Shown here: piece by piece, positions 1 through 60,631 of the stretch
Layout: each line of letters starts with the position of its first letter
Position numbering within the stretch: position 1 is the stretch's first letter
DNA from: Candidatus Latescibacterota bacterium
GTDB taxonomy: Bacteria; Latescibacterota; UBA2968; UBA8231
Assembly (NCBI GenBank): GCA_009691525.1
Contig: SICG01000003.1
Coordinates: 1 to 60,631 of the forward strand
Reading direction: 5' to 3'
Length of the DNA: 60,631 bases
Translations under genes and position numbers: made by a program
Notes under the pieces: generated by a model
What the model saw: only the letters and a program-made list of their open reading frames with translations
Databases searched by the model: none
Told to the model about the DNA's origin: nothing

Positions 1-260
1 GAGGCCGAACTCAGGTCGAAGGCTTCGGCCGGTTCCAGGGCGACATTGAATTCGAACTGCCGAACCCCGGACATGCCCCCGGCCTGGAGCTGGAGGGAAA
101 GGGCGTCCCCAGCCTCCCCCTTGAGCAGCTGGAGGGTTTTGACGTGGGGGCCATCCAGCTGGGGCGAACCGCTGGACTTGGTGCCTTCGCCGACGGTGGA
201 ATTGCAGCTCAGGAACGCGGCGGTCAGGACCAGGGCTCCGAGCGGGGATCTGCTGTGCAT
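1..260 (-). CDS. Putative lipoprotein, partial (runs off window start)
   Basis: Not in ORF track. ATG at 260 after GGAG reads MHSRSPLGALVLTAAFLSC-NSTVGEG..., a lipobox-like signal; frame open to position 1. Confidence 0.6.
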   Translation of the reverse strand, partial: MHSRSPLGALVLTAAFLSCNSTVGEGTKSSGSPQLDGPHVKTLQLLKGEAGDALSLQLQAGGMSGVRQFEFNVALEPAEAFDLSSA

Positions 261-290
261 GTGTTTTCTCCGGTAAGGCGGCCGCCCAGT

Positions 291-1028
291 TCAGTGGCCG
301 CGCACCGTGTGCCGGTCTGGGTAGACCCCGCGCGGGAATTGCTCCAGGTGCAAGGTACCCGGCACATAGTGCCAGGCGGTGCTGTAGCGTGTGCGCTGGC
401 TGTGCAAGTTGTCGTTGGCCCCGTGCAACAGATTCGCCGAGAAGAGGACCACGGTGCCGGCCGGCACGGGCAGGTCGAGGGCCACTTCGTCCTCTACCTG
501 GCACCAGCTGCCGTGGGTGCGCGGATCGCGCTGGTGTTCGACTAGGCCCTTCAGGTGGCTGCCGGGCACCACTCGCAGGCAGCCGTTGCTGCGGTCGGCG
601 TCCTCCAAGTAGATGCCGCAGGAGAGGACCTGCTCAGAGACGGTGCCGAAGTAGTAGTTGTCCTGGTGCCAGTGGGTGGAGCTGCCCCCGCCGGGCAACT
701 TGGGAAAGAACTTGGTGCCGAAGAGGTCTAGATCGGGGCCCAGCAGCATGGCGACCCGGTCGGTGATGGCCGGCTCGCCGGCCAGTTCCAGCAGGCGCGG
801 TTCAACCTGGCACACCCCCTGGACCTTGTGTAACATGCCCGGGATGGGTTTTTCCTCCTGGTCCAGTTCGAGGGAGAAGTGCGGCACCGACGCTGCCAAC
901 CCCCGGCCGCGTTCTACCAGGGCGTCGAAAAGAATCCGGTAATGTGCCAGCCGCTCGGGATTGAGCAAGCGCTCGAAGACCAGGAAGCCCTCGTGGTGGA
1001 ACGCTTCTATTTCTGTCTCACTCAACAT
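291..1028 (-). CDS. Phytanoyl-CoA dioxygenase (PhyH) family Fe/2OG oxygenase
   Basis: HQD motif (THWHQDNYY), NGCLRVVPGSH, distal His (LLHGA). Confidence 0.9.
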   Translation of the reverse strand: MLSETEIEAFHHEGFLVFERLLNPERLAHYRILFDALVERGRGLAASVPHFSLELDQEEKPIPGMLHKVQGVCQVEPRLLELAGEPAITDRVAMLLGPDLDLFGTKFFPKLPGGGSSTHWHQDNYYFGTVSEQVLSCGIYLEDADRSNGCLRVVPGSHLKGLVEHQRDPRTHGSWCQVEDEVALDLPVPAGTVVLFSANLLHGANDNLHSQRTRYSTAWHYVPGTLHLEQFPRGVYPDRHTVRGH

Positions 1029-1031
1029 GGG

Positions 1032-1871
1032 TCAGGGCCTCAGTCCGGCCTGGCGGAAGGCCCGCTCCAGGGTTTGATAGGTGAGGGTGGCGGCGGCCAA
1101 GGGGTCGTAGTTGGGCCGGCGCTGCACCATGATGCTCACCTCGGCGGTGATGTGGCCGGTGTACCCGGCCTTTTTCATCTCGCGCAGATAAGTGACAAAG
1201 TCGAAAGGCCCCTCTCCAGGGATGAGGAACTCGAAGTCGGGCACCACCCCGCGCTGATCCTTGACGTGGGTGTGGGCTGCGTGGGGTGCCAGGGCGGCCA
1301 CGGTGGGGGCGGTGGGCAGGCCCATCACCTCAAAGTGGCTGATGTCGAAGTTGAGTTTGAAATACGGGGAGTTGATCTGCGCCAACAACCACAGTGCCTT
1401 GTCGGGCAAGTCGAGGGAGGAGGAGACATGGGGCTCGATGGCCACCACTACCCCGCGCCCGGCGGCGTACTCGACCAGTTTGCCCAGCCGCTCCAGGATC
1501 AATTCGCGCTTGGGCGCCCAGTCGTCTGGCCCCCCGCCCAGGGTGGTGTCCAAGCAAGGTAAGCCTTCGGGACCGGCCCATTCGGCGCACAAATCGAGAG
1601 CACCGGTCAGCCGCCGCCAGTTCTCGGTGTGGGCCTGGGGGTCTTCTTCGATGAGGGAGCGGTGGCCGGCCACCGCCGGCATCTCCAGCCCGTGCTGGTC
1701 GAAGAGCTGGCGGATGCGCCGGCGCTCTGCCTTGTCCAGGGTGTCCAGCTCGGTGGACCAGCCGGGGATGACCGTGGGCTCAACCCCTTCGAAGCCCAGC
1801 TTCTTGAGATGCTCGAGGGCGGTGTCGATGGGCAGGGTGGGCATGCCCCAGGTCGAGTAGCCGATTTTCAT
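1032..1871 (-). CDS. Sugar phosphate isomerase/epimerase (xylose isomerase-like TIM barrel)
   Basis: GFEGVE, AIEPH, NFDISH, HTHVKD, PGEG, GYTGHITAE motifs. Confidence 0.85.
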   Translation of the reverse strand: MKIGYSTWGMPTLPIDTALEHLKKLGFEGVEPTVIPGWSTELDTLDKAERRRIRQLFDQHGLEMPAVAGHRSLIEEDPQAHTENWRRLTGALDLCAEWAGPEGLPCLDTTLGGGPDDWAPKRELILERLGKLVEYAAGRGVVVAIEPHVSSSLDLPDKALWLLAQINSPYFKLNFDISHFEVMGLPTAPTVAALAPHAAHTHVKDQRGVVPDFEFLIPGEGPFDFVTYLREMKKAGYTGHITAEVSIMVQRRPNYDPLAAATLTYQTLERAFRQAGLRP

Positions 1872-1880
1872 GGGTGCTCC

Positions 1881-3362
1881 TCAGAGGATTTGCTGGTCGA
1901 TGTTCATGGGCACCATGTCGTGGACCTTGCTGTCGAGCATGGCCGAGGGGGAGAGCATTTCGAGCACTGCTTTCTGATGCAGTTCCTCGATGGTGCGGCA
2001 GCCGGCCGTGGCCAGGGTGGCGCTGAGGATCTGGAGCACCACGGGGAATTTCTCGTAGATGGAGCCCAGGTGTGGCACGTACCCGGCGATTCCCTCCTCG
2101 AAGAGCAGATCCTTGAGGTGAGCGTAGCGCCGGAAATTGCGGGCCCGCATGCTGCCTTCCATCCAATACTCCTTGACCACCTCGCCGGCGGCATTTCGGA
2201 CCAGATTTCCGGCGCTCTCGGTATAGCGGGCGAAGAAGTTGCCCATCATGATGGCATCGGCGCCCAGGGCCAGGGCCACGGCCATCTCGGCGGGGCCGCT
2301 GATGCCGCCGTCGGCGATCATGGGGACATAGGTCCCCTGCCGGCTGGCCAGTTCGTCGCGGGCCTGGGCGATATCCATCAGCGCCGTGCCCTGGCCGCGG
2401 CCGGTGGCTTTGATCTCGGAGGTGGTGCAGCCCGAGCCGATGCCCATGCCGACCTTGACCGCGTCGGCGCCGGCCTCCACCAGAAAGCGGAAGCCCTCGG
2501 CGGTGACCACGTTGCCGCCCACTACCGGGACCTGGAAGTTGGCCTTGATCCACTCGATCATCTGTCGCTGGAACTGGGTGTGCCCATCCGAGGCGTCGAT
2601 GACCAACACGTCTACTTCGTGTTCGACCAGGGCGCGGACCCGTTGCTGGTCTTCGGGATGGGTAGAGACCGCGGCCCCCACCAGCAGGCGTTTTTGCAGG
2701 TCGATGGATTCGTTGGGATGCAGGAGGTGTTTGTCGAGGTCTTTCTTAAAGACCACTGCCTGCAGCACTCCGTCCTTGGAGAGGATGGGCAGGAAGCCAC
2801 GGCCATATTTGATCATCAGCTCGTTGGCTTCCTTCAGGTCTTTGAGCTCGACCCCGGCCTGCACGTCGGTTTTCATGCGGTCAGCCACCGTACACTCGTG
2901 GTCGCGGCGGGCGTCGAAGTCCTTGTCGGTGAGGATGCCGATGAGTCGGTCGTGGAAGTCGCCGCTCTGGGTCACCGGGAAGGTGGAATACCCCGTATCC
3001 GCCATGATCTCCATGACCTCGCCGATGCGCTGGGTCGGCGAGAGCGTGAGGATACTGGTCTGGAAGCCGGCTTTGAAACGTTTGACCCGGTCGATTTTGG
3101 CGCACTGCTCGTCGAGGGTCTGGCTAACTGGCAGGATGCCGATGCCGCCCAGTTGGGCGATGCCGATGGCCATCTCGGTGCCGGTCACCGCCTGCATGGC
3201 GGCGCTCAGGAAGGGCGTGTAGAGCTGGAGAAAGCCATCTCCCTGGCGGCAGAAGCGGGTGCTCAGCGAGACCTTGGGGGCCGTGCTGTCGGTGGGGGTG
3301 TACCCGGGCAGGAGGCGGAATTCCTTGAGGCTGTGCGAAAGGGCGGTGAGAACCTTGGCCAT
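1881..3362 (-). CDS. guaB: IMP dehydrogenase with CBS pair
   Basis: [26 protein letters not shown] catalytic loop, IADGGI, YWMEGS. Confidence 0.92.
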
Positions 3363-3510
3363 GGCGCGTCTGACCTCGCCGGTAGGGGGTGCTGGGAGAG
3401 GGAGTCTATAATAATAGCGATCCGGGGGCTATGGTTCAAATCGATATTGATGTTATTATATATATGCCCCCTCGAATCGGCGAGTGGGACCTATGCTGGA
3501 GGAGTAAACG

Positions 3511-3765
3511 ATGGGCTACCACCTGAGGAATAACGCAGATTCCGACACCGAACAGGTACTCAGTTTTATGGCCGGGTGTCTGGCTGGCCTGGCCATCGGT
3601 GGGGCCCTGGGATTACTCCTGGCCCCCCACCGGGGCGATATCACCCGGCGCAAAATCACCCGGCAGGCCGGCGAAACTAAGGATCAGGTGATCCAGGCGG
3701 TTGAGGAATTGATGGAAAAGCGACAGAAAGGGACGCGCGATGGCGACAAAGACGCAAATAGCTGA
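3511..3765 (+). CDS. YtxH-like protein
   Basis: GLAIGGALGLLLAPHRGDITRRKI motif; GGAG RBS. Confidence 0.75.
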   Translation: MGYHLRNNADSDTEQVLSFMAGCLAGLAIGGALGLLLAPHRGDITRRKITRQAGETKDQVIQAVEELMEKRQKGTRDGDKDANS

Positions 3766-4111
3766 TATGCTCCGGGGCCGGCTGGCCAATGTGGCCGAGC
3801 GGGGCCGGGTGCTGGGCCAGGCCCTGGGGGTGCGGGCCGACATGGCTGCCACCCGCCGCAGGCTGCGGGCCGCCCTGGCCGACCTGGGCGAGGAAGTCCA
3901 CATCCGGCTGCGGGCCGGCCAGGAGCAGGGGCTGGCCGCTGAGGTCAAGGTGCGGGATCTGCAGGACCAGGTCGACGGACTCAAGGCTGAGTTGCGGCTC
4001 CAGGAGACGGAATTGCGCCGGATCATGCAGGAAGGCATCAGGCGCGGCGAGCGGCCCGACGATGGCAGCCCGCTCCGGCCGGATGTCGAAGGGGAAGGCG
4101 GCGTTTTATGA
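3740..4111 (+). CDS. Hypothetical coiled-coil protein
   Basis: Overlaps YtxH-like gene; heptad-rich segment VRDLQDQVDGLKAELRLQE. Confidence 0.6.
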   Translation: MATKTQIADMLRGRLANVAERGRVLGQALGVRADMAATRRRLRAALADLGEEVHIRLRAGQEQGLAAEVKVRDLQDQVDGLKAELRLQETELRRIMQEGIRRGERPDDGSPLRPDVEGEGGVL

Positions 4112-4200
4112 CGCGATTTATGCTGGGTGTGGTGGTGGGGCTGGTGGCTGGGCTGCTGATCTTCAGCACGCTGATGGACTGCTGGGAAGAAGGGGCCTGA
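4108..4200 (+). CDS. Small single-TM protein (30 aa)
   Basis: MTRFMLGVVVGLVAGLLIFSTLMDCWEEGA; ATGA overlap with upstream stop; below ORF-track cutoff. Confidence 0.55.
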   Translation: MTRFMLGVVVGLVAGLLIFSTLMDCWEEGA

Positions 4201-4223
4201 AGCAGAGGGACTGGCGTTTTTCC

Positions 4224-4649
4224 CTACAGAAATAAGGCCGGGTTCACTTTGAACCCCTCTGACAGAATGCGGATATGAGTCTTGCTCAGTTGCCGCTCCC
4301 CCCGGAGGATCTTCCCTCCCAGCGAGCGATTGTTGCCCAGTAGCTCGCCCAGCGGGGAGCCATTCATTCCCTGATGCTCCATGAGATGCTGAAGGGAAGC
4401 GAGCGGAGAAAGCTGAGAGAGATCCGCTGCATAATGTTCCTCGTCGTACTTGCCCACCAGGGTCGCCAGGGTTTCAAGGTAGTCCTCCTGGTCGGCGGTG
4501 CGCCGGTCGAGCACGGCCAGGCGGTCCAGGATCTCAACGGCATTGTCGTAGTCCACCGCGTCGCGGATCGGCCGCAGAGGGTGCAGGGCGTTGAGAGTCG
4601 CAAAGGTAGTGGGTAAAGACGGGCGGCGGGTGGCCCTGACGGGTCTCAT
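4224..4649 (-). CDS. higA: HigA-like HTH antitoxin (orphan)
   Basis: LRPIRDAVDYDNA, YLETLATLVGKYDE, ILRGERQLSKTHIRILSEGFKVNPALF. Confidence 0.8.
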   Translation of the reverse strand: MRPVRATRRPSLPTTFATLNALHPLRPIRDAVDYDNAVEILDRLAVLDRRTADQEDYLETLATLVGKYDEEHYAADLSQLSPLASLQHLMEHQGMNGSPLGELLGNNRSLGGKILRGERQLSKTHIRILSEGFKVNPALFL

Positions 4650-4709
4650 AGCTCAGCCCTCCAGGAGGATTCAATTCCTCACTCGTCGAACCCCAGCGCG
4701 AAGCGTCTC

Positions 4710-4859
4710 CGGGGCACTCCCCCGACCCTGGAACCCATCAAAACGAGACTAACAGGCCAGGAGGGTTAGGCCACCGGCATGGCTTGTTCGGCAAACCACG
4801 CCAGCGACTTGGCGTAGAATGCGAACGACCTCTTCGACGCTGCGGGTTTTCCGTTTCAT
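4710..4859 (-). mobile_element. Possible internally deleted IS3-family remnant
   Basis: ATG at 4859 reads MKRKTRSVEEVVRILRQ, similar to IS3 OrfA N-termini, then ends quickly; left boundary approximate. Confidence 0.35.
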
Positions 4860-4886
4860 AACGGTTGATTATGCTGGGCTTGCGCC

Positions 4887-5214
4887 CGGGTTGGCTGGGC
4901 ACAGCGCTTCTTCCAGCGTTGGTACTTTTGGGCGACCCACTCGCGCTTGGAGCCCATCATCAAAGTAGCCAAGACCCTGAAACGTCATCTGCCCAATCTG
5001 CTCACCTACTTGGTCCATCGTTTCACCAACGCCCTCAGCGAGAGCCTCAATACCCAGATAGAGAAACTCAAACGTATGGCCTGTGGCTTTCGCAATCGCG
5101 AGCATTTCAAGAAGGCCATCTACTTCCACTGTGGCGGTCTGGACCTCTACCCCCGCGCCCACAATACCTCAACCACTATATCTTGTGCCCACCCACACTG
5201 AACCCCGATGCGCC
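4887..5214 (+). mobile_element. ISL3-family transposase C-terminal fragment with right end
   Basis: WAQRFFQRWYFWATHSRLEPIIKVAKTLKRH...TNALSESLN...GFRNREHFKKAIYFHCGGLDLYP; IR-like end, revcomp GGCGCATCGGGGTTCAGTGTGGGT, at 5191-5214. Confidence 0.85.
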
Positions 5215-5368
5215 GTGTTTTGATGGGCAGAGAGATTCCGAAAACCAAGATACACAACCCACTAGATAACATCGGGGCAAAGTATGATGAGGAGACAAGG
5301 CGCTGGCAGTTGTTACAAACTGAGAGTAGTGTAGACGCCAAGGAGCCTGATTCCGAGGCTCTCCGAAC

Positions 5369-5472
5369 AGATGGGCCAATACTCTTCGAGGTTCAAGAAA
5401 GAACTCCCCCTCCCCCCCCATCCCGTAGTTGAACTGGTAGAGCCGGCTGTAGATGCCGCCCAGCTTGATCAG
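5369..5472. repeat. Direct repeat copy A: duplicate of ABC gene 3' end and downstream sequence
   Basis: Aligns with 6288-6400; minus strand reads LIKLGGIYSRLYQFNYGMG. Confidence 0.9.
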
Positions 5473-5492
5473 TGCCTCACTCCAACCCTGCT

Positions 5493-5948
5493 TCAGTCTT
5501 CGGGATTGAGGACGGCAAGTCTTTCTCGGTGGGCGATTTGGCACAGCGCGGCATCGGCGCAGACGAAGTGGTCGAGCGGGGTTTTCTGGTGAAATTCGAG
5601 GGTGGTGGCCAGTTGTAGGGCATCCAGGGTGCGCAGGTTGTGGGATAACCCATGCTTCATCATCAGCAGGATGGCCTGCAGGTGGTGGCCTTGTTCCAAG
5701 GGAGTGATGCGCACCTTACGTGCACGAAGATCTGCGTAGAAGAGCCGGCGAACGGTGTGAAACCCTTCTTCAGTCAACTCGTTGGTGCGGACCTTGCGGG
5801 CGAGTACTGAGTGCAGTTCGACCAAGGTGAGGCGAGAAATAAAATTGCTGTGTGTGGGGTTTTCTAGAAGGGCAACAACTTTGGATCTGCCTGTTTCGAG
5901 GTGGTAGTAATTGACCAGGGCACTAGTGTCAAAAAAGTAAACGCCCAC
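5493..5948 (-). CDS. vapC: VapC-like PIN-domain toxin
   Basis: YFFDTSALV, LTLVELHS, LRTLDALQLA, FVCAD. Confidence 0.9.
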   Translation of the reverse strand: MGVYFFDTSALVNYYHLETGRSKVVALLENPTHSNFISRLTLVELHSVLARKVRTNELTEEGFHTVRRLFYADLRARKVRITPLEQGHHLQAILLMMKHGLSHNLRTLDALQLATTLEFHQKTPLDHFVCADAALCQIAHRERLAVLNPED

Positions 5949-5951
5949 TGT

Positions 5952-6251
5952 CTATTCGTTTCGTTCGCCAATGGCTTCTGCAGAGAGGGAGTTTTTGATC
6001 CGTGAGGTAGCCTTTAGCACCTCTTCCAGAGAGATGCCATCATCCGTCTCCGCGAGGATCAACTGCCCCAGGCTGGTGCTCCAGAATTCTTCCTCTTCAG
6101 GCGAAGTGGTCGCTGGCACAAGAGTGCTTTGCAGTCGCTCGTCTATGCGCTTTTTCACTTCGACCAGGTCTTCTGGTGCTAAGTGGAAAAGAGCCTCGGT
6201 CAGTTTTTCGAAGGGCAGATGGATTTCGATGTCTTTCTGCAGTGACGACAT
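5952..6251 (-). CDS. Putative antitoxin
   Basis: Acidic 99-aa ORF directly upstream of PIN gene; C-terminal SLSAEAIGER. Confidence 0.65.
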   Translation of the reverse strand: MSSLQKDIEIHLPFEKLTEALFHLAPEDLVEVKKRIDERLQSTLVPATTSPEEEEFWSTSLGQLILAETDDGISLEEVLKATSRIKNSLSAEAIGERNE

Positions 6252-6287
6252 GGGATACCTCTCAGGGCAGAAGATGGTCTTCCCTAA

Positions 6288-6400
6288 AGATGGGTCAATA
6301 TGCTCCGAGGTTCAAGAAGGAAGAATTACCCCTCCCCTTCCTCCCCCATCCCATAGCTGAGCTGGTACAACCGGCTGTAGATGCCGCCCAGTTTGATCAG
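6288..6400. repeat. Direct repeat copy B: the in-use 3' end of the ABC gene
   Basis: Aligns with 5369-5472. Confidence 0.9.
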
Positions 6401-8125
6401 CTCCTCGTGCCGGCCCTGCTCGCGCACCTGGCCGTGGTGCAACACGATGATCTGGTCGGCGTGGCGGATGGTGGAGAGGCGGTGGGCGATGACGATGGAG
6501 GTGCGGCCCTTCATCAGCTTGGCGATGGCGTCCTGGATGAGTTGCTCGGTCTCGGTGTCGATGTTGGAGGTGGCTTCGTCCAGCACCAAAATCTGCGGAT
6601 CAAAGGCCAGAGCCCGGGCAAAGGAGAGCAACTGGCGCTCGCCCGATGAGAGAGTGGACCCGCGCTCGGCCACGGCCTGGGCAAAGCCCTGGGGCAGCCG
6701 GCGGATGAAACGCTCGGCATTGACGTGGCGGGCGGCCTGCTCCACCTGCTGGTCGGAGATGCTCCGGTTCCCCAGCCGGATATTGCCCTGGATATCCCCC
6801 GAAAACAGGAACACGTCCTGCTGCACGATGCCGATGCGCCGGCGCAGGTCATCCACGTGCCACTCCCGCACCTCGCGGCCATCCACCCGGACGGTCCCCT
6901 CCTGGATATCGTAGAAGCGGCACAGCAGATTGACGATGGTGGTCTTGCCCGAGCCAGTGGCCCCCACCAGAGCCAGGCTGTGGCCGGCCTCCAGGCGGAA
7001 GGACACATTCTTGAGGATATAGTCAGCGGCCTCGGGATTGTACTTGAAGCTCACCCCCTCGAACTCGATGACCCCCCCCTTTTTCTCGACCCCGTCGAGC
7101 TCTGGCGGGCCGCCCTGCGACTCGGTGGGGGTGTCGAGCAGGGTGAAGATGCGCTCCGAGGAAGCCATGGCCCCCAGCAGCAGGGTGTAGCGGTCGTTGA
7201 TGTCCATGATGGGGCGGAAGAAGCGAAGCACGTACTGGAGGAAGGCCACCAGCACTCCCAGTTCGATGCGGTGGTCGAAAACCGCGCCGGCCCCCCACCA
7301 GATGACCAGGCCCACACCCAGGGTGCCGATCAGCTCACTAAAGGGGAAAAAGATCGCGTAATAACGGATCTCCCGCTCCTCGGCCCGGCGATAGGGCAGG
7401 TGCTCGCGGTCGAAGTCCTGCTGGTTGCGCTCCTGGCGGTTGAAGAGCTGCACCACCTCCATGCCGGCGATGTTCTCCTGCAGGTAGGCATTGAGCCGGG
7501 CCAGGCGGAAGCGCAATTCGCGGTAGGCCCGCATGGCCCGGTCCTGGGTGTAGAAGGTGAGTACACACAGGGCGGGGATCACCCCACAGGAAATCAGGGT
7601 GAGCTGCCAGTCCATGCCGGCCATAAAGAAGAGGATGGCCACCAGGGTGAACAGATCCAGAAAGACCGAGACCACCCCATCGGTGAAGAACTCGTTGAGA
7701 GCCTCCACGTCGTTGGTGGTGCGGGTCATGATGCGGCCCACGGGCGTGCGGTCGAAGTAACGCATGGGCAGATGTTGCAGATGTACGAAGATCTGCCGCC
7801 GCAAATCGCGCATGGCGAACTGGCCGGTAAGTTCGGTGACCATGGTCTGCCCGTACTGGGCCAGGTACTGGAGGGCGAGGCTGCCAAAGAAGAGCAGGAT
7901 GATCCAGGAGAGGCCCTCCAGGTCGCCCTTGAGCAGGTGTTCGTCCACGGCGATCTGGGTGAGGCGGGGGCCTAGCTGGCCGGAGATGGCCGAGACCAGG
8001 ATCAGGGCCAGGGCCGCCCCCACCCGCGCCTTGTACGGGCGCAGGTACACCAGCAGGCGCAAGAGCAGCCGGCGGTCGAAGGGGCGCTCCTGGACCTCTT
8101 CTTCTTGATGAGTGGTTCCGCTCAC
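6326..8125 (-). CDS. ABC exporter permease/ATPase, MdlB/YheH-like subunit
   Basis: TM domain, GATGSGKT, LSSGERQ, LDEAT, IAHRLST; start reset to GTG at 8125 overlapping the upstream stop. Confidence 0.9.
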   Translation of the reverse strand: MSGTTHQEEEVQERPFDRRLLLRLLVYLRPYKARVGAALALILVSAISGQLGPRLTQIAVDEHLLKGDLEGLSWIILLFFGSLALQYLAQYGQTMVTELTGQFAMRDLRRQIFVHLQHLPMRYFDRTPVGRIMTRTTNDVEALNEFFTDGVVSVFLDLFTLVAILFFMAGMDWQLTLISCGVIPALCVLTFYTQDRAMRAYRELRFRLARLNAYLQENIAGMEVVQLFNRQERNQQDFDREHLPYRRAEEREIRYYAIFFPFSELIGTLGVGLVIWWGAGAVFDHRIELGVLVAFLQYVLRFFRPIMDINDRYTLLLGAMASSERIFTLLDTPTESQGGPPELDGVEKKGGVIEFEGVSFKYNPEAADYILKNVSFRLEAGHSLALVGATGSGKTTIVNLLCRFYDIQEGTVRVDGREVREWHVDDLRRRIGIVQQDVFLFSGDIQGNIRLGNRSISDQQVEQAARHVNAERFIRRLPQGFAQAVAERGSTLSSGERQLLSFARALAFDPQILVLDEATSNIDTETEQLIQDAIAKLMKGRTSIVIAHRLSTIRHADQIIVLHHGQVREQGRHEELIKLGGIYSRLYQLSYGMGEEGEG

Positions 8126-9873
8126 AGGGTTTCCAACTCGGCGGCCAGCTGCTGCCGGCGGAAGAGGTCGGCGTAGAGCCCCCCCAGCGCCACCAGGTCT
8201 TCGTGGTTGCCCTGTTCGCTGATACGGCCCTCGTCGAAGACCACGATGTGATCGGCTTCGCGCAGGGTGGAGATGCGGTGGGCGATGAGCAGGGTGGTGC
8301 GGCCTTTCATCACCTGGCGCAAATGGCCCAGGATGGCCTCCTCGGTGTGGGTATCCACGGCCGAGAGGGCGTCGTCGAGGATCAGGATACGCGGTTGTAA
8401 GATCAGGGCGCGGCCCAAGGTGGCCCGTTGTTTCTGGCCGCCCGATAAAGTGACCCCCCGCTCGCCGATCAGGGTACCAAAGCCCTCGGGGAAGGCTTCC
8501 ACGTCCTGGCGCAACTGGGCCTGCTCGGCGGCCAGCAATACCTGTTCTTCGCTGGCGCCGGGGGCTCCGTACGCCACATTGGCACGGATGGTATCGGAGA
8601 AGAGAAAAGGGCTCTGCGAGACGTAGCCGATGGATTGGCGCAGTTCTTCTAGCGGCCACTCTTCCACCGGAGTCCCGTCGATGAAGAGTTGGCCGGGGCC
8701 GGCTTCGATCAGGCGCGGGATGAGCCGGGCCAGGGTGGTTTTGCCGGTGCCCACTCGCCCCACCACACCCAGGGTGGCGCCGGCGGGAATGTCGAGATTA
8801 ATGCCGTGCAGGATCTGGCTGTCGCCGTAGGAGAAGTTCAGGTTGCGGAAGTGGATGTGGCCTTCGACGTGTTTCTCCTTCAGCAGCAGCGCCGGGGCGC
8901 GGTCGCGGATCTCGGGCTGCACCTCCATGATCTCGTTGATGCGGCGCATGGCCACCAGCGAGCGCTGGAAGCGGTCGATGACCCAGCCGATGAAGGAGAG
9001 GGGTCGGATCAGCATGGTCAGGTACCCGTTGAAGGCCACAAAATCGCCGATGGACAGGGTGCCGGCAATGACCTGTTTACCCCCGAACCACAAGATCAGC
9101 CCCAACCCCACCGAAGAGATGACCGCCGACATGGGGTGGTAGACCGCGTGGGTGCGGGTCAGGTGGTAGTTCTTTTGAAGATATTCCTGGTTGAGTTCGT
9201 CGAAGGTGGCCAGTTGTGAGGGGCCCTGGGCATAGGCCTTGACGATACGAATGCCGGCGACGTTTTCCTGGATGAAGGTGCTGATTTCGCCGAAGAAGTC
9301 CTGAATGACCCGGAACCGGTGGTGGACCAGGGAGGCCATACGAATGATCAGCAGGCTGAAAATGGGCATGGGGATCAGCACCACCAGGGCCAACTTCCAG
9401 TCGATGGAGGTCATCATGGCGACGCTAAAAAAGAAGATGGTCAGGGCCTCGGCCAGGGAGCGCAATCCATAGGTGAAAAAGATACGCACGGCGTTGAGGT
9501 CGTTGGTGGCCCGCGACATCAGATCGCCGGTGCTCTGCTGTTGGTAGAAGGAGAGGGGCATCTTGAGCAGGTGGGCGAAGTACTGTTTGCGGATGTCGTA
9601 CTCGATGCGGGCCGAGGCCCCGCCGGTGAGCCGGCGCATGAAGTGGTTGCAGACCGCCACCCCCAGAGCCAGGCCACCGATCTGCAGCACATATCCATGG
9701 ATCAGGCCCAGCCGGTCCAGGGGCTGGGGGGCCAGCGGGTCAATGGCACTGACCGCTTGGCCGGTGAGCAAGGGGATCAGAGCGGCAGCGGCTTGGGCCA
9801 GCAGGATCATCAGCAGGCCGGCCAGCAGGTGCCGGTAGTACGGGCGGATGTAGAGGGTGAAGGGTCCGAACAT
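8122..9873 (-). CDS. ABC exporter permease/ATPase, MdlA/YheI-like subunit
   Basis: GRVGTGKT, LSGGQKQR, degenerate Walker B LDDAL typical of heterodimeric exporters. Confidence 0.9.
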   Translation of the reverse strand: MFGPFTLYIRPYYRHLLAGLLMILLAQAAAALIPLLTGQAVSAIDPLAPQPLDRLGLIHGYVLQIGGLALGVAVCNHFMRRLTGGASARIEYDIRKQYFAHLLKMPLSFYQQQSTGDLMSRATNDLNAVRIFFTYGLRSLAEALTIFFFSVAMMTSIDWKLALVVLIPMPIFSLLIIRMASLVHHRFRVIQDFFGEISTFIQENVAGIRIVKAYAQGPSQLATFDELNQEYLQKNYHLTRTHAVYHPMSAVISSVGLGLILWFGGKQVIAGTLSIGDFVAFNGYLTMLIRPLSFIGWVIDRFQRSLVAMRRINEIMEVQPEIRDRAPALLLKEKHVEGHIHFRNLNFSYGDSQILHGINLDIPAGATLGVVGRVGTGKTTLARLIPRLIEAGPGQLFIDGTPVEEWPLEELRQSIGYVSQSPFLFSDTIRANVAYGAPGASEEQVLLAAEQAQLRQDVEAFPEGFGTLIGERGVTLSGGQKQRATLGRALILQPRILILDDALSAVDTHTEEAILGHLRQVMKGRTTLLIAHRISTLREADHIVVFDEGRISEQGNHEDLVALGGLYADLFRRQQLAAELETL

Positions 9874-9879
9874 AGGCGT

Positions 9880-10698
9880 CTAGAAAATCCCCATGTCCTG
9901 ATTGGAGGGGTGCTCTTTCCAGGTCTTGTAGGTGGCGAAGAAGTCCAGCAGATCTCCCATAATGCCCTGGTACAGGGCCTTGCCTTTCTCGGGGCTGGCC
10001 AGCTGGGGCCGGTTGGCCGCGCCGGTGGCCAGGAAGGCGGTGAAGGGCGTGGAGAGGCTGATGGTCTGGATGGACTGGTCCACGTCGTAATAGGCGGTCT
10101 TGAAAGGAGTGGGCACGGCCTTGACCCGGTCTGGATGGCACAATTCGGGAAAGAGGTGCAGGCCCAGAGAGTACTCCCATTCGTCGGCGTGGGTTAGCAT
10201 GGGGCTCTCGAACTTGATGCCGTCGATTCCGGTGGTGCTGGCCTTTTTGATGGTGGGCTGGCCCAGGCTCCAGTAGCTGGCAAAACCCACCCACAGGTCG
10301 CGGCGCTCGTGCCCGCGGCTGTACAGCTCGACCAGGGCCTGGTTGGCCGGCACCTGGTTGCCGCCGTGGCCGTTGAGCAGAAAGATCTTGCGGAAGCCGT
10401 GTTTGATCAGGGTCTCGACGGCGCGGATGAGGATGCGGGTGTAGAGTTCGGGGTTGAAGGTGACGGTGCCGGCGAAATTCAGGTGGTGGTCCGACATGCC
10501 CGCCCACAGGGTGGGCAGGAGCAGGACCTCCTCCCCCATCGTCCTTTCGACTTCCTCGGCAAAGGCGGTGACGATGAGGGTGTCGGTGAGGATGGGCATG
10601 TGCGGGCCGTGCTGTTCGCAGGAGCCCAGAGGCAGGATGACGATCTTGTCCTTGTCGATGTTCTTGATGTCGGGCCAGGCCAAATGTCCGTAGCGCAT
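9880..10698 (-). CDS. Creatininase family amidohydrolase
   Basis: PLGSCEQHGPHMP, TD, NGHGGN, HADEWE. Confidence 0.9.
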   Translation of the reverse strand: MRYGHLAWPDIKNIDKDKIVILPLGSCEQHGPHMPILTDTLIVTAFAEEVERTMGEEVLLLPTLWAGMSDHHLNFAGTVTFNPELYTRILIRAVETLIKHGFRKIFLLNGHGGNQVPANQALVELYSRGHERRDLWVGFASYWSLGQPTIKKASTTGIDGIKFESPMLTHADEWEYSLGLHLFPELCHPDRVKAVPTPFKTAYYDVDQSIQTISLSTPFTAFLATGAANRPQLASPEKGKALYQGIMGDLLDFFATYKTWKEHPSNQDMGIF

Positions 10699-10778
10699 GG
10701 CAACAAGACTCCGGAATGGTGAGGAAAGGCGATATGGAGAGGGTGTTCAAAAGAGAATAGGGGCGGGGGTGAACAGGG

Positions 10779-11378
10779 TCAAGCCAACTCGGGAAAGGTC
10801 TGGAAGAGGAGGGGGTGCAGGGTGCGCAGGGCGCGGGCGCGGTGGCTGAGCTGGTTTTTCAGTTGCGGGGGTAGCTGAGCCATGGTCTGCCGGTGTTCGG
10901 GAACCCAGAAGAGCGGGTCGTAGCCAAAGCCATCCTCGCCGACCGGGCTTTGGGCGATGATGCCCTCGCAGGCCCCATCGGCCTGGCAGTGGCGGCCGTC
11001 GGGGGCCCAGGCCACCAGGCAGCAGCGGAAACGCGCGGTGCGCCGTTCAGGCTCGGGAAAGGGCCGCAGCGCTTCGAGCAGCAGCCGGCAGCGGCCCTGG
11101 TCGTCCAGGCCGGGGCTTCCGTACCGGGCCGAGAGCACCCCCGGCGCTCCGCCCAGGGCATCGACCTCGAGGCCCGAGTCGTCGGCCAGGGCGATCAGAC
11201 CGGAGACCCGGGCAAAAGCGCGGGCTTTGAGCAGGGCGTTTTCAGAATAAGTCTCCCCGGTCTCCTCTACGGTCAATCCTGGGACCAGTTCGAGGGCCGA
11301 TACCAGTTCGAGGGGGGCCAGCAGTTGGCGGAACTCGCGCAGTTTTCCGGCGTTATGGGTGGCGACCAGCAAGGGCAC
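10779..11378 (-). CDS. rdgB: Non-canonical purine NTP pyrophosphatase
   Basis: ATHNAGKLRE, ADDSGLEVDALGGAPG, GFGYDPLF, SHR. Confidence 0.95.
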   Translation of the reverse strand: MPLLVATHNAGKLREFRQLLAPLELVSALELVPGLTVEETGETYSENALLKARAFARVSGLIALADDSGLEVDALGGAPGVLSARYGSPGLDDQGRCRLLLEALRPFPEPERRTARFRCCLVAWAPDGRHCQADGACEGIIAQSPVGEDGFGYDPLFWVPEHRQTMAQLPPQLKNQLSHRARALRTLHPLLFQTFPELA

Positions 11379-11384
11379 GGCAGT

Positions 11385-12458
11385 TCAGGGCTGTTGGGGT
11401 TTGGCGATTTCTTCGAGTTGGTGGGCGCAATATTCCTTGAAGCGGCTGTCTACGAGGGCCCCTTGGTACCAGAGGCGGGCCTGCTCTTTCTGGCCCGTTT
11501 TGAGGTAGGCGTCGGCCAGCACCACCTCGGCCGGGTGGTAGTCCTTCTGGTGCTGCAGGGCACCCTGTGCCGCGTCCACGGCATTGGCATAGTCGCCCAG
11601 GGCGTAATAGGCCTCGGCCAGCCGGAAGTGGGCTTCGGGGTCCTTGTTCTCAAGATCCACGGCCCGGCGCAGTGGCTCGATGGCCTCCTGCTGCCGGCCC
11701 AGTTCGTTGAGGGTGGCACCCATCAACAAATACCCTTCTCCGTATTTAGGATCAACCGCCACGGCCTTTTCCAGGGTTTTCAGGGCCCCCTCCGGGTCCT
11801 GGTTGTCGATCTGGGACCGGGCCCAGCCGCCCCAGGCCTCCGACAGGGTCGAATCTACCGAGATGGCTTTTTGGTACGCCTCGGCTGCCGGGCCGTAGTT
11901 GCGGCTCTGCCGCTGGAGGTCTCCCAGGGCTTTGTACGCCTTGGCGTAGGTAGGGTCCACCTCGATGGCCTTGGTGTAGGCCTGGCGGGCCGCTTCGGTG
12001 TTGCGCATGCGACCGTAGCACACCCCCAGGCCGTAGTGGGCCTTGGCGTTCTTGGGGTTGATGGCCAGGGACTTCTCGAAACCGGAGATGGCCTCCTGGT
12101 AGTTGCGCTGTTCGAAGAGTTTGGCGGCAGACTTCTGGTAGGCCTCGGAAAGTTCGGCGGGCAGCCGGTCTTTGGCGCTGGGCTGGGAGAGGGTCTGGCG
12201 ACCAGCTGCCTCCAGAGCCCTGACGGCCTTGTTGTAGTTTCCCAGGGCTTTGTAGGCTTTGCCCAGGGCATAAAAGGCGTCGCCATAGGTGGAGTCGGTG
12301 GTCACGGCGCGTTCGAATTCGAGGGCGGCGTTGCGGAAGTTCTGAGCCTGGAGCAACTGGTAGCCAGCCCGGTAATGTTCGGCGGCCTCCGGGGTCTGGG
12401 TCTGGGCCCAGCGGGCCGGCAGGAGCAGCAGTGAGCAGAGCCAGAAAAATCGGACCAA
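11385..12458 (-). CDS. Secreted TPR-repeat protein
   Basis: Signal peptide, tandem TPRs (AHYGLGVCY, AYKALGDL); AGGAGG before TTG. Confidence 0.85.
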   Translation of the reverse strand: MVRFFWLCSLLLLPARWAQTQTPEAAEHYRAGYQLLQAQNFRNAALEFERAVTTDSTYGDAFYALGKAYKALGNYNKAVRALEAAGRQTLSQPSAKDRLPAELSEAYQKSAAKLFEQRNYQEAISGFEKSLAINPKNAKAHYGLGVCYGRMRNTEAARQAYTKAIEVDPTYAKAYKALGDLQRQSRNYGPAAEAYQKAISVDSTLSEAWGGWARSQIDNQDPEGALKTLEKAVAVDPKYGEGYLLMGATLNELGRQQEAIEPLRRAVDLENKDPEAHFRLAEAYYALGDYANAVDAAQGALQHQKDYHPAEVVLADAYLKTGQKEQARLWYQGALVDSRFKEYCAHQLEEIAKPQQP

Positions 12459-12565
12459 TGCGCGCCTCCTAAGATCGGGGTAATTGGGTATAAATATATG
12501 TTGGAATAGCTGATTATCAATGTAGATATATTGTCACAACCAGCCCTTGCCCATACACTCTAACC

Positions 12566-13573
12566 ATGCTGGAAACCCTGTGGCGTCCCCTCCTGCGTCT
12601 GCTGGGCGTGGTGCAAAGCGCCTTTCAGGACACCTATACCGGTCGTATCCTGTTCGTGTGCTGGGACTTGGTGGGGCAGATGTGGTACTTTGTAATGATC
12701 GGGGCCGTCCTCAGCACCCTGGCCTGGCGTTTTCTGCCCCGGGGCCAGGTGGGCCGGGCGCTGTCCCGGCGCGGGTCCATCTTGGTCGCCGCAATCCTGG
12801 CCCTGGTTTCGCCGCTGTGCACCTTTGCCGCCATTCCCGTGGTGGGCAGCCTGTTGGCCGCCGGCGCTCCGGCCGCACCCTTGGTGGCCTTCCTGGTGGC
12901 CTCCCCCCTGATGAATCCCACTCTATTTTTATATACCGCCGGTGTCCTGGGCTGGGAGATGGCGTTGGCCCGGGTGCTCACCGCCTTGAGCCTGGGCATA
13001 GCCGCTGGACTGGGCGCTCAGGTGGCCCTGCGGCGGGGGCTGCTCGATTTCTCCGGAGTGGCCCTTGACCCGGCACCGGACCCGGCAAGGGCGGGTGGGC
13101 AGGACCGCCCCCTGGTGGCGGAATTGAAGACCCTGGGCCGCCGTCTGGGCAAGGATCTGGTCTTCATCGGCAAGTTCTTCGCCCTTGGGATCTTCATCGC
13201 CGCCCTCACCAAGACCGTCCTCTCAGCCGAACTGGTGCGCCAGTGGTTGGGGCCAGGCAGCCGGTGGGGGGTACCCCTGGCTGTGGGCATGGGGGTGCCG
13301 CTCTACGCCTGCGGCGGCGGGACCATCCCCATTGTCCAAACCATGATGGAGATGGGGATGAGCCAGGGGGTGGCGCTGGCCTTTTTTATCGCCGGCCCGG
13401 CCACCAAATTTCCCACCCTGGCGGCGCTGGGGGCGGTTTTCGGCAGACGCCTGTTGGGGTACTATCTGGCCGTGGTGCTGGCCGGGGCCCTGTTCTGGGG
13501 GTATGTCTATCCTTTTGGCAGCGAGGCGGTGGTAGTGCGGGCGGACGCTCATCACGAGGAGGTAAGTGAATGA
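12566..13573 (+). CDS. ArsP/DUF318-family permease
   Basis: SPLCTFAAIP, AFLVASPLMNP, GVPLYACGGGTIP, AFFIAGPAT. Confidence 0.85.
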   Translation: MLETLWRPLLRLLGVVQSAFQDTYTGRILFVCWDLVGQMWYFVMIGAVLSTLAWRFLPRGQVGRALSRRGSILVAAILALVSPLCTFAAIPVVGSLLAAGAPAAPLVAFLVASPLMNPTLFLYTAGVLGWEMALARVLTALSLGIAAGLGAQVALRRGLLDFSGVALDPAPDPARAGGQDRPLVAELKTLGRRLGKDLVFIGKFFALGIFIAALTKTVLSAELVRQWLGPGSRWGVPLAVGMGVPLYACGGGTIPIVQTMMEMGMSQGVALAFFIAGPATKFPTLAALGAVFGRRLLGYYLAVVLAGALFWGYVYPFGSEAVVVRADAHHEEVSE

Positions 13574-16506
13574 CCGGGGGCCTTTGTTGGGCGATACTCT
13601 TGGGGGTACTCTTATTGACAAGTGGAATCGGCGCGGCCCAGGATTCTTTTCCCTACACCCTGCAGTGGAAACACTTCACCCGCACCCCGGCCACGGCCCT
13701 GGCCCTGGGGGATTCGCTGATCTATGCGGGCGAGGGCGAGGGCCTGGTGAGTGCGCTTCGCCTGCAGGACGGGACGCAGGTGTGGCAACGGCGCGGATAC
13801 GGCCCTTTGCGCCGTCCCCTGATCCTGGCCGGTGGTCAGGTGCTGGTGGCCGATGTCTGGGGGCGGGTGGAATTGCTGGAGGCCAGCGCCGGGGTGCCCC
13901 TGTGGAGCGCCCAGCGGCAGGGCTGGGGCGAGGCCGGCGCGGTGGTCGAGGCGGGTCGCTGTTTTCTGGGCAGCGCCGATGGCTGGCTCTACGCCCTTGC
14001 TGCGGTTGATGGGAAAGAGGCCTGGCGGCTCTACACCGGGGATTCCCTGCCCTCCAAACCCTGGGCCAGCCAGGGGCAGTTCTACACGGCGGCCCGTTCG
14101 GGCCAACTCTTATCCCTAGACCTGGCCAGCGGCGTTCGGCTGGGCCAGGCCGACACCCAGTCGCCAGTGGTGGTCGGGCCGGTGGGCGCCGAAGACCGGC
14201 TGGTGGTGGGTTGCGAAGATGGTTATGTGCGGGCGTATCGCCGGCAGAGCCTGGCCTCTCTCTGGCAGCAGCGCCTGGGTGCCCCGTTACAGACCGATCC
14301 AGTCTGGACCCAGGATCGGCTGGTCTGCCTGGCCGGCAATGGCTGGGTCTACGGCCTGGAGCCGTCCCGGGGCGAGGTGAGGTGGCGCTTCGCGCTCGAG
14401 GCCAAGGGTGCTGGCCCGCTGGCCCTGGGTCCAGCCGGCGAGGTGCTGGTGGCCACCGACCAGGGGCAGATTCTGGCCCTGGAGCCGCGCACCGGGCGGC
14501 TATTGTGGCGGCAACAGATCTTGGCCAGAGGCGGGCTTTATCTGCAAGCGGCGGGTCCCTGGCTCTTTGCCGGCGCGGTGGATGGATACCTCTACGCTTT
14601 TCGCGTACCCCCACCCATGCCTCCGACCCAGGAGGCGGCGTGGGAGAACTGGCAGGCGGTCTTCGCGCGGGGCGCCAAGACCGGGTACAAACACCAGACG
14701 CTGCGCTCCGACCGCTTCCAGGAGACCGTGGGCTGGCACTTTTTGGAAGAGGAAGTGTCCTGGGCCGGAGGTTTTGTGCGCCGGCGCTTTGAACTGTGGA
14801 CCGACCTGGGATACCGGCCCCTGGCCTTTGTGGCACGGCGCCGCGAAGAGGGCCAGCTACTAGAAGTAGTGGGCGCCTGGGATGGGGACCAGGTGCGCCT
14901 GGAGCAGCATCTAGGTGGGCAGACGGTACCGCGCCAGGTGACCACCGAAACCGGGGCGGTGCTGGCCGAGGTGGCCCTGCTCAAGTTGGTCCGGGAGGGC
15001 CGGGCCCAGGTGGGCCGGCAGGATTCCCTGCGCATCTTCGACCCCACCTCCGAGACCACCGGCACGCTCTATGTAGACTTTGAAGCGGGCGAAGGCGAGG
15101 CCCTGCTCTTGGCGCGCTTGGGGTCCGAACCTGGGGGCGGCGACGTGCTCTGCTGGCTGGATGCGCAGGGCCGGCAGGTACACCGCCAGGTGCCGTTGAC
15201 GGGTGATGAAGAAGCGCGGGTAGACGCGGCCCGGGCCTGTGCCTGGGGCATGCCTGGGCCGGTCAAGGAAACCTACCTCGACTATCCGGTGCCGGCCCCC
15301 GCCAAGGTCGAGCGGCTGGTCCTGGAACTGCCCTCCCATCTGCTGGGCTCGCTGTTGGTCCAGGACGAGCGCCAGCAGGTGGTGGAGGGCATGGACGGCA
15401 AAGTGCGTCTGGCGGTGCAGCGGCAGGAAGACCGCCACCGGGATGCGGTCCGGCTGCCCATCCTCAAACCGGAGCTGGCGCCTTTCCTCCAGCCTTCGCT
15501 CTACATCCAGTCGGACGATCCCCGCATCCGGGAACTGGCCATAGAGTTGCGGGGGCAGGAGCGCGATGCCTGGCAGGTGGTGCTGCGCCTGCAACGCTGG
15601 GTCTATGACCGGATGACCCCCGGAGAAACCGCCGTGCGTTTCAAATCCACGGCTGAGATCCTGGCGGAGATGGAGGGCACCTGCAGCGAGTACACCGTGC
15701 TCTTCATCTCGCTGTGCCGGGCCGCCGGCATCCCGGCCCGGGCCTGCGCCGGTCTGGTGGCCTCGCCTTCGGGGGCTCTTATCCCCCATCTGTGGGCCGA
15801 GGTGTACGTAGGCTATTGGATGAGTGTGGACCCGTCCTGGGACGAGATCGAGGTGGACGCAGCGCACATCCAGTTGTCAGTCGGCGAACTGGCCCCCCAA
15901 ACCCTGGGCCGACTCAACAGTCCGGTGGGGCTCTTCCTGATTTTTGCCGACACCCTCAAGCTGGGGGAATACTTCACCGGGGAGGCCCGTTTTCTGGGCG
16001 AGGCCGAAGGGCTCTTTGCCCAGGCGGGCCAGGCCGAGCGCATCTCTGCCGATACCCTGGCCCAGGAGCTGTACCAGCAGATCACCCACCTGCCCTGGAA
16101 CCACCGCACCGCCGAAGCCTATTTGCGCCAGGGCCGCTTTCAGCTGCAGCAGGGCCATCCGGCCGAGGCCGCCCAGTTGTTCTCCCAACTGCTGATCCAA
16201 GGAGAGGACCCCGAAGCCCAGGGGATCTTCTATCTGGCGCGGGTGGCCGAGCAACAGGGGGATAACAAGGGCGCGGTGGAGCGGTTGAAACAGTTGGTGG
16301 CCAAACATCCCGACCACGAACTAGCCGACGAAGCCCTGGGGCGACTGGCCGAACTGGGCGAACAGGCCGGCGGCTGCGCCCAGGCCCTGCCCTACTACCA
16401 GCGCCTCAGCGAAGACTACAGCCTTTCGGGCTGGGCCCTGGTGGCCCGTTCGGCGTTGGAGCGCTGCCGCAAACAAGAGGCGGGCGAAATGGACGGGAGC
16501 CCGTGA
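13570..16506 (+). CDS. Secreted PQQ-like beta-propeller + transglutaminase-like + TPR protein
   Basis: Signal peptide; repeated GxxxW blades; GTCSEY, HLWAEVY, DPSW triad; C-terminal TPRs. Confidence 0.8.
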   Translation: MTGGLCWAILLGVLLLTSGIGAAQDSFPYTLQWKHFTRTPATALALGDSLIYAGEGEGLVSALRLQDGTQVWQRRGYGPLRRPLILAGGQVLVADVWGRVELLEASAGVPLWSAQRQGWGEAGAVVEAGRCFLGSADGWLYALAAVDGKEAWRLYTGDSLPSKPWASQGQFYTAARSGQLLSLDLASGVRLGQADTQSPVVVGPVGAEDRLVVGCEDGYVRAYRRQSLASLWQQRLGAPLQTDPVWTQDRLVCLAGNGWVYGLEPSRGEVRWRFALEAKGAGPLALGPAGEVLVATDQGQILALEPRTGRLLWRQQILARGGLYLQAAGPWLFAGAVDGYLYAFRVPPPMPPTQEAAWENWQAVFARGAKTGYKHQTLRSDRFQETVGWHFLEEEVSWAGGFVRRRFELWTDLGYRPLAFVARRREEGQLLEVVGAWDGDQVRLEQHLGGQTVPRQVTTETGAVLAEVALLKLVREGRAQVGRQDSLRIFDPTSETTGTLYVDFEAGEGEALLLARLGSEPGGGDVLCWLDAQGRQVHRQVPLTGDEEARVDAARACAWGMPGPVKETYLDYPVPAPAKVERLVLELPSHLLGSLLVQDERQQVVEGMDGKVRLAVQRQEDRHRDAVRLPILKPELAPFLQPSLYIQSDDPRIRELAIELRGQERDAWQVVLRLQRWVYDRMTPGETAVRFKSTAEILAEMEGTCSEYTVLFISLCRAAGIPARACAGLVASPSGALIPHLWAEVYVGYWMSVDPSWDEIEVDAAHIQLSVGELAPQTLGRLNSPVGLFLIFADTLKLGEYFTGEARFLGEAEGLFAQAGQAERISADTLAQELYQQITHLPWNHRTAEAYLRQGRFQLQQGHPAEAAQLFSQLLIQGEDPEAQGIFYLARVAEQQGDNKGAVERLKQLVAKHPDHELADEALGRLAELGEQAGGCAQALPYYQRLSEDYSLSGWALVARSALERCRKQEAGEMDGSP

Positions 16507-16565
16507 GGTTCTTTATCTTTAAAGACTCTTTTTAATCGACGCTCCCCTCTCGCAGAAGTGATGTC

Positions 16566-17444
16566 ATGAACGTGTTGAAAATCGCTTTTCCTTCTGGCAG
16601 TCTCCAGGAGGCCACTTTCAAGCTCTTCGCCAAGGCGGGATACAATGTGCGCCTGCCCTCCCGTTCCTATGTGCCCGACATCGACGATCCCGAACTCAAG
16701 GGTTTGATGTTCCGCGCCCAGGAGGTCGCCAAGTATGTGGAACGCGGGGTGGTGGACGTGGGCCTGACTGGCAAGGACATGATCCTGGAAAACAACGCCC
16801 AGGTGGTCGAACTGGGCGAAATGATCTACAGCAAGAGCACCTCGCGGCCAGTGCGCTGGGTAATCGCCGTGGCCGAAGAATCGCCGATCCAGAAGGTGGA
16901 GGATCTTCAGGGCAAACGCATCGCCACCGAGTTGGTGGAAGGCACCAAACGCTTCCTGGCCGAGCGAGGCGTCCAGGCCGAGGTGGAGTTCTCCTGGGGC
17001 ACCACCGAGGTGAAGGCGCGCATCCCCGGTCTGGTTGACGCGATTGTGGATGTCACCGAGACCGGTTCTTCGCTGCGGGCCAATCGCCTGCGCATCGTCG
17101 ATACCATCTACGAGTCCACCACCCGCTTCATCGCCAACCAGGAAGCCTGGGCCGATCCCTGGAAAAGGGAGAAGGCCCAGAATCTTTTCCTGCTGCTCAA
17201 GGGGGCCCTGGAGGCCGAGGCCAAGGTGGGCCTCAAGATGAACGTGCCGCGCAGCAAGCTCGACGCGGTGATGGCCCAGTTGCCGGCCCTGCACACCCCC
17301 ACGGTTTCGGGTCAGTCCGACCCCGACTGGGTGGCCCTAGAGATCATCACCGACGAGAAGGTGGTGCGCGACCTGATCCCCCAGCTCAAGCGCAGCGGCG
17401 CCGAGGGCATCATCGAGTACCCGCTCAACAAGGTGGTGTACTGA
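16566..17444 (+). CDS. hisG: ATP phosphoribosyltransferase, long form
   Basis: [25 protein letters not shown]-terminal regulatory domain. Confidence 0.95.
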
Positions 17445-17446
17445 GC

Positions 17447-18760
17447 GTGATCGAGATCCTCTCCTATCCGGCCGCGCCCCTGCCGGCCAAGCTTCAGGCC
17501 ATCCTCGGCCGGCGCAGCGGTGTGCCCGCCGAAGTCGAAGAGTTGGTGCGCCAGGTGCTGGAAGCGGTGCGCACGAGCGGGGACGAGGCCCTGGCCGAAT
17601 TCACCGAGAAATTCGACCGGGTGCGGTTGCGGCCCGAGCAGTTCCGCGTGCCGGCGGTGGCCCTGGCGGCAGCCCTGGCGGCCATGGACCCGCAATTGCG
17701 CCAGGCCATCGAGGCAGCAGCGGCCAATATCCGCGCCTTCCACGAGCGCCAGCGCGTCAACTCGTGGTTCATGGAGGACGGCGACGGGGTGATCCTGGGC
17801 AAGAAGGTGCTGCCCATCGGCCGGGTGGGCATCTGTGTGCCGGGTGGCCAGGCCCCGCTCTTCTCCAGCCTGCTGATGGCGGCCATCCCCGCCCAGGTGG
17901 CCGGCGTGCCGGAGCTGTGTGTGGTCTCGCCCCCGCAGGCCGATGGCCGGCCCCATCCCACCATCCTGGCCACAGCGCAGTTGCTGGGCCTCACCGAGGT
18001 CTACGGCGTGGGCGGGGCCCAGGCGGTGGGGGCCATGGCCTATGGCACGGCCACCATCAAAGGCGTGGACAAGATCGTCGGGCCGGGCAGTCTGTACACG
18101 GTGGCAGCCAAACAACAAGTGTACGGGGTGGTGGGCATTGAGATGATCCCCGGTCCCTCGGAGCTGGTGGTGCTGGCCGACGAGCAGGCCGACCCGCGAT
18201 ATGTGGCCGCAGACCTGCTCTCCCAGGCCGAACACGGCAGCGGCTTCGAGGCGGTGGTGTGCATCACCCCTTCGGCGGAAGTGGCTACCTGTGTGCAGCG
18301 AGCGGTCGAGGACCAACTGGCCCGCCTGCCCCGCGCCGAAGCGGCCCGGCAGGCGCTGGAGAATTTCGGGGCTGTGGTAGTGGTGCCCGATCTACAGACC
18401 GGCATCGAATTACTCAACCGCCTGGCCCCCGAACACGCTGAACTGCTGGTGCAGGACCCCTGGAGCTGGGTAGATCAGATCAAGAACGCCGGTGCCCTCT
18501 TCCTGGGACCAGCCTCCACCGAGCCGGTGGGCGATTACTTTGCCGGCACCAACCACGTGTTGCCCACCAACGGGGCGGCCCGCTTTGCTTCTTCAATGGG
18601 AGTGGGGGATTTTCTCAAGACCACCACCATCGTGGCCTACACCGCCGGCCGGCTAGCTGAGGTGGGCGACCAGATCGTCCGCCTGGCGCAGGCCGAAGGT
18701 TTTGAAGCCCACGCCGAGGCCGTGCGCCTCCGCCTAGAGGACTACAGGAGCAAGCCATGA
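17447..18760 (+). CDS. hisD: Histidinol dehydrogenase
   Basis: GGAQA, GPSE, SQAEH, APEH, GDYFAGTNHVLPT. Confidence 0.95.
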   Translation: MIEILSYPAAPLPAKLQAILGRRSGVPAEVEELVRQVLEAVRTSGDEALAEFTEKFDRVRLRPEQFRVPAVALAAALAAMDPQLRQAIEAAAANIRAFHERQRVNSWFMEDGDGVILGKKVLPIGRVGICVPGGQAPLFSSLLMAAIPAQVAGVPELCVVSPPQADGRPHPTILATAQLLGLTEVYGVGGAQAVGAMAYGTATIKGVDKIVGPGSLYTVAAKQQVYGVVGIEMIPGPSELVVLADEQADPRYVAADLLSQAEHGSGFEAVVCITPSAEVATCVQRAVEDQLARLPRAEAARQALENFGAVVVVPDLQTGIELLNRLAPEHAELLVQDPWSWVDQIKNAGALFLGPASTEPVGDYFAGTNHVLPTNGAARFASSMGVGDFLKTTTIVAYTAGRLAEVGDQIVRLAQAEGFEAHAEAVRLRLEDYRSKP

Positions 18761-19347
18761 GCCAGCGCATCGGGCGCGTGCAGCGCCGCACCAGTGAGAC
18801 CGATATCGAAGTGGAGTTGTGCCTGGACGGGAGCGGGCAACTCCAGATCGACACCGGCATCGGCTTCTTCGACCACATGCTCACCGCCTTTGCCCGCCAC
18901 GGGCTCTTCGACCTGAAACTCACATGCCGGGGTGACATACAGGTGGACGCCCACCACACCGTGGAGGATGTGGGCATCTGCCTGGGACAGGCCCTGGCCC
19001 TGGCTCTGGGGGACAAGGCCGGCATCCAGCGCTTTGGCCACAGCTACGTGCCCATGGACGAAGCTCTGGCCCGGGCGGTGATTGATCTGTCGGGCCGGCC
19101 CTACCTGGCGCTGCAGGCTGCTTTCCACGGCCTACAGGTGGGCGGCCTGCCCGTGGGCCTGGTGCGCGAGTTCATGCGCGCCCTGGCCGACCAGGCCCGC
19201 ATGAATCTGCACCTGGATCTGTTGAGAGGCAGCGACGACCACCACGGCATCGAGGCCCTCTTCAAAGCCTGCGGTCGCGCCCTGGCCCAGGCCGTGGCCC
19301 AGCGGCCGGGGGAGCAGGGCATTCCGTCTACCAAGGGGGTGTTGTAG
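18757..19347 (+). CDS. hisB: Imidazoleglycerol-phosphate dehydratase
   Basis: TGIGFFDHML, DAHHTVED, PMDE, HHGIEALFK, PSTKG. Confidence 0.95.
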   Translation: MSQRIGRVQRRTSETDIEVELCLDGSGQLQIDTGIGFFDHMLTAFARHGLFDLKLTCRGDIQVDAHHTVEDVGICLGQALALALGDKAGIQRFGHSYVPMDEALARAVIDLSGRPYLALQAAFHGLQVGGLPVGLVREFMRALADQARMNLHLDLLRGSDDHHGIEALFKACGRALAQAVAQRPGEQGIPSTKGVL

Positions 19348-19392
19348 GCGGCAGATACTGAAATCTACCGTTGACTGACACGAGGTGAGATA

Positions 19393-19618
19393 ATGCGGCG
19401 CTTTAAGATTGTAGTTGAGGAGCATTTGGATGGATTCGTCGCCTATCCACATAGGATTGGCAGGGGTAGTAGTGGGTCAGGGCGACACGCCCGATGAAGC
19501 CGTGGCCGATGCTAAGTCAGCTATTGCCTTCCATATCGAGAGCTTCGGTCAGGAGGCTCTCGAAGACCAGTCGGAAGTGCTCCAGGCTTTTGTCACCGAG
19601 ACAGAACTCGCTGATTGA
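19393..19618 (+). pseudogene. hicB: HicB-family antitoxin, frameshifted
   Basis: MRRFKIVVEEHLDGFVAYP, then one extra base near 19450, then IGLAGVVVGQGDTPDEAVADAKSAIAFHIE. Confidence 0.7.
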
Positions 19619-19749
19619 TGGGGAAGTTTCCTGTGGACCTGGACAAGGAGGGCAACTTGGTGAGCGTGACCATAGGACACGCTGCTAAGTACGCGTCCCT
19701 GCCCCAAGTCAGCGTTCAGGAAATTGGTACGAGCACTGTTGAAAGATAA
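19618..19749 (+). pseudogene. Chimeric remnant: HicA-like N-terminus fused to DUF2283-like C-terminus
   Basis: MGKFPVD joined in frame to LDKEGNLVSVTIGHAAKYASLPQVSVQEI; TGATG coupling to hicB. Confidence 0.5.
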
Positions 19750-19935
19750 CCTTTACAGCGCTTGCTAGCTCCGGTGGAATAGTAACCCGAATGACAAACA
19801 AAGAAGCTACAGCCCGCATCACCGGTGCCCTTGTCAGAAAGCGAGTTTATTGAAATTGGCGCGGCCTGACCCCGAGGTGGATGAGCAGCGGTTGAATCTC
19901 CAGCCCTTCAGCCTCTCAAGACCGGTGTCCTTCTC

Positions 19936-21066
19936 TTGAAGATCTGTCACCTGATCTACGACGACGTCAAGAACCCCTGGCTGGCGGGTGGGGGTGCGCT
20001 GCGGGCCCGAGAGATCTACCGCCGGCTGGCCGGGCGGCATCAGATCACGGTGGTCACCGGCAATTTCCCCGGCGCAGCGCGCGAAGAGGTGGAGGAGGGG
20101 GTGCGTTTCCTGCGGGTGGGCAGCGATGCCAGTTATATGCGCAGCCGCCTCAGCTACTGTCGGGAAGCCCTGGCCTGTCTGCGGCGGCAGGAATGGGATG
20201 TGTGGGTCCACGAGTTTTCGGCCTTTGCTCCGCTGTGGCCTGCGGTGCGGCTGCGGCGCCGGGGCTTGCTTTTTTTCTACCACTTTGTCGGGGCTCACGC
20301 CTTGGTCAAACACCCGCTGGTGGGCGGCATCGCCTGGGCCGCCGAAGTGCTCACCCTGCGGGGGTACCGGCACCTGGTGACCATCTCCCCCAGCGTGCAG
20401 GAAGAGGTGCGCCGCCGCCTGAAGGGCCGGCCAGTGCAAGTGGACTGCGTGTACACCGGGGTGGATGCCCTCTATTTCGATTTACAGCCCGAAGAAAAGT
20501 CCTACCTGCTCTACTTTGGCCGCATGGATGTACACACCAAGGGACTGGACACGCTCATCGCGGCCTTTGCGCGGGTGGCTCCGCAGTATCCCCAGATCCA
20601 GCTCAAGATGGCTGGGCGCGGGGCTCCTCGTGCCGTAGATCAGGTGCGGCAACTGGTGCGCCAGGCTGGCATTGAGGATCGGGTAGAGTTGCTGGGCGCG
20701 GTGGATGAGGTGCAGAAGGGCGAACTTTTGCGGCAGGCCCTCTTCCTGTGTATGCCCTCGCGCTATGAGGGCTGGGGCATCGCCGCGGTGGAGGCCCAGG
20801 CCGCTGGCAAGGCGGTGCTGGGCACGAGGGTCAGCGGCCTGCGCGACGCCGTGCGCGAGGGGGAGACGGGATTGCTGGTGGAAGCCGGCCAGCCCGAGGC
20901 CCTGGCCCAGGGCATGCGGCAGTTGCTCGACCAGCCCGAGTTGCGGCAGCGCTTAGGCCGGCAGGGGCGGGAATGGGCGCGGCGTTTCGACTGGGACCAG
21001 ATCGGCCGCGACCAGGAAGCAGTCTATTTGAGTATGGCGGCAGCGAACAGCCAAGAGGACAACTGA
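19936..21066 (+). CDS. Glycosyltransferase family 4
   Basis: GGG, YFGR..KG, PSRYEGWGIAAVEA, GETGLLV. Confidence 0.92.
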   Translation: MKICHLIYDDVKNPWLAGGGALRAREIYRRLAGRHQITVVTGNFPGAAREEVEEGVRFLRVGSDASYMRSRLSYCREALACLRRQEWDVWVHEFSAFAPLWPAVRLRRRGLLFFYHFVGAHALVKHPLVGGIAWAAEVLTLRGYRHLVTISPSVQEEVRRRLKGRPVQVDCVYTGVDALYFDLQPEEKSYLLYFGRMDVHTKGLDTLIAAFARVAPQYPQIQLKMAGRGAPRAVDQVRQLVRQAGIEDRVELLGAVDEVQKGELLRQALFLCMPSRYEGWGIAAVEAQAAGKAVLGTRVSGLRDAVREGETGLLVEAGQPEALAQGMRQLLDQPELRQRLGRQGREWARRFDWDQIGRDQEAVYLSMAAANSQEDN

Positions 21067-21067
21067 G

Positions 21068-23545
21068 ATGGCCAAGAGAGCGCCGGGGCAGCCGGCCCCC
21101 CCCAGTGCAGCGGCGACGGTTTCGGGCACTGCCCTGTGGCACCACCCCTGGTTCCCGGCGGCCCTCTTTCTGCTGCTGAGCCTGGTCTACTTCTCCGAGT
21201 TCCTCTTCTCGGGCAAGATCGTCTTTGGCAGCGATGTCGGCACCGACTACCACCGGGGGGAAAGCTCGCTGAGCGCCAAGTTGGGGGAGTTGTCCCAGCC
21301 CATGTGGAGCGAGCGTATGGGCGGCTTCCCTGAGGGGGAGGGCCTGCGCTGGCAGTACTTCCCCACCTTTCCTGTGTACCTGTTTACCACCTTTCAGCGC
21401 CATATCGGCTGGCGCTATATCCTGACGGTGTTCCTGGCCGGCCTGGCCATGTACCTGTACCTGCGCCAACTGGGGATCAGCCGCAGCGCGGCGATCTGGG
21501 CCGGGGTGGCGTACATGTCGGCGCCCACCTTCCTGGCCTTTCCCTATGCCGGGCACTATGCCAAGATGGCGGTAATCGCCCTCTTTCCGCTGATGGGCCT
21601 GATGATCGAACGGGGCATGGACGAGGGGCGGCCGCTCTACTTTGCCGGCCTGGCCCTACTGGTGGCTGCCGGCATCTATTCGCCGCATCTGCAGATGCTC
21701 TACTACGCCCTGTGGGGCTCAGGGTTCTATCTGCTCTTCAAACTCTACCAACTCCACCGGGCCGGCACTCCAAAGCCAGTCCTGGCCCAGCGCACCGGCC
21801 TCTTTGCCATGGCCGTGGTCCTGGGATTGGGCGTGGGTGCCGAGGGTCTCTTCCCCTCTTTCTTTTATACCCGCGGTGAGTCCAAACGTGCCGCCGGCGA
21901 GCAGGGCCGCAGCCCCGAGGAGCAGCTCGAATTCGCCCGCAGCTGGGCCTTACACCCGGAGGAGGTGGGCTCGCTGGTGGTGCCTGAGTTCGGCGGCTTT
22001 GGCGACCCTGGCAAGGCAGAGAATTATTATTGGGGTCGCAATGCTGGCAAATACAACTCCGAGTACTTTGGCATCCTGGTGCTCTTGCTGGCGCTCCTGG
22101 CCCTGCCCCGGCTCAAGGAGCAGTCGCGCCTGGTCTTCATGGGTTTGCTCTTTCTCTTTGCCCTGGGGTACGCGCTGGGACCGCATACCCCGGTACACTG
22201 GCTCTTCTACCAGTTGGCCCCCGGTGCCAAGGTGCTGCGCACCCCGGGCATGATCGCCTTTCTCTTTGCTTTTCCCGCCTGTGTGCTGGCGGCCCACAGC
22301 CTGCACCGCCTGTTCGAAGGAGAGGCGGGCCTGGACCGGCGCCTGCTGATCTGCGGCGGAGCATTGACCGGGCTGACCCTGCTGCTGGCCCTGGCCCCCG
22401 GCGCGCTGACGGGCGTGTGGATCTCGCTTTTCTACGGCGACATCGCCCCGCACAAAAGCCAGATCCTCGAAGCCGGGCTCGACTGGTTGTCGCGCGGCAG
22501 CCTGATCGTGGCCGCGGTGGCCGGGGTGGGCACAGGCCTGCTCTATCTGTGCACCCAGGGGCGGCTGGCCACTGGCTGGCTGCTGGCCGGACTCATCGGC
22601 CTGACCCTGGTGGACACCTGGCGCGTCGACCGGGTCTTTCTCAAGTACGAGGACCCGGTCCGCCACACCGACATCCGCAAAGAGAACCTGCGCACGGTGG
22701 AGTTCATCAAGCGGGATAACCAGCTGTGGCGGGTTTTCCCCCTGCCCGACTACAGCGTGCTTGATCAGTCGGGATACCACCTCTACGGCATTCCCGGCGT
22801 GAGCGGTTTCCACGATTTCACCCTACAGCGCTACGACCGGCTCTTGCAGGAAATCGCCCCGATCAGTTCCTATCTGGGCACCAAGTACTATCGCGGCCAA
22901 CAGGTGCCCTACAGCGATGAGCAACTGCTGGAGGCCATGCATCCGCTGCTGAATCTGCTGAGTGCCCGGTACATCGCCGCTCCCGGTGGCATCGAGTTGA
23001 ATTCGCCCTCCTTCCCCCTGGCCTTCAAAGGCGAACAGTACCTGCTCTACGACAACCCCACGGCTCTGCCCTGGCATAGCCTGGTGCCGGGAGCGCAGGT
23101 GGTGTCCAGCCATGACGAGGCCCTCGAACTGCTCAAGGCAGGCAAGGTGGATCTGCGGCGCACGGTGCTGCTCGAAAAGGAACCGCCCGGCAGTCTGGGC
23201 GGTGAGGGCAACCCGGCCCAGGACCAGGTGGAGCGGCAGGTCTACGATCTGGCCGGGGGCCAGGTATCGCTCAAGACCCGGGCCAATGGCGCACGCCTGC
23301 TGCTGATCGCCGAGAACTTCTTCCCCAACTGGCAGGCCACCGTCGACGGCCAGCCGGCTGAGATCCTGCGTGCCGACTACGTGTGGCAGGCGGTGTACCT
23401 GCCGGCAGGTGAGCACCAGGTGGAGTTGCGATACCATTCGCGGGCCGTGTCCCTCTCGCGCTGGGCCGCCTGGTGGAGCCTGCTGGTGGTGGTCGGGGTG
23501 GGGGTCTGGGATTGGCGGAGGGGGCGCGCCGTCTCCCCCGCATGA
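21068..23545 (+). CDS. YfhO-family polytopic membrane protein (GT-C-like)
   Basis: Many TMs; C-terminal ENFFPNWQATVDG..RADYVWQAVYLPAGEHQVELRY. Confidence 0.85.
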   Translation: MAKRAPGQPAPPSAAATVSGTALWHHPWFPAALFLLLSLVYFSEFLFSGKIVFGSDVGTDYHRGESSLSAKLGELSQPMWSERMGGFPEGEGLRWQYFPTFPVYLFTTFQRHIGWRYILTVFLAGLAMYLYLRQLGISRSAAIWAGVAYMSAPTFLAFPYAGHYAKMAVIALFPLMGLMIERGMDEGRPLYFAGLALLVAAGIYSPHLQMLYYALWGSGFYLLFKLYQLHRAGTPKPVLAQRTGLFAMAVVLGLGVGAEGLFPSFFYTRGESKRAAGEQGRSPEEQLEFARSWALHPEEVGSLVVPEFGGFGDPGKAENYYWGRNAGKYNSEYFGILVLLLALLALPRLKEQSRLVFMGLLFLFALGYALGPHTPVHWLFYQLAPGAKVLRTPGMIAFLFAFPACVLAAHSLHRLFEGEAGLDRRLLICGGALTGLTLLLALAPGALTGVWISLFYGDIAPHKSQILEAGLDWLSRGSLIVAAVAGVGTGLLYLCTQGRLATGWLLAGLIGLTLVDTWRVDRVFLKYEDPVRHTDIRKENLRTVEFIKRDNQLWRVFPLPDYSVLDQSGYHLYGIPGVSGFHDFTLQRYDRLLQEIAPISSYLGTKYYRGQQVPYSDEQLLEAMHPLLNLLSARYIAAPGGIELNSPSFPLAFKGEQYLLYDNPTALPWHSLVPGAQVVSSHDEALELLKAGKVDLRRTVLLEKEPPGSLGGEGNPAQDQVERQVYDLAGGQVSLKTRANGARLLLIAENFFPNWQATVDGQPAEILRADYVWQAVYLPAGEHQVELRYHSRAVSLSRWAAWWSLLVVVGVGVWDWRRGRAVSPA

Positions 23546-25014
23546 GTACCCCGCAGAAACTCCTCAAGGGGTTTCTCTACACCCTGGGCAGCGGGTACCT
23601 GGCCCGCCTGGCCAGCGTAGTCCTCACCATCCTGATCAAAAACCAGCTGACGACCTCGCCCTTTGAGGACGCGGTGCTGGGGGTGACCCTTTTCACCCTG
23701 CTGGCCAGCCCGCGCGAGTTCGGGCTGATGTACGCCCTGCTGCATTTCCAGGAAAAGAGCCGCACCTTCGTCCAGACCCACTTCACCCTCAACCTGATCG
23801 TCTGCGGCCTGACCCTGCTCCTGGCGTTGTTGGCGATGGGGGTGCTGCACGCCCTGTGGCCCCAGAAGTTCACCGGCGCGGCCACACTGGTGGCCTGCGT
23901 TTTCTCGGCGCTCTTCTTTTTGCGCAACCTCACCCTGACCGCCGAAGGTCTTCTGCGCCTGGACTTCGAGTTCGGCCGGCTCTCCCTCTTTCACGGCCTG
24001 GGCACGGTGTTGTCCCTGGTCTGCGCCCTGGCGGCGGCCTGGGCCGGCTGGGGGGTGTGGAGCCTGATCCTGGGCGGCTGGAGCACCTATTCGGTGTTCA
24101 GCCTGGTCTATACCTGTTTCTACGCCGGGGCCGTGGGCCTGAGCCGGCCCCAGGGTTTTGGCCGCCTGCAGCTGGACCCGGTCTGGAAGCGGCGCCTGCT
24201 GGGATATGGGGTATGGATCTGGGTGGGTTGGATGCTGCAGACCTTTGTGTTGTGGTACGACAAGCTAATAGTGGGCCTGATGGTGGGCGGAGACGAGGTG
24301 GCGCTATACGAACACGCCTGGTTCTGGGTGCAGATCCCCACGGCGATCCTCACCCACATCATCTTCAACTACACCAGCACCCTGTACTCGCGCTACCAGC
24401 ACGACCGCCCGCGCCTGAGCGAGGTGTTCTCGCGCATGATCAGCCTGGAGGTGTGGATCGCCTGGCCCCTGGCCCTGGTGCTGGTGTTCAATGCCCGCGA
24501 GGTACTGGCGCTGACGCCAAAGTGGGAGGGCTCGGCGTCGATGATTACCTGGCTGGCGGGGTATGCCTTTTTGCGGCCGCTCATGGATGACTGTTTCGGC
24601 TTGCTCTGGGCCGTGGGTGGCACGCGGCTGAGCGCCTGGCTCATGGGATTGCAGGCGCTGGTGGCCGCAGTGCTGGTGCCGGCGATGGCCGCAGGGTGGG
24701 GGGTGCAGGGGGTGGCCTACGGTATGGGCGCGGTGGCGGCCACCGGGTTGCTCAGTTTGTTCTGGGGCGTGCGGCGCTACGTCAATGTGTCGTGGCCCAA
24801 AATCTTTGGCGCTCCGCTGCTGGGGCTGGGGTTGGCTGCCAGTGCCGGGATGGGCTATGCCACTATTGCCCAGGGCCAGGCCCTGGTGGACTTTGTGCTG
24901 CGCAGTGCGCTGATGGTGGGGATCTACGCCGGGGTGGTGGGATTGCTGGAGCGGCGGCAGATCGCCGAGAGTGTGGCCCAGGTGCGCCGGCTGCTGGCGG
25001 AGCGGCGCGCATGA
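23542..25014 (+). CDS. Wzx-like oligosaccharide flippase
   Basis: About 12 TMs, GWGVWSLI, YDKLIVG; ATGA coupling to YfhO gene. Confidence 0.8.
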   Translation: MSTPQKLLKGFLYTLGSGYLARLASVVLTILIKNQLTTSPFEDAVLGVTLFTLLASPREFGLMYALLHFQEKSRTFVQTHFTLNLIVCGLTLLLALLAMGVLHALWPQKFTGAATLVACVFSALFFLRNLTLTAEGLLRLDFEFGRLSLFHGLGTVLSLVCALAAAWAGWGVWSLILGGWSTYSVFSLVYTCFYAGAVGLSRPQGFGRLQLDPVWKRRLLGYGVWIWVGWMLQTFVLWYDKLIVGLMVGGDEVALYEHAWFWVQIPTAILTHIIFNYTSTLYSRYQHDRPRLSEVFSRMISLEVWIAWPLALVLVFNAREVLALTPKWEGSASMITWLAGYAFLRPLMDDCFGLLWAVGGTRLSAWLMGLQALVAAVLVPAMAAGWGVQGVAYGMGAVAATGLLSLFWGVRRYVNVSWPKIFGAPLLGLGLAASAGMGYATIAQGQALVDFVLRSALMVGIYAGVVGLLERRQIAESVAQVRRLLAERRA

Positions 25015-25835
25015 CCCCCGAACTTTCCATCATTATTGTCAGCCACAATGCCCGGCAATGGCTGGGGCAGTGCCTGGGATCGCTGCACGCCCACTCCGAG
25101 GTGGCGGCCGAGGTCATCGTGGTCGAGAACTGCTCGGACGATGGCAGCGGGGAACTGGTGCGGGAGCAATTCCCCGAGGTGAAGCTCTTGTGCAATGCGC
25201 AGCGCCTGGGCTTTGCCGCCAACAACCAGATCGGCGCCCTGGCCAGCAGCGCCCCGCTGCTGCTCTTCCTCAATCCCGACACTGAGGTGCCGCCCGGCAG
25301 CCTGCGGGCCATGCTCGAGGTGGTGGCGCGGCATCCCGAATGCGGGGTCTTTGGCAGCCGGCTGCTCGATGGAGAAGGCGAGGTGGAGCGCTCGGTGGGC
25401 CGTTTCCCCACCCTGGTCAGTATCTTTCTGGACCGCCTCCTCCAATCTTTGCCCCTGTTCCAGCCCGCACTGGACCACTATTCCCAGCGGCACTATCGCG
25501 GGTACGAAGACCAGCGCAATGTGGATTGGGTGACCGGCGCGGCCCTGTGGATACGCCGCGAGACCTTGAGCCGAGCTGGCGGCTGGGACGGGGAGCACTT
25601 CTTTATGTACTACGAGGATGTGGACCTGTGTTACCGGGCGCGGCAGGCGGGATTCAAAGTCCGCTACATCCCGCAGTCTGAGCTTTTCCATTATCACAAC
25701 AAGGCGCCGGTAGACCCATGCCAGCGCAAGACCTGGATGCGCCAGAGCCAGGGTATCTTCATGCGCAAGCACTACGGGCCATTGCGGGGCCGGCTCTATC
25801 CCCTGCTCCTGCGGCTCTTCTATAGGATGAAGTAG
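25011..25835 (+). CDS. Glycosyltransferase family 2
   Basis: LSIIIVSHN, GFAANN, LNPD, DWVTGA, FMYYEDVDLC. Confidence 0.9.
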   Translation: MTPELSIIIVSHNARQWLGQCLGSLHAHSEVAAEVIVVENCSDDGSGELVREQFPEVKLLCNAQRLGFAANNQIGALASSAPLLLFLNPDTEVPPGSLRAMLEVVARHPECGVFGSRLLDGEGEVERSVGRFPTLVSIFLDRLLQSLPLFQPALDHYSQRHYRGYEDQRNVDWVTGAALWIRRETLSRAGGWDGEHFFMYYEDVDLCYRARQAGFKVRYIPQSELFHYHNKAPVDPCQRKTWMRQSQGIFMRKHYGPLRGRLYPLLLRLFYRMK

Positions 25836-25836
25836 G

Positions 25837-26349
25837 ATGACCGCTGCCTTTGTCTGGACACCCTCTGGGCCGCAGCCTCTAGACGAACTCCTGTCAGCCA
25901 GACAGGGCTGGCGGGAGGAGGGGCGGGTGGTGATCAGCACCAACGGCTGCTTCGATCTCCTGCACCCGGGGCATGTGCGTTTTCTGCAGCAGGCCAGAGC
26001 CCAGGGCGAGGTGCTGATCGTGGGGCTCAACAGCGACGAATCGGTGCGCCAGCTCAAGGGGCCGGGCCGGCCCCTGCTGGGCCAGGAGGACCGGGCGGCG
26101 ATGCTGGCTGCGCTGCGCTGCGTGGACCACGTGGTGGTCTTCTCCCAGCCCCTGGCCAACGATCTCTTGGCCCTGCTCCGGCCCGATATCCACTGCAAGG
26201 GGGGCGACTACACCGCCGAGGCCCTGCCCGAGGCCGAGGTGATCCGCCAGGGCGGCGGCCAGATCCGCATCCTGCCCTTTGCCGAGGGGTACTCGACCAC
26301 CGGGCTGCTGGGCGCCCTTCGCAAAGGGCATCCCCCTGCTGGCGGCTGA
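25837..26349 (+). CDS. RfaE domain II-like sugar-phosphate nucleotidyltransferase
   Basis: TNGCFDLLHPGH, VGLNSDESV, KGGDY, STT. Confidence 0.9.
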   Translation: MTAAFVWTPSGPQPLDELLSARQGWREEGRVVISTNGCFDLLHPGHVRFLQQARAQGEVLIVGLNSDESVRQLKGPGRPLLGQEDRAAMLAALRCVDHVVVFSQPLANDLLALLRPDIHCKGGDYTAEALPEAEVIRQGGGQIRILPFAEGYSTTGLLGALRKGHPPAGG

Positions 26350-26365
26350 AGAGCGCCGCCGGATT

Positions 26366-27271
26366 CTACCGGTGGTACTTCTTCAGCCAGGGCAGGATGA
26401 TCTTCTTCTGGTCCTCCACCAGGATCACGTGCTCGCATTCCTGCCAGACTTGTTGTTTGGGGTTGTCGCGCAGCAGGGCAAAGACATCCTCGGAGGACTG
26501 CCGGCTGAAGTACTGGTCCTGGGTGGCGTTGACCATCAGCACTGGGGCGCTGATCCGGGGGGCGAAGTTGAGGGTGTGGGAAAAACCCCAGAACTTGTCG
26601 TCGGTGCCACCCTCCCACACTTCAGAACCCATGACGATGAGCACCACCGCCGCAAAGCGCTTTTCAAGCCCCGCCACCCGGATGCCGATCATGCCCCCCA
26701 TGCTCTCGCCCATCAGGGCGATCCGGGTAGTGTCCACCTCAGGCCGCGAATACAGGTAGTCGATGGCCCGGCGGGTGTCGATGACCTGCTGGGTAGTCAC
26801 GTCGCGCCATTCGTACTGCCCCTTGTCCGTGTTTTGCTCGGGTCCCATGCGCTCACCGTATCCGTAGGCATCAATGGCCAGGGCGCAGATCTTCTCTTTC
26901 CCCAGAATATCCACCCAGGAATTGCCCCAGATGTGGTTGGTGCCTTGGGAGTGGTTGTCGCCGTGTAACAAGATTACCGCCGGGTAGCGGGTAGAGGTGC
27001 TGTCGCGGGGATGGGCGAAGAAGCCGGTGACCACCGCGTCGTGGACGCTGCGGAAGTTGACCTTGTCCACGGCGTAGGGCAGTTCGCGGCCGTTGTAAAT
27101 GCGAGTGTCCAGCACCTTGGCGTGTAAGGGTAGGGGGTGGTCGTATTCGTACTGCTCGGCGTACTGGGCAAAGGTGGCGTCGTCCACCGGGATGCGGTTG
27201 ACCGGCGGCTCCTGGGCGGCGGTCCAGGAGCACAGACTGAGGCTGAGCAAGAGCAGGACGAGATGCTTCAT
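26366..27271 (-). CDS. Secreted alpha/beta hydrolase (esterase/peptidase-like)
   Basis: Signal MKHLVLLL, GESMGG nucleophile elbow, downstream Asp and His; GGAGG RBS. Confidence 0.85.
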   Translation of the reverse strand: MKHLVLLLLSLSLCSWTAAQEPPVNRIPVDDATFAQYAEQYEYDHPLPLHAKVLDTRIYNGRELPYAVDKVNFRSVHDAVVTGFFAHPRDSTSTRYPAVILLHGDNHSQGTNHIWGNSWVDILGKEKICALAIDAYGYGERMGPEQNTDKGQYEWRDVTTQQVIDTRRAIDYLYSRPEVDTTRIALMGESMGGMIGIRVAGLEKRFAAVVLIVMGSEVWEGGTDDKFWGFSHTLNFAPRISAPVLMVNATQDQYFSRQSSEDVFALLRDNPKQQVWQECEHVILVEDQKKIILPWLKKYHR

Positions 27272-27435
27272 GACGGGGTCCTCCATTGAAAAAGTCGTCG
27301 AATGGGCGGGCGCAATATAAGATGGTCTGTCGAACAATGCCAAGGGGGAACTTGACCTGGCCTCGGGGTGTGCCTAATCTGAGGCCGTCGCCCAATGAGC
27401 CTTTGCCCGTTCACCTCAAAGAGAGGTCAGTTCCG

Positions 27436-28626
27436 ATGAAGATCACCGATCTGAAGTGCGCCATCTTCGGCCAAAACCCCGTGGTGCGCATCGTCACCGA
27501 CCAGGGCCTCAGCGGCTATGGAGAGGTGGAGGCCAGCAAGCCCTACCTCAAACCCCATGTGCTTTACTACAAGCAGTTCATCCTCGGAGAAGACCCCACC
27601 GACGTGGAGCGGGTGATGCTCAAGATCCGCAAGCTGGGCAGCTTCAAGCCCTGGGGCAGCGCGGTGAGCGCCATCGAGATGGCCCTGTGGGATCTGGCCG
27701 GCAAGGCGGCGGGCCTGCCGGTGTACAAGCTGTTGGGCGGCAAGATCCGCGACAAGGTGCTGGTCTACAACGGTGCGGTGCGTTTCCCCCTGGCCGATTC
27801 CTCGCCCCAGGCCCATGCCGAGAACGTGGCCAAGATGAAGGCGAGTCCGGAAAAGTTCAGCATCATCAAGCAGGGCATCGCCTTCCACAGCCAGATGCCC
27901 CAGGAAGTGCCCAACTACATGTACGGAGAGGTGCGCAGTGGCAGTCCGTACGCCAGCCGTGGCCTGCTCACCGAACGGGGGCTCAAACACGTGGTCGCCT
28001 GTGTCGAGGCGATGAAAAAGGTGCTGGGGGACGAGGTGGGATTGGCCCTGGATTGCGGTCCGGGTTGGACCGTGCCAGATGCCATCCGCCTGGCCAAGGC
28101 GGTGGAGCCCTTCAATGTGATGTGGCTGGAGGACATGCTCACGGGCGACTACACCCCGTACGTGCAGGCCGATCTGTACCGTGAGGTCACCCGCAGCACC
28201 ACCACGCCGATCCACACCGGCGAGCAGATCTACCTGCGGCAGAACTTTCAGGAGTTGATCGAGAAACGGGCGGTGAGCATTGTGGGGCCAGATCCTTGCG
28301 ATGTGGGCGGCATCGCCGAACTCAAGTGGATCGCCGAATACGCCGACTTACACGGGGTCCTGATGGCCCCCCACGGCATTGGCAACGGTTTGCTGGGCCT
28401 GGCGGCCCTGGTGCAGGTGGCAGCGGCCATGCCGCAGAACTACATCGCCTTCGAGTACCCCACGGGCCGGCCCGAGTGGTGGTACGATATCGTCGATGGT
28501 GTGCCCGATCCCATCGTCAAGGATAGCTACATCCAGGTGTGGGACCGCCCGGGCATGGGCATCGAGCTGAACGAGAAGGCGGCGCGGAAATATCTGCGGG
28601 AGGAAGACGGGGATTTCTTTGATTGA
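27436..28626 (+). CDS. Mandelate racemase/muconate lactonizing enzyme family protein
   Basis: SAIEMALWDLAGK, LLGG, WLED, GEQ, APH, PGMGIE. Confidence 0.9.
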   Translation: MKITDLKCAIFGQNPVVRIVTDQGLSGYGEVEASKPYLKPHVLYYKQFILGEDPTDVERVMLKIRKLGSFKPWGSAVSAIEMALWDLAGKAAGLPVYKLLGGKIRDKVLVYNGAVRFPLADSSPQAHAENVAKMKASPEKFSIIKQGIAFHSQMPQEVPNYMYGEVRSGSPYASRGLLTERGLKHVVACVEAMKKVLGDEVGLALDCGPGWTVPDAIRLAKAVEPFNVMWLEDMLTGDYTPYVQADLYREVTRSTTTPIHTGEQIYLRQNFQELIEKRAVSIVGPDPCDVGGIAELKWIAEYADLHGVLMAPHGIGNGLLGLAALVQVAAAMPQNYIAFEYPTGRPEWWYDIVDGVPDPIVKDSYIQVWDRPGMGIELNEKAARKYLREEDGDFFD

Positions 28627-28629
28627 GGC

Positions 28630-28965
28630 TTAGCCCTGCTCGCGCAGGAGTTCGAAGGTGTAGATGCCGTGGTCGTGGCCGTCGGCCCAGGTGATGCGCA
28701 GGCCGTAGCGGCCCACCAACTCCCAGCCGGAGGCTTGGGCGGTGGCGGTGGCGGCCGCGTCGCTGAGCATGGGCAACTCAAGGGGGCCCGGCGGGGGCGG
28801 GGTCTGCACCCCGGGCTCTTCGCGCAGGGCGCGGCACAGGGCGCAGGGACAGTTGCGGCGCAGCGCTTCCAGGGAGTAGCGGCTCTCGCTGCCATCCTGC
28901 CAGCGGATGGCCAGCTCGGTCTCGCTCAGTCCGATTTCGGCGGGTCTTTTTTTGGGCAAGTTCAC
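28630..28965 (-). CDS. DUF971-family protein
   Basis: LRRNCPCALC, VGRYGLRITWADGHDHGIY. Confidence 0.88.
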   Translation of the reverse strand: MNLPKKRPAEIGLSETELAIRWQDGSESRYSLEALRRNCPCALCRALREEPGVQTPPPPGPLELPMLSDAAATATAQASGWELVGRYGLRITWADGHDHGIYTFELLREQG

Positions 28966-30281
28966 GGGGCTGATTGCAGAGCGCGGGCGCTCAGTTCGTA
29001 GGGGGCGGCGCCGGTGATCTCCACCTGGGCGAACTGTCCCACCTCGACCGGACCCTCGATAAGCACCTGGCCGTCGATTTCGGGGGCGTCCCGCTCCATG
29101 CGGCCCAGGTGCTGGCCCTCGGGGGTGCGCTCGTCCACCATTACCTGCTGGCGGGTGCCCACCAGGCCGTGGTTGAGTTCGCCGGAGATGTGCTCCTGCA
29201 ATGCGGAGATGCGGCGGTAGCGCTCGGCCACGACCTCTTCCTCTACTTCTCCCTCCAACAGATACGCGCTGGTGCCTTCTTCGGGAGAGTAGAGGAAGGC
29301 AGTGGCGTAGTCGAAGCGGGTTTGCGCGACAAAGGCCAGCAACTCCTCGAACTGCGCCTCGCTCTCCCCCGGAAAACCGACGATGAAGGAGGAGCGCAGC
29401 CCCACGCCGGGGATGCGCCCGCGCAGCTCGTCAAGCAGGTCGAGGGTTTTCTGGCGGGTGGTGGCCCGCTTCATGCGGCGCAGCACCGGGTCGGCGATGT
29501 GCTGCAGGGGCATGTCGATGTACTTGCAGACCTTGGGATGATCGGCGAAGAGGGTGATCATCTCTTCGGTCCAGAAGGCCGGATAGGTGTACATCAGCCT
29601 CAGCCACTCGATGCCCTCGATGGTGCCCAACTTTTCCATGAGCGGCACCAGTTGGGCCCGCCCGTACAGGTCGGCCCCATAGCGCACCGAATCCTGGGAG
29701 ATCAGCACCAGCTCGCGCACGCCCCTCTCGGCCAGGTGCCGGGCTTCCTCCACCAGTTTATCCACCGGCTCGCTGTGGTGTTTGCCGCGGATGGCGGGGA
29801 TGGCGCAAAAGGCGCACTGGTGGTCGCAGCCGTCGGAGATGCGCAAATAAGCCCAGTGGCGCGGGGTCAGTTGCAGGCGGGGGGTGCTCTCGATATAGGA
29901 ATCCCGAGTCCTGCCTAGGGCGCGGTCCACGTGCGCGGCGATGTTGGCTTCTTCGGCCAGGGGCAGGATCTGGTCGGCCTCGGGCAACTCGATCTGCAAC
30001 TCTTCCTGGTAGCGCTGGGCCAGACAGCCGGTGGCGATCACCGCCTGGACGCGGCCCTCGGCCTTGAGGCGGTGGGCTTCGAGGATGGCCTGGATGGACT
30101 CCTCCTTGGCCGGGCCAATGAAGCCGCAGGTGTTCACCACCACCACGTCGGCTTCGTGCGGGTCTGAGGTCAGCTCGTAGCCGTTGCCCTGGAGCAGGCC
30201 GCTCATCTTTTCCGAGTCCACCAGGTTCTTGGGACAACCGAGGTTGACCAGGTGGACCTTATAGGGTTTGGTCTGGGTCAT
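28962..30281 (-). CDS. rimO: Ribosomal protein S12 methylthiotransferase
   Basis: LGCPKNLVDSE, NTCGFI, GCDHQCAFC, APEIDG. Confidence 0.95.
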   Translation of the reverse strand: MTQTKPYKVHLVNLGCPKNLVDSEKMSGLLQGNGYELTSDPHEADVVVVNTCGFIGPAKEESIQAILEAHRLKAEGRVQAVIATGCLAQRYQEELQIELPEADQILPLAEEANIAAHVDRALGRTRDSYIESTPRLQLTPRHWAYLRISDGCDHQCAFCAIPAIRGKHHSEPVDKLVEEARHLAERGVRELVLISQDSVRYGADLYGRAQLVPLMEKLGTIEGIEWLRLMYTYPAFWTEEMITLFADHPKVCKYIDMPLQHIADPVLRRMKRATTRQKTLDLLDELRGRIPGVGLRSSFIVGFPGESEAQFEELLAFVAQTRFDYATAFLYSPEEGTSAYLLEGEVEEEVVAERYRRISALQEHISGELNHGLVGTRQQVMVDERTPEGQHLGRMERDAPEIDGQVLIEGPVEVGQFAQVEITGAAPYELSARALQSAP

Positions 30282-30285
30282 GGGT

Positions 30286-30708
30286 TCAGCCGCCGCCGGC
30301 TCTGGCGGTTAAGGCCCCGCCCAGCTCATCGAGGTAATCCTTCCAGGCCTGGTACCCTTCTTCCCCATCGGCTTCCATGGCCAGATCCAGCTCCGAACCC
30401 GTCTGCCCCAGCTTGACCACGGTTCTGGCCGCCGCCAGGTAGTCTGCGGGGGCGTAGGAGAACTTCCACTGGCGCGCGGCCTGCTCGGCCTCTTCGGGAA
30501 TCTCGCCGATACCTTCGCCCCCGGCGCGCAGCAACAACTCGGCGGCGACCAGCGCCATCTCGCACACATCGGCGTCGACAAAGACGTCGGGGGTAAGGTC
30601 GAGTTGCAGGTATTTGAGTACCGTTTCTTTGCCGATGATGGTGTCCAACTCTTCGACGAAACATTCGTACGCGGTTTTGAAGGGGTCTTCTTCGTCCATC
30701 TCTGTCAT
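30286..30708 (-). CDS. Acidic hypothetical protein (DUF4259-like)
   Basis: ALVAAELL, SEL, W..YLDEL pattern; AGGAG RBS. Confidence 0.55.
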   Translation of the reverse strand: MTEMDEEDPFKTAYECFVEELDTIIGKETVLKYLQLDLTPDVFVDADVCEMALVAAELLLRAGGEGIGEIPEEAEQAARQWKFSYAPADYLAAARTVVKLGQTGSELDLAMEADGEEGYQAWKDYLDELGGALTARAGGG

Positions 30709-30726
30709 GACCTGCTCCTTCAGGGC

Positions 30727-31824
30727 TTAGGGGTGCCGGGTTTGCACATATTCGACAGCGGCGCGCACCTGTGCGTCGCTGACCCCGTCGACGATCTCCA
30801 CCTGGCCGATGCGGCGGGGCAGGACAAAGCGGTGCCGGCCTTCGAGACGTTTCTTGTCGGCGCGGGTGCGCTCGACAATGAGGTCGGTGTTGAGCCGGCT
30901 CAGGCCGGAGGGTATACCCAGCCGTACCAGCAGTAGGTCCTGGCGCTCCCGCTCAACGGGGTCCCACATGCCGCGCTGCACCGCCAGTTCGCCGGCCCCG
31001 ACCATGCCCAGGATCACCGCCTCCCCGTGCAAGTATCCGTACTGGCTGGCCGATTCGATGGCGTGGCCGATGGTGTGGCCGTAGTTGAGAATGGCTCGCA
31101 ATTCACCCTCCTTTTCGTCGGCGGCCACCACCTCGGCCTTGATGCGCGCATTGCCGGCGATGAGCCAGTCCAGCTCGTCGGGGTCCAGCTCCAGGCCGAC
31201 TACCTGCTCGATATGGCGCTCCAGGAAGGCGAAGAGTTCCGGATCGCGGATCAGGGCGTGTTTGACCACCTCGGCCATGCCGGCCACCAGCTCGCGGCGC
31301 GGCAGAGTGTGCAAGAGCGCCGTGTCGATGCACACCAGGCGGGGCTGGTGGAAGGCGCCGATCATGTTCTTGCCCAGGGCGTGGTTGACCCCGGTTTTGC
31401 CGCCGATGCTGGCGTCCACCTGGGAGACAATGGTGGTGGGCACCTGGACAAAGGGGATGCCGCGCAGAAAGGTGGCGGCCACAAAGCCGGCCAGATCCCC
31501 CACCACGCCTCCTCCCAGGGCCAGCACCCAGGCGGTGCGATCCAGGCCGGCCTGAATCAATTGCCCGAAGATCTTCTCGGCAGTGCGCAGGTTTTTGGCG
31601 GCGTCGGTGCCGGCAAAGCGCACCTCGGTGACCTCGAAGCCGGCCTCCCGCAAGCTGGCGGCGGCCGGGGCCAGGTGCAGGCCGGCCACGGTGTGGTCGG
31701 TGATCAGCGCCACCTGCCGGCCCAGGCCCGCAGCCCGACACAATTCCCCCAGGCGCGATAAGACGCCATGTCCTACGTGGATGGCATAGGGATGGGGTTC
31801 AAGGGCTAGGGCTATGGTCTGCAT
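30727..31824 (-). CDS. aroB: 3-dehydroquinate synthase
   Basis: GGGVVGD, DASIGGKTG, LNYGHTIGHAIE, HGEAV, DKK. Confidence 0.95.
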   Translation of the reverse strand: MQTIALALEPHPYAIHVGHGVLSRLGELCRAAGLGRQVALITDHTVAGLHLAPAAASLREAGFEVTEVRFAGTDAAKNLRTAEKIFGQLIQAGLDRTAWVLALGGGVVGDLAGFVAATFLRGIPFVQVPTTIVSQVDASIGGKTGVNHALGKNMIGAFHQPRLVCIDTALLHTLPRRELVAGMAEVVKHALIRDPELFAFLERHIEQVVGLELDPDELDWLIAGNARIKAEVVAADEKEGELRAILNYGHTIGHAIESASQYGYLHGEAVILGMVGAGELAVQRGMWDPVERERQDLLLVRLGIPSGLSRLNTDLIVERTRADKKRLEGRHRFVLPRRIGQVEIVDGVSDAQVRAAVEYVQTRHP

Positions 31825-32347
31825 GCCACTGCTCCAGAGTTTGGGCCAGACGGTTGGCGGTGGTTTCGGGGTCCGCCTCGTCGCTGGTGTGGAACTGGAT
31901 GTCCGCCCGGTTGTAGAAGGGGGCGCGCTCGGCCAGCAAACGCTCGACCTTGCTGCGTTTCTCCTGGGGGCTCAGGCCGGCCAGCAGGGGACGGTCTTCC
32001 TTGCGGCCGACTCGTTCGAGGATGGTGTCCACCGAGGCCTGCAGGCACACCACCACACCCCCGGCCAGGCCGAGTACTGCCCAGTTGCGCTCTTGGGCGA
32101 TGGCGCCCCCGCCCAGGGCGATCACTGCTTCGGGGCGGGCAGCTGCCTCGGCCAGGCACTGGTACTCGAGCTGGCGGAACTGCGCCTCCCCCTGGGTGGC
32201 AAAGATCTGGGGGATGCTCAGGCCGGCCCGCTCCTCGATCAGGTGGTCGGTGTCGACGAAGACGCGGCCCAGGCGCTGGGCCAGGAGCCGGCCGATTTTG
32301 GTCTTGCCGGTGCCCATGAAGCCAGTGAGAAAGACCGGGCCTTTCAC
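31799..32347 (-). CDS. aroK: Shikimate kinase
   Basis: GFMGTGKT, GEAQFR, LGGG, RPLL; GTG start at 32347. Confidence 0.92.
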   Translation of the reverse strand: MKGPVFLTGFMGTGKTKIGRLLAQRLGRVFVDTDHLIEERAGLSIPQIFATQGEAQFRQLEYQCLAEAAARPEAVIALGGGAIAQERNWAVLGLAGGVVVCLQASVDTILERVGRKEDRPLLAGLSPQEKRSKVERLLAERAPFYNRADIQFHTSDEADPETTANRLAQTLEQWHADHSPSP

Positions 32348-32511
32348 CGCGACGGGGGCTCCTGCCGCTTGGCGCGCTTCTGCGCGTAACACTGCTCGCA
32401 GTTCCACAGCGGCGGTTTGTTCAGCGCGTTGTATCCCTCGTCCACCACGTCTCGCCGCAACTGCTTGGTCTCCTTGCCGCAGGTGTCGCAAACGAGTCTT
32501 TTCTGTGTCAT
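32344..32511 (-). CDS. Small zinc-ribbon-like protein (55 aa)
   Basis: CDTC...CEQC; stop overlaps aroK GTG; AAGGA RBS. Confidence 0.65.
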   Translation of the reverse strand: MTQKRLVCDTCGKETKQLRRDVVDEGYNALNKPPLWNCEQCYAQKRAKRQEPPSR

Positions 32512-32543
32512 CTCGTTTCCTTTCCCCAAAGACCCTTCCTCCG

Positions 32544-32568
32544 CAACGCCCCATACGTTGGGGCGTTG
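32544..32568. other. Intergenic hairpin just after argS
   Basis: CAACGCCCCA-TACGT-TGGGGCGTTG, perfect 10-bp stem, no U-tract. Confidence 0.6.
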
Positions 32569-32572
32569 GCCA

Positions 32573-34384
32573 CTACATCCGCTCGACGGTCTCGATGCCC
32601 AAGAGGCCCAGGCCGGTCTGGATGGTGCGGGCGGTGCCCTGGCAGAGCAGGAGCCGGCTGCTGCGGGTGGGTTCCTCGGCCTTGAGCACTGGGCAGGATT
32701 CGTAGAAGCGCATGAAGGTCTCGGCTAGGTTGTAGAGATAGGCGCAGAGCAGGTTTGGATAACACTCCCTGGCCACACTCTCCACCGTCTCGGTGAACTG
32801 GGCTAGCTTGAGGGCCAAGTTACGCTCCGCCGCTTCGGCCAGGTGCAAGGCCGGCTGCGTCCCGAGGCTTTCCAGGCCGCTCTTGCGGAAGAGGCTCTGC
32901 ACCCGCGCGTAGGAGTACTGGAGGTAGGGCGCGGTATTGCCGTCCAGGGCCAGCATCCGGTCCCAGTCGAAGATATAGTCCGTGGTGCGGTTGAGCGAGA
33001 GGTCGGCGTATTTGACGCTGCCGATGCCCGCCACCTGGGCGATGTGCCGGCGCTCCTCCTCGGGCAGTTCGGGGTTCTTCTCGGTGACCAGGGCCAGGGC
33101 GCGGATCTCGGCCTCGTCTAGCAGCTCCAACAGCTTGACCGTACCGCCCTGGCGGGTGCGGAAGGGTTTGCCGTCCTTGCCCATCATGGTGCCAAAGGCG
33201 TGATGTTCGAGCGAGCAGCTGGCCGGGACAAAGCCGGCGGCGCGCGCCACGGCAAAGACCTGGCGCAGGTGCAGGTCCTGGCGGGCGTCGACGATGTAGA
33301 GGATGCGGTCGGCCTTGAGTTCCCCGGCCCGGTAGCGCACCGCGGCCAGGTCGGTGGTGGCGTAGAGGTAGCCGCCGTCGGACTTCTGGATGATGACCGG
33401 GGTGGGCTCTCTCCCTTCCCCTTCCAGGGCGATGATTGCTAGGTGGAGTTCTACGTCGGACTTCGGGATGATATCTAGGGTAGCTTCCCCCTTGTGGTTC
33501 TTGGACTCCTTCAGGAACACACACTGGGCGCCCTGGGATTCGTACAGCCAGCCGGCCTTTCTTAGATCCTCCACGACGCAGGGCAGGTCGTCGTTGTACG
33601 CGCTTTCGGGGCGCACGTCCTCCCGCTTCAGGGTGACCCCCAGGCGGGCATACACCTGCTCGCAGTGCTGCAGGGACTCGTCGATGAAACGCTGCCACAC
33701 CTGCCGGCAGTGGGCATCGCCCCCCTGCAGTCGCACGACGTATTCGCGGGCGAGGCGGGCGAAGTCCTGGTCCTCGTCGAAGCGCTGCTTGGCCGCCCGG
33801 TAGAATTCCTCCAGGTCGGCCAGTTGGCCCGACAGATCCTGGCCCTGCCGCTCCAGGTGGTCGAGGTGGGCGATGAGCATGCCGAACTGGGTGCCCCAGT
33901 CGCCCACGTGGTTGTGGCGGATGACCCGGTGCCCCAGGAATTCGAGGATACGAACCAGGGCATCGCCGATGATGGTACTGCGCAGGTGGCCGACGTGCAT
34001 TTCCTTGGCAAGATTGGGATGCGAGTAGTCCACCACCACCGTCTGCGGCGCAGCGGCCTGGGCCACCCCCAGGCGTTCGCCGGCCAGCAACTGGCCTAGG
34101 TGGCTGGCCAGCCATTCGTTTTTCAGGGTGATATTGATGAAGCCAGGGCCGGCGATCTCCACCTTTTCGGCGATGTCCCCCAGGTCCAGGGCGGCCACCA
34201 CCTGCTCGGCCAGCTGCCGCGGCTTGAGGCCCATTCTCTTGGCGGCCCCCATCACCCCGTTGCCCTGGTAGTCCCCAAATTCGGGCCGGGTGGCCAGGCC
34301 CAGCATGGGCGGGGCGTCAGGGGGGGCGCCGGCTTTTTGCAGGGCCTGGGCCAGCCGGGATTCAAGTAAATTGCGGAGGGTCAT
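32573..34384 (-). CDS. argS: Arginine--tRNA ligase
   Basis: PNLAKEMHVGH, GDWGTQFG, KSDGGYLY, GNTAPYLQY, ERM end; start chosen at MTLRN. Confidence 0.95.
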   Translation of the reverse strand: MTLRNLLESRLAQALQKAGAPPDAPPMLGLATRPEFGDYQGNGVMGAAKRMGLKPRQLAEQVVAALDLGDIAEKVEIAGPGFINITLKNEWLASHLGQLLAGERLGVAQAAAPQTVVVDYSHPNLAKEMHVGHLRSTIIGDALVRILEFLGHRVIRHNHVGDWGTQFGMLIAHLDHLERQGQDLSGQLADLEEFYRAAKQRFDEDQDFARLAREYVVRLQGGDAHCRQVWQRFIDESLQHCEQVYARLGVTLKREDVRPESAYNDDLPCVVEDLRKAGWLYESQGAQCVFLKESKNHKGEATLDIIPKSDVELHLAIIALEGEGREPTPVIIQKSDGGYLYATTDLAAVRYRAGELKADRILYIVDARQDLHLRQVFAVARAAGFVPASCSLEHHAFGTMMGKDGKPFRTRQGGTVKLLELLDEAEIRALALVTEKNPELPEEERRHIAQVAGIGSVKYADLSLNRTTDYIFDWDRMLALDGNTAPYLQYSYARVQSLFRKSGLESLGTQPALHLAEAAERNLALKLAQFTETVESVARECYPNLLCAYLYNLAETFMRFYESCPVLKAEEPTRSSRLLLCQGTARTIQTGLGLLGIETVERM

Positions 34385-34439
34385 GGGGTAGGCTGCCATC
34401 TCAGATGGTTGGGTTGTATAGATTCGCCTCAGCGCCAAA

Positions 34440-34826
34440 CTACCAGAGCACTTCGGCTTTATAGCGGTGGAACTGCTCGTCTGCGGTGAGGATCGGGGTA
34501 TGTTCCAGCAATGCCTGGGCGATCAAGAGCCGGTCAAAGGGGTCGGGGTGATGCAAGGGGAGGCGGTGTACATGGAGCGTGTGGGCCAACTCTACTGGAA
34601 GGGCGAGAAAGCCGTTCTTCTTGAGTTGCTCAGGGACAAAGCGGTCCGGGTTTTTAGGCAAGGTCAGCTTGCCCAGGGCGACCTTGATAGCGATCTCCCA
34701 CCCCGATACCGCGCTGAGGAAGATCTGGTTCCGGGTATTGCCTAAGAGTTTGCGGGCAGTCGCGGAGAGGCGAGGGGAGTCGTCTATCCACCACAGAAAG
34801 GCGTGGGTATCCAGCAGGATGTTCAT
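34440..34826 (-). CDS. vapC: VapC-like PIN toxin
   Basis: LLDTHAFLW, WEIAIK, HPDPFDRLLIAQA, LTAD. Confidence 0.92.
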   Translation of the reverse strand: MNILLDTHAFLWWIDDSPRLSATARKLLGNTRNQIFLSAVSGWEIAIKVALGKLTLPKNPDRFVPEQLKKNGFLALPVELAHTLHVHRLPLHHPDPFDRLLIAQALLEHTPILTADEQFHRYKAEVLW

Positions 34827-35059
34827 GCCTCGAATACCTGTAGCACCTCTGCCGGCAAGGGGGCATTAAAGTCCTCGGCCATGGAGATCTTGCCTTTGGC
34901 GCTTCCCGGTCGGCGCTGGTGCTTGCGGCTCTCAAGAGGCACTAGGCGGGCAATGGGCTTGCCAGCCTTGGCGATGACGATCTCTTCGCCGCTGCTCACG
35001 CGGTCGAGCAGTTGGGAAAAATGGGTCTTGGCGGCGTGGATATTTACCTGGGTGGGCAT
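34823..35059 (-). CDS. Phd/YefM antitoxin
   Basis: VNIHAAKTHFSQLL, GEEIVIAKAGKPIARLVP. Confidence 0.92.
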   Translation of the reverse strand: MPTQVNIHAAKTHFSQLLDRVSSGEEIVIAKAGKPIARLVPLESRKHQRRPGSAKGKISMAEDFNAPLPAEVLQVFEA

Positions 35060-35081
35060 CTGTTTTTCCTCGTGGTGCTGA

Positions 35082-35110
35082 AATATAGACTAAGCATTGG
35101 ACTAAGTCAA
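35082..35110 (-). promoter_or_regulatory. Sigma70-type promoter with overlapping operator for phd-vapC
   Basis: TTGACT-17nt-TATATT; palindrome GACT-N-AGTC and repeated CTTAGTC. Confidence 0.7.
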
Positions 35111-35120
35111 ATATTCTCCC

Positions 35121-35933
35121 TCAGAAGTCGTAATCGATGGACCAGGCGTACTCCTGGCTGCCCAGCAGGGTGCGCTCCAGATAGGGCTCCCACGAGAAGG
35201 TGCGAGGGTTGCCCCAGATCAGGAAGAAGTCGGGGGCAAAGCTGCAGGTGGCGCTCACCATGCCCAGTTTGGGGTGGCGCTGCTGGATCACCAGTTTGGT
35301 GTCGCCCTCGTGGTCCAGTTTGGCCGAGTCTCCGGGCCAGGGCCGGCCTTTGCGGCAGATGTACCCGTTGGCGGCCAGGGTATAGCCCTGGCTTTCCCCA
35401 AAGGACACCGGGAAGTTGACCCGGAAGAGTTCGTCAGTTTCGGGATGGGGGTAGAAGGGATGGGGAAACCAGCGCAGGTTGAGGAATCCCTGGCCCAGAT
35501 TCTCCACCCGAATCTCGGAGCGCACGGTGCGCTCGATCAGGGTAAGGGTGCGTTCCAGGCGCAGGGCGTGGTTCTGGAAGCGCTGCTCGGTGATCATGTG
35601 CACCCGGTCGGGTTGGCGGGTCACCTCCCATTTGCAGAACTCCAGTACCTTGTTGGCTTTCATGTCGCAGAGGCCGATGCCGACGATCAGGCTGGTGGGG
35701 TCGGCCGAATAGGGGTCGCGCAGCGGGCTGAGGTTGAAGGCGTCGGGGATGCCCTGGCCGTCGAAGACATTGAAGCTGTCCGGGTAGGTGGGGCCGCTGA
35801 GCAGGTCGCCCAGCTTGCGGTCCTCTATCTGAAAGATGTACCCGCCGGTGCAGTAGCGGGGACCCATGCGCTCCTGGTCGGCCAGGGGGTCGAGGACAGA
35901 GACGGTGAGTTGGTGGTTGGCAAGGGTGTACAT
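35121..35933 (-). CDS. Hypothetical protein, possible galactose mutarotase-like fold
   Basis: Clean 270-aa ORF with GGAG RBS; WFPHPFY and SWEPY resemble aldose epimerase His/Glu motifs. Confidence 0.55.
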   Translation of the reverse strand: MYTLANHQLTVSVLDPLADQERMGPRYCTGGYIFQIEDRKLGDLLSGPTYPDSFNVFDGQGIPDAFNLSPLRDPYSADPTSLIVGIGLCDMKANKVLEFCKWEVTRQPDRVHMITEQRFQNHALRLERTLTLIERTVRSEIRVENLGQGFLNLRWFPHPFYPHPETDELFRVNFPVSFGESQGYTLAANGYICRKGRPWPGDSAKLDHEGDTKLVIQQRHPKLGMVSATCSFAPDFFLIWGNPRTFSWEPYLERTLLGSQEYAWSIDYDF

Positions 35934-35985
35934 GGGGTGTGGTCTCCAGTTGGAGGTGATTGAATTACGAGAGCAGCAGAGGGCG

Positions 35986-36127
35986 CGTCGGTGAGCGACC
36001 CGCTACGGTTTTCCCAAGGCGCGTCCTGCCCCCTCGCTCGCTCTGGCTCCGCTACCCCTCCACCACGCCGCGCGGACTTCCCCGCCCGACCGCTCCCCAG
36101 GAAAAACCTTCGGGGTCATCTCCCCGC
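35986..36127. repeat. Structured intergenic repeat, copy 1
   Basis: About 142 bp aligning to 42658-42798; imperfect terminal inverted repeats. Confidence 0.9.
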
Positions 36128-36130
36128 CGC

Positions 36131-37015
36131 TCAGTTGGCTGCCGGTTTTAACGGGGAGGGTTTGCCCAAGCGTTCTAGCGCCGCAGCCCGCATGACCTCG
36201 ACCGGAGGTTCTACTCCGGTCCAGATGGCAAAGGCCCGCGCGCCCTGGCGGGCCAGCATGCCCAGGCCATCCACCGGGCGGGCGCCGGCCTGGCGGGCCT
36301 GGCGCAGCAGCAGGGTTTCGAGTGGATTGTAAACGATGTCTAGCACCACCATGCCTGTGTGCAGGCAGGCGGGGTTTGGCAGGGGCGAGGCGTCGGGGTG
36401 AGGGTGCATGCCGATGGAGGTCGAGTTGATCAGCAGGCCGGCGGCGGCCACTTGTTCGCCGGAGGACGCATCCAACACCCCGGGCTGGACCCGTTTTCCC
36501 TCTGGATCAAGGGACGCGGCCAGGGCCGCAGCTTTTTCCGCAGTGCGGTTGAGCAGGGCGATGTGCTCCACTTCGGGACGTTGCAGCAGGGCGTAGAGGA
36601 TGGCCCGCGCTGCGCCGCCGGCCCCCAGCAGAGCCACCCGGGAGGGCAGGGTTTCCAGGCCCCCGTCCAGGCGCAGGCTCTGCATCACCCCGTAAGCATC
36701 GGTGTTGTGCCCGATCAGCCGACCCTCGCGGTGGTCGATGGTGTTCACCGCGCCGATGGCCCGGGCCTCGGGCGAGATCTCGTCGAGCAGGGCCATCACC
36801 CCCACCTTGTGGGGCACAGTCACGTTGAGGCCGCGGAAATTCAGGGCGCGCATGCCGGCGATGGCCGGGCCCAATTCCTCGGGGCGCACCGGGAAGGCGG
36901 TGTACACATACTCCAGTCCCAGGGCCGCGATGGCGGCGTTGTGCATGGCCGGCGAGGAGGTGTGTTCCACCGGGTGGCCGATGATCCCCAGCACCCGGGT
37001 CTTGCCGCTGATCAC
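36131..37015 (-). CDS. aroE: Shikimate dehydrogenase
   Basis: SPAMHN, NVTVPHK, GAVNT, NTD, GAGGAA, DGLGML. Confidence 0.95.
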   Translation of the reverse strand: MISGKTRVLGIIGHPVEHTSSPAMHNAAIAALGLEYVYTAFPVRPEELGPAIAGMRALNFRGLNVTVPHKVGVMALLDEISPEARAIGAVNTIDHREGRLIGHNTDAYGVMQSLRLDGGLETLPSRVALLGAGGAARAILYALLQRPEVEHIALLNRTAEKAAALAASLDPEGKRVQPGVLDASSGEQVAAAGLLINSTSIGMHPHPDASPLPNPACLHTGMVVLDIVYNPLETLLLRQARQAGARPVDGLGMLARQGARAFAIWTGVEPPVEVMRAAALERLGKPSPLKPAAN

Positions 37016-37152
37016 GGCAGCAGATCCTCGACGAACTGCTCGGCGATGCCCCAGCTCTCGCGCCAGGTAGCGCCGCAACGCCAGCGGATCAGCACCACTC
37101 CGCCGGCCAACACCACGGCGGCCAACACGCACAATCTGATCAATCCCCTCAT
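37012..37152 (-). CDS. Small single-TM protein (46 aa)
   Basis: MRGLIRLCVLAAVVLAGGVVLIRWRCGATWRESWGIAEQFVEDLLP; 4-nt overlaps with both neighbours. Confidence 0.65.
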   Translation of the reverse strand: MRGLIRLCVLAAVVLAGGVVLIRWRCGATWRESWGIAEQFVEDLLP

Positions 37153-38429
37153 TTTCTACGCTCCTGGAGTTTTTCCAGAGTCGGGAAGAAAGCCGGAAAG
37201 ACCTCCTCCAGGCCCTGGGTGTCAGAGAGGGTCATCTCGCCCTCGGCCCACAGTCCGGCCACCGCAAAGGCAAAACACAGGCCGGCATTCCCGCGGGTAT
37301 CGATGGCCGCACCCTTGAGTGGGTACCCGCCCTCGACGACCAGGCCTTCGGGAAATTCGCCCACCTTGGCCTCGATGAAGCGCAGCTGCTGGACCAGGTG
37401 GGCCAGGTAGTCGGATTCGCCCTGGCGCAGCACCTCGACGTCGCGGATGACAAACTCCCCTTCGCTCTGGGTGGCCATCACCGCCAGCAGCGCCACCTGG
37501 TCGAGCAGCTTCTCGGCGCGCTGCCCGGCGATGCGGGTGGGTTTGAGTTTGCCCGAGCGCACCAGCACGTCGGTGGTGCCGTCGTCGTTCTCCTCGAAGG
37601 TGAGGGGCGCACCTAGCTGGCGCAGCAGATCAAAAAAGAAACGCCGGCCCGAACGGATGGCCAGCCGGCGAAGGCGCAGCTCCGAACGCCGCAGCGCCAG
37701 GGCCGCCACTACCAGAGGCAGGGCCAAAAGCGCGTCGCCGGCAATCTCTAACTCCCGCCCCTTCAGTTCCTGCCCGCCGTTGATGGAGAGAGCCCACTCG
37801 CCCTCGCTGTCCTGCCGGCGGCGCAGCACCTCAACACCCCACTGGCGCAGGGGGCGTTCTGCCCGTTCGCCGGTCTTGAGCAATTCGCGCAGGGTGGTGG
37901 TGCCCTGGGTGTAGAGGCCGGCCACCAACAGGGCGGTTTTGATCCCCAGCACCAGTTCGGCTGCCGCGTGGGTGATGGGCTGCAGGGGACGCCCGCCGCC
38001 CACCAGCCACCGGCCTTCCGCCTCGGCGTGGACCTCGGCGCCGGACGCGGCCATCAGGGCCAGCAGTTGCCTGCCCTCTTCCTCCGCCTCACCCAAATAC
38101 ACGCGGGTGCTGAACTCCTGGCCGCAGAGCAGGGCCAGCAAGTACAGGGCTTCGTCGCCCAGGCCTTCCAGATTCACGGTGTCGCGGGGGGCGCTGAAGC
38201 CGAGCCGTCCTTTTCCCTGGACCACCAGCACTCCGGGCTCTTCGGTGATGGCGATGCCCAGATCGCGCAGCAACCTCACCAGCCGCCGGCAGGAGAGGGG
38301 CGAATTGGAGATGCGGCTTTCGCCCTGGGCCAAGGCAGCCAGCACCAGGGCCTGGGAAGCGCTCTCCAGTTCGCCGGGGACGGTGGCTTCGCCGGCCAGC
38401 TTGCGCGCCGGGCGCACCATGCGTTCCAC
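37149..38429 (-). CDS. EPSP synthase (AroA)-like protein with degenerate active site
   Basis: Colinear with class II AroA over its full length but lacks the GDKS..HR, GNSGT, RP, SAQ, RDHTE, KE..R and DHR motifs. Confidence 0.8.
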   Translation of the reverse strand: MERMVRPARKLAGEATVPGELESASQALVLAALAQGESRISNSPLSCRRLVRLLRDLGIAITEEPGVLVVQGKGRLGFSAPRDTVNLEGLGDEALYLLALLCGQEFSTRVYLGEAEEEGRQLLALMAASGAEVHAEAEGRWLVGGGRPLQPITHAAAELVLGIKTALLVAGLYTQGTTTLRELLKTGERAERPLRQWGVEVLRRRQDSEGEWALSINGGQELKGRELEIAGDALLALPLVVAALALRRSELRLRRLAIRSGRRFFFDLLRQLGAPLTFEENDDGTTDVLVRSGKLKPTRIAGQRAEKLLDQVALLAVMATQSEGEFVIRDVEVLRQGESDYLAHLVQQLRFIEAKVGEFPEGLVVEGGYPLKGAAIDTRGNAGLCFAFAVAGLWAEGEMTLSDTQGLEEVFPAFFPTLEKLQERRK

Positions 38430-39554
38430 CTAGCGCCTCCTGGCCTGGTAGCCCAGGCCGGCCAACACGGCCAGCGCGTGATCGGCGGCCGGTTCACTGT
38501 CGAATCCCAGGCGCAGGGTGCCGCCCTCCCCTTCCCTCACCTTCATCACCTCGATGTCGTTGATATTGATTTTTTCGTGCGCCAGCGCCTGGGCGATCTG
38601 GCCGATGATTCCCGGCTTGTCTTCGGCCACCACCAGGATTTCAAAGAGGGTGTGGATGAAACCCTTGGCGTCGCGCGGGATGCGGTTGCGGGTGTGATTG
38701 GCAAAGGCGAAATCCTGTCCCAGGCTCGGGTCGGCAATACGACCGCGCACGTCCTGCAATACGGCGATGTACTGGTCGATCATCCGGCCGATCTGGTCCT
38801 CGTTGGTGCGGCAGATGTCCTCCCACACCGGTGCGTACGGGCTGGAGGCGATGCGGGTCAGGTCGCGGAAGCCGCCGGCGGCCAGGGTGAGAAAATAGCC
38901 CTTTTCCTCGTGGAGCCGGCCCACCATCTCTACCAGCGAAGTGGCGATCATCTGTGGCAGGTGGCTGATGGCGGCCACCACCTCGTCGTGGGTCTCGGCA
39001 TCGAGTTCCAGCACCTTGGCGCCCACTTCCTTAAGCAATTGCACCAGGGCCCCGTAGAGTGGAGCGGGCACTGCAGTGCCGGGCACCAGGATGTAGATGG
39101 CATTCTGAAAGAGAAAGGGGTCGGCGGCGCTGACCCCGGCCTTTTCGGAGCCGGCCATGGGATGGCCGCCCACAAAGTGAAGATCGGGGCGCAGTTGGGC
39201 GGCGGCCTGGGCGACGATGCGGCGCTTGGTGCTGCCCACGTCGGTGATCAGGGCGCCGGGGGCAGCGCAGCGGCCCACTTCTTCTAACAGGGAGAGGATG
39301 CGCTGGATGGGTGTACACAGCACAACTAGGTCGGCCCCTTCCAGGGCCTTGGCCAGGTCCGGGTAGTCCCAGCCCTCATCGATGACTCCCAGTTCGAGGG
39401 CCTGGGCGATGGTCTCGGGCCGGCTGACGCCCACCAGGCGGGCCGGGTGGGCCAGCCGCTTGAGGGCCAGGCCCAGGGAGCCGCCGATCAGCCCGACTCC
39501 GACGATGGCAATGCGCTTGAAGAAGGCTAGGTCCTCCTGAAGACTAGTGGTTAT
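38430..39554 (-). CDS. tyrA: Prephenate/arogenate dehydrogenase with C-terminal ACT domain
   Basis: GVGLIGGS, DVGSTK, GGHPMAGSE, HD..VA.ISHLP, GFRDLTRIA, DKPG; start uncertain (ATA at 39554). Confidence 0.88.
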   Translation of the reverse strand: MTTSLQEDLAFFKRIAIVGVGLIGGSLGLALKRLAHPARLVGVSRPETIAQALELGVIDEGWDYPDLAKALEGADLVVLCTPIQRILSLLEEVGRCAAPGALITDVGSTKRRIVAQAAAQLRPDLHFVGGHPMAGSEKAGVSAADPFLFQNAIYILVPGTAVPAPLYGALVQLLKEVGAKVLELDAETHDEVVAAISHLPQMIATSLVEMVGRLHEEKGYFLTLAAGGFRDLTRIASSPYAPVWEDICRTNEDQIGRMIDQYIAVLQDVRGRIADPSLGQDFAFANHTRNRIPRDAKGFIHTLFEILVVAEDKPGIIGQIAQALAHEKININDIEVMKVREGEGGTLRLGFDSEPAADHALAVLAGLGYQARRR

Positions 39555-39817
39555 GGTGTTTCTCTCTCTTCGAGGTTGCGGGCTTCCTGCATGATGCGGT
39601 TGAAGAGGTCCTCGATGGTCTGGGTGCTGAGGGGCCCCTGGTTGTACGCGGTGAGCCGTTCGAGGATGGCTCGTTCCCGCTGGAGGTCCTGGACGGGCCT
39701 GCCGTGTTGGCGTTTGAGCCGGCCGATCTCCAGCACGTACTGCAGGCGCTGGTTGAGCAGGTCCACTAGTTGCTGATCCACCGCGTCGATGCGGGCCCGC
39801 CATTCACTCAAGTCCAT
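39551..39817 (-). CDS. Chorismate mutase (AroQ class)
   Basis: WRARIDAVDQQLVDLLNQR, IGRLK, RE. Confidence 0.9.
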   Translation of the reverse strand: MDLSEWRARIDAVDQQLVDLLNQRLQYVLEIGRLKRQHGRPVQDLQRERAILERLTAYNQGPLSTQTIEDLFNRIMQEARNLEERETP

Positions 39818-39824
39818 GGCGGCC

Positions 39825-40808
39825 CTACCTCAGCCCCATGGCGCAGCGCACCCGGGTCATGGTCGCCTCGACCAGGGGGCGCAGTCGTGTCACGCCCTGG
39901 GCCAGGATCTGGTCGATTTGTTCGGGTGCACTGGTGATCTCGCGATAGCGCGCTTGGATGGGTTCGAGGGTGGCGACCACTAGGTCGGCCAGGTCGCCCT
40001 TGAGCTGGGCGTAGCCCTTGCCGGCAAAGTGGGCCTCGATCTCTTCCTGGCTCTGGCCGGAGAGGGCTTGAAAGATGGTGAGCAGGTTAAAAACCCCAGG
40101 GCGCTCGCGGTCGAAGACAATCTCGCGCTGCGAGTCGGTGGTGGCCCGGCTCAACTTCTTGCGGATCAGGGCTGGCGGGTCGAGCAGCCCGATGCCGTGG
40201 CTGTCGCTGGTGGTGGACTTGGACATTTTCTTGCTCGGATCGTCGAGGCCCATCACCCGCGCCGCCACCTTGCGGATCACCGGCTCGGGCAACACAAAGG
40301 TCTCCCCGAAGAGATGATTGAAGCGCTGGGCGATGTCGCGGGCCAGTTCTACATGCTGTTTCTGATCGTCGCCCACCGGCACTTCCTCGGTCTGGTAGAG
40401 CAGGATGTCGGCGGCCATCAGGGTGGGGTAGGTGAAGAGTCCGGCGCTGACCTGCTCGCGCAGGTCGTCCGATTTCTCCTTGAACTGGGTCATGCGCTGC
40501 AGCCAGCCCATGGGGGTAACGCAGTTGAAGAGCCAGGCCAGCTCGGTGTGCTCGGGGACATGGGACTGTACGAAGAGGGCGCACGGTGCGGGATCGAGGC
40601 CGCAGGCCAGGTACAGGCCCACCAGTTCGCGCACGTTCTGCCGCAGGGCAGCCGGCTCGTAGTCGACGGTGATGGCGTGCTGGTCCACCACACAGAAGAT
40701 ATTTTCACACTTGTCCTGGTCGGCCACCCAGTTGCGGATGGCCCCCAGGTAGTTGCCCAGGTGCAGGCTGCCCGAAGGCTTGATGCCCGAGAAAACGCGT
40801 TTTTTCAT
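39825..40808 (-). CDS. trpS: Tryptophan--tRNA ligase
   Basis: HLGNYLG, YPTLMAADIL, VPVGDDQ, KMSKS. Confidence 0.95.
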   Translation of the reverse strand: MKKRVFSGIKPSGSLHLGNYLGAIRNWVADQDKCENIFCVVDQHAITVDYEPAALRQNVRELVGLYLACGLDPAPCALFVQSHVPEHTELAWLFNCVTPMGWLQRMTQFKEKSDDLREQVSAGLFTYPTLMAADILLYQTEEVPVGDDQKQHVELARDIAQRFNHLFGETFVLPEPVIRKVAARVMGLDDPSKKMSKSTTSDSHGIGLLDPPALIRKKLSRATTDSQREIVFDRERPGVFNLLTIFQALSGQSQEEIEAHFAGKGYAQLKGDLADLVVATLEPIQARYREITSAPEQIDQILAQGVTRLRPLVEATMTRVRCAMGLR

Positions 40809-41590
40809 CGCCCCAACAGCTCTCTGACTTTGGCCCCGATGTCCGCCTCCCGCATCAGGGCTTCGCCCACCAGGACGGCGTCGGCACCGGCTTCCTGCAG
40901 TCGCTCCACATCGGCGCGGGTATTGATGCCGCTCTCGCTCACTTTCAGGCACCCCTCCGGCAGCAGGGGGAAGAGTTCAAAGGTGGTGTCCAGGGTGGTC
41001 TTGAAAGTCTTGAGGTCGCGGTTGTTGACCCCCACCAATCCGGCCCCTGCCTGCACGGCGCGCTCGGCCTCGGGGCGGGTGTGTACCTCCACCAGGGCGG
41101 CCAGACCCAACTCGGCGGCCAGACCGAGGAAATCCTCCAACTGGCTGCCGTCCATCAGCGCCACGATCAATAAGACCGCGTCGGCGCCCAGCACCCTGGC
41201 CTGGTAGAGCTGGTACGGGTCCAGGGTGAAGTCCTTGCGCAGGGTGGGCAACCCGGCCACCCTGCGGGCCGCCTGTAGGTACTCGTTGCACCCTTGAAAA
41301 TAAGCCTCGTCGGTCAGCACCGAAAGCGCCCGCGCCCCGTGTTCGGCATAGGTGGCGGCGATGCGCTCGGGATCGAAGTCAGCGCGGATGAGGCCCTTGG
41401 AAGGGGAGGCTTTCTTGATTTCGGCGATCAGTGCCACTTCCTTCCCCCTCAGGGCGCCGACAAAGTCGAGGGGCGGCGGGGCGTCGGCAGCGGCATGGCG
41501 CAGGTCGGCTAGGGAGTGCAGGTGTTTGTCGCGCTGCACCACCTCGCGTTTGTAGGTGGCGATCTCCTGGAGGACGTCGCGGCCGTTCAC
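40805..41590 (-). CDS. trpC: Indole-3-glycerol phosphate synthase
   Basis: EIKKASPSKG, LSVLTD, LRKDF, GVNNRDL, SESGI. Confidence 0.95.
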   Translation of the reverse strand: MNGRDVLQEIATYKREVVQRDKHLHSLADLRHAAADAPPPLDFVGALRGKEVALIAEIKKASPSKGLIRADFDPERIAATYAEHGARALSVLTDEAYFQGCNEYLQAARRVAGLPTLRKDFTLDPYQLYQARVLGADAVLLIVALMDGSQLEDFLGLAAELGLAALVEVHTRPEAERAVQAGAGLVGVNNRDLKTFKTTLDTTFELFPLLPEGCLKVSESGINTRADVERLQEAGADAVLVGEALMREADIGAKVRELLGR

Positions 41591-42597
41591 CGGTTGCTCA
41601 CCTGCCTGAGGACTTCCAAGGCCTGCAGCGCCCTGCCGGAGGCGATGGACTGACGGGCCAGTTCCATACCCTCATTCAGGTCAGCGGCCAGGCCGCCGGC
41701 GGCGATGGCAGCGGCGGCGTTGAGCAGCACGATATCGCGCGGCGGGCCTTCTTCACCTTTGAGCACTGCACCCAGGATCTGGGCGTTGTGCTGGGCGTCG
41801 CCTCCCTTGAGGGCAGCGGCAGGGGCGGTCTTGAGACCGAACTCTTCGGGGCGCACCTGGTAGGTGGAGACCTGGCCCGCCTTGAGTTCGGCCACCTGGG
41901 AGGGGCCGGTGAGGGTGAGTTCGTCGAGGCCATCGCTGCCGTGGACCACCAAGGCCCGTTCCGAACCCAGGGCCTTGAGCACCTGGGCCAGCTTCTCGGT
42001 GAGGCTGCCGCTGTACACGCCGATGAGCTGGCGGCGGGCTCCGGCCGGATTGGTCAGCGGTCCCAGGGCGTTGAAGACGGTGCGGGTGCCCAGTTCGCGG
42101 CGCGGGCCAATGGCGTGTTTCATGGCGCCGTGGAGTTTGGGGGCAAAGAGGAAACCGATGCCGGCCTCGTCGAGGCAGGCGCCCACCTGCTCGGGGCCGA
42201 TCTCCACGTTCACCCCCAGGGCCTGGAGCACGTCGGCCGAGCCGCACTGGCTCGACATGGCGCGGTTGCCGTGTTTGGCCACGCACAGGCCGGCCCCGGC
42301 GGCCACAAAGGCTACCGTGGTGGAGATGTTGAAGGTGCCCGACCCATCGCCGCCGGTGCCGCAGGTGTCGATCAGGGGCTGGCGGCTGGTGTGGATGGGG
42401 GTGGCCTTCTGGCGCATGGCCTCGGCGCAGCCGGCGATTTCCTCGGCGGTTTCGCCCTTGCAGCGCAGGGCGATCAGGAAACCGGCAATCTGGGCGTCGG
42501 TGGTCTGGCCGCTCATGATCTGGTCCATGACCTGCCTGGCCGTCTCGCGGCTGAGGTCTTTTCGGTCGATCAGCTGCTGGATGGCTTCTTTGATCAT
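41587..42597 (-). CDS. trpD: Anthranilate phosphoribosyltransferase
   Basis: DTCGTGGD, NIST, KHGNR, GSAD, GLDE. Confidence 0.95.
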   Translation of the reverse strand: MIKEAIQQLIDRKDLSRETARQVMDQIMSGQTTDAQIAGFLIALRCKGETAEEIAGCAEAMRQKATPIHTSRQPLIDTCGTGGDGSGTFNISTTVAFVAAGAGLCVAKHGNRAMSSQCGSADVLQALGVNVEIGPEQVGACLDEAGIGFLFAPKLHGAMKHAIGPRRELGTRTVFNALGPLTNPAGARRQLIGVYSGSLTEKLAQVLKALGSERALVVHGSDGLDELTLTGPSQVAELKAGQVSTYQVRPEEFGLKTAPAAALKGGDAQHNAQILGAVLKGEEGPPRDIVLLNAAAAIAAGGLAADLNEGMELARQSIASGRALQALEVLRQVSNR

Positions 42598-42657
42598 CGC
42601 TATTTTCCTGTGCCGAGAGATAGGGCTAGTAGTCCATCATATTGACTCTGAAGGTGT

Positions 42658-42798
42658 CGTCGGGGAGCGACCCGCTCCGGCCTTTCCCAAGGCGCGTCCT
42701 TCACCCTCGCTCGCTCTGGCTCCGCTACCCAACCCCCAACCACGTGGACTTCCCTGCCCAGCCACTCCCCGGGAAAGGCCTCGGGGTCATCTCCCCGC
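42658..42798. repeat. Structured intergenic repeat, copy 2
   Basis: Aligns to 35986-36127 in the same orientation. Confidence 0.9.
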
Positions 42799-42819
42799 GC
42801 AGTACCACGCCGATCGCTT

Positions 42820-42867
42820 GAAAGAAAAGGCGAGGAGAACGACCTCACCGGGATGGTACTGTTCCAT
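42820..42867 (-). pseudogene. N-terminal remnant of PemK/MazF-like toxin
   Basis: MEQYHPGEVVLLAFSF directly after an antitoxin-like gene; similarity is lost just before the repeat element. Confidence 0.5.
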
Positions 42868-42870
42868 TTC

Positions 42871-43092
42871 TCAGGGGAGCCGGTCGTACACGACATCAGC
42901 GTCGCTGTATCCCGCGAGGAACTGCTCTGCGGTCAATTGCGCCCAGGCAGACGGGTCTTGATCGGTCTCGGGAACCAGGAGGAGCACCCGGACCTCCTTT
43001 TCTCGCGGCAGTTGGTCGCTGAAGCCAGCGGGGATATCGAGCTGGCCATCGGCGGTAATTTTTTCCGGGAATTCGTAGGCTTTCACACGCAC
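42871..43092 (-). CDS. Small acidic antitoxin-like protein
   Basis: KITADGQLDIP (AbrB-like), C-terminal FLAGYSDADVVYD; true start may be GTG at 43086. Confidence 0.6.
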   Translation of the reverse strand: MRVKAYEFPEKITADGQLDIPAGFSDQLPREKEVRVLLLVPETDQDPSAWAQLTAEQFLAGYSDADVVYDRLP

Positions 43093-43102
43093 CTCATAGT
43101 GG

Positions 43103-43146
43103 ACGAAAGCGGGCTGAATCTAGGCGTCGCTTTCGTTCTTTGTCAA
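43103..43146 (-). promoter_or_regulatory. Promoter with inverted-repeat operator for the TA remnant
   Basis: TTGACA-18nt-TAGATT; ACGAAAGCG/CGCTTTCGT inverted repeat flanking the -10 box. Confidence 0.55.
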
Positions 43147-43167
43147 GGCAAAGGCCCCGATCAGGTT

Positions 43168-43551
43168 TCACACACTGATCTTGTAATCCAATTTGGCTTC
43201 GTCGCCGGTCAGGCCGCGGAAGCCCCAGTTGTGGGGTGGGCTTTCGCGGATGCTGATCTCGACGTCCACGGGGGCGATGCCCAACTGGGATTCTATGGTC
43301 TCGAAGAGCAGGTGGAGCAGTTTCTTCTTGGCTTCGACCGAGCGGCCTTCCATCATGTCGATCTCGATGAGGGTGTAGGCGTCGGAGCGGCCCTCCGGGT
43401 AGTAGAGGTCTTCGCGATCCAGAGGGAAGAAACGATGCGCCCTTTTGTTCGGGGGAAATTTCAGGGCTTCGACCATGCAGGTATTGATGAGGTCCGAGAG
43501 CCGGCTCTTGATGGGGTTCAGTTTTTCTCGGATACCGTAGATGCGGATCAT
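43168..43551 (-). CDS. Tautomerase family protein (cis-CaaD/MSAD-like length)
   Basis: GRSDAYTLIEI..MEGRSVEAKK, NWGFRG; ATGA coupling to trpE(G). Confidence 0.85.
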   Translation of the reverse strand: MIRIYGIREKLNPIKSRLSDLINTCMVEALKFPPNKRAHRFFPLDREDLYYPEGRSDAYTLIEIDMMEGRSVEAKKKLLHLLFETIESQLGIAPVDVEISIRESPPHNWGFRGLTGDEAKLDYKISV

Positions 43552-45692
43552 TCTGTTCCTCCCTTCGCCAGTTTTTCTATCACTCGCGCGATAAGTCTGA
43601 GTCCCAGGTTTTCCTTGAGGGTGAGGATGGATTCGGGGTGGAACTGCACCGCTGCCGCTGGATAACTCTCGTGTTCCACGGCCATGATCACCCCCTCCTC
43701 GGTGCGGGCCCGCACCTTGAGGCAGGCGGGCAGGGCCTCGGGGATGGCAAAGAGGGAGTGGTAGCGGCCGGCCACGAAGGTGGCAGGGAAGCCCTCCAGA
43801 AACCCCTCCCCCGAACACTCGACCACCGAACTCTTGCCGTGCATGGGGTACCCGAGCACCCCCAACTTGCCGCCAAAGGCCTCGACCATGCCCTGCAGCC
43901 CCAGGCACACCCCAAAGACGGGCAGTCGGCGCTGCACACACTGGCGCACCAGTTCGGGCACCCCGAATTCCTCGGGGGTGCCCGGCCCCGGCGAGATGAA
44001 CACCAGATCTGGTTTCAGCTCGTCGAGCAGGTGATAGGGAAAGCCGGCCCGCAGGGTGGTGACCTCGGCCCCGGTCTGGCGCACGTAATCCCCCAGGGTG
44101 TGCACAAAGGAGTCGCGGTTGTCGACAAAGAGCACCTTCTTGCCAGTGCCGGTGGCCTGCAGCGCGAGCGCACTTTGCGGGGCCGGGGGAGCCAACCCCA
44201 GCACCGCGTTGGTGAAGGCCTCGGCCTTGGTGCGGCATTCCCGCTCTTCCTCGTCGGGATCTGAATCGCACAGGATGGTGGCCCCCACCCGCACCCTGGC
44301 CTCGCCCTCCTCCAGGTGGACGGTGCGGATGGTGATGCCGGTGTTGATGTCTCCGTTGAAGCGCAACATGCCCACGCAGCCCCCGTACCAGCGGCGGGCG
44401 GAGTTTTCCAGCGTCTCGATCATCTGCATGGCCGCCGGCTTGGGCGCTCCGGTCAAGGTGACGGCCCACAGGTGGGAGAGCAGCGCGTCGAAGGCGTCGA
44501 AGCCGGGCCGCAGTTCGCCCACCACGTGATCCACGGTGTGGATGAGCCGCGAGTAGGTCTCGATCAGCCGGCGGCCCAGCACCCGCACGCTGCCGGCCTT
44601 GCAGACCCGGGCCTTGTCGTTGCGGTCCACGTCGGTACACATGGTCAACTCGGCCTCGTCCTTCTGCGAGTTGAGCAGGGTCAGGATCTGGTCGGCGTCT
44701 TCGATGGGCGAAGCCCCGCGCCGGATGGTGCCGGCGATGGGGCAGGTCTCCACCTGAGTGCCTTCCACCCGCACGAACATCTCGGGCGAGGCACCCACCA
44801 GCTGCTCGTGGCCCAGGTTGATGAGGAACTCGTACGGGCTGGGATTGGTGCGGCGGATATTGGCGAAGAGGTCGCTGGGCGCTCCGGCAAAACCGGCGCT
44901 GAGCACCTGGCTGGGCACTACCTCGAAGAAATCGCCCCGGCCGGTGCCCTCGATGATCCGGCGCACCTTGTCGGCGTACTCGCCAGGGGCGTGGTCGCTG
45001 GCCAGCGCACTGCGTTTGCCCTGCACCGGCGGCAGGGCCTGACCGCCGCCGGCCAGACCATGGGTGGAGAGTTGGCCGAGGCAGAAGTCGTAGCGGTAAC
45101 GGAGGGCCTGCTCCTTGCGATGGTCGACGACGATCAGCTCGTCGGGCAGAAAGAGGTGCAGGTCGGGGTGTTGGGCCGGGCGCTGGTGGCGCAGGGTTAT
45201 GGGTTCGAACTGGAAAACCAGGTCGTAGCCCATGGCCCCGTAGAATCCCAGGTGGGGTTCGCCGGGAGCGCCGAACTGCCGGACCAGGGCGCGCAGCAGG
45301 CTGAAGATGGTGGGCTGCTTGCTGCGCTCTTCCTCGGAAAAATGGGCGGGCATGGGCGCCACCTGGCCGCGCAACTCGTCCTCGCTGTTCTCCAGGGCGC
45401 TGAGATGGGCATGGCCCTCGATGCCCTGGCGGAAGAGCTGCAGCAAGGGCCGGCCCCGTTGGTTGAGGGCGCGCACGGTGAAGTCGCGGCCGCGGGCCAC
45501 CACCTCCACTGGCGGATCGACGAAGCCGATATCCCAGCGGCTGTACCGCCCCGGATATTCGTAGCCGCTGGCAAAAACTGCGCCCCGGTGGGCGTCCAGC
45601 CGTGCCAGGAGGAGGTCCAGGGCCCCGGCGACGGGCAGTTCTTCGACGGCGCAGGTGACTTCGATACCGCCGGCTGTCAGATAGGTATGCAT
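43548..45692 (-). CDS. trpE: Anthranilate synthase, fused TrpE-TrpG
   Basis: NPSPY, ASPE, PIAGT, TGAPK, WYGG, then DNRDSF, SPGPG, GVCLG, QFHPES. Confidence 0.93.
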   Translation of the reverse strand: MHTYLTAGGIEVTCAVEELPVAGALDLLLARLDAHRGAVFASGYEYPGRYSRWDIGFVDPPVEVVARGRDFTVRALNQRGRPLLQLFRQGIEGHAHLSALENSEDELRGQVAPMPAHFSEEERSKQPTIFSLLRALVRQFGAPGEPHLGFYGAMGYDLVFQFEPITLRHQRPAQHPDLHLFLPDELIVVDHRKEQALRYRYDFCLGQLSTHGLAGGGQALPPVQGKRSALASDHAPGEYADKVRRIIEGTGRGDFFEVVPSQVLSAGFAGAPSDLFANIRRTNPSPYEFLINLGHEQLVGASPEMFVRVEGTQVETCPIAGTIRRGASPIEDADQILTLLNSQKDEAELTMCTDVDRNDKARVCKAGSVRVLGRRLIETYSRLIHTVDHVVGELRPGFDAFDALLSHLWAVTLTGAPKPAAMQMIETLENSARRWYGGCVGMLRFNGDINTGITIRTVHLEEGEARVRVGATILCDSDPDEEERECRTKAEAFTNAVLGLAPPAPQSALALQATGTGKKVLFVDNRDSFVHTLGDYVRQTGAEVTTLRAGFPYHLLDELKPDLVFISPGPGTPEEFGVPELVRQCVQRRLPVFGVCLGLQGMVEAFGGKLGVLGYPMHGKSSVVECSGEGFLEGFPATFVAGRYHSLFAIPEALPACLKVRARTEEGVIMAVEHESYPAAAVQFHPESILTLKENLGLRLIARVIEKLAKGGTE

Positions 45693-45705
45693 GGCACTCT
45701 CTCCC

Positions 45706-45746
45706 AAAAAAAGAAACCGCGAGCGCTTTAGGTGCGCCCGCGGTTT
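45706..45746 (-). terminator. Attenuator terminator upstream of trpE(G)
   Basis: AAACCGCGGGCGC-7nt-GCGCTCGCGGTTT followed by CTTTTTTT. Confidence 0.9.
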
Positions 45747-45770
45747 TAGCTTGCTCCGGTGAATCGGCTG

Positions 45771-45863
45771 CTATGCGCTGTGGGGTGGACGCACTCCTGC
45801 AATGCTCCAAGTATAGGGCCAGGAGCGCCACCAACGGTTGCTATGGGCAGAGCGAAGTTTCAT
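45771..45863 (-). CDS. trpL: Trp operon leader peptide (30 aa)
   Basis: MKLRSAHSNRWWRSWPYTWSIAGVRPPHSA; four Trp including tandem WW. Confidence 0.88.
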   Translation of the reverse strand: MKLRSAHSNRWWRSWPYTWSIAGVRPPHSA

Positions 45864-45902
45864 GTCCACGATCTTTCTGCAGCGCGAAAATTTGGTGCAG
45901 TC

Positions 45903-45931
45903 AAGATACAAGCCCCCCCTGCCCCTGTCAA
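45903..45931 (-). promoter_or_regulatory. Sigma70-type promoter of trp leader
   Basis: TTGACA-17nt-TATCTT. Confidence 0.75.
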
Positions 45932-45968
45932 GTGCAGAGGGTGTTAGAGGCCGGAGCCCGATCCGGGG

Positions 45969-46736
45969 TCAAATCGAGGCGGTCGTAGCCCCGTCCACAT
46001 AGAGGGCGCTGCCGGTCACGGCGGTGGACTCGTCGGAGGCCAAAAAGAGCACGGCGTAGGCCACCTCGCGGGTGGAGGCCATACGGCCCAGGGGCTGCTG
46101 GCGTTTGACGATTGGGTAGAGTTTGTCCATGCCGCCCAGGTCCTCGGCCACTTTGAGGTTCATGGGGGTTTCCACCCAGCCGGGGCAGAGGGCGTTGACG
46201 CGGATGCCCTGCTCGGCGTACGACACGGCCAGCGCCTTGGTCAGCCCGATGACCCCGGCCTTGGAGGTGGTGTAGGCTTCGTAGCCCGGCTCGGTCAGGG
46301 TGGCCATCACCGAAGAGGTGTTGATGATGGAGCCAACGCCGCGCTGGAGCATGTGGGGTATCACCGCTTTGCACATCAGGAACATGGCCTTGACGTTCAC
46401 GGCCTGCACCTCGTCCCAGGTCTCTTCGCTGACCTGCTGCAGGTCGCCATAGGGCATGATGCCGGCGTTGTTGAAGACCACGTCGATCTGGGCGAAGGTT
46501 TCCAGGGCGGTGGTGACTACGCGCTGGATAGTGGTTGATTGCGAGACGTCGCCGCATACCGCGACTACGGCGGCCCCGGCGCGTTTCACCCGCGCGCTGG
46601 TCTCGGCCAGACCGGCCTCGTCGCGGTCGACCAGCACCAGCCTGGCGCCGTGTTCGGCGAACAACTCGGCGGTGCCCTGGCCTATACCGGAGGCTGCGCC
46701 GGTGAGGATGGCGACTTTGTCCTTTAGCCGAGACAT
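45969..46736 (-). CDS. SDR family oxidoreductase
   Basis: TGAASGIG, NNAG, YTTSK, VNALCPG, VDG. Confidence 0.93.
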   Translation of the reverse strand: MSRLKDKVAILTGAASGIGQGTAELFAEHGARLVLVDRDEAGLAETSARVKRAGAAVVAVCGDVSQSTTIQRVVTTALETFAQIDVVFNNAGIMPYGDLQQVSEETWDEVQAVNVKAMFLMCKAVIPHMLQRGVGSIINTSSVMATLTEPGYEAYTTSKAGVIGLTKALAVSYAEQGIRVNALCPGWVETPMNLKVAEDLGGMDKLYPIVKRQQPLGRMASTREVAYAVLFLASDESTAVTGSALYVDGATTASI

Positions 46737-47199
46737 AGACGATTTCCTGGTGAAAGGTGTGGCGTACGAATCATGAAGTACAAAAGATCTTTTCAAGCCT
46801 ATGGTCAACTGAGGATGCGCCCGGTCGCGAAGGCGGTCGCCCCTCCCACAACACCGATTCCCTCAACCGGTATCCGGCTTCGCTGGTCGACCATTTGGTC
46901 GAAGGGGGGCAGGAAGCGGTCCAGGCAGGGAAGTTCAACGAAAACAATGATTACCTGTGGTTGTGCTCTCGACCATTCGGTCGGAGTTCGCGGCGACCTT
47001 TGGGGCCGGAAGGGTCGGGGCCAATGCGTATAACTCTTTTCATGGCAATGTATTATGCGAGATGCAGTTATCCTGGTGTCCGTACGGCATCTCCTTTCCT
47101 ATTCCCTATACCAGATACCAGCCGCAAGAGTCAGGCGGTTGGCAGGCAAACGCCCCGGTAGGACGCCTGCACCCAAACAACTCAACAAGGAGAATAGCA

Positions 47200-47855
47200 A
47201 TGAAGAAGACCTGGATCATGACCGGCGCGCTGCTAGTCGTCGCAGCCTCTGCCATGAATGCGAGTGCCCACGGCAAGGGCGTCAGGGCGGCATGGGCATG
47301 GGTATGGGCCCGGCAGGCATGGGCAGAGGTATGGTTAAGGGCGCCCGGGTTGGTCTGGGCACCCAGCTGGGGCTGAGCGCTGAACAGCAGACTCAGCTCG
47401 ATGCCCTGAAAGCCACTTATGATAAAAAAGAAACAGCCCTGCGCGGCGAGGAGCAGGCTGCCTTCAAAGCGCTGCTCAACACCGAGCAGCAGGCCGCGCT
47501 GGATGCCGCTGCCCCCGTTGGCAGAGGTCATCACCGCGGCGGCCCGGTAGTGAATCTCACCACAAAGCAGCAGACCCAGTTCGAAGCGCTGCGCACTGAA
47601 TTCCGCACCCAGCACGATGCCGCGCGCGCCGAGTTCCAGACCGCTTTCGAGGCGCTGCTCACCGTCGATCAGAAGACCAAGCTGGCCACTTTGAAGGCCG
47701 CCGGTCCCTTTGGCGACTGCCTCCGGGCATCGGTGCCACCGGCACCACGGGCACCAGCACCACGTCCGCTAGCCAAGATGGTTGCCGAGGACGAGCCGGC
47801 TGCGGGGGATCAGGTGACCTCCTGGGGCCAGCTCAAGAACGCGGACTCCGAGTAA
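47200..47855 (+). pseudogene. Spy/CpxP-like secreted helical protein, frameshifted
   Basis: AAGGAG + MKKTWIM signal; frame change near 47280; LSAEQQ, LNTEQQ, LTTKQQ, LTVDQK repeats; ends SWGQLK. Confidence 0.65.
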
Positions 47856-47952
47856 TCGATGCGCCGGGATAGCCTGTTTCAGGAGCAGGCTGTCCCGGTG
47901 TGTTCGCGACCAAAAAAAGGAGCGCGGTCTTGGACGACAACAAGCTGGTCGA

Positions 47953-48193
47953 AATGAGGAGAGCTCTTAGCTTGCTGCCAGCGGAGCCCTCGTCGTCCGA
48001 AAGGAGGCGGCGTGCGGCCCTGCTGCTCTTCGCGAGCCTGGCGGCTGCTGCGCTTGCCGAGGGTTGCGGCAGTGCCAGCTCCGATACCCTGACTGGACCA
48101 TCCTTGACGACGACCACGGACGGTTCCTATCCTCTCGACCTGCGCGGCAAGGTGCTCGGCCGGCCCGCCACAACCTGGCCCAGGTGGCAGTGA
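47953..48193 (+). CDS. Short lipoprotein-like ORF or fragment
   Basis: RRRR, hydrophobic run, then AEGC; start uncertain. Confidence 0.35.
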
Positions 48194-48214
48194 GCTTGGA
48201 AGGAGAAACGCTGA

Positions 48215-49084
48215 ATGAAAAGTGCGGTTGCCCGGCTGGTGCTCTGTTGGGGACTGGCCTTCGGGGCTGCCGGATGCGGCAAGCTGGAGATGGACAGCAG
48301 TTGGCGGACCCGGGAGATCACCGTCGATGGCGGGGATACGGAATGGCAGGGGGTGCTGACCTATGTAGCCAAGGGCAATACCATCGTCAGTCTGCTCAAC
48401 GACGAGGAGTTCCTGTATCTCCGCCTCGCCTCGGCCGACCGGGTCACCCAGGCCCAGGTGATGAGGCTCGGCTTCACGGTGTGGTTCGATGTCAGCGGGG
48501 GAAAACGGAGGACCTTTGGCATCCACTTTCCGAATGGGACAGGAGGCGGGGGCCGGCTCTTTGCTGCCGGCGAGGAGGATGAGGAGCAGGAGTTCGGCCG
48601 TGCGGAGCGGATGGAGCGGGAGCCCAAGGAGCCGCCGCCGGCCATCGCGCTGGGCCAGATGGAGATCATCGGGCCTGGCAAGAGCGAACGCCATCAGATG
48701 AAAGACACCGATGCCCAAGGCATTGACCTCAAGGTGGTGCAGGCCGAGAGCCGACTGGTCTACGAGTTGAAGATTCCCCTCGTGCGCGATGAGGCTCATC
48801 CCTATGGCATCGGCGCCCAGCCTGGCCAACCCTTCAGTGTTGCCTTTGAAACGAGTCTGCCGGACCGGGGGGCGATGAGGAACCGGAGGGGAGACGGTGG
48901 GCGGATGCCAGGAGGACCGGGCGGCGGCATGGGACCGGAGGGCCTGGGCAGAGGGGATGGTGGTATGGGTGGCGGCATGATGCCGAGTGGTGGAAGAAGG
49001 CGGCCCTCAAGTGGAGCGCAGCCCCAGCCACTGCAGCTTTGGGTCACGGTCAGGCTGGCGACGGGGGCAGATCACCAACCATAG
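48215..49084 (+). CDS. Putative lipoprotein with Gly/Met-rich tail
   Basis: AAGC lipobox; ITVDG...W, FLYL, YELKIPL (DOMON/CBM9-like); AAGGAG RBS. Confidence 0.7.
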   Translation: MKSAVARLVLCWGLAFGAAGCGKLEMDSSWRTREITVDGGDTEWQGVLTYVAKGNTIVSLLNDEEFLYLRLASADRVTQAQVMRLGFTVWFDVSGGKRRTFGIHFPNGTGGGGRLFAAGEEDEEQEFGRAERMEREPKEPPPAIALGQMEIIGPGKSERHQMKDTDAQGIDLKVVQAESRLVYELKIPLVRDEAHPYGIGAQPGQPFSVAFETSLPDRGAMRNRRGDGGRMPGGPGGGMGPEGLGRGDGGMGGGMMPSGGRRRPSSGAQPQPLQLWVTVRLATGADHQP

Positions 49085-49142
49085 CCGCCTGCTTTTCCTC
49101 CTGTATCATGCGTTGAAGGATCAGGGGCGCTGCCTTTAAACT

Positions 49143-49305
49143 TTGGTCCGCCCTCTTTCCCCTGCCCTCAAGCCTACCCCTTTTCGTCCCGGATACCTGG
49201 CTGCCCTGGCTGGGGTGCTGATCGCTGCGCTGGGCGGCTTTGCCTGGTACGAGTTGCACACCTCCCGCAAGAACACCCTCGAGACCCTTGAACACAGCTC
49301 GGCAC
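49143..49305 (+). pseudogene. N-terminal fragment of a membrane protein (sensor kinase-like)
   Basis: TM helix then WYELHTSRKNTLETLEHS; runs into an opposite-strand gene fragment. Confidence 0.35.
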
Positions 49306-49310
49306 AGCCC

Positions 49311-49637
49311 CTATCCTCGCTCTGGCCGCATTCGGCATTCAGGTCGTTGACCCCGTCCCCGTCGCGGTCGACAAACAGATCGTTGATCCCGTCCTGATTC
49401 TGGTCGGCAAAAGCAAAGCGGTGGGGGTAGGGCTTGCCGCTGACGTCGTCCCGACCATCGCCTTCGGCGTCGCGGAACCGGTCGTTGATGCCATCGCGAT
49501 TGGCGTCGACAAAGCCGAGGAACACCTCTTTTTTGTGAGAGGCGTCCTGCGGATCGGCGGGGCGGGGAGGCTGCCGGCTGGGTTAGAGCTGGGGAGGCCA
49601 AGGCCAACAGCGCCATCAGCACTCCGCAAAATCTCAT
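49311..49637 (-). pseudogene. Secreted DxNxDG-repeat (Ca-binding-like) protein, frameshifted and truncated
   Basis: GAGGAGG + MRFCGVLM signal; another frame has DANRDGIND, DAEGDGRDD, DQNQDGIND, DRDGDGVND. Confidence 0.55.
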
Positions 49638-49832
49638 GGCGCCACCTCCTCGATGTATGACCAGTGGTCGAGATGGGGCAAAAGGGGTGCCAGCCGGGAG
49701 AACGCAGGGCGACAGGCCGGCTAACATCCCAAAACTAATACGGTTCCCGGTTTCATCAAAGGAATACCGGTCTGCTCGTGCTCGACTAAAAAGTCGAAGA
49801 GAGGCGTGTGATTCGACCAAATGGGCGCGCAC

Positions 49833-49866
49833 AAAAAAACCGGCGGGGATCTGAATCCCGCCGGTT
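49833..49866 (-). terminator. Rho-independent terminator after ABC ATPase gene
   Basis: CCGGCGGGAT/ATCCCCGCCGG stem followed by T7 on minus strand. Confidence 0.8.
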
Positions 49867-49894
49867 GTGCTTTCGTTTCTGCTTCCTGTCTTGT

Positions 49895-50656
49895 CTAGTG
49901 CTCTTCCCCGGCCACCTGAACCACTTCGATGTCCAGGTCTTTGCGCAGGGCGACGCGTTCTATCTGGCCGTCCTTGATCCACACCACCCGGTCCGAGATA
50001 CTGAGCATCTTGTGGTCGTGGGTGGCCGAGATGATGGTCACCCCGGAGGTCTCATTCATCTCCTTGAGCAGCTCGATGATCTCGGTGCCGGTGCGCAGAT
50101 CCAGGTTGGCGGTGGGCTCGTCGGCCAGCACCACGGCCGGATCGTTGGCCAGGGCCCGGGCCACGGCCACGCGCTGTTGCTGGCCACCCGAAAGCTCGTA
50201 GGGCTTGTGGGAGTGCCGATCCCCTAGGCCTACCTTCTGGAGCAGTACCATGCCTTTGTCGCGCGACTCGTCGCTGGTCAGGCCGGCAAAAACCATGGGC
50301 AGGGTGACGTTCTCCAGAGCGGTCATCACCGGGATCAAGTTGAAGGACTGGAAGATGTAGCCGATCTTGCGGCAGCGCAGCCAGGCCAGCTCGTAGGCGT
50401 CGAGCTGGGCCACGTCCACTTCATCGATGTAGACCTTGCCCTCGGATGGTTTGTCCAGGCCGCCGACCATGTTGAACAAGGTGCTCTTGCCCGAGCCCGA
50501 GGGCCCCATGAGCGAGAGGTACTCGCCGGTGTAAATTTCCAGATCTACCCCGCGCAGGGCGTGGACTTCGGTATTGCCCATGCGGTAGATCTTCTTGACT
50601 TGCTGGGTGCGCACCACGGTGCGCTGTTCTTCGGCCTGGGCCTTTTCTTCCGCCAT
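49895..50656 (-). CDS. ABC ATPase, LolD/MacB-like
   Basis: GPSGSGKST, FQSFNL, LSGGQQQR, ADEPT, ATHD. Confidence 0.92.
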   Translation of the reverse strand: MAEEKAQAEEQRTVVRTQQVKKIYRMGNTEVHALRGVDLEIYTGEYLSLMGPSGSGKSTLFNMVGGLDKPSEGKVYIDEVDVAQLDAYELAWLRCRKIGYIFQSFNLIPVMTALENVTLPMVFAGLTSDESRDKGMVLLQKVGLGDRHSHKPYELSGGQQQRVAVARALANDPAVVLADEPTANLDLRTGTEIIELLKEMNETSGVTIISATHDHKMLSISDRVVWIKDGQIERVALRKDLDIEVVQVAGEEH

Positions 50657-50670
50657 CTCCTCCGCTCCTC

Positions 50671-51378
50671 TCAGGTATCCGAACGCATGGCTTCGACGGG
50701 CTCCATTTTGGCCGCCTTGTACGCCGGCAGCATGGCCCCCACCAGCGAGAGCAGGGTGCCGGCCACCAGCGAGGTCAACATCGACTGCAAGATTTCCCCC
50801 ACCGGGAAGTAGGTGAACACGTAGTTGCCATAAGCCAGCAGGGTTAGGCCCAGGGTCATCAACAGGCCGACGACAATGCCGATGCTGGTGCCGACCACGC
50901 CCTGGAAGGTGGATTCGAGCAGGAAGAGCTTGATGATGAAGGAATCCAGGGCGCCCAGGCACTTCATGGTGCCGATCTCGCGAAAGCGCTCAGTCACCGA
51001 CATGAGCATGGCGTTGGCGATGCCCACCACACACACCAGCAGGGACAGGCCGATGAGCCAGGTCTGCTTGGAGCGCTCCTCTTGGGCCTGAGCCTGGGCT
51101 TCGGCCGAGGACCGGCCTCCCTCGGTAGAACCGGTTTCGATGCCGTTCTTCTGGAGCAGGAGGTTGATCTCGCTCTTGTTGGCCTCCTTGAGGCTGCCGA
51201 TCAGGGCATTGCTGCTCCACACGGACATCAGAAAGGCGATGGCCAGGATGATGCCGCTGGTGGTGATCAGGGAGCGGCCGAAGCGGATTTTCAGGCTCCG
51301 GATGCTGATCTCCACGGCCTTGCTCATGGGCAGGACGATCTCTCGGCCACCTGCTACCTGTAGTGGCTGTTCACTCAT
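50671..51378 (-). CDS. Short FtsX-like ABC permease
   Basis: GIANAMLMSVTERFREIGTMKCLGA, PAYKAAKMEPVEAMR. Confidence 0.88.
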   Translation of the reverse strand: MSEQPLQVAGGREIVLPMSKAVEISIRSLKIRFGRSLITTSGIILAIAFLMSVWSSNALIGSLKEANKSEINLLLQKNGIETGSTEGGRSSAEAQAQAQEERSKQTWLIGLSLLVCVVGIANAMLMSVTERFREIGTMKCLGALDSFIIKLFLLESTFQGVVGTSIGIVVGLLMTLGLTLLAYGNYVFTYFPVGEILQSMLTSLVAGTLLSLVGAMLPAYKAAKMEPVEAMRSDT

Positions 51379-51451
51379 CTTTTATCCTCCGCAGCGGGCG
51401 CTGGTGCCGCGCGCGCCCAAAAACTAACAAAATATACCCCCCCAGGTCAAC

Positions 51452-53236
51452 TTAGGGATTGGTGTGGGCCAGGCGCAGGGCGTCGGCTCGGGCAAAGAGC
51501 CTGAGGGCCTGTTCCACTTCTTCGTCGCTTTCCACCAGGACCCGGTAGCGCTCTTCGTCCCCCCACAGACCGCGGGCAAATTCAGCTTTTAATTCGCCCG
51601 CAAGAAACTGCCGGTGGGCCGCATAGGTGCTGTCCTCCACCGAGATCTTTTTCTTTTCCCTGAGGAAGGTGAGAAATTCGGCCAGGGCCTGACCAGAGAC
51701 CTGGTAGTGGCCGAGGAAGTCCTCGAAGCGGGCCGGCCAGTCGTGGTGGCGGCCCACCCAGCCGCTGCTGAAATCGAAGACCGCCCCCTCGGTGAGCACG
51801 TCTTCGGCAAAGCTGGACAGCGGCGTGGTTTTGAGGAACACGTCCGGGGTGATGCCGCCCCCCCCGTACACGGACCGGCTCTGGGCGGTGTGGAAGATCT
51901 GGGCGTCGGTGTGCAGACTGTCCACGGCATTTTCGTCCAGCGTGTCCAGGCCCTCTTCGATGTAGGCTGCCACATCCTTGGTGTAGGGGCGTTGGATCAG
52001 CCGGCCCAGCGGGGTGAAATAGCGCGCTACGGTCAACAGCAGCAGCCCGTTGTTGGAGAGGGGAAATTGCTCCTGCACCAGTCCTTTGCCAAAGCTGGTC
52101 TGACCCACGATCAAGCCCAGATCAAGGTCTTGGATGGCGCCGGCAACGATCTCGGAGGCGCTGGCGCTGCCGTGGTCGATCATTACCACCAGGGAGAGGG
52201 GCTTGTCCTTCAGGGGGTTCTGGTCCTGGTAGTCGAGGCGCGATCCGGTTTCGCGGCCCTCGGTGTAGACGATCAACTGGCCCCGGTCGAGGAAATAGTC
52301 GGCCACCTCCACTGCCTGGGAGAGGAACCCCCCGCCATTGCCCCGCAGGTCCAGCACCAGTCGCTCCATGCCCTGGGCTTTGAGCTGGTTCAGGGCCTGA
52401 CCCAGTTCCTCGCCGGTCTGCTCGGCAAAGCGGGTGATGCGGATATAACCAGCCCCTTCGCCCAGCATAAAGGCATAGGGCACACTGTGTACCGGGATGC
52501 GGTCGCGGGTCAAGGTGATTTCGAGTTGATCGTCGGTGCCGGGCCGGGCCACGCTCACCCGCACCTGGGTGTCGCGGGGGCCGCGCAGTTTCTGCATCAC
52601 TTGGTCGGCGGTGATGCCCTCGGTGGAGATCCCATCGATGGCCGTGATGTGGTCGCCGGCCCGCAGCTTTCCATAAGAGGGAGAACCCTCGATGGGGGAG
52701 ATGACCACCAGTTGGCCCTGGTGGATGTCGAAGTAGATGCCGATGCCCTCGAAGTGGGCCTGGAAACGCTCCACCATCTCCTCGGACTCCTGGGGGTCGA
52801 GGTAGCTGGAGTGAGGGTCGAGGGCGATTAGCATGCCCCCGACTGCAGCGCGGGCCAGCGAGTCGGTCGGGTAGGGCATCTGGCGACTGTGGCTCAATTG
52901 ATCGAGGGTGTGGGCCAGCAACTCCAACTGGCGGCGGTTGCTCAGTGGGGCGTGTACTCGCAACAAGCTATCCACCTCGGCAAGGGCGCTGGAGTCCTGG
53001 ATCCCCTCTTCTCCCTGGGCCACGGCCTCGACCATGCCATCGACGGCGCCTTCGATGACCAGCAGGCTGTCCACGGGCTCTACGTAGTAGCGGTGGATCT
53101 TATCGCGCACCTCGGCGATCAGCCTCAGCTCCGGGCGCTCCTCGCCTGCAGACCCACGCTCGTGGTGGGATTCCACCAGTCCGAGGATGGCCAGGACCGC
53201 GCAGCCGGCGATAATTAGGCGTTTAAGGGGTGACAT
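51452..53236 (-). CDS. S41 C-terminal processing protease with PDZ domain
   Basis: LDPHS, GIG, DLRGNGGG, SASASEIVAG, FGKG, GGITPD. Confidence 0.92.
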   Translation of the reverse strand: MSPLKRLIIAGCAVLAILGLVESHHERGSAGEERPELRLIAEVRDKIHRYYVEPVDSLLVIEGAVDGMVEAVAQGEEGIQDSSALAEVDSLLRVHAPLSNRRQLELLAHTLDQLSHSRQMPYPTDSLARAAVGGMLIALDPHSSYLDPQESEEMVERFQAHFEGIGIYFDIHQGQLVVISPIEGSPSYGKLRAGDHITAIDGISTEGITADQVMQKLRGPRDTQVRVSVARPGTDDQLEITLTRDRIPVHSVPYAFMLGEGAGYIRITRFAEQTGEELGQALNQLKAQGMERLVLDLRGNGGGFLSQAVEVADYFLDRGQLIVYTEGRETGSRLDYQDQNPLKDKPLSLVVMIDHGSASASEIVAGAIQDLDLGLIVGQTSFGKGLVQEQFPLSNNGLLLLTVARYFTPLGRLIQRPYTKDVAAYIEEGLDTLDENAVDSLHTDAQIFHTAQSRSVYGGGGITPDVFLKTTPLSSFAEDVLTEGAVFDFSSGWVGRHHDWPARFEDFLGHYQVSGQALAEFLTFLREKKKISVEDSTYAAHRQFLAGELKAEFARGLWGDEERYRVLVESDEEVEQALRLFARADALRLAHTNP

Positions 53237-53306
53237 GAGGCGTCTTCCACCAGAAAGCCAGAACATACACCCAAAGACCAGTTCCCGGCAAGTAGTATGC
53301 CGGTCC

Positions 53307-54980
53307 CTAGCGCCGGGTGGAGATCTCGATCAGGGGCAGTTCGGCAGGGGCGCCGGGGGCTTGCCTGGCGACCAGTTCGACAAAAGACCCGGGCAACATG
53401 TGGATGCGCAGCCGGCGCCGCCGCCAGCCCTGCCGGGCCTGGGGCAGGGCATGGGCCAGGGTACTTTCGGTGAAGACCAGCTCACTGATCTCGTAGTCCC
53501 GCAGCAGCTGGGGCAATTCCTCCACCAGGCCCAGCACCTGTTTGCCGGCCAGGCGCTGGCCGCGCCATTCCGGGCTCAATCCCACCAGCCCCACCACCTC
53601 CCACTCCGGATGGGTTTTCAAGTATTCCAGAAACTGGACCACCACTGGTTCGGTGCCCACCACCAACAACCGCCGCCGACCCAGGCGGCGGGCTTGATCC
53701 AGGTGCCCGGCGGCCAAACGCCAGCCGGCCACCAGGGCGATGTTGAAGAGCCAGGCAGCCCCGGCGGCCAGTCGCGAAAAGTTGTAGGCCTTAAAGAAAA
53801 AGACCACCGCCACTACCCCGGCAAAACCCACGGTCACCGCCCCGGCAGCGCGGGTGGCGGAGAGGCGATGGCGGTCGTACAGACCCAGCAGGTAGAAGGA
53901 CAGCAGCCAGGTAAAGGCCGAGGCGGCGTAGACCACCAACCACTGTAGGTCGGTATAGGGCGGCGGGGTGAGCCAGCGGGTGGGATGCACCCCGATGCCC
54001 AACTGGTTGCAGAGGTTTTCTAGAGTGCGGATGAGCGGGGTGAGGTGGGAGTGGTACCGCAGGGCGATGCCCAGCTTGAGCCCGGTCAGCACCAACACGC
54101 CGTCCAGCGCCGGTAGGGCCAGGCGCCGGCCCACGCGCACCCCCAGGGAGCCCAGACCGTAGAGGACGATGCCCACGTGTAAGAGCCAAAGCGGAAAGAA
54201 GCGGTAGCGCTGCTGCATGTGTTTGCCTACAAAGATGGACATGGCCTCGTAGAAGCGGTAGCGCACCCGCATCTGCTCGGCCCGGCCGCTCTCGCCCTTG
54301 AAGTGGACGATGGCGGTGTGGGGTACATAGTAGATTGCCCAGCCGGCCTGGCGCAGGCGGTAACACCAGTCCAGATCCTCCCCGTACATGAAGTAGTCCT
54401 CGTCCAGCGGGCCCACCTGGTCCATGGCGGCCTTGCGCACCATCATACACGAGCCGGAGAGGGCGTCCACCTCGTTGGTCTGTTCCGGGTCGAGATAGGT
54501 GAGGTTGTAGGCGGCCAGGCGTCGGCTGCGGGGGAAGAGGCGGCTGAGTCCCGAGACCTTGCAGAAGGCGGCCATCGGGGTGGGGAAGCCGCGGCGGCAG
54601 GCCAGTTGCAGGGTGCCGTCCGGGTTGAGGATCTTGCAGCCCACGGCCCCGGCATCGGGATGGGCGTCGAGGAAGTCGACCAGGCAACGCAGGGTGTCGC
54701 GGCGCACCACCGTGTCGGTGTTGAGCAACAGGACGTGACGGCCCTGCGCCTGCCGCAGGGCCAGGTTGTTGCCGCCGGCAAAACCCAGGTTGCGGGGGCT
54801 GCGGATTAGCCGGACCTGGGGAAATTTCTCGGCCACCAAATCGGCGCTGCCGTCGCGCGAGGCGTTGTCCACCACAAAGACCTCGGTCTGCAGGCCGGCG
54901 GCTGCTTCCAGGGCGGTGCGCAGCGCTTGTTCCAGCAGATCGCGGGTGTTGTAGCTGACCAGCACCACGCTCAGATCCAT
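53307..54980 (-). CDS. GT2 glycosyltransferase fused to TM region and Rossmann-like C-domain
   Basis: DNASRDGS, LLNTD, FMYGEDLDW; several TMs; RLLVVG...VVGLV. Confidence 0.85.
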   Translation of the reverse strand: MDLSVVLVSYNTRDLLEQALRTALEAAAGLQTEVFVVDNASRDGSADLVAEKFPQVRLIRSPRNLGFAGGNNLALRQAQGRHVLLLNTDTVVRRDTLRCLVDFLDAHPDAGAVGCKILNPDGTLQLACRRGFPTPMAAFCKVSGLSRLFPRSRRLAAYNLTYLDPEQTNEVDALSGSCMMVRKAAMDQVGPLDEDYFMYGEDLDWCYRLRQAGWAIYYVPHTAIVHFKGESGRAEQMRVRYRFYEAMSIFVGKHMQQRYRFFPLWLLHVGIVLYGLGSLGVRVGRRLALPALDGVLVLTGLKLGIALRYHSHLTPLIRTLENLCNQLGIGVHPTRWLTPPPYTDLQWLVVYAASAFTWLLSFYLLGLYDRHRLSATRAAGAVTVGFAGVVAVVFFFKAYNFSRLAAGAAWLFNIALVAGWRLAAGHLDQARRLGRRRLLVVGTEPVVVQFLEYLKTHPEWEVVGLVGLSPEWRGQRLAGKQVLGLVEELPQLLRDYEISELVFTESTLAHALPQARQGWRRRRLRIHMLPGSFVELVARQAPGAPAELPLIEISTRR

Positions 54981-55708
54981 CAGACCTTGTCCCCGGACCG
55001 GCGTTTCCTGAACAAACGGTAGAAGCTGAAGTAGAGGAGTTGCTTGGCAAAAAGCAGGTGTTCGCGCAGGTTGAGTTTGCTGCTGCTGAACTGGCGGTTG
55101 CGGAAGACAAAGGGCACCGACATGTGCCGACTCCAGTGCCCCTTGACCAGGATCTCGAGGAAGATCTTGTACCCAGAGGAGGTGAGCTGCAACCCTTCGA
55201 TCACCTCGCGGCGCAAAAAGAAATACCCGGCGAGCGGGTCCTCAGCCCCGGTCAGCAGCCGGGCAGCCCCCACTCCCACCTTTGAGATGAGCTTGCGGTG
55301 CCAGGCCCAGTCTTCGACGATGCTGGTCTCGCCGAAGCGGCTGCCAAAGGTCAGGTCGTATTCGCGCAGGCCGCGGATCAGCTGGGGCAGGATGGCCGGA
55401 TCGTGGCTCAGATCGGCGTCGATCACCCCCAGGAGGGAACGGTCGGAGCGGACAAAGCCGGCCATCACCGCCGAGCCCAGGCCCAGCTTGCCGGGACGGT
55501 GTACCACTTTTACCGGATATTGGGCGGCCAGGGCCTCGGCGGCCTGGCCAGTGCCGTCGGGGGAATTGTCGTCCACCACGATCAACTCCAGGTCGATGTC
55601 GGGAAATTTTTCCAGGACCTGGAAGATCTCCTGGGCCAGCAGGGCGATATTCTCGCACTCGTTGTAGGTGGGGGTGATCAGCGAGACCCGCAAAGGCGTA
55701 TCGGTCAT
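54980..55708 (-). CDS. Polyprenol monophosphomannose synthase-like GT2
   Basis: PTYNE, DDNSPDGT, DADLSHDP, GYKI. Confidence 0.88.
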   Translation of the reverse strand: MTDTPLRVSLITPTYNECENIALLAQEIFQVLEKFPDIDLELIVVDDNSPDGTGQAAEALAAQYPVKVVHRPGKLGLGSAVMAGFVRSDRSLLGVIDADLSHDPAILPQLIRGLREYDLTFGSRFGETSIVEDWAWHRKLISKVGVGAARLLTGAEDPLAGYFFLRREVIEGLQLTSSGYKIFLEILVKGHWSRHMSVPFVFRNRQFSSSKLNLREHLLFAKQLLYFSFYRLFRKRRSGDKV

Positions 55709-55724
55709 GACCCGGACAGCCTGC

Positions 55725-56633
55725 TCAAAAAAGGTTGGGAAAATCGCGGCGGAAATTTTCCTGGTCTGCCAGCCGTTCCAGGCCCTGGGATAGGCTCAGC
55801 GGGGTGTGGCCCAGCAGGGATTCGAGCGCTTGGGTGCGCAGCCCCGAGCGCAGCGGGCGGGGTGCTTTCTGACCGGCGGTAGCGGTGGAGATGGGCTGCA
55901 CCAGGCCGGAGTCCAGGCCAAAGAAGCGGGCCAGCTCCTGCGTCAGCTGATAGCGGGTCAGGTAGGTGGCCCCGCCCAGGTGGAAAAGACCCTGGACCTG
56001 GCGCCGGCACAACTCCACTAGCACCTGGGCCAGGTCGTGGACGTGGGTGGGATTGCCCCACTGGTCGTCCACCATCTTCAATTGGTCGCCCCGGGCCAGC
56101 GCTTCCAGGGGCCAGGTCACCAGGTTGCGCCGGGTCTCCGGGAGGTACCCATAGAGCCACAAGGTGCGCAGCACCAGCCCTTTGAGACCCTCCTGTAGCA
56201 CCACCCCTTCGCTCTGCAGCTTGATCGCGCCATAGTAAGAGAGCGGGTTGGTCGGGTCCTGCTCGCTATAGGGGCCATTCTGGCCGTCGAAGACATAGTC
56301 GGTGGAGAGCTGGACCAGGCCCAGGTTCAGTTGCCGGCAGGCCGAGGCCAAATGGCGGACAATGTCCAAGTTGATCTGCAGGGCCAGTGGTCGATCGGAT
56401 TCGCAGCGATCCACATCGGTGAGGGCTGCGGTGTGGATAACCCAGTCGGGCCTCACCTTTTCCAGCAGGGCAAGAACTGCCCGAGGATCGGTCAGTTCGA
56501 CCGGGTGGTACGCCCCTTTGCCCACCGGGGTTTCCCCACGGCCGCAGCCGATCATCTCGGCGTCAAAGTCCGGCTCCAGCAGGCTGCGCCCCAGGAGGCC
56601 GTGGGCGCCGGTGACCAGTAATTTCATACCCAT
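55725..56633 (-). CDS. rfbD: dTDP-4-dehydrorhamnose reductase family
   Basis: TGAHGLLG, STDYVFDG, YGAIK, DQWGNPT, APRP. Confidence 0.88.
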   Translation of the reverse strand: MGMKLLVTGAHGLLGRSLLEPDFDAEMIGCGRGETPVGKGAYHPVELTDPRAVLALLEKVRPDWVIHTAALTDVDRCESDRPLALQINLDIVRHLASACRQLNLGLVQLSTDYVFDGQNGPYSEQDPTNPLSYYGAIKLQSEGVVLQEGLKGLVLRTLWLYGYLPETRRNLVTWPLEALARGDQLKMVDDQWGNPTHVHDLAQVLVELCRRQVQGLFHLGGATYLTRYQLTQELARFFGLDSGLVQPISTATAGQKAPRPLRSGLRTQALESLLGHTPLSLSQGLERLADQENFRRDFPNLF

Positions 56634-56860
56634 GCTTACAAGGGGAAGGCGGAAGGGGTAAGTCTTTTGTATAGTACAGACTTGGAGCTAAGGCACGCCG
56701 TGGCGTGGTTAATCTAACCAATGGGGAGGGACCCGGTCAAGCACAGGGAGGGGCTCGGGTGTTGAGCCGGGGGTGGATGTAGTACCTTCCGGGTGGTTTT
56801 TGCCAAAGGGGTCATCATGCGGACCGTTTATCGTTCGATGCTGCTGGCGGTTTTGATCTT

Positions 56861-57805
56861 GTGCACCAGTGTGATATCCCGCCCGGCACGGGAAGGGCCG
56901 ACCGCTTTCCCTATACCAGCTTTTCCGAATGGCTCGATCCCGAACCCCTGGACGAGTTGATGGAGGTGCTCGAGGAGGCTGTCGATGATCCCGAGGGCCA
57001 GCGCCAGATGATGCGGGCATATGCCAACCAGCATCCGGCGGTGTTCGAGGTGGCCCGGTGGCTCCTGTGGCACGGCGAAGATCCAGCGTCCGCCATCTAC
57101 CTGCTCTCATCCCTGGGCACGGAGCGCGCTGTTGTCGAGTTGAAGCGTTTTGCCCTGGGCCAGGCCGGCGAGGACGAGGAACGCATGCGCGCCGCCAAGG
57201 AGCTCAATGATCAAGGACAGTTCCCCGAGGGCCAGCCGGTGCGCCTGTGGCACAAGGGAGAGTGGCGGGACTTGCTACTGAAGACCTTTGCGATCACCGA
57301 TGAGCCGGAAGAAATCGAGTACCGCCCGGAGGTCCGCCGATTGCTCGGCGAGGCTGCGGTCGCCGCGCAGGAAAAACGGCTAGACCAGCCAGAGGCGATG
57401 TGTCACCGCATCCTGGAACAGGACCCGGGCTGTCGCATGGCGGACACCGTCCTGGCCAATATCTGCAGCCACCGGGGGGATACGCCGGGGATGGCGCGGC
57501 AGTTCGAAAAGGCCCTGGAAATCGATCCCGACTATGCCACCGCCCGATGTGGATTGGCGCTGCTGTACCTAGAGGCCGGCAAGGTGGAGGAAGCCGAGGA
57601 GTTCATCGCGCCGCTGCTGGGACGCCAGAAATTCGCCCGATCCGAACTCATAGCCTATAACGTCGCCATGGCGCGCATCCAGCTCCACCGGGGGAATGTA
57701 GAAGCCGTCGAGGCGGCGTTGGATGTCCTCTTCGAGCTGGCGCCCGATGACCCTCTGGTCCTGCAATTGGAGCAAACCCTGGGGGGGCACAGGGAAAAAG
57801 GCTGA
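56861..57805 (+). CDS. TPR-containing protein, N-terminus uncertain
   Basis: FEKALEIDPDYATARCGLALLY; no clear RBS or start, possibly truncated. Confidence 0.6.
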   Translation: MHQCDIPPGTGRADRFPYTSFSEWLDPEPLDELMEVLEEAVDDPEGQRQMMRAYANQHPAVFEVARWLLWHGEDPASAIYLLSSLGTERAVVELKRFALGQAGEDEERMRAAKELNDQGQFPEGQPVRLWHKGEWRDLLLKTFAITDEPEEIEYRPEVRRLLGEAAVAAQEKRLDQPEAMCHRILEQDPGCRMADTVLANICSHRGDTPGMARQFEKALEIDPDYATARCGLALLYLEAGKVEEAEEFIAPLLGRQKFARSELIAYNVAMARIQLHRGNVEAVEAALDVLFELAPDDPLVLQLEQTLGGHREKG

Positions 57806-57869
57806 GCACCCAAAGAACGCCGGCGCCGGGAGCTTTTCCCGGTGCCCTATACTCACGCCGGAGGACAAC

Positions 57870-58868
57870 ATGAATCCACTAGGAAAAAAAGAACTGGGCC
57901 GCACTGGATTGCAGGTGACCCGCCTGGGCCTGGGCTGCGCGGCCCTGGGCGGCCTGTATGGCGATATTCCCGAGGAGCAGGCCACGGCCGTGGTGCAGCG
58001 CGCGCTGGTTTTGGGCCTCAACCTTTTCGACACCGCACCGCTCTACGGTTCCGGCAAAAGCGAGCAGCGCCTGGGCCGGGCGCTGCAGGGAGTGCCGCGC
58101 GATTCCTACGTGCTGGCCTCCAAGGTGGGGCGCATCCTGGTGCCGGCCCAAGGATCGGAGCGGGGCCAGGAGATCTACGCCAACCCGCCGCCCTTCCAGC
58201 CGGTTTTTGATTTCAGCTATGACGGGGTGATGCGCTCCTTTGAGAGCAGTCTGCAGCGCCTGGGCGTGGATCGCATCGACATCCTGCACATCCACGACCC
58301 GGACGACCACTACGAGGCGGCCATCAACGGCGCGTATCCGGCTCTCGACAAGCTGCGCAGCCAGGGGGTGATCCGCGCGGTGAGCGCCGGCATGAACCAG
58401 TGGGAGATGCTGGCCCGTTTCGCCCGCGAAGGGCGCTTCGACTGTTTCCTGCTGGCCGGCCGCTACAGCCTGCTCGAACAGGAGGCCATGGACGAGTTGT
58501 TGCCCCTGTGCTTGGAGAAGCAGATCGGCATCATGGCCGGGGGTACCTACAACAGCGGCATCCTGGCCAAGGGGGCTCAGGCGGGCAGCAAGTACAACTA
58601 TGCCGACGCCCCGCCGCAGATCATCGAGAAGGCGCGGCAGCTCGAAGAGGTGGCCGCCCGGCACCAGGTCTCTATCAAAGCCGCGGCCTCGCAGTTCGCC
58701 TTGGCCCATCCGGCTATCACCACCATCATCCCCGGCACCCGCCAGCCCTCGCGGGTGGATGAGAACTTTGAGCTGCTCAGCGAAAAGATCCCGGCGGCCT
58801 TCTGGGACGAGCTAAAAGAAAGGGAGCTGATCCGCCGCGAGGCGCCGGTGCCTGGGGAAAAAGCCTGA
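57870..58868 (+). CDS. Aldo/keto reductase
   Basis: FDTAPLYG, SKVGR, SLQRLG.DRID, HDPD; GGAGG RBS. Confidence 0.92.
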   Translation: MNPLGKKELGRTGLQVTRLGLGCAALGGLYGDIPEEQATAVVQRALVLGLNLFDTAPLYGSGKSEQRLGRALQGVPRDSYVLASKVGRILVPAQGSERGQEIYANPPPFQPVFDFSYDGVMRSFESSLQRLGVDRIDILHIHDPDDHYEAAINGAYPALDKLRSQGVIRAVSAGMNQWEMLARFAREGRFDCFLLAGRYSLLEQEAMDELLPLCLEKQIGIMAGGTYNSGILAKGAQAGSKYNYADAPPQIIEKARQLEEVAARHQVSIKAAASQFALAHPAITTIIPGTRQPSRVDENFELLSEKIPAAFWDELKERELIRREAPVPGEKA

Positions 58869-59131
58869 GCAAGCGGAGCACCTATCCGATCTACCCGAAG
58901 GCCTGTGCTTTTTCAACCACTCAAACCGCTAATTGACCCCTTTCGTGCAACAACGCCCTGGATAGGCCGATGTGTTCGGGTGTGCACATGGGGAAATGCG
59001 CAAAGGCCGTGCCAGACTATTGAACCGGGACTGTGCTGAGTGAAGCCCACGCCACCATTGCGGGCGCTCTTCGCGCATCAGGTCGAAGCTCCCCGTGGCC
59101 AGGTACATCGGGAACCGTTATAGTAGTATCC

Positions 59132-59425
59132 ATGATACGCACCTTCCGAGATCGCGCCACTGAAGATATTTTCGATGGAGCAGATACCTCCGTTGCCCGG
59201 AAACGGTGTTCGTCGGCGCTGTGGCCTATCGCCCGGCGTAAGTTAGATCAGCTCAACCGGGTGCGCGATCTGCGCGATCTAGGTGTTCCTCCGGGCAATC
59301 GTCTGGAGCGCCTGTTGGGGGACCGGAAGGGACAGCACAGTATCTGCATCAATGAGCAGCTTCGCGTATGTTTTCGCTGGGAGGCCGGCTATGCCGACGA
59401 CGTTGAGATCACCAACTACCAATAG
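59132..59425 (+). CDS. higB: HigB (RelE/ParE-fold) toxin
   Basis: MIRTFRD, ARRKLDQL, PPGNRLE, GQHSI, RVCFRW. Confidence 0.9.
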   Translation: MIRTFRDRATEDIFDGADTSVARKRCSSALWPIARRKLDQLNRVRDLRDLGVPPGNRLERLLGDRKGQHSICINEQLRVCFRWEAGYADDVEITNYQ

Positions 59426-59465
59426 GCGACCGGGTGCAGCGCGGGCGTCCACCGGGCCCGAGGCC

Positions 59466-59783
59466 CTGGTAAGCCGGCGACTGCCCAAGCACCGCCCGCC
59501 CACTCATCCGGGCGAGATGCTGCTGGAGGATTTCCTCAAGCCCTTGGGGGTCAGCCAGTCGGCTTTTGCTATTCGCCTAGGGGTGTCTTTTCCCCGGCTC
59601 AATGAGATCATCCGGGGCAGGCGCGGCGTCACTACGGACACCGCACTGCGCCTGGCGCGGGTCCTGGGGATTTCGGCTGATTTCTGGCTGGGGTTACAGC
59701 AGGACTGGGATCTTTGGCAGGCCATGCAGGGGAAGAACGCCCGTGAAATCGCCGCCTTGGAGCCGCTGAGCCAGACGGCCTGA
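59466..59783 (+). CDS. higA: HigA addiction-module antitoxin
   Basis: PTHPGEMLLEDFL, NEIIRGRRGVT, FWLGLQ; start uncertain (CTG at 59466). Confidence 0.88.
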   Translation: MVSRRLPKHRPPTHPGEMLLEDFLKPLGVSQSAFAIRLGVSFPRLNEIIRGRRGVTTDTALRLARVLGISADFWLGLQQDWDLWQAMQGKNAREIAALEPLSQTA

Positions 59784-59819
59784 ACCTTCACCTATCCCTT
59801 CAACAGAACAACAGTACCC

Positions 59820-60631
59820 TCACCCCTCTTCCCTGAACATCGGCTGCAAGAACAGCCGCCCGGTCTGCCCTTCGGCCTGAAAGCGCACGTAGGCTTCGCT
59901 GCCGGCGCGGTAGGCAAAGCGGGTGCCCTCGCCCTTTGTTAGTTGCTCACCTCCGGGGCCGATGAAGAGGCCCTGGCAGGGCGCGTCGGTCTCCACGAAA
60001 ATCTGGTCCTCTTCTACGGTCACCGCCTTGAGCAAGAGTCCGGTAGAAGCGTAGCTGCGGCCCTGCTTGGCTGCCGCCACGACCCCTCTGGGCGTCGCCT
60101 CCTCGACCAGCACCATATTGAAGGCATTGTCGAAATCTTCTGGGTCGTGGAAATCGTCGTTGGCAAAACCCCAGAGCCGGTGGCCGGCGCTGAGCAACTC
60201 GTCCCAGATCGGGGTGTAGAGCGGCCAGCGGCCTTGGGCCAGGGCGCTGGGGATGCCGTAGTGGCCGTTGTACACCTCGATGCCGTCTGGCCAGGTGCCC
60301 AGCGCCGCCAGCTTGGCCAGGGTCCAGTACTCGCGGCCCGAAGCGTAGGGCTGGGGGTGGCAGACCACCGTGAGCAGGGCACCGGCCCGCTGCAGGGCCT
60401 CCTCCAGTGGCAGTTTGAAGAGGGGCTCCACCTCCGGCCCGACAAAGACGATGTTTTCGCGGGTGCTGTACTCAAAGCCGTGGAGGAAGGCCAGCTCGGG
60501 ATAACGCGCCCGTATCGCCGCCAGGTCGGTGACCACATCGTGGTCAGTCAGGGTCACGAAACCCACGCCCAACTCCCAATAGCGGCGCACACTCTCGGCC
60601 AGGGGCACCGAGGCGCAGGCGCTGTTTTCGC
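59820..60631 (-). CDS. PHP-domain metallohydrolase, partial (start beyond window)
   Basis: LTDHD, CHP, IEVYN, NDDFH. Confidence 0.8.
   Translation of the reverse strand, partial: ENSACASVPLAESVRRYWELGVGFVTLTDHDVVTDLAAIRARYPELAFLHGFEYSTRENIVFVGPEVEPLFKLPLEEALQRAGALLTVVCHPQPYASGREYWTLAKLAALGTWPDGIEVYNGHYGIPSALAQGRWPLYTPIWDELLSAGHRLWGFANDDFHDPEDFDNAFNMVLVEEATPRGVVAAAKQGRSYASTGLLLKAVTVEEDQIFVETDAPCQGLFIGPGGEQLTKGEGTRFAYRAGSEAYVRFQAEGQTGRLFLQPMFREEG

Follow-up and report, generated by a model that had tools for sequence, protein, structure and literature searches.

EPSP synthase, the target of glyphosate, is a textbook single-function, monomeric enzyme. What, then, is an EPSP synthase homologue doing between tyrA and aroE when its substrate-binding motifs have been replaced? 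The question arises from the window (the whole stretch of DNA analysed here, 60,631 nucleotides from a Candidatus Latescibacterota bacterium whose metagenome-assembled genome, or MAG, is 84% complete with an estimated 5% contamination), in which a sequence-only reading had noted a full-length AroA homologue with a stripped active site, interpreted as a pseudoenzyme or a new activity. Taken as a whole, the evidence is probably best explained by the displacement of an operon aroA that has been kept as a pseudoenzyme whose function lies in domain 1. We refer to the gene as pAroA and to its position in the operon as the slot.

The slot gene and its operon

The 426-residue frame is uninterrupted in the translation and lies, as the sequence-only reading had stated, between tyrA and aroE, with the gene for a 46-residue peptide in between (Table 1). 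The similarity to class II EPSP synthases claimed in that reading does run end to end: the Pfam EPSP_synthase profile (PF00275) matches residues 6-418 over positions 2-417 of 417, with 135.8 bits against a cut-off of 22.8, and the closest solved structure by sequence, Coxiella burnetii AroA (3tr1/3roi; E 3.6e-45), aligns over residues 6-416. The structure model that it had called for is confident (AF2, pLDDT 93.5, pTM 0.88), and a Foldseek search with this model returned EPSP synthase structures as top matches (E ~3e-36, TM up to 0.84). The full-length match and the predicted two-domain fold place pAroA in the EPSP_synthase fold superfamily. On NCBIfam TIGR01356, the aroA equivalog model, it scores 149 bits, under the 287.25-bit cut-off, and so does not score as an EPSP synthase (EC 2.5.1.19).

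Table 1. Features of the operon and its surroundings, in window coordinates
Feature	Coordinates	Strand	Remarks
trpD	41587-42597	(-)	upstream; Pfam Glycos_transf_3
trpC	40805-41590	(-)	upstream; Pfam IGPS
trpS	39825-40814	(-)	upstream; Pfam tRNA-synt_1b
chorismate mutase, CM_2 type	39551..39817	(-)	Pfam CM_2, 92.7 bits
tyrA, prephenate/arogenate dehydrogenase with C-terminal ACT	38430..39530, 5' end approximate	(-)	Pfam PDH_N, PDH_C, ACT
pAroA (putatively dead EPSP-synthase paralogue)	37149..38429	(-)	426 aa, GTG start, TGA stop at 37149-37151 (ORF and translation)
EPSPS domain 2, residues 21-230	37740..38369	(-)	less constrained half (dN/dS 0.26-0.36); deleted in sister lineages
EPSPS domain 1, residues 231-426	37152..37739	(-)	plus residues 1-20 (38370-38429); conserved core in all forms
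46-aa peptide	37012..37152	(-)	hydrophobic helix and acidic tail (SW.ES.EIADQFVEDLL)
aroE, shikimate dehydrogenase	36131..37015	(-)	Pfam Shikimate_dh_N, SDH_C; probable GTG start at 37015
aroK	31799-32554	(-)	downstream; Pfam SKI
aroB	30727-31824	(-)	downstream; Pfam DHQ_synthase

The top NCBIfam match of pAroA is PRK14806, the bifunctional prephenate dehydrogenase/EPSP synthase (169 bits over model positions 305-720, the AroA half), which is also the top match of the intact slot enzyme described below (495 bits). This family has the same order of tyrA followed by aroA; the score of pAroA is far under its cut-off of 902. Unlike PRK14806, pAroA does not form a single polypeptide with TyrA: the tyrA stop codon TAG directly abuts the pAroA GTG, which is preceded at 6 nt by AGGAGG, and in the loci examined the two genes do not share a frame. 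Open frames of 738, 656 and 796 residues in relatives had led us to consider a TyrA-pAroA fusion, which we rejected since the frames differ there and the TAG separates the genes in the window.

Further downstream, the peptide ATG overlaps the pAroA stop (ATGA) and the peptide stop overlaps the aroE GTG (GTGA). We infer this aroE start from the window sequence together with a metagenome contig (L182) in which peptide and aroE occur without a slot gene upstream, indicating that the peptide can exist without the slot gene; aroE orthologues align from just past the peptide stop. No ATG, GTG or TTG occurs in the window sequence between the chorismate mutase stop and the conserved TyrA N-terminus. 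Between aroK and aroE lie argS, a vapBC-like pair and a 270-residue ORF. An Rfam scan of 35900-43000 gave nothing at E ≤ 0.1, and thus revealed no leader or riboswitch of a known kind.

The slot gene and the peptide overlap by 4 nt in 47 of 75 loci, and the gap is at most 9 nt in 67 of the 75. An alignment of 17 peptide sequences has 7 invariant columns, and the charge distribution of the peptide is compatible with an acidic tail on either side, cytoplasmic or not. Neither Pfam nor NCBIfam gave a family for the peptide at E ≤ 0.01, with weak matches to unrelated membrane-protein models (best E 0.017), and a protein-atlas search gave a best score of 0.78, under the usable range.

Loss of the ligand-binding residues

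We take the ligands of the S3P and PEP phosphates and carboxylates to be, in E. coli numbering, K22, R27, R100, R124, S169-S170-Q171, K340, R344, H385, R386 and K411, and D313 and E341 to be the catalytic acid/base pair. At the ligand positions pAroA has L, Q, L, E, V-L-G, G, Y, A, G and E, and thus none of the ligands of an EPSP synthase. Each motif replacement that had been read from the sequence was seen in the alignment with Coxiella AroA and in a MAFFT alignment: GDKSISHR has become GELESASQ, GNSGT EGLGD, SAQVK VLGIK, RDHTE GERAE, GDISS GDALL, KETDR GESDY and DHR NAG, and RRP is lost. The replacement of K411 by E, seen in the same alignments, is additional to that list.

This loss is a property of the group. 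Among 61 orthologues (not de-duplicated), K22, R100, R124, Q171, H385, R386 and K411 are each kept in none and R27 in 16, while canonical AroAs from the same family keep the ligand residues in 30 of 30 cases; ligand loss in all 61 against retention in 30 of 30 is more than chance would produce. The catalytic pair was said in the sequence-only reading to remain, and the equivalents of D313 and E341 are indeed present in pAroA, as D310 and E338. Among the orthologues, however, they are variable, with Asp in 36 of 61 and Glu in 13 of 61. Because they are not conserved, the Asp and Glu of pAroA appear in these alignments as leftovers, not as a maintained catalytic pair. From the residue loss, pAroA is probably catalytically inactive, and we call slot copies of this kind dead.

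Constraint and domain loss in the slot lineage

Does a gene without its active site simply decay? The sequence-only reading had judged it maintained and had called for dN/dS and synteny among relatives. Both agree with maintenance: within the genus, dN/dS of pAroA is 0.21-0.31, well below 1 (tyrA, 0.11-0.17; aroE, 0.16-0.24), 27 orthologues at 39-89% identity share 39 invariant columns, and the gene order of chorismate mutase, tyrA, slot gene, 46-residue peptide and aroE is maintained across Latescibacterota. The constraint is unevenly distributed, with dN/dS of 0.16-0.27 in domain 1 versus 0.26-0.36 in domain 2, and conservation peaks in residues 296-400. Purifying selection still acts on domain 2 in this family, indicating that it is not dispensable here.

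Sister lineages have mini forms of the slot gene, of 215-227 residues (about 216), in which the N-terminal strand is joined directly to ~residue 231 and domain 2 is absent. There are two junction types, and trees need two changes; domain 2 has been cleanly excised at least twice. On its own, the mini form is predicted to adopt the fold of one EPSPS domain (pLDDT 91.9, TMq 0.77-0.82), with three of five AF2 models poor (pLDDT 57-64). An exhaustive profile search with the mini-form alignment gave 8841 matches at E ≤ 0.001, and one clear further mini form (P0102) was found among the best 150 of them. This search showed no single-domain form outside the lineage: of 13 short matches examined, 12 were fragments of intact or dead full-length proteins.

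The absence of domain 2 in sister lineages bears directly on the suggestion of a new activity, in which the cleft would have been rebuilt for another, non-phosphorylated substrate or another transfer reaction. Enolpyruvyl-transferase folds do serve other substrates, as in MurA; the full-length, two-domain fold is kept in this family with both domains under purifying selection; and the family keeps E20, at a site that is S or D in canonical enzymes, with ~93% conservation. However, the positions of the former pocket have not only changed but vary among orthologues (at the K22 site Leu in 33, Arg in 11, Val in 9 and Phe in 3, among others; at the E341 site Glu in 13, Asp in 13, Pro in 9 and Lys in 5, among others), and the orthologue alignment has no new conserved polar cluster at cleft positions. 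Moreover, since domain 2 has been removed in sister lineages, the cleft cannot be the conserved functional site. A neofunctionalised enzyme is therefore improbable, and of the two possibilities raised by the sequence-only reading it is the pseudoenzyme that is supported.

The same deletions, together with the selection data, argue against a translational-coupling spacer, a frame kept so that ribosomes reach the peptide and aroE while the protein itself is functionless. The overlapping stop and start codons that run from tyrA through the slot gene and the peptide to aroE would suit such a spacer, yet it would need an open frame and no particular sequence, which agrees neither with the low dN/dS of domain 1 nor with invariant columns that persist down to 39% identity. 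Full-length and mini forms are both confidently predicted to fold, and the deletions take out exactly one structural domain, not arbitrary lengths. We consider this reading very unlikely. A recent pseudogene, decaying and still open by chance, could explain why pAroA changes more quickly than the genes around it (family-wide identity of 42-52%, versus 63-75% for TyrA), but can hardly be reconciled with an orthologue that keeps its open frame and its synteny in 24 of 24 other genomes of the family and beyond, nor with a dN/dS so far from neutrality. The slot gene was found in 124 loci of two collections (a count that leaves out 9 loci with too little upstream sequence and one without a slot gene); the two collections yielded 86 full-length dead copies, and an internal stop, a single TAA, occurs in one relative only (G055). 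Nor do close relatives combine intact motifs with dN/dS near 1, a combination that the sequence-only reading had named as contrary evidence: intact slot relatives are found only at 36% identity, outside the dead group.

The second aroA, a proposed displacement and a putative role for domain 1

If the slot copy is inactive, another EPSP synthase must exist, as the sequence-only reading had predicted. A canonical aroA is located on another contig of the same MAG (C54), flanked by unrelated genes, and scores 356.5 bits on TIGR01356, over the cut-off. The EPSP synthase step is needed, since aroC is present in the genome. The C54-type aroA occurs in 4 of 4 genomes of the same genus at ~93% identity, a divergence like that of the slot gene, and 54 of 61 family genomes have a canonical aroA above the cut-off, of two different sequence types. 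The actual EPSP-forming enzyme of these genomes is a different gene from the slot copy.

The origin of the slot copy is illuminated by two related genomes (L095 and L097) whose slot is occupied by an intact class II AroA (417 bits on TIGR01356 for L095), followed by the 46-residue peptide. In these genomes tyrA lies 1.2-1.5 kb away behind inserted genes, indicating that tyrA adjacency is not absolute. Neither genome has any other aroA, while three genomes with dead or mini slot copies carry one or two others; in 5 of 5 genomes tested, a second aroA is thus present where the slot gene is not intact and absent where it is. Two more contigs (L190 and L195) have intact C-terminal motifs. A 'mixed' motif assignment for a further locus (L090) proved to be an artefact, the motif lying outside the gene. 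In the trees, which come from 'quick' searches with long branches and carry an explicit long-branch warning, the dead copies fall on one side of a branch with SH-aLRT 98 (94 with 24 catalytic columns removed), and the dead group adjoins the intact slot enzymes (94 / 92).

Hardly any credence is left for the slot copy as a true EPSP synthase with an unprecedented active site, the C54 gene being contamination or having another role: the classical position of aroA after tyrA (in the available part of PMC1173090) and the estimated contamination of the MAG speak for it, but every known phosphate ligand is lost, the C54-type gene recurs in all four same-genus genomes with matching divergence, and genomes with an intact slot lack the second aroA that those with a dead slot have.

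We propose instead that the ORF descends from the class II EPSP synthase that the operon originally had, and is itself non-catalytic. In the ancestor of most Latescibacterota, a second aroA of unrelated lineage would have taken over the conversion of S3P and PEP to EPSP; the tyrA-linked copy would next have lost all its phosphate- and carboxylate-binding residues, yet stayed folded under purifying selection. The marks of a pseudoenzyme are present: pAroA is a homologue of an active enzyme family with the essential residues lost, it has been under purifying selection over long evolutionary time, and an active paralogue or analogue supplies the reaction. A pseudoenzyme that followed the displacement of the operon aroA is very probable, the order of events being our reconstruction.

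It is instructive to compare pAroA with known systems. With class II AroA (Coxiella burnetii 3roi/3slh/3tr1; Agrobacterium CP4 2gg4) it shares the two-domain inside-out alpha/beta fold end to end and the operon place after tyrA, and on the tree it groups with the intact class II enzymes P0047 and P0048 and with the intact slot enzymes. It differs in the replacement of all S3P and PEP ligands, the score under the equivalog cut-off, the second aroA homologue in the genome and the sister lineages without domain 2. The nearest published parallel, as far as the available part of that paper goes, is in Pseudomonas syringae, where a TyrA-AroF(EPSPS) fusion lost ~200 N-terminal residues of its EPSPS part, coupled with the gain of a stand-alone aroA of foreign origin; the EPSPS remnant remained attached to TyrA and, as the authors suggested, could evolve into a regulatory domain (Song et al. 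2005, BMC Biol 3:13, PMC1173090). This remnant parallels both the displacement and the mini forms described here. As presented in that part of the paper it is TyrA-fused, recent and confined to a single species, whereas the slot copy stands as its own gene, has its full length in this genome, is conserved at phylum level and is followed by the 46-residue peptide. Candida albicans Aro1 likewise has a silent member within a shikimate multi-enzyme set; there, in the part of the report available (PMC9074039), the EPSPS domain is reported to be active and a different domain to be silent, whereas here the EPSPS fold itself is dead, in a separate bacterial protein. Our literature search found no published EPSP-synthase pseudoenzyme, and titles and abstracts on Latescibacter and shikimate held nothing on this subject. 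A preprint on EPSPS classification (10.1101/2020.05.27.118265) has many 'unclassified' EPSPS and no dead family in its available part; its supplementary tables might list such proteins.

New here are the intact slot AroAs with the same peptide, the dead group beside them on the trees and the excision, at least twice, of domain 2. Intact slot enzyme, dead full-length protein and single-domain remnant, all at one conserved operon position, form a series that is an unusually clean record of a displaced enzyme becoming a pseudoenzyme. Relatives of pAroA are already named '3-phosphoshikimate 1-carboxyvinyltransferase' in sources, and because a phylum-wide, selected, catalytically stripped version occupies the aroA slot, it will be mislabelled in genome annotation and in surveys of glyphosate sensitivity based on counts of PF00275 or 'aroA' matches.

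What, then, has been retained? Since sister lineages deleted domain 2 at least twice, keeping only domain 1, the retained function probably resides in domain 1 (residues 1-20 and 231-426), and the series points to an unrecognised non-catalytic role of this domain, at which, in the available part of that paper, the P. syringae TyrA-remnant fusion also hints. pAroA may act as a binding or scaffolding subunit rather than as a ligand-converting enzyme, and its likeliest partners would be the products of the translationally coupled genes, TyrA upstream and the 46-residue membrane peptide and AroE downstream. The slot lineage has residues of its own (S249, R263, R270, E325, D330, G357 and G367) that are common to the intact slot enzymes; because of this, the surface involved may predate the loss of activity and have been present already in the active ancestor. 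A specific protein-binding role with TyrA, the peptide or AroE is a tentative assignment as to both partner and role; for a connection with TyrA, the PRK14806 fusions and the P. syringae remnant offer a precedent. Equally speculative is the fuller scheme, in which domain 1 would hold an old, non-catalytic second function of the active tyrA-linked enzyme, docking TyrA and/or operon neighbours, perhaps tethered or modulated by the membrane peptide, and so controlling aromatic-pathway flux or assembly, with the operon copy specialising once a foreign aroA supplied catalysis. If so, these regulatory or scaffold subunits with an EPSPS fold would constitute a new family, whose smallest version has a single domain of ~216 residues, and this mini form is a small, tractable protein for finding the role of domain 1.

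An EPSP-synthase fold without its ligand residues

The 426-aa window protein, product of the slot gene between tyrA and a 46-aa peptide gene followed by aroE, is an EPSP_synthase-fold protein (PF00275), its residues 6-418 matching positions 2-417 of the 417 in the Pfam model at 135.8 bits. On TIGR01356, the NCBIfam aroA equivalog (cut-off 287.25 bits), it scores below the cut-off at 149 bits; its top NCBIfam match, at 169 bits, is to the bifunctional TyrA-AroA family PRK14806, over the AroA half. The AlphaFold2 model, built with 27 orthologues, is confident (pLDDT 93.5, pTM 0.88) and is matched by Foldseek to EPSPS structures (E ~3e-36; top TM 0.84 on 3roi_B). Among solved structures, Coxiella burnetii AroA (3tr1/3roi, E 3.6e-45) is the nearest in sequence.

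The sequence-only reading had described an uninterrupted, full-length AroA homolog with a stripped active site. This description is borne out by the open codons and the near end-to-end Pfam match, and each motif replacement it listed is visible in the alignment to C. burnetii AroA. We aligned 61 orthologues (relatives' loci supplied 19, the other 42 being proteins; duplicates kept and some genomes counted twice) with 30 canonical AroAs of same-family genomes and 10 other AroAs, using the residue numbers and ligand roles (K22, R27, R100, R124, Q171, D313, E341, H385, R386, K411) of E. coli EPSPS. K22, R100, R124, Q171, H385, R386 and K411 are each kept in 0/61 orthologues versus 30/30 canonical AroAs, and R27 in 16/61 versus 30/30; by these counts the loss of ligand residues is systematic and extends beyond the window sequence. 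The Asp and Glu that were said to survive are present in the window protein but are not conserved, the D313 equivalent being Asp in 36/61 and the E341 equivalent Glu in 13/61. The positions of the former pocket vary among orthologues with no new consensus, which argues against a rebuilt active site and so against reading the slot protein as a rebuilt enzyme. By sequence criteria, the window protein appears to be a pseudoenzyme.

Maintenance of the slot gene and canonical aroA genes elsewhere

The TAG stop of tyrA lies immediately 5' of the slot-gene GTG, with AGGAGG 6 nt upstream of this GTG; the peptide ATG overlaps the slot-gene stop (AAAATGA in the window), and the peptide stop overlaps the probable aroE GTG. 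Across 75 loci (some genomes twice), slot gene and peptide show a 4-nt overlap in 47 and a gap of at most 9 nt in 67, and in most loci the aroE alignment begins just past the peptide. The four genes from tyrA through slot gene and peptide to aroE are thus chained by translational coupling. Within such a chain the slot gene might be read as a translational spacer; against this reading stand 39 invariant columns among 27 orthologues reaching down to 39% identity, with conservation highest in residues 296-400.

The peptide, 46 aa long in 16 of 17 aligned sequences (48 in locus L055), is a hydrophobic helix followed by an acidic tail with invariant W30, E32, F40 and D43, and has no known family in Pfam or NCBIfam. 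Because it also accompanies intact slot enzymes (slot AroAs with their active-site motifs kept), the two were already associated before catalysis was lost. The peptide can also remain beside aroE with no slot gene: in the metagenome contig L182, the only such locus found, no EPSPS-like gene lies upstream, where there are an unrelated ORF and a repeat-like stretch.

An orthologue of the slot gene occurs in 24/24 other same-family genomes (40-89% identity), and the order CM-tyrA-X-46aa-aroE (CM, chorismate mutase; X, slot gene) is kept in 19/20 relatives' loci; L009 ends at a contig edge. Pairwise Nei-Gojobori dN/dS, computed on four genomes in the genus, is 0.21-0.31 for the slot gene, 0.11-0.17 for tyrA, 0.16-0.24 for aroE, 0.15-0.41 for chorismate mutase and 0.10-0.25 for the 46-aa ORF; within the slot gene it is 0.26-0.36 for residues 21-230 and 0.16-0.27 for residues 1-20 plus 231-426. 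These values, with the orthologues and gene order, indicate that the slot gene is maintained, as the sequence-only reading had proposed, and is not a decaying pseudogene.

That reading had also called for a second EPSPS. The window's genome, a draft MAG (200 contigs, 84% complete, 5% contamination), has a chorismate synthase gene and therefore needs the EPSP step, and its contig C54 carries a canonical aroA of 356.5 bits with every ligand residue present, next to an epimerase-family gene and a DsbD_N gene and with no flanking aromatic-pathway genes. Contamination as its source is ruled out by the same type in 4/4 same-genus genomes (345-361 bits; ~93% identity to the nearest). In the family, 54/61 genomes have an aroA above the TIGR01356 cut-off; of the other 7, at least 4 (G007, G008, G015, G047) have a partial second match, beginning within ~12 bases of a contig end in 3 of these four. 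The rival reading of the window protein as the genuine EPSPS, working with an unusual active site, is contradicted by its equivalog score, its ligand residues and its not being the genome's aroA.

The family's canonical aroAs (loci L025-L053 and C54) are of two types, one starting ...PPSSKNYT(S/T)RYLL (331-373 bits) and the other ...PGSKSYTNRALL (413-435 bits), with a mutual identity of 32-35% and sorted by genus; one relative, G081, has two canonical aroA genes. The two types imply that the working aroA was itself exchanged or differentially lost, and their split by genus, with the two copies in G081, suggests repeated exchange.

Single-domain derivatives, history and possible role

Sister families within the same class have a slot gene that encodes only 215-227 aa. 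In the alignment of these mini forms, the N-terminal strand (residues 1-18/20) runs straight into ~residue 231. In the EPSPS fold, residues 1-20 and ~240-427 form one globular domain and ~20-240 the other, a division with which the secondary structure of the window-protein model is consistent; the missing segment is thus exactly domain 2. The two junction types, ...VPGD-P(D/E)T.LYLL... and ...(V/L)P-(E/S)G(K/E)W-N.LCA..., fall in separate tree regions and require two changes, so that domain 2 was probably excised twice independently. A mini form is predicted to fold alone (best model pLDDT 91.9; 3/5 models poor, 57-64), and the model superposes on a single EPSPS domain (TMq 0.77-0.82 over ~200 columns). 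Catalysis that depends on two domains closing around the substrates is impossible with one, and the conserved function must therefore lie in domain 1.

We surveyed the slot with the 46-aa peptide as probe; all 52 genome-contig loci are titled Latescibacterota or Gemmatimonadetes MAGs, the latter probably mislabelled.

Gene upstream of the 46-aa peptide (locus counts take in some genomes twice)
State	Genome contigs (of 52)	Metagenome contigs (of 80)
Full-length dead copy	44	42
Dead copy truncated at a contig end	3	23
Mini form	2	4
Intact	2	2 (L190, L195; C-terminal motifs only)
Upstream sequence too short	1	8
No slot gene	0	1 (L182)

The intact slot enzymes of L095 and L097 keep VPGDKSISHR, NSGTTMR, KRP, SAQVK, TRDHTER, IDE, KKETDR and DHR, and TIGR01356 gives them 417 bits. 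Their identity to the window protein is 36%, and they have in common with it the lineage-specific S249, R263, R270, E325, D330, G357 and G367. Whole-genome searches found no aroA besides the slot gene in the L095 or L097 genomes, one separate canonical aroA in each of two genomes with a dead slot copy, and two in one mini-form genome; over these five genomes, intact slot enzyme and second aroA show an inverse pattern. In a 58-row maximum-likelihood tree, which like its repeat is a quick search without bootstrap and with a long-branch warning, the dead copies are all set apart by a single branch (SH-aLRT 98), next to the intact slot enzymes (94) and then the intact class II sequences P0047/P0048 (94), and the canonical aroAs of the same genomes are placed far away. 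Removing 24 catalytic columns gives the same three groupings at 94, 92 and 93. In the simplest history, another aroA would have taken over the function of an operon class II AroA whose gene the peptide already followed; the operon copy would have lost its active site a single time and been retained. We consider the slot protein very probably a pseudoenzyme retained after such displacement; the overall case is built from sequence and prediction.

Such a non-catalytic EPSPS-fold protein might use domain 1 to bind, as a subunit, the products of the operon that encodes it. The linkage tyrA > aroA is ancient, with at least two fusions in Proteobacteria, and the slot lineage is closest to the fused family PRK14806. 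These two points and a remnant in Pseudomonas syringae make TyrA the leading candidate partner, although a binding role of this kind, the reading we favour, has a rather low probability. The EPSPS part of the P. syringae TyrA fusion is reported to have been shortened by ~200 residues at its N-terminus on the arrival of a foreign aroA, and the truncated remnant stayed on TyrA, where the authors proposed a possible future regulatory domain (PMC1173090). It is a parallel to the proposed displacement in the slot lineage and to the mini forms. Against a TyrA-binding role, tyrA lies 1.2-1.5 kb from the slot gene in L095 and L097. Pseudoenzymes and displacement of operon genes are both already well known; a dead EPSPS that spans a phylum and has single-domain derivatives is apparently undescribed, our literature searches over titles, abstracts and text passages having found no publication on such a family.

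Other features of the window and related loci

Coordinates of features (window unless a locus is named)
Feature	Position	Strand
Slot gene, 426 open codons from GTG	37149-38429	minus
Probable aroE GTG	37015	
Chorismate mutase stop	39551-39553	
Conserved TyrA N-terminus	~39520	
AGGAGG near tyrA 5' end	39531-39536	
Sole listed tyrA start	39803	
Direct repeat, copy 1	35986-36127	
Direct repeat, copy 2	42658-42798	
VapC-like (PIN, 128 aa) and VapB-like (78 aa) pair	34440-35059	
270-aa ORF	35121-35933	minus
888-aa open frame	43168-45834	minus
Canonical aroA of C54	L001 1465-2769	
Peptide-aroE locus lacking a slot gene	L182 842-1131	
Methyltransferase gene and nucleotidyltransferase/HEPN pair	L095 1238-2722	
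ubiE/MenG-type methyltransferase gene	L055 6322-7086	
ubiE/MenG-type methyltransferase gene	L056 6847-7566	
ubiE/MenG-type methyltransferase gene	L095 5010-5717	

The copies of the ~140-nt direct repeat, 83-91% identical in blocks, flank the trpD...aroE block, the first immediately 3' of aroE, the second immediately 5' of trpD; blastn gave 77 matches across the MAG, as for a dispersed intergenic (REP/MITE-like) repeat, and Rfam matched nothing in 35900-43000. Between the chorismate mutase stop and the conserved TyrA N-terminus there is no ATG, GTG or TTG, and the sole listed start would overlap the entire chorismate mutase gene; the tyrA start codon may be non-canonical. The VapBC-like pair, recognized by eye from translations, sits between the aro genes and argS, breaking the aroE...aroK-aroB arrangement. 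The 270-aa ORF directly 3' of aroE matches no Pfam family at E ≤ 1e-5. In the 888-aa frame Pfam recognizes nothing but a tautomerase domain at the C-terminal end (residues 797-873); this frame probably reaches far beyond a small tautomerase gene because the DNA there is GC-rich. The ubiE/MenG-type genes (called by Pfam in L095, by eye from similar translations in L055 and L056) lie 3' of aroE in several relatives and not in the window. In the genomes whose slot AroA is intact, the methyltransferase gene and nucleotidyltransferase/HEPN pair listed for L095 are an insertion that separates tyrA from aroA.
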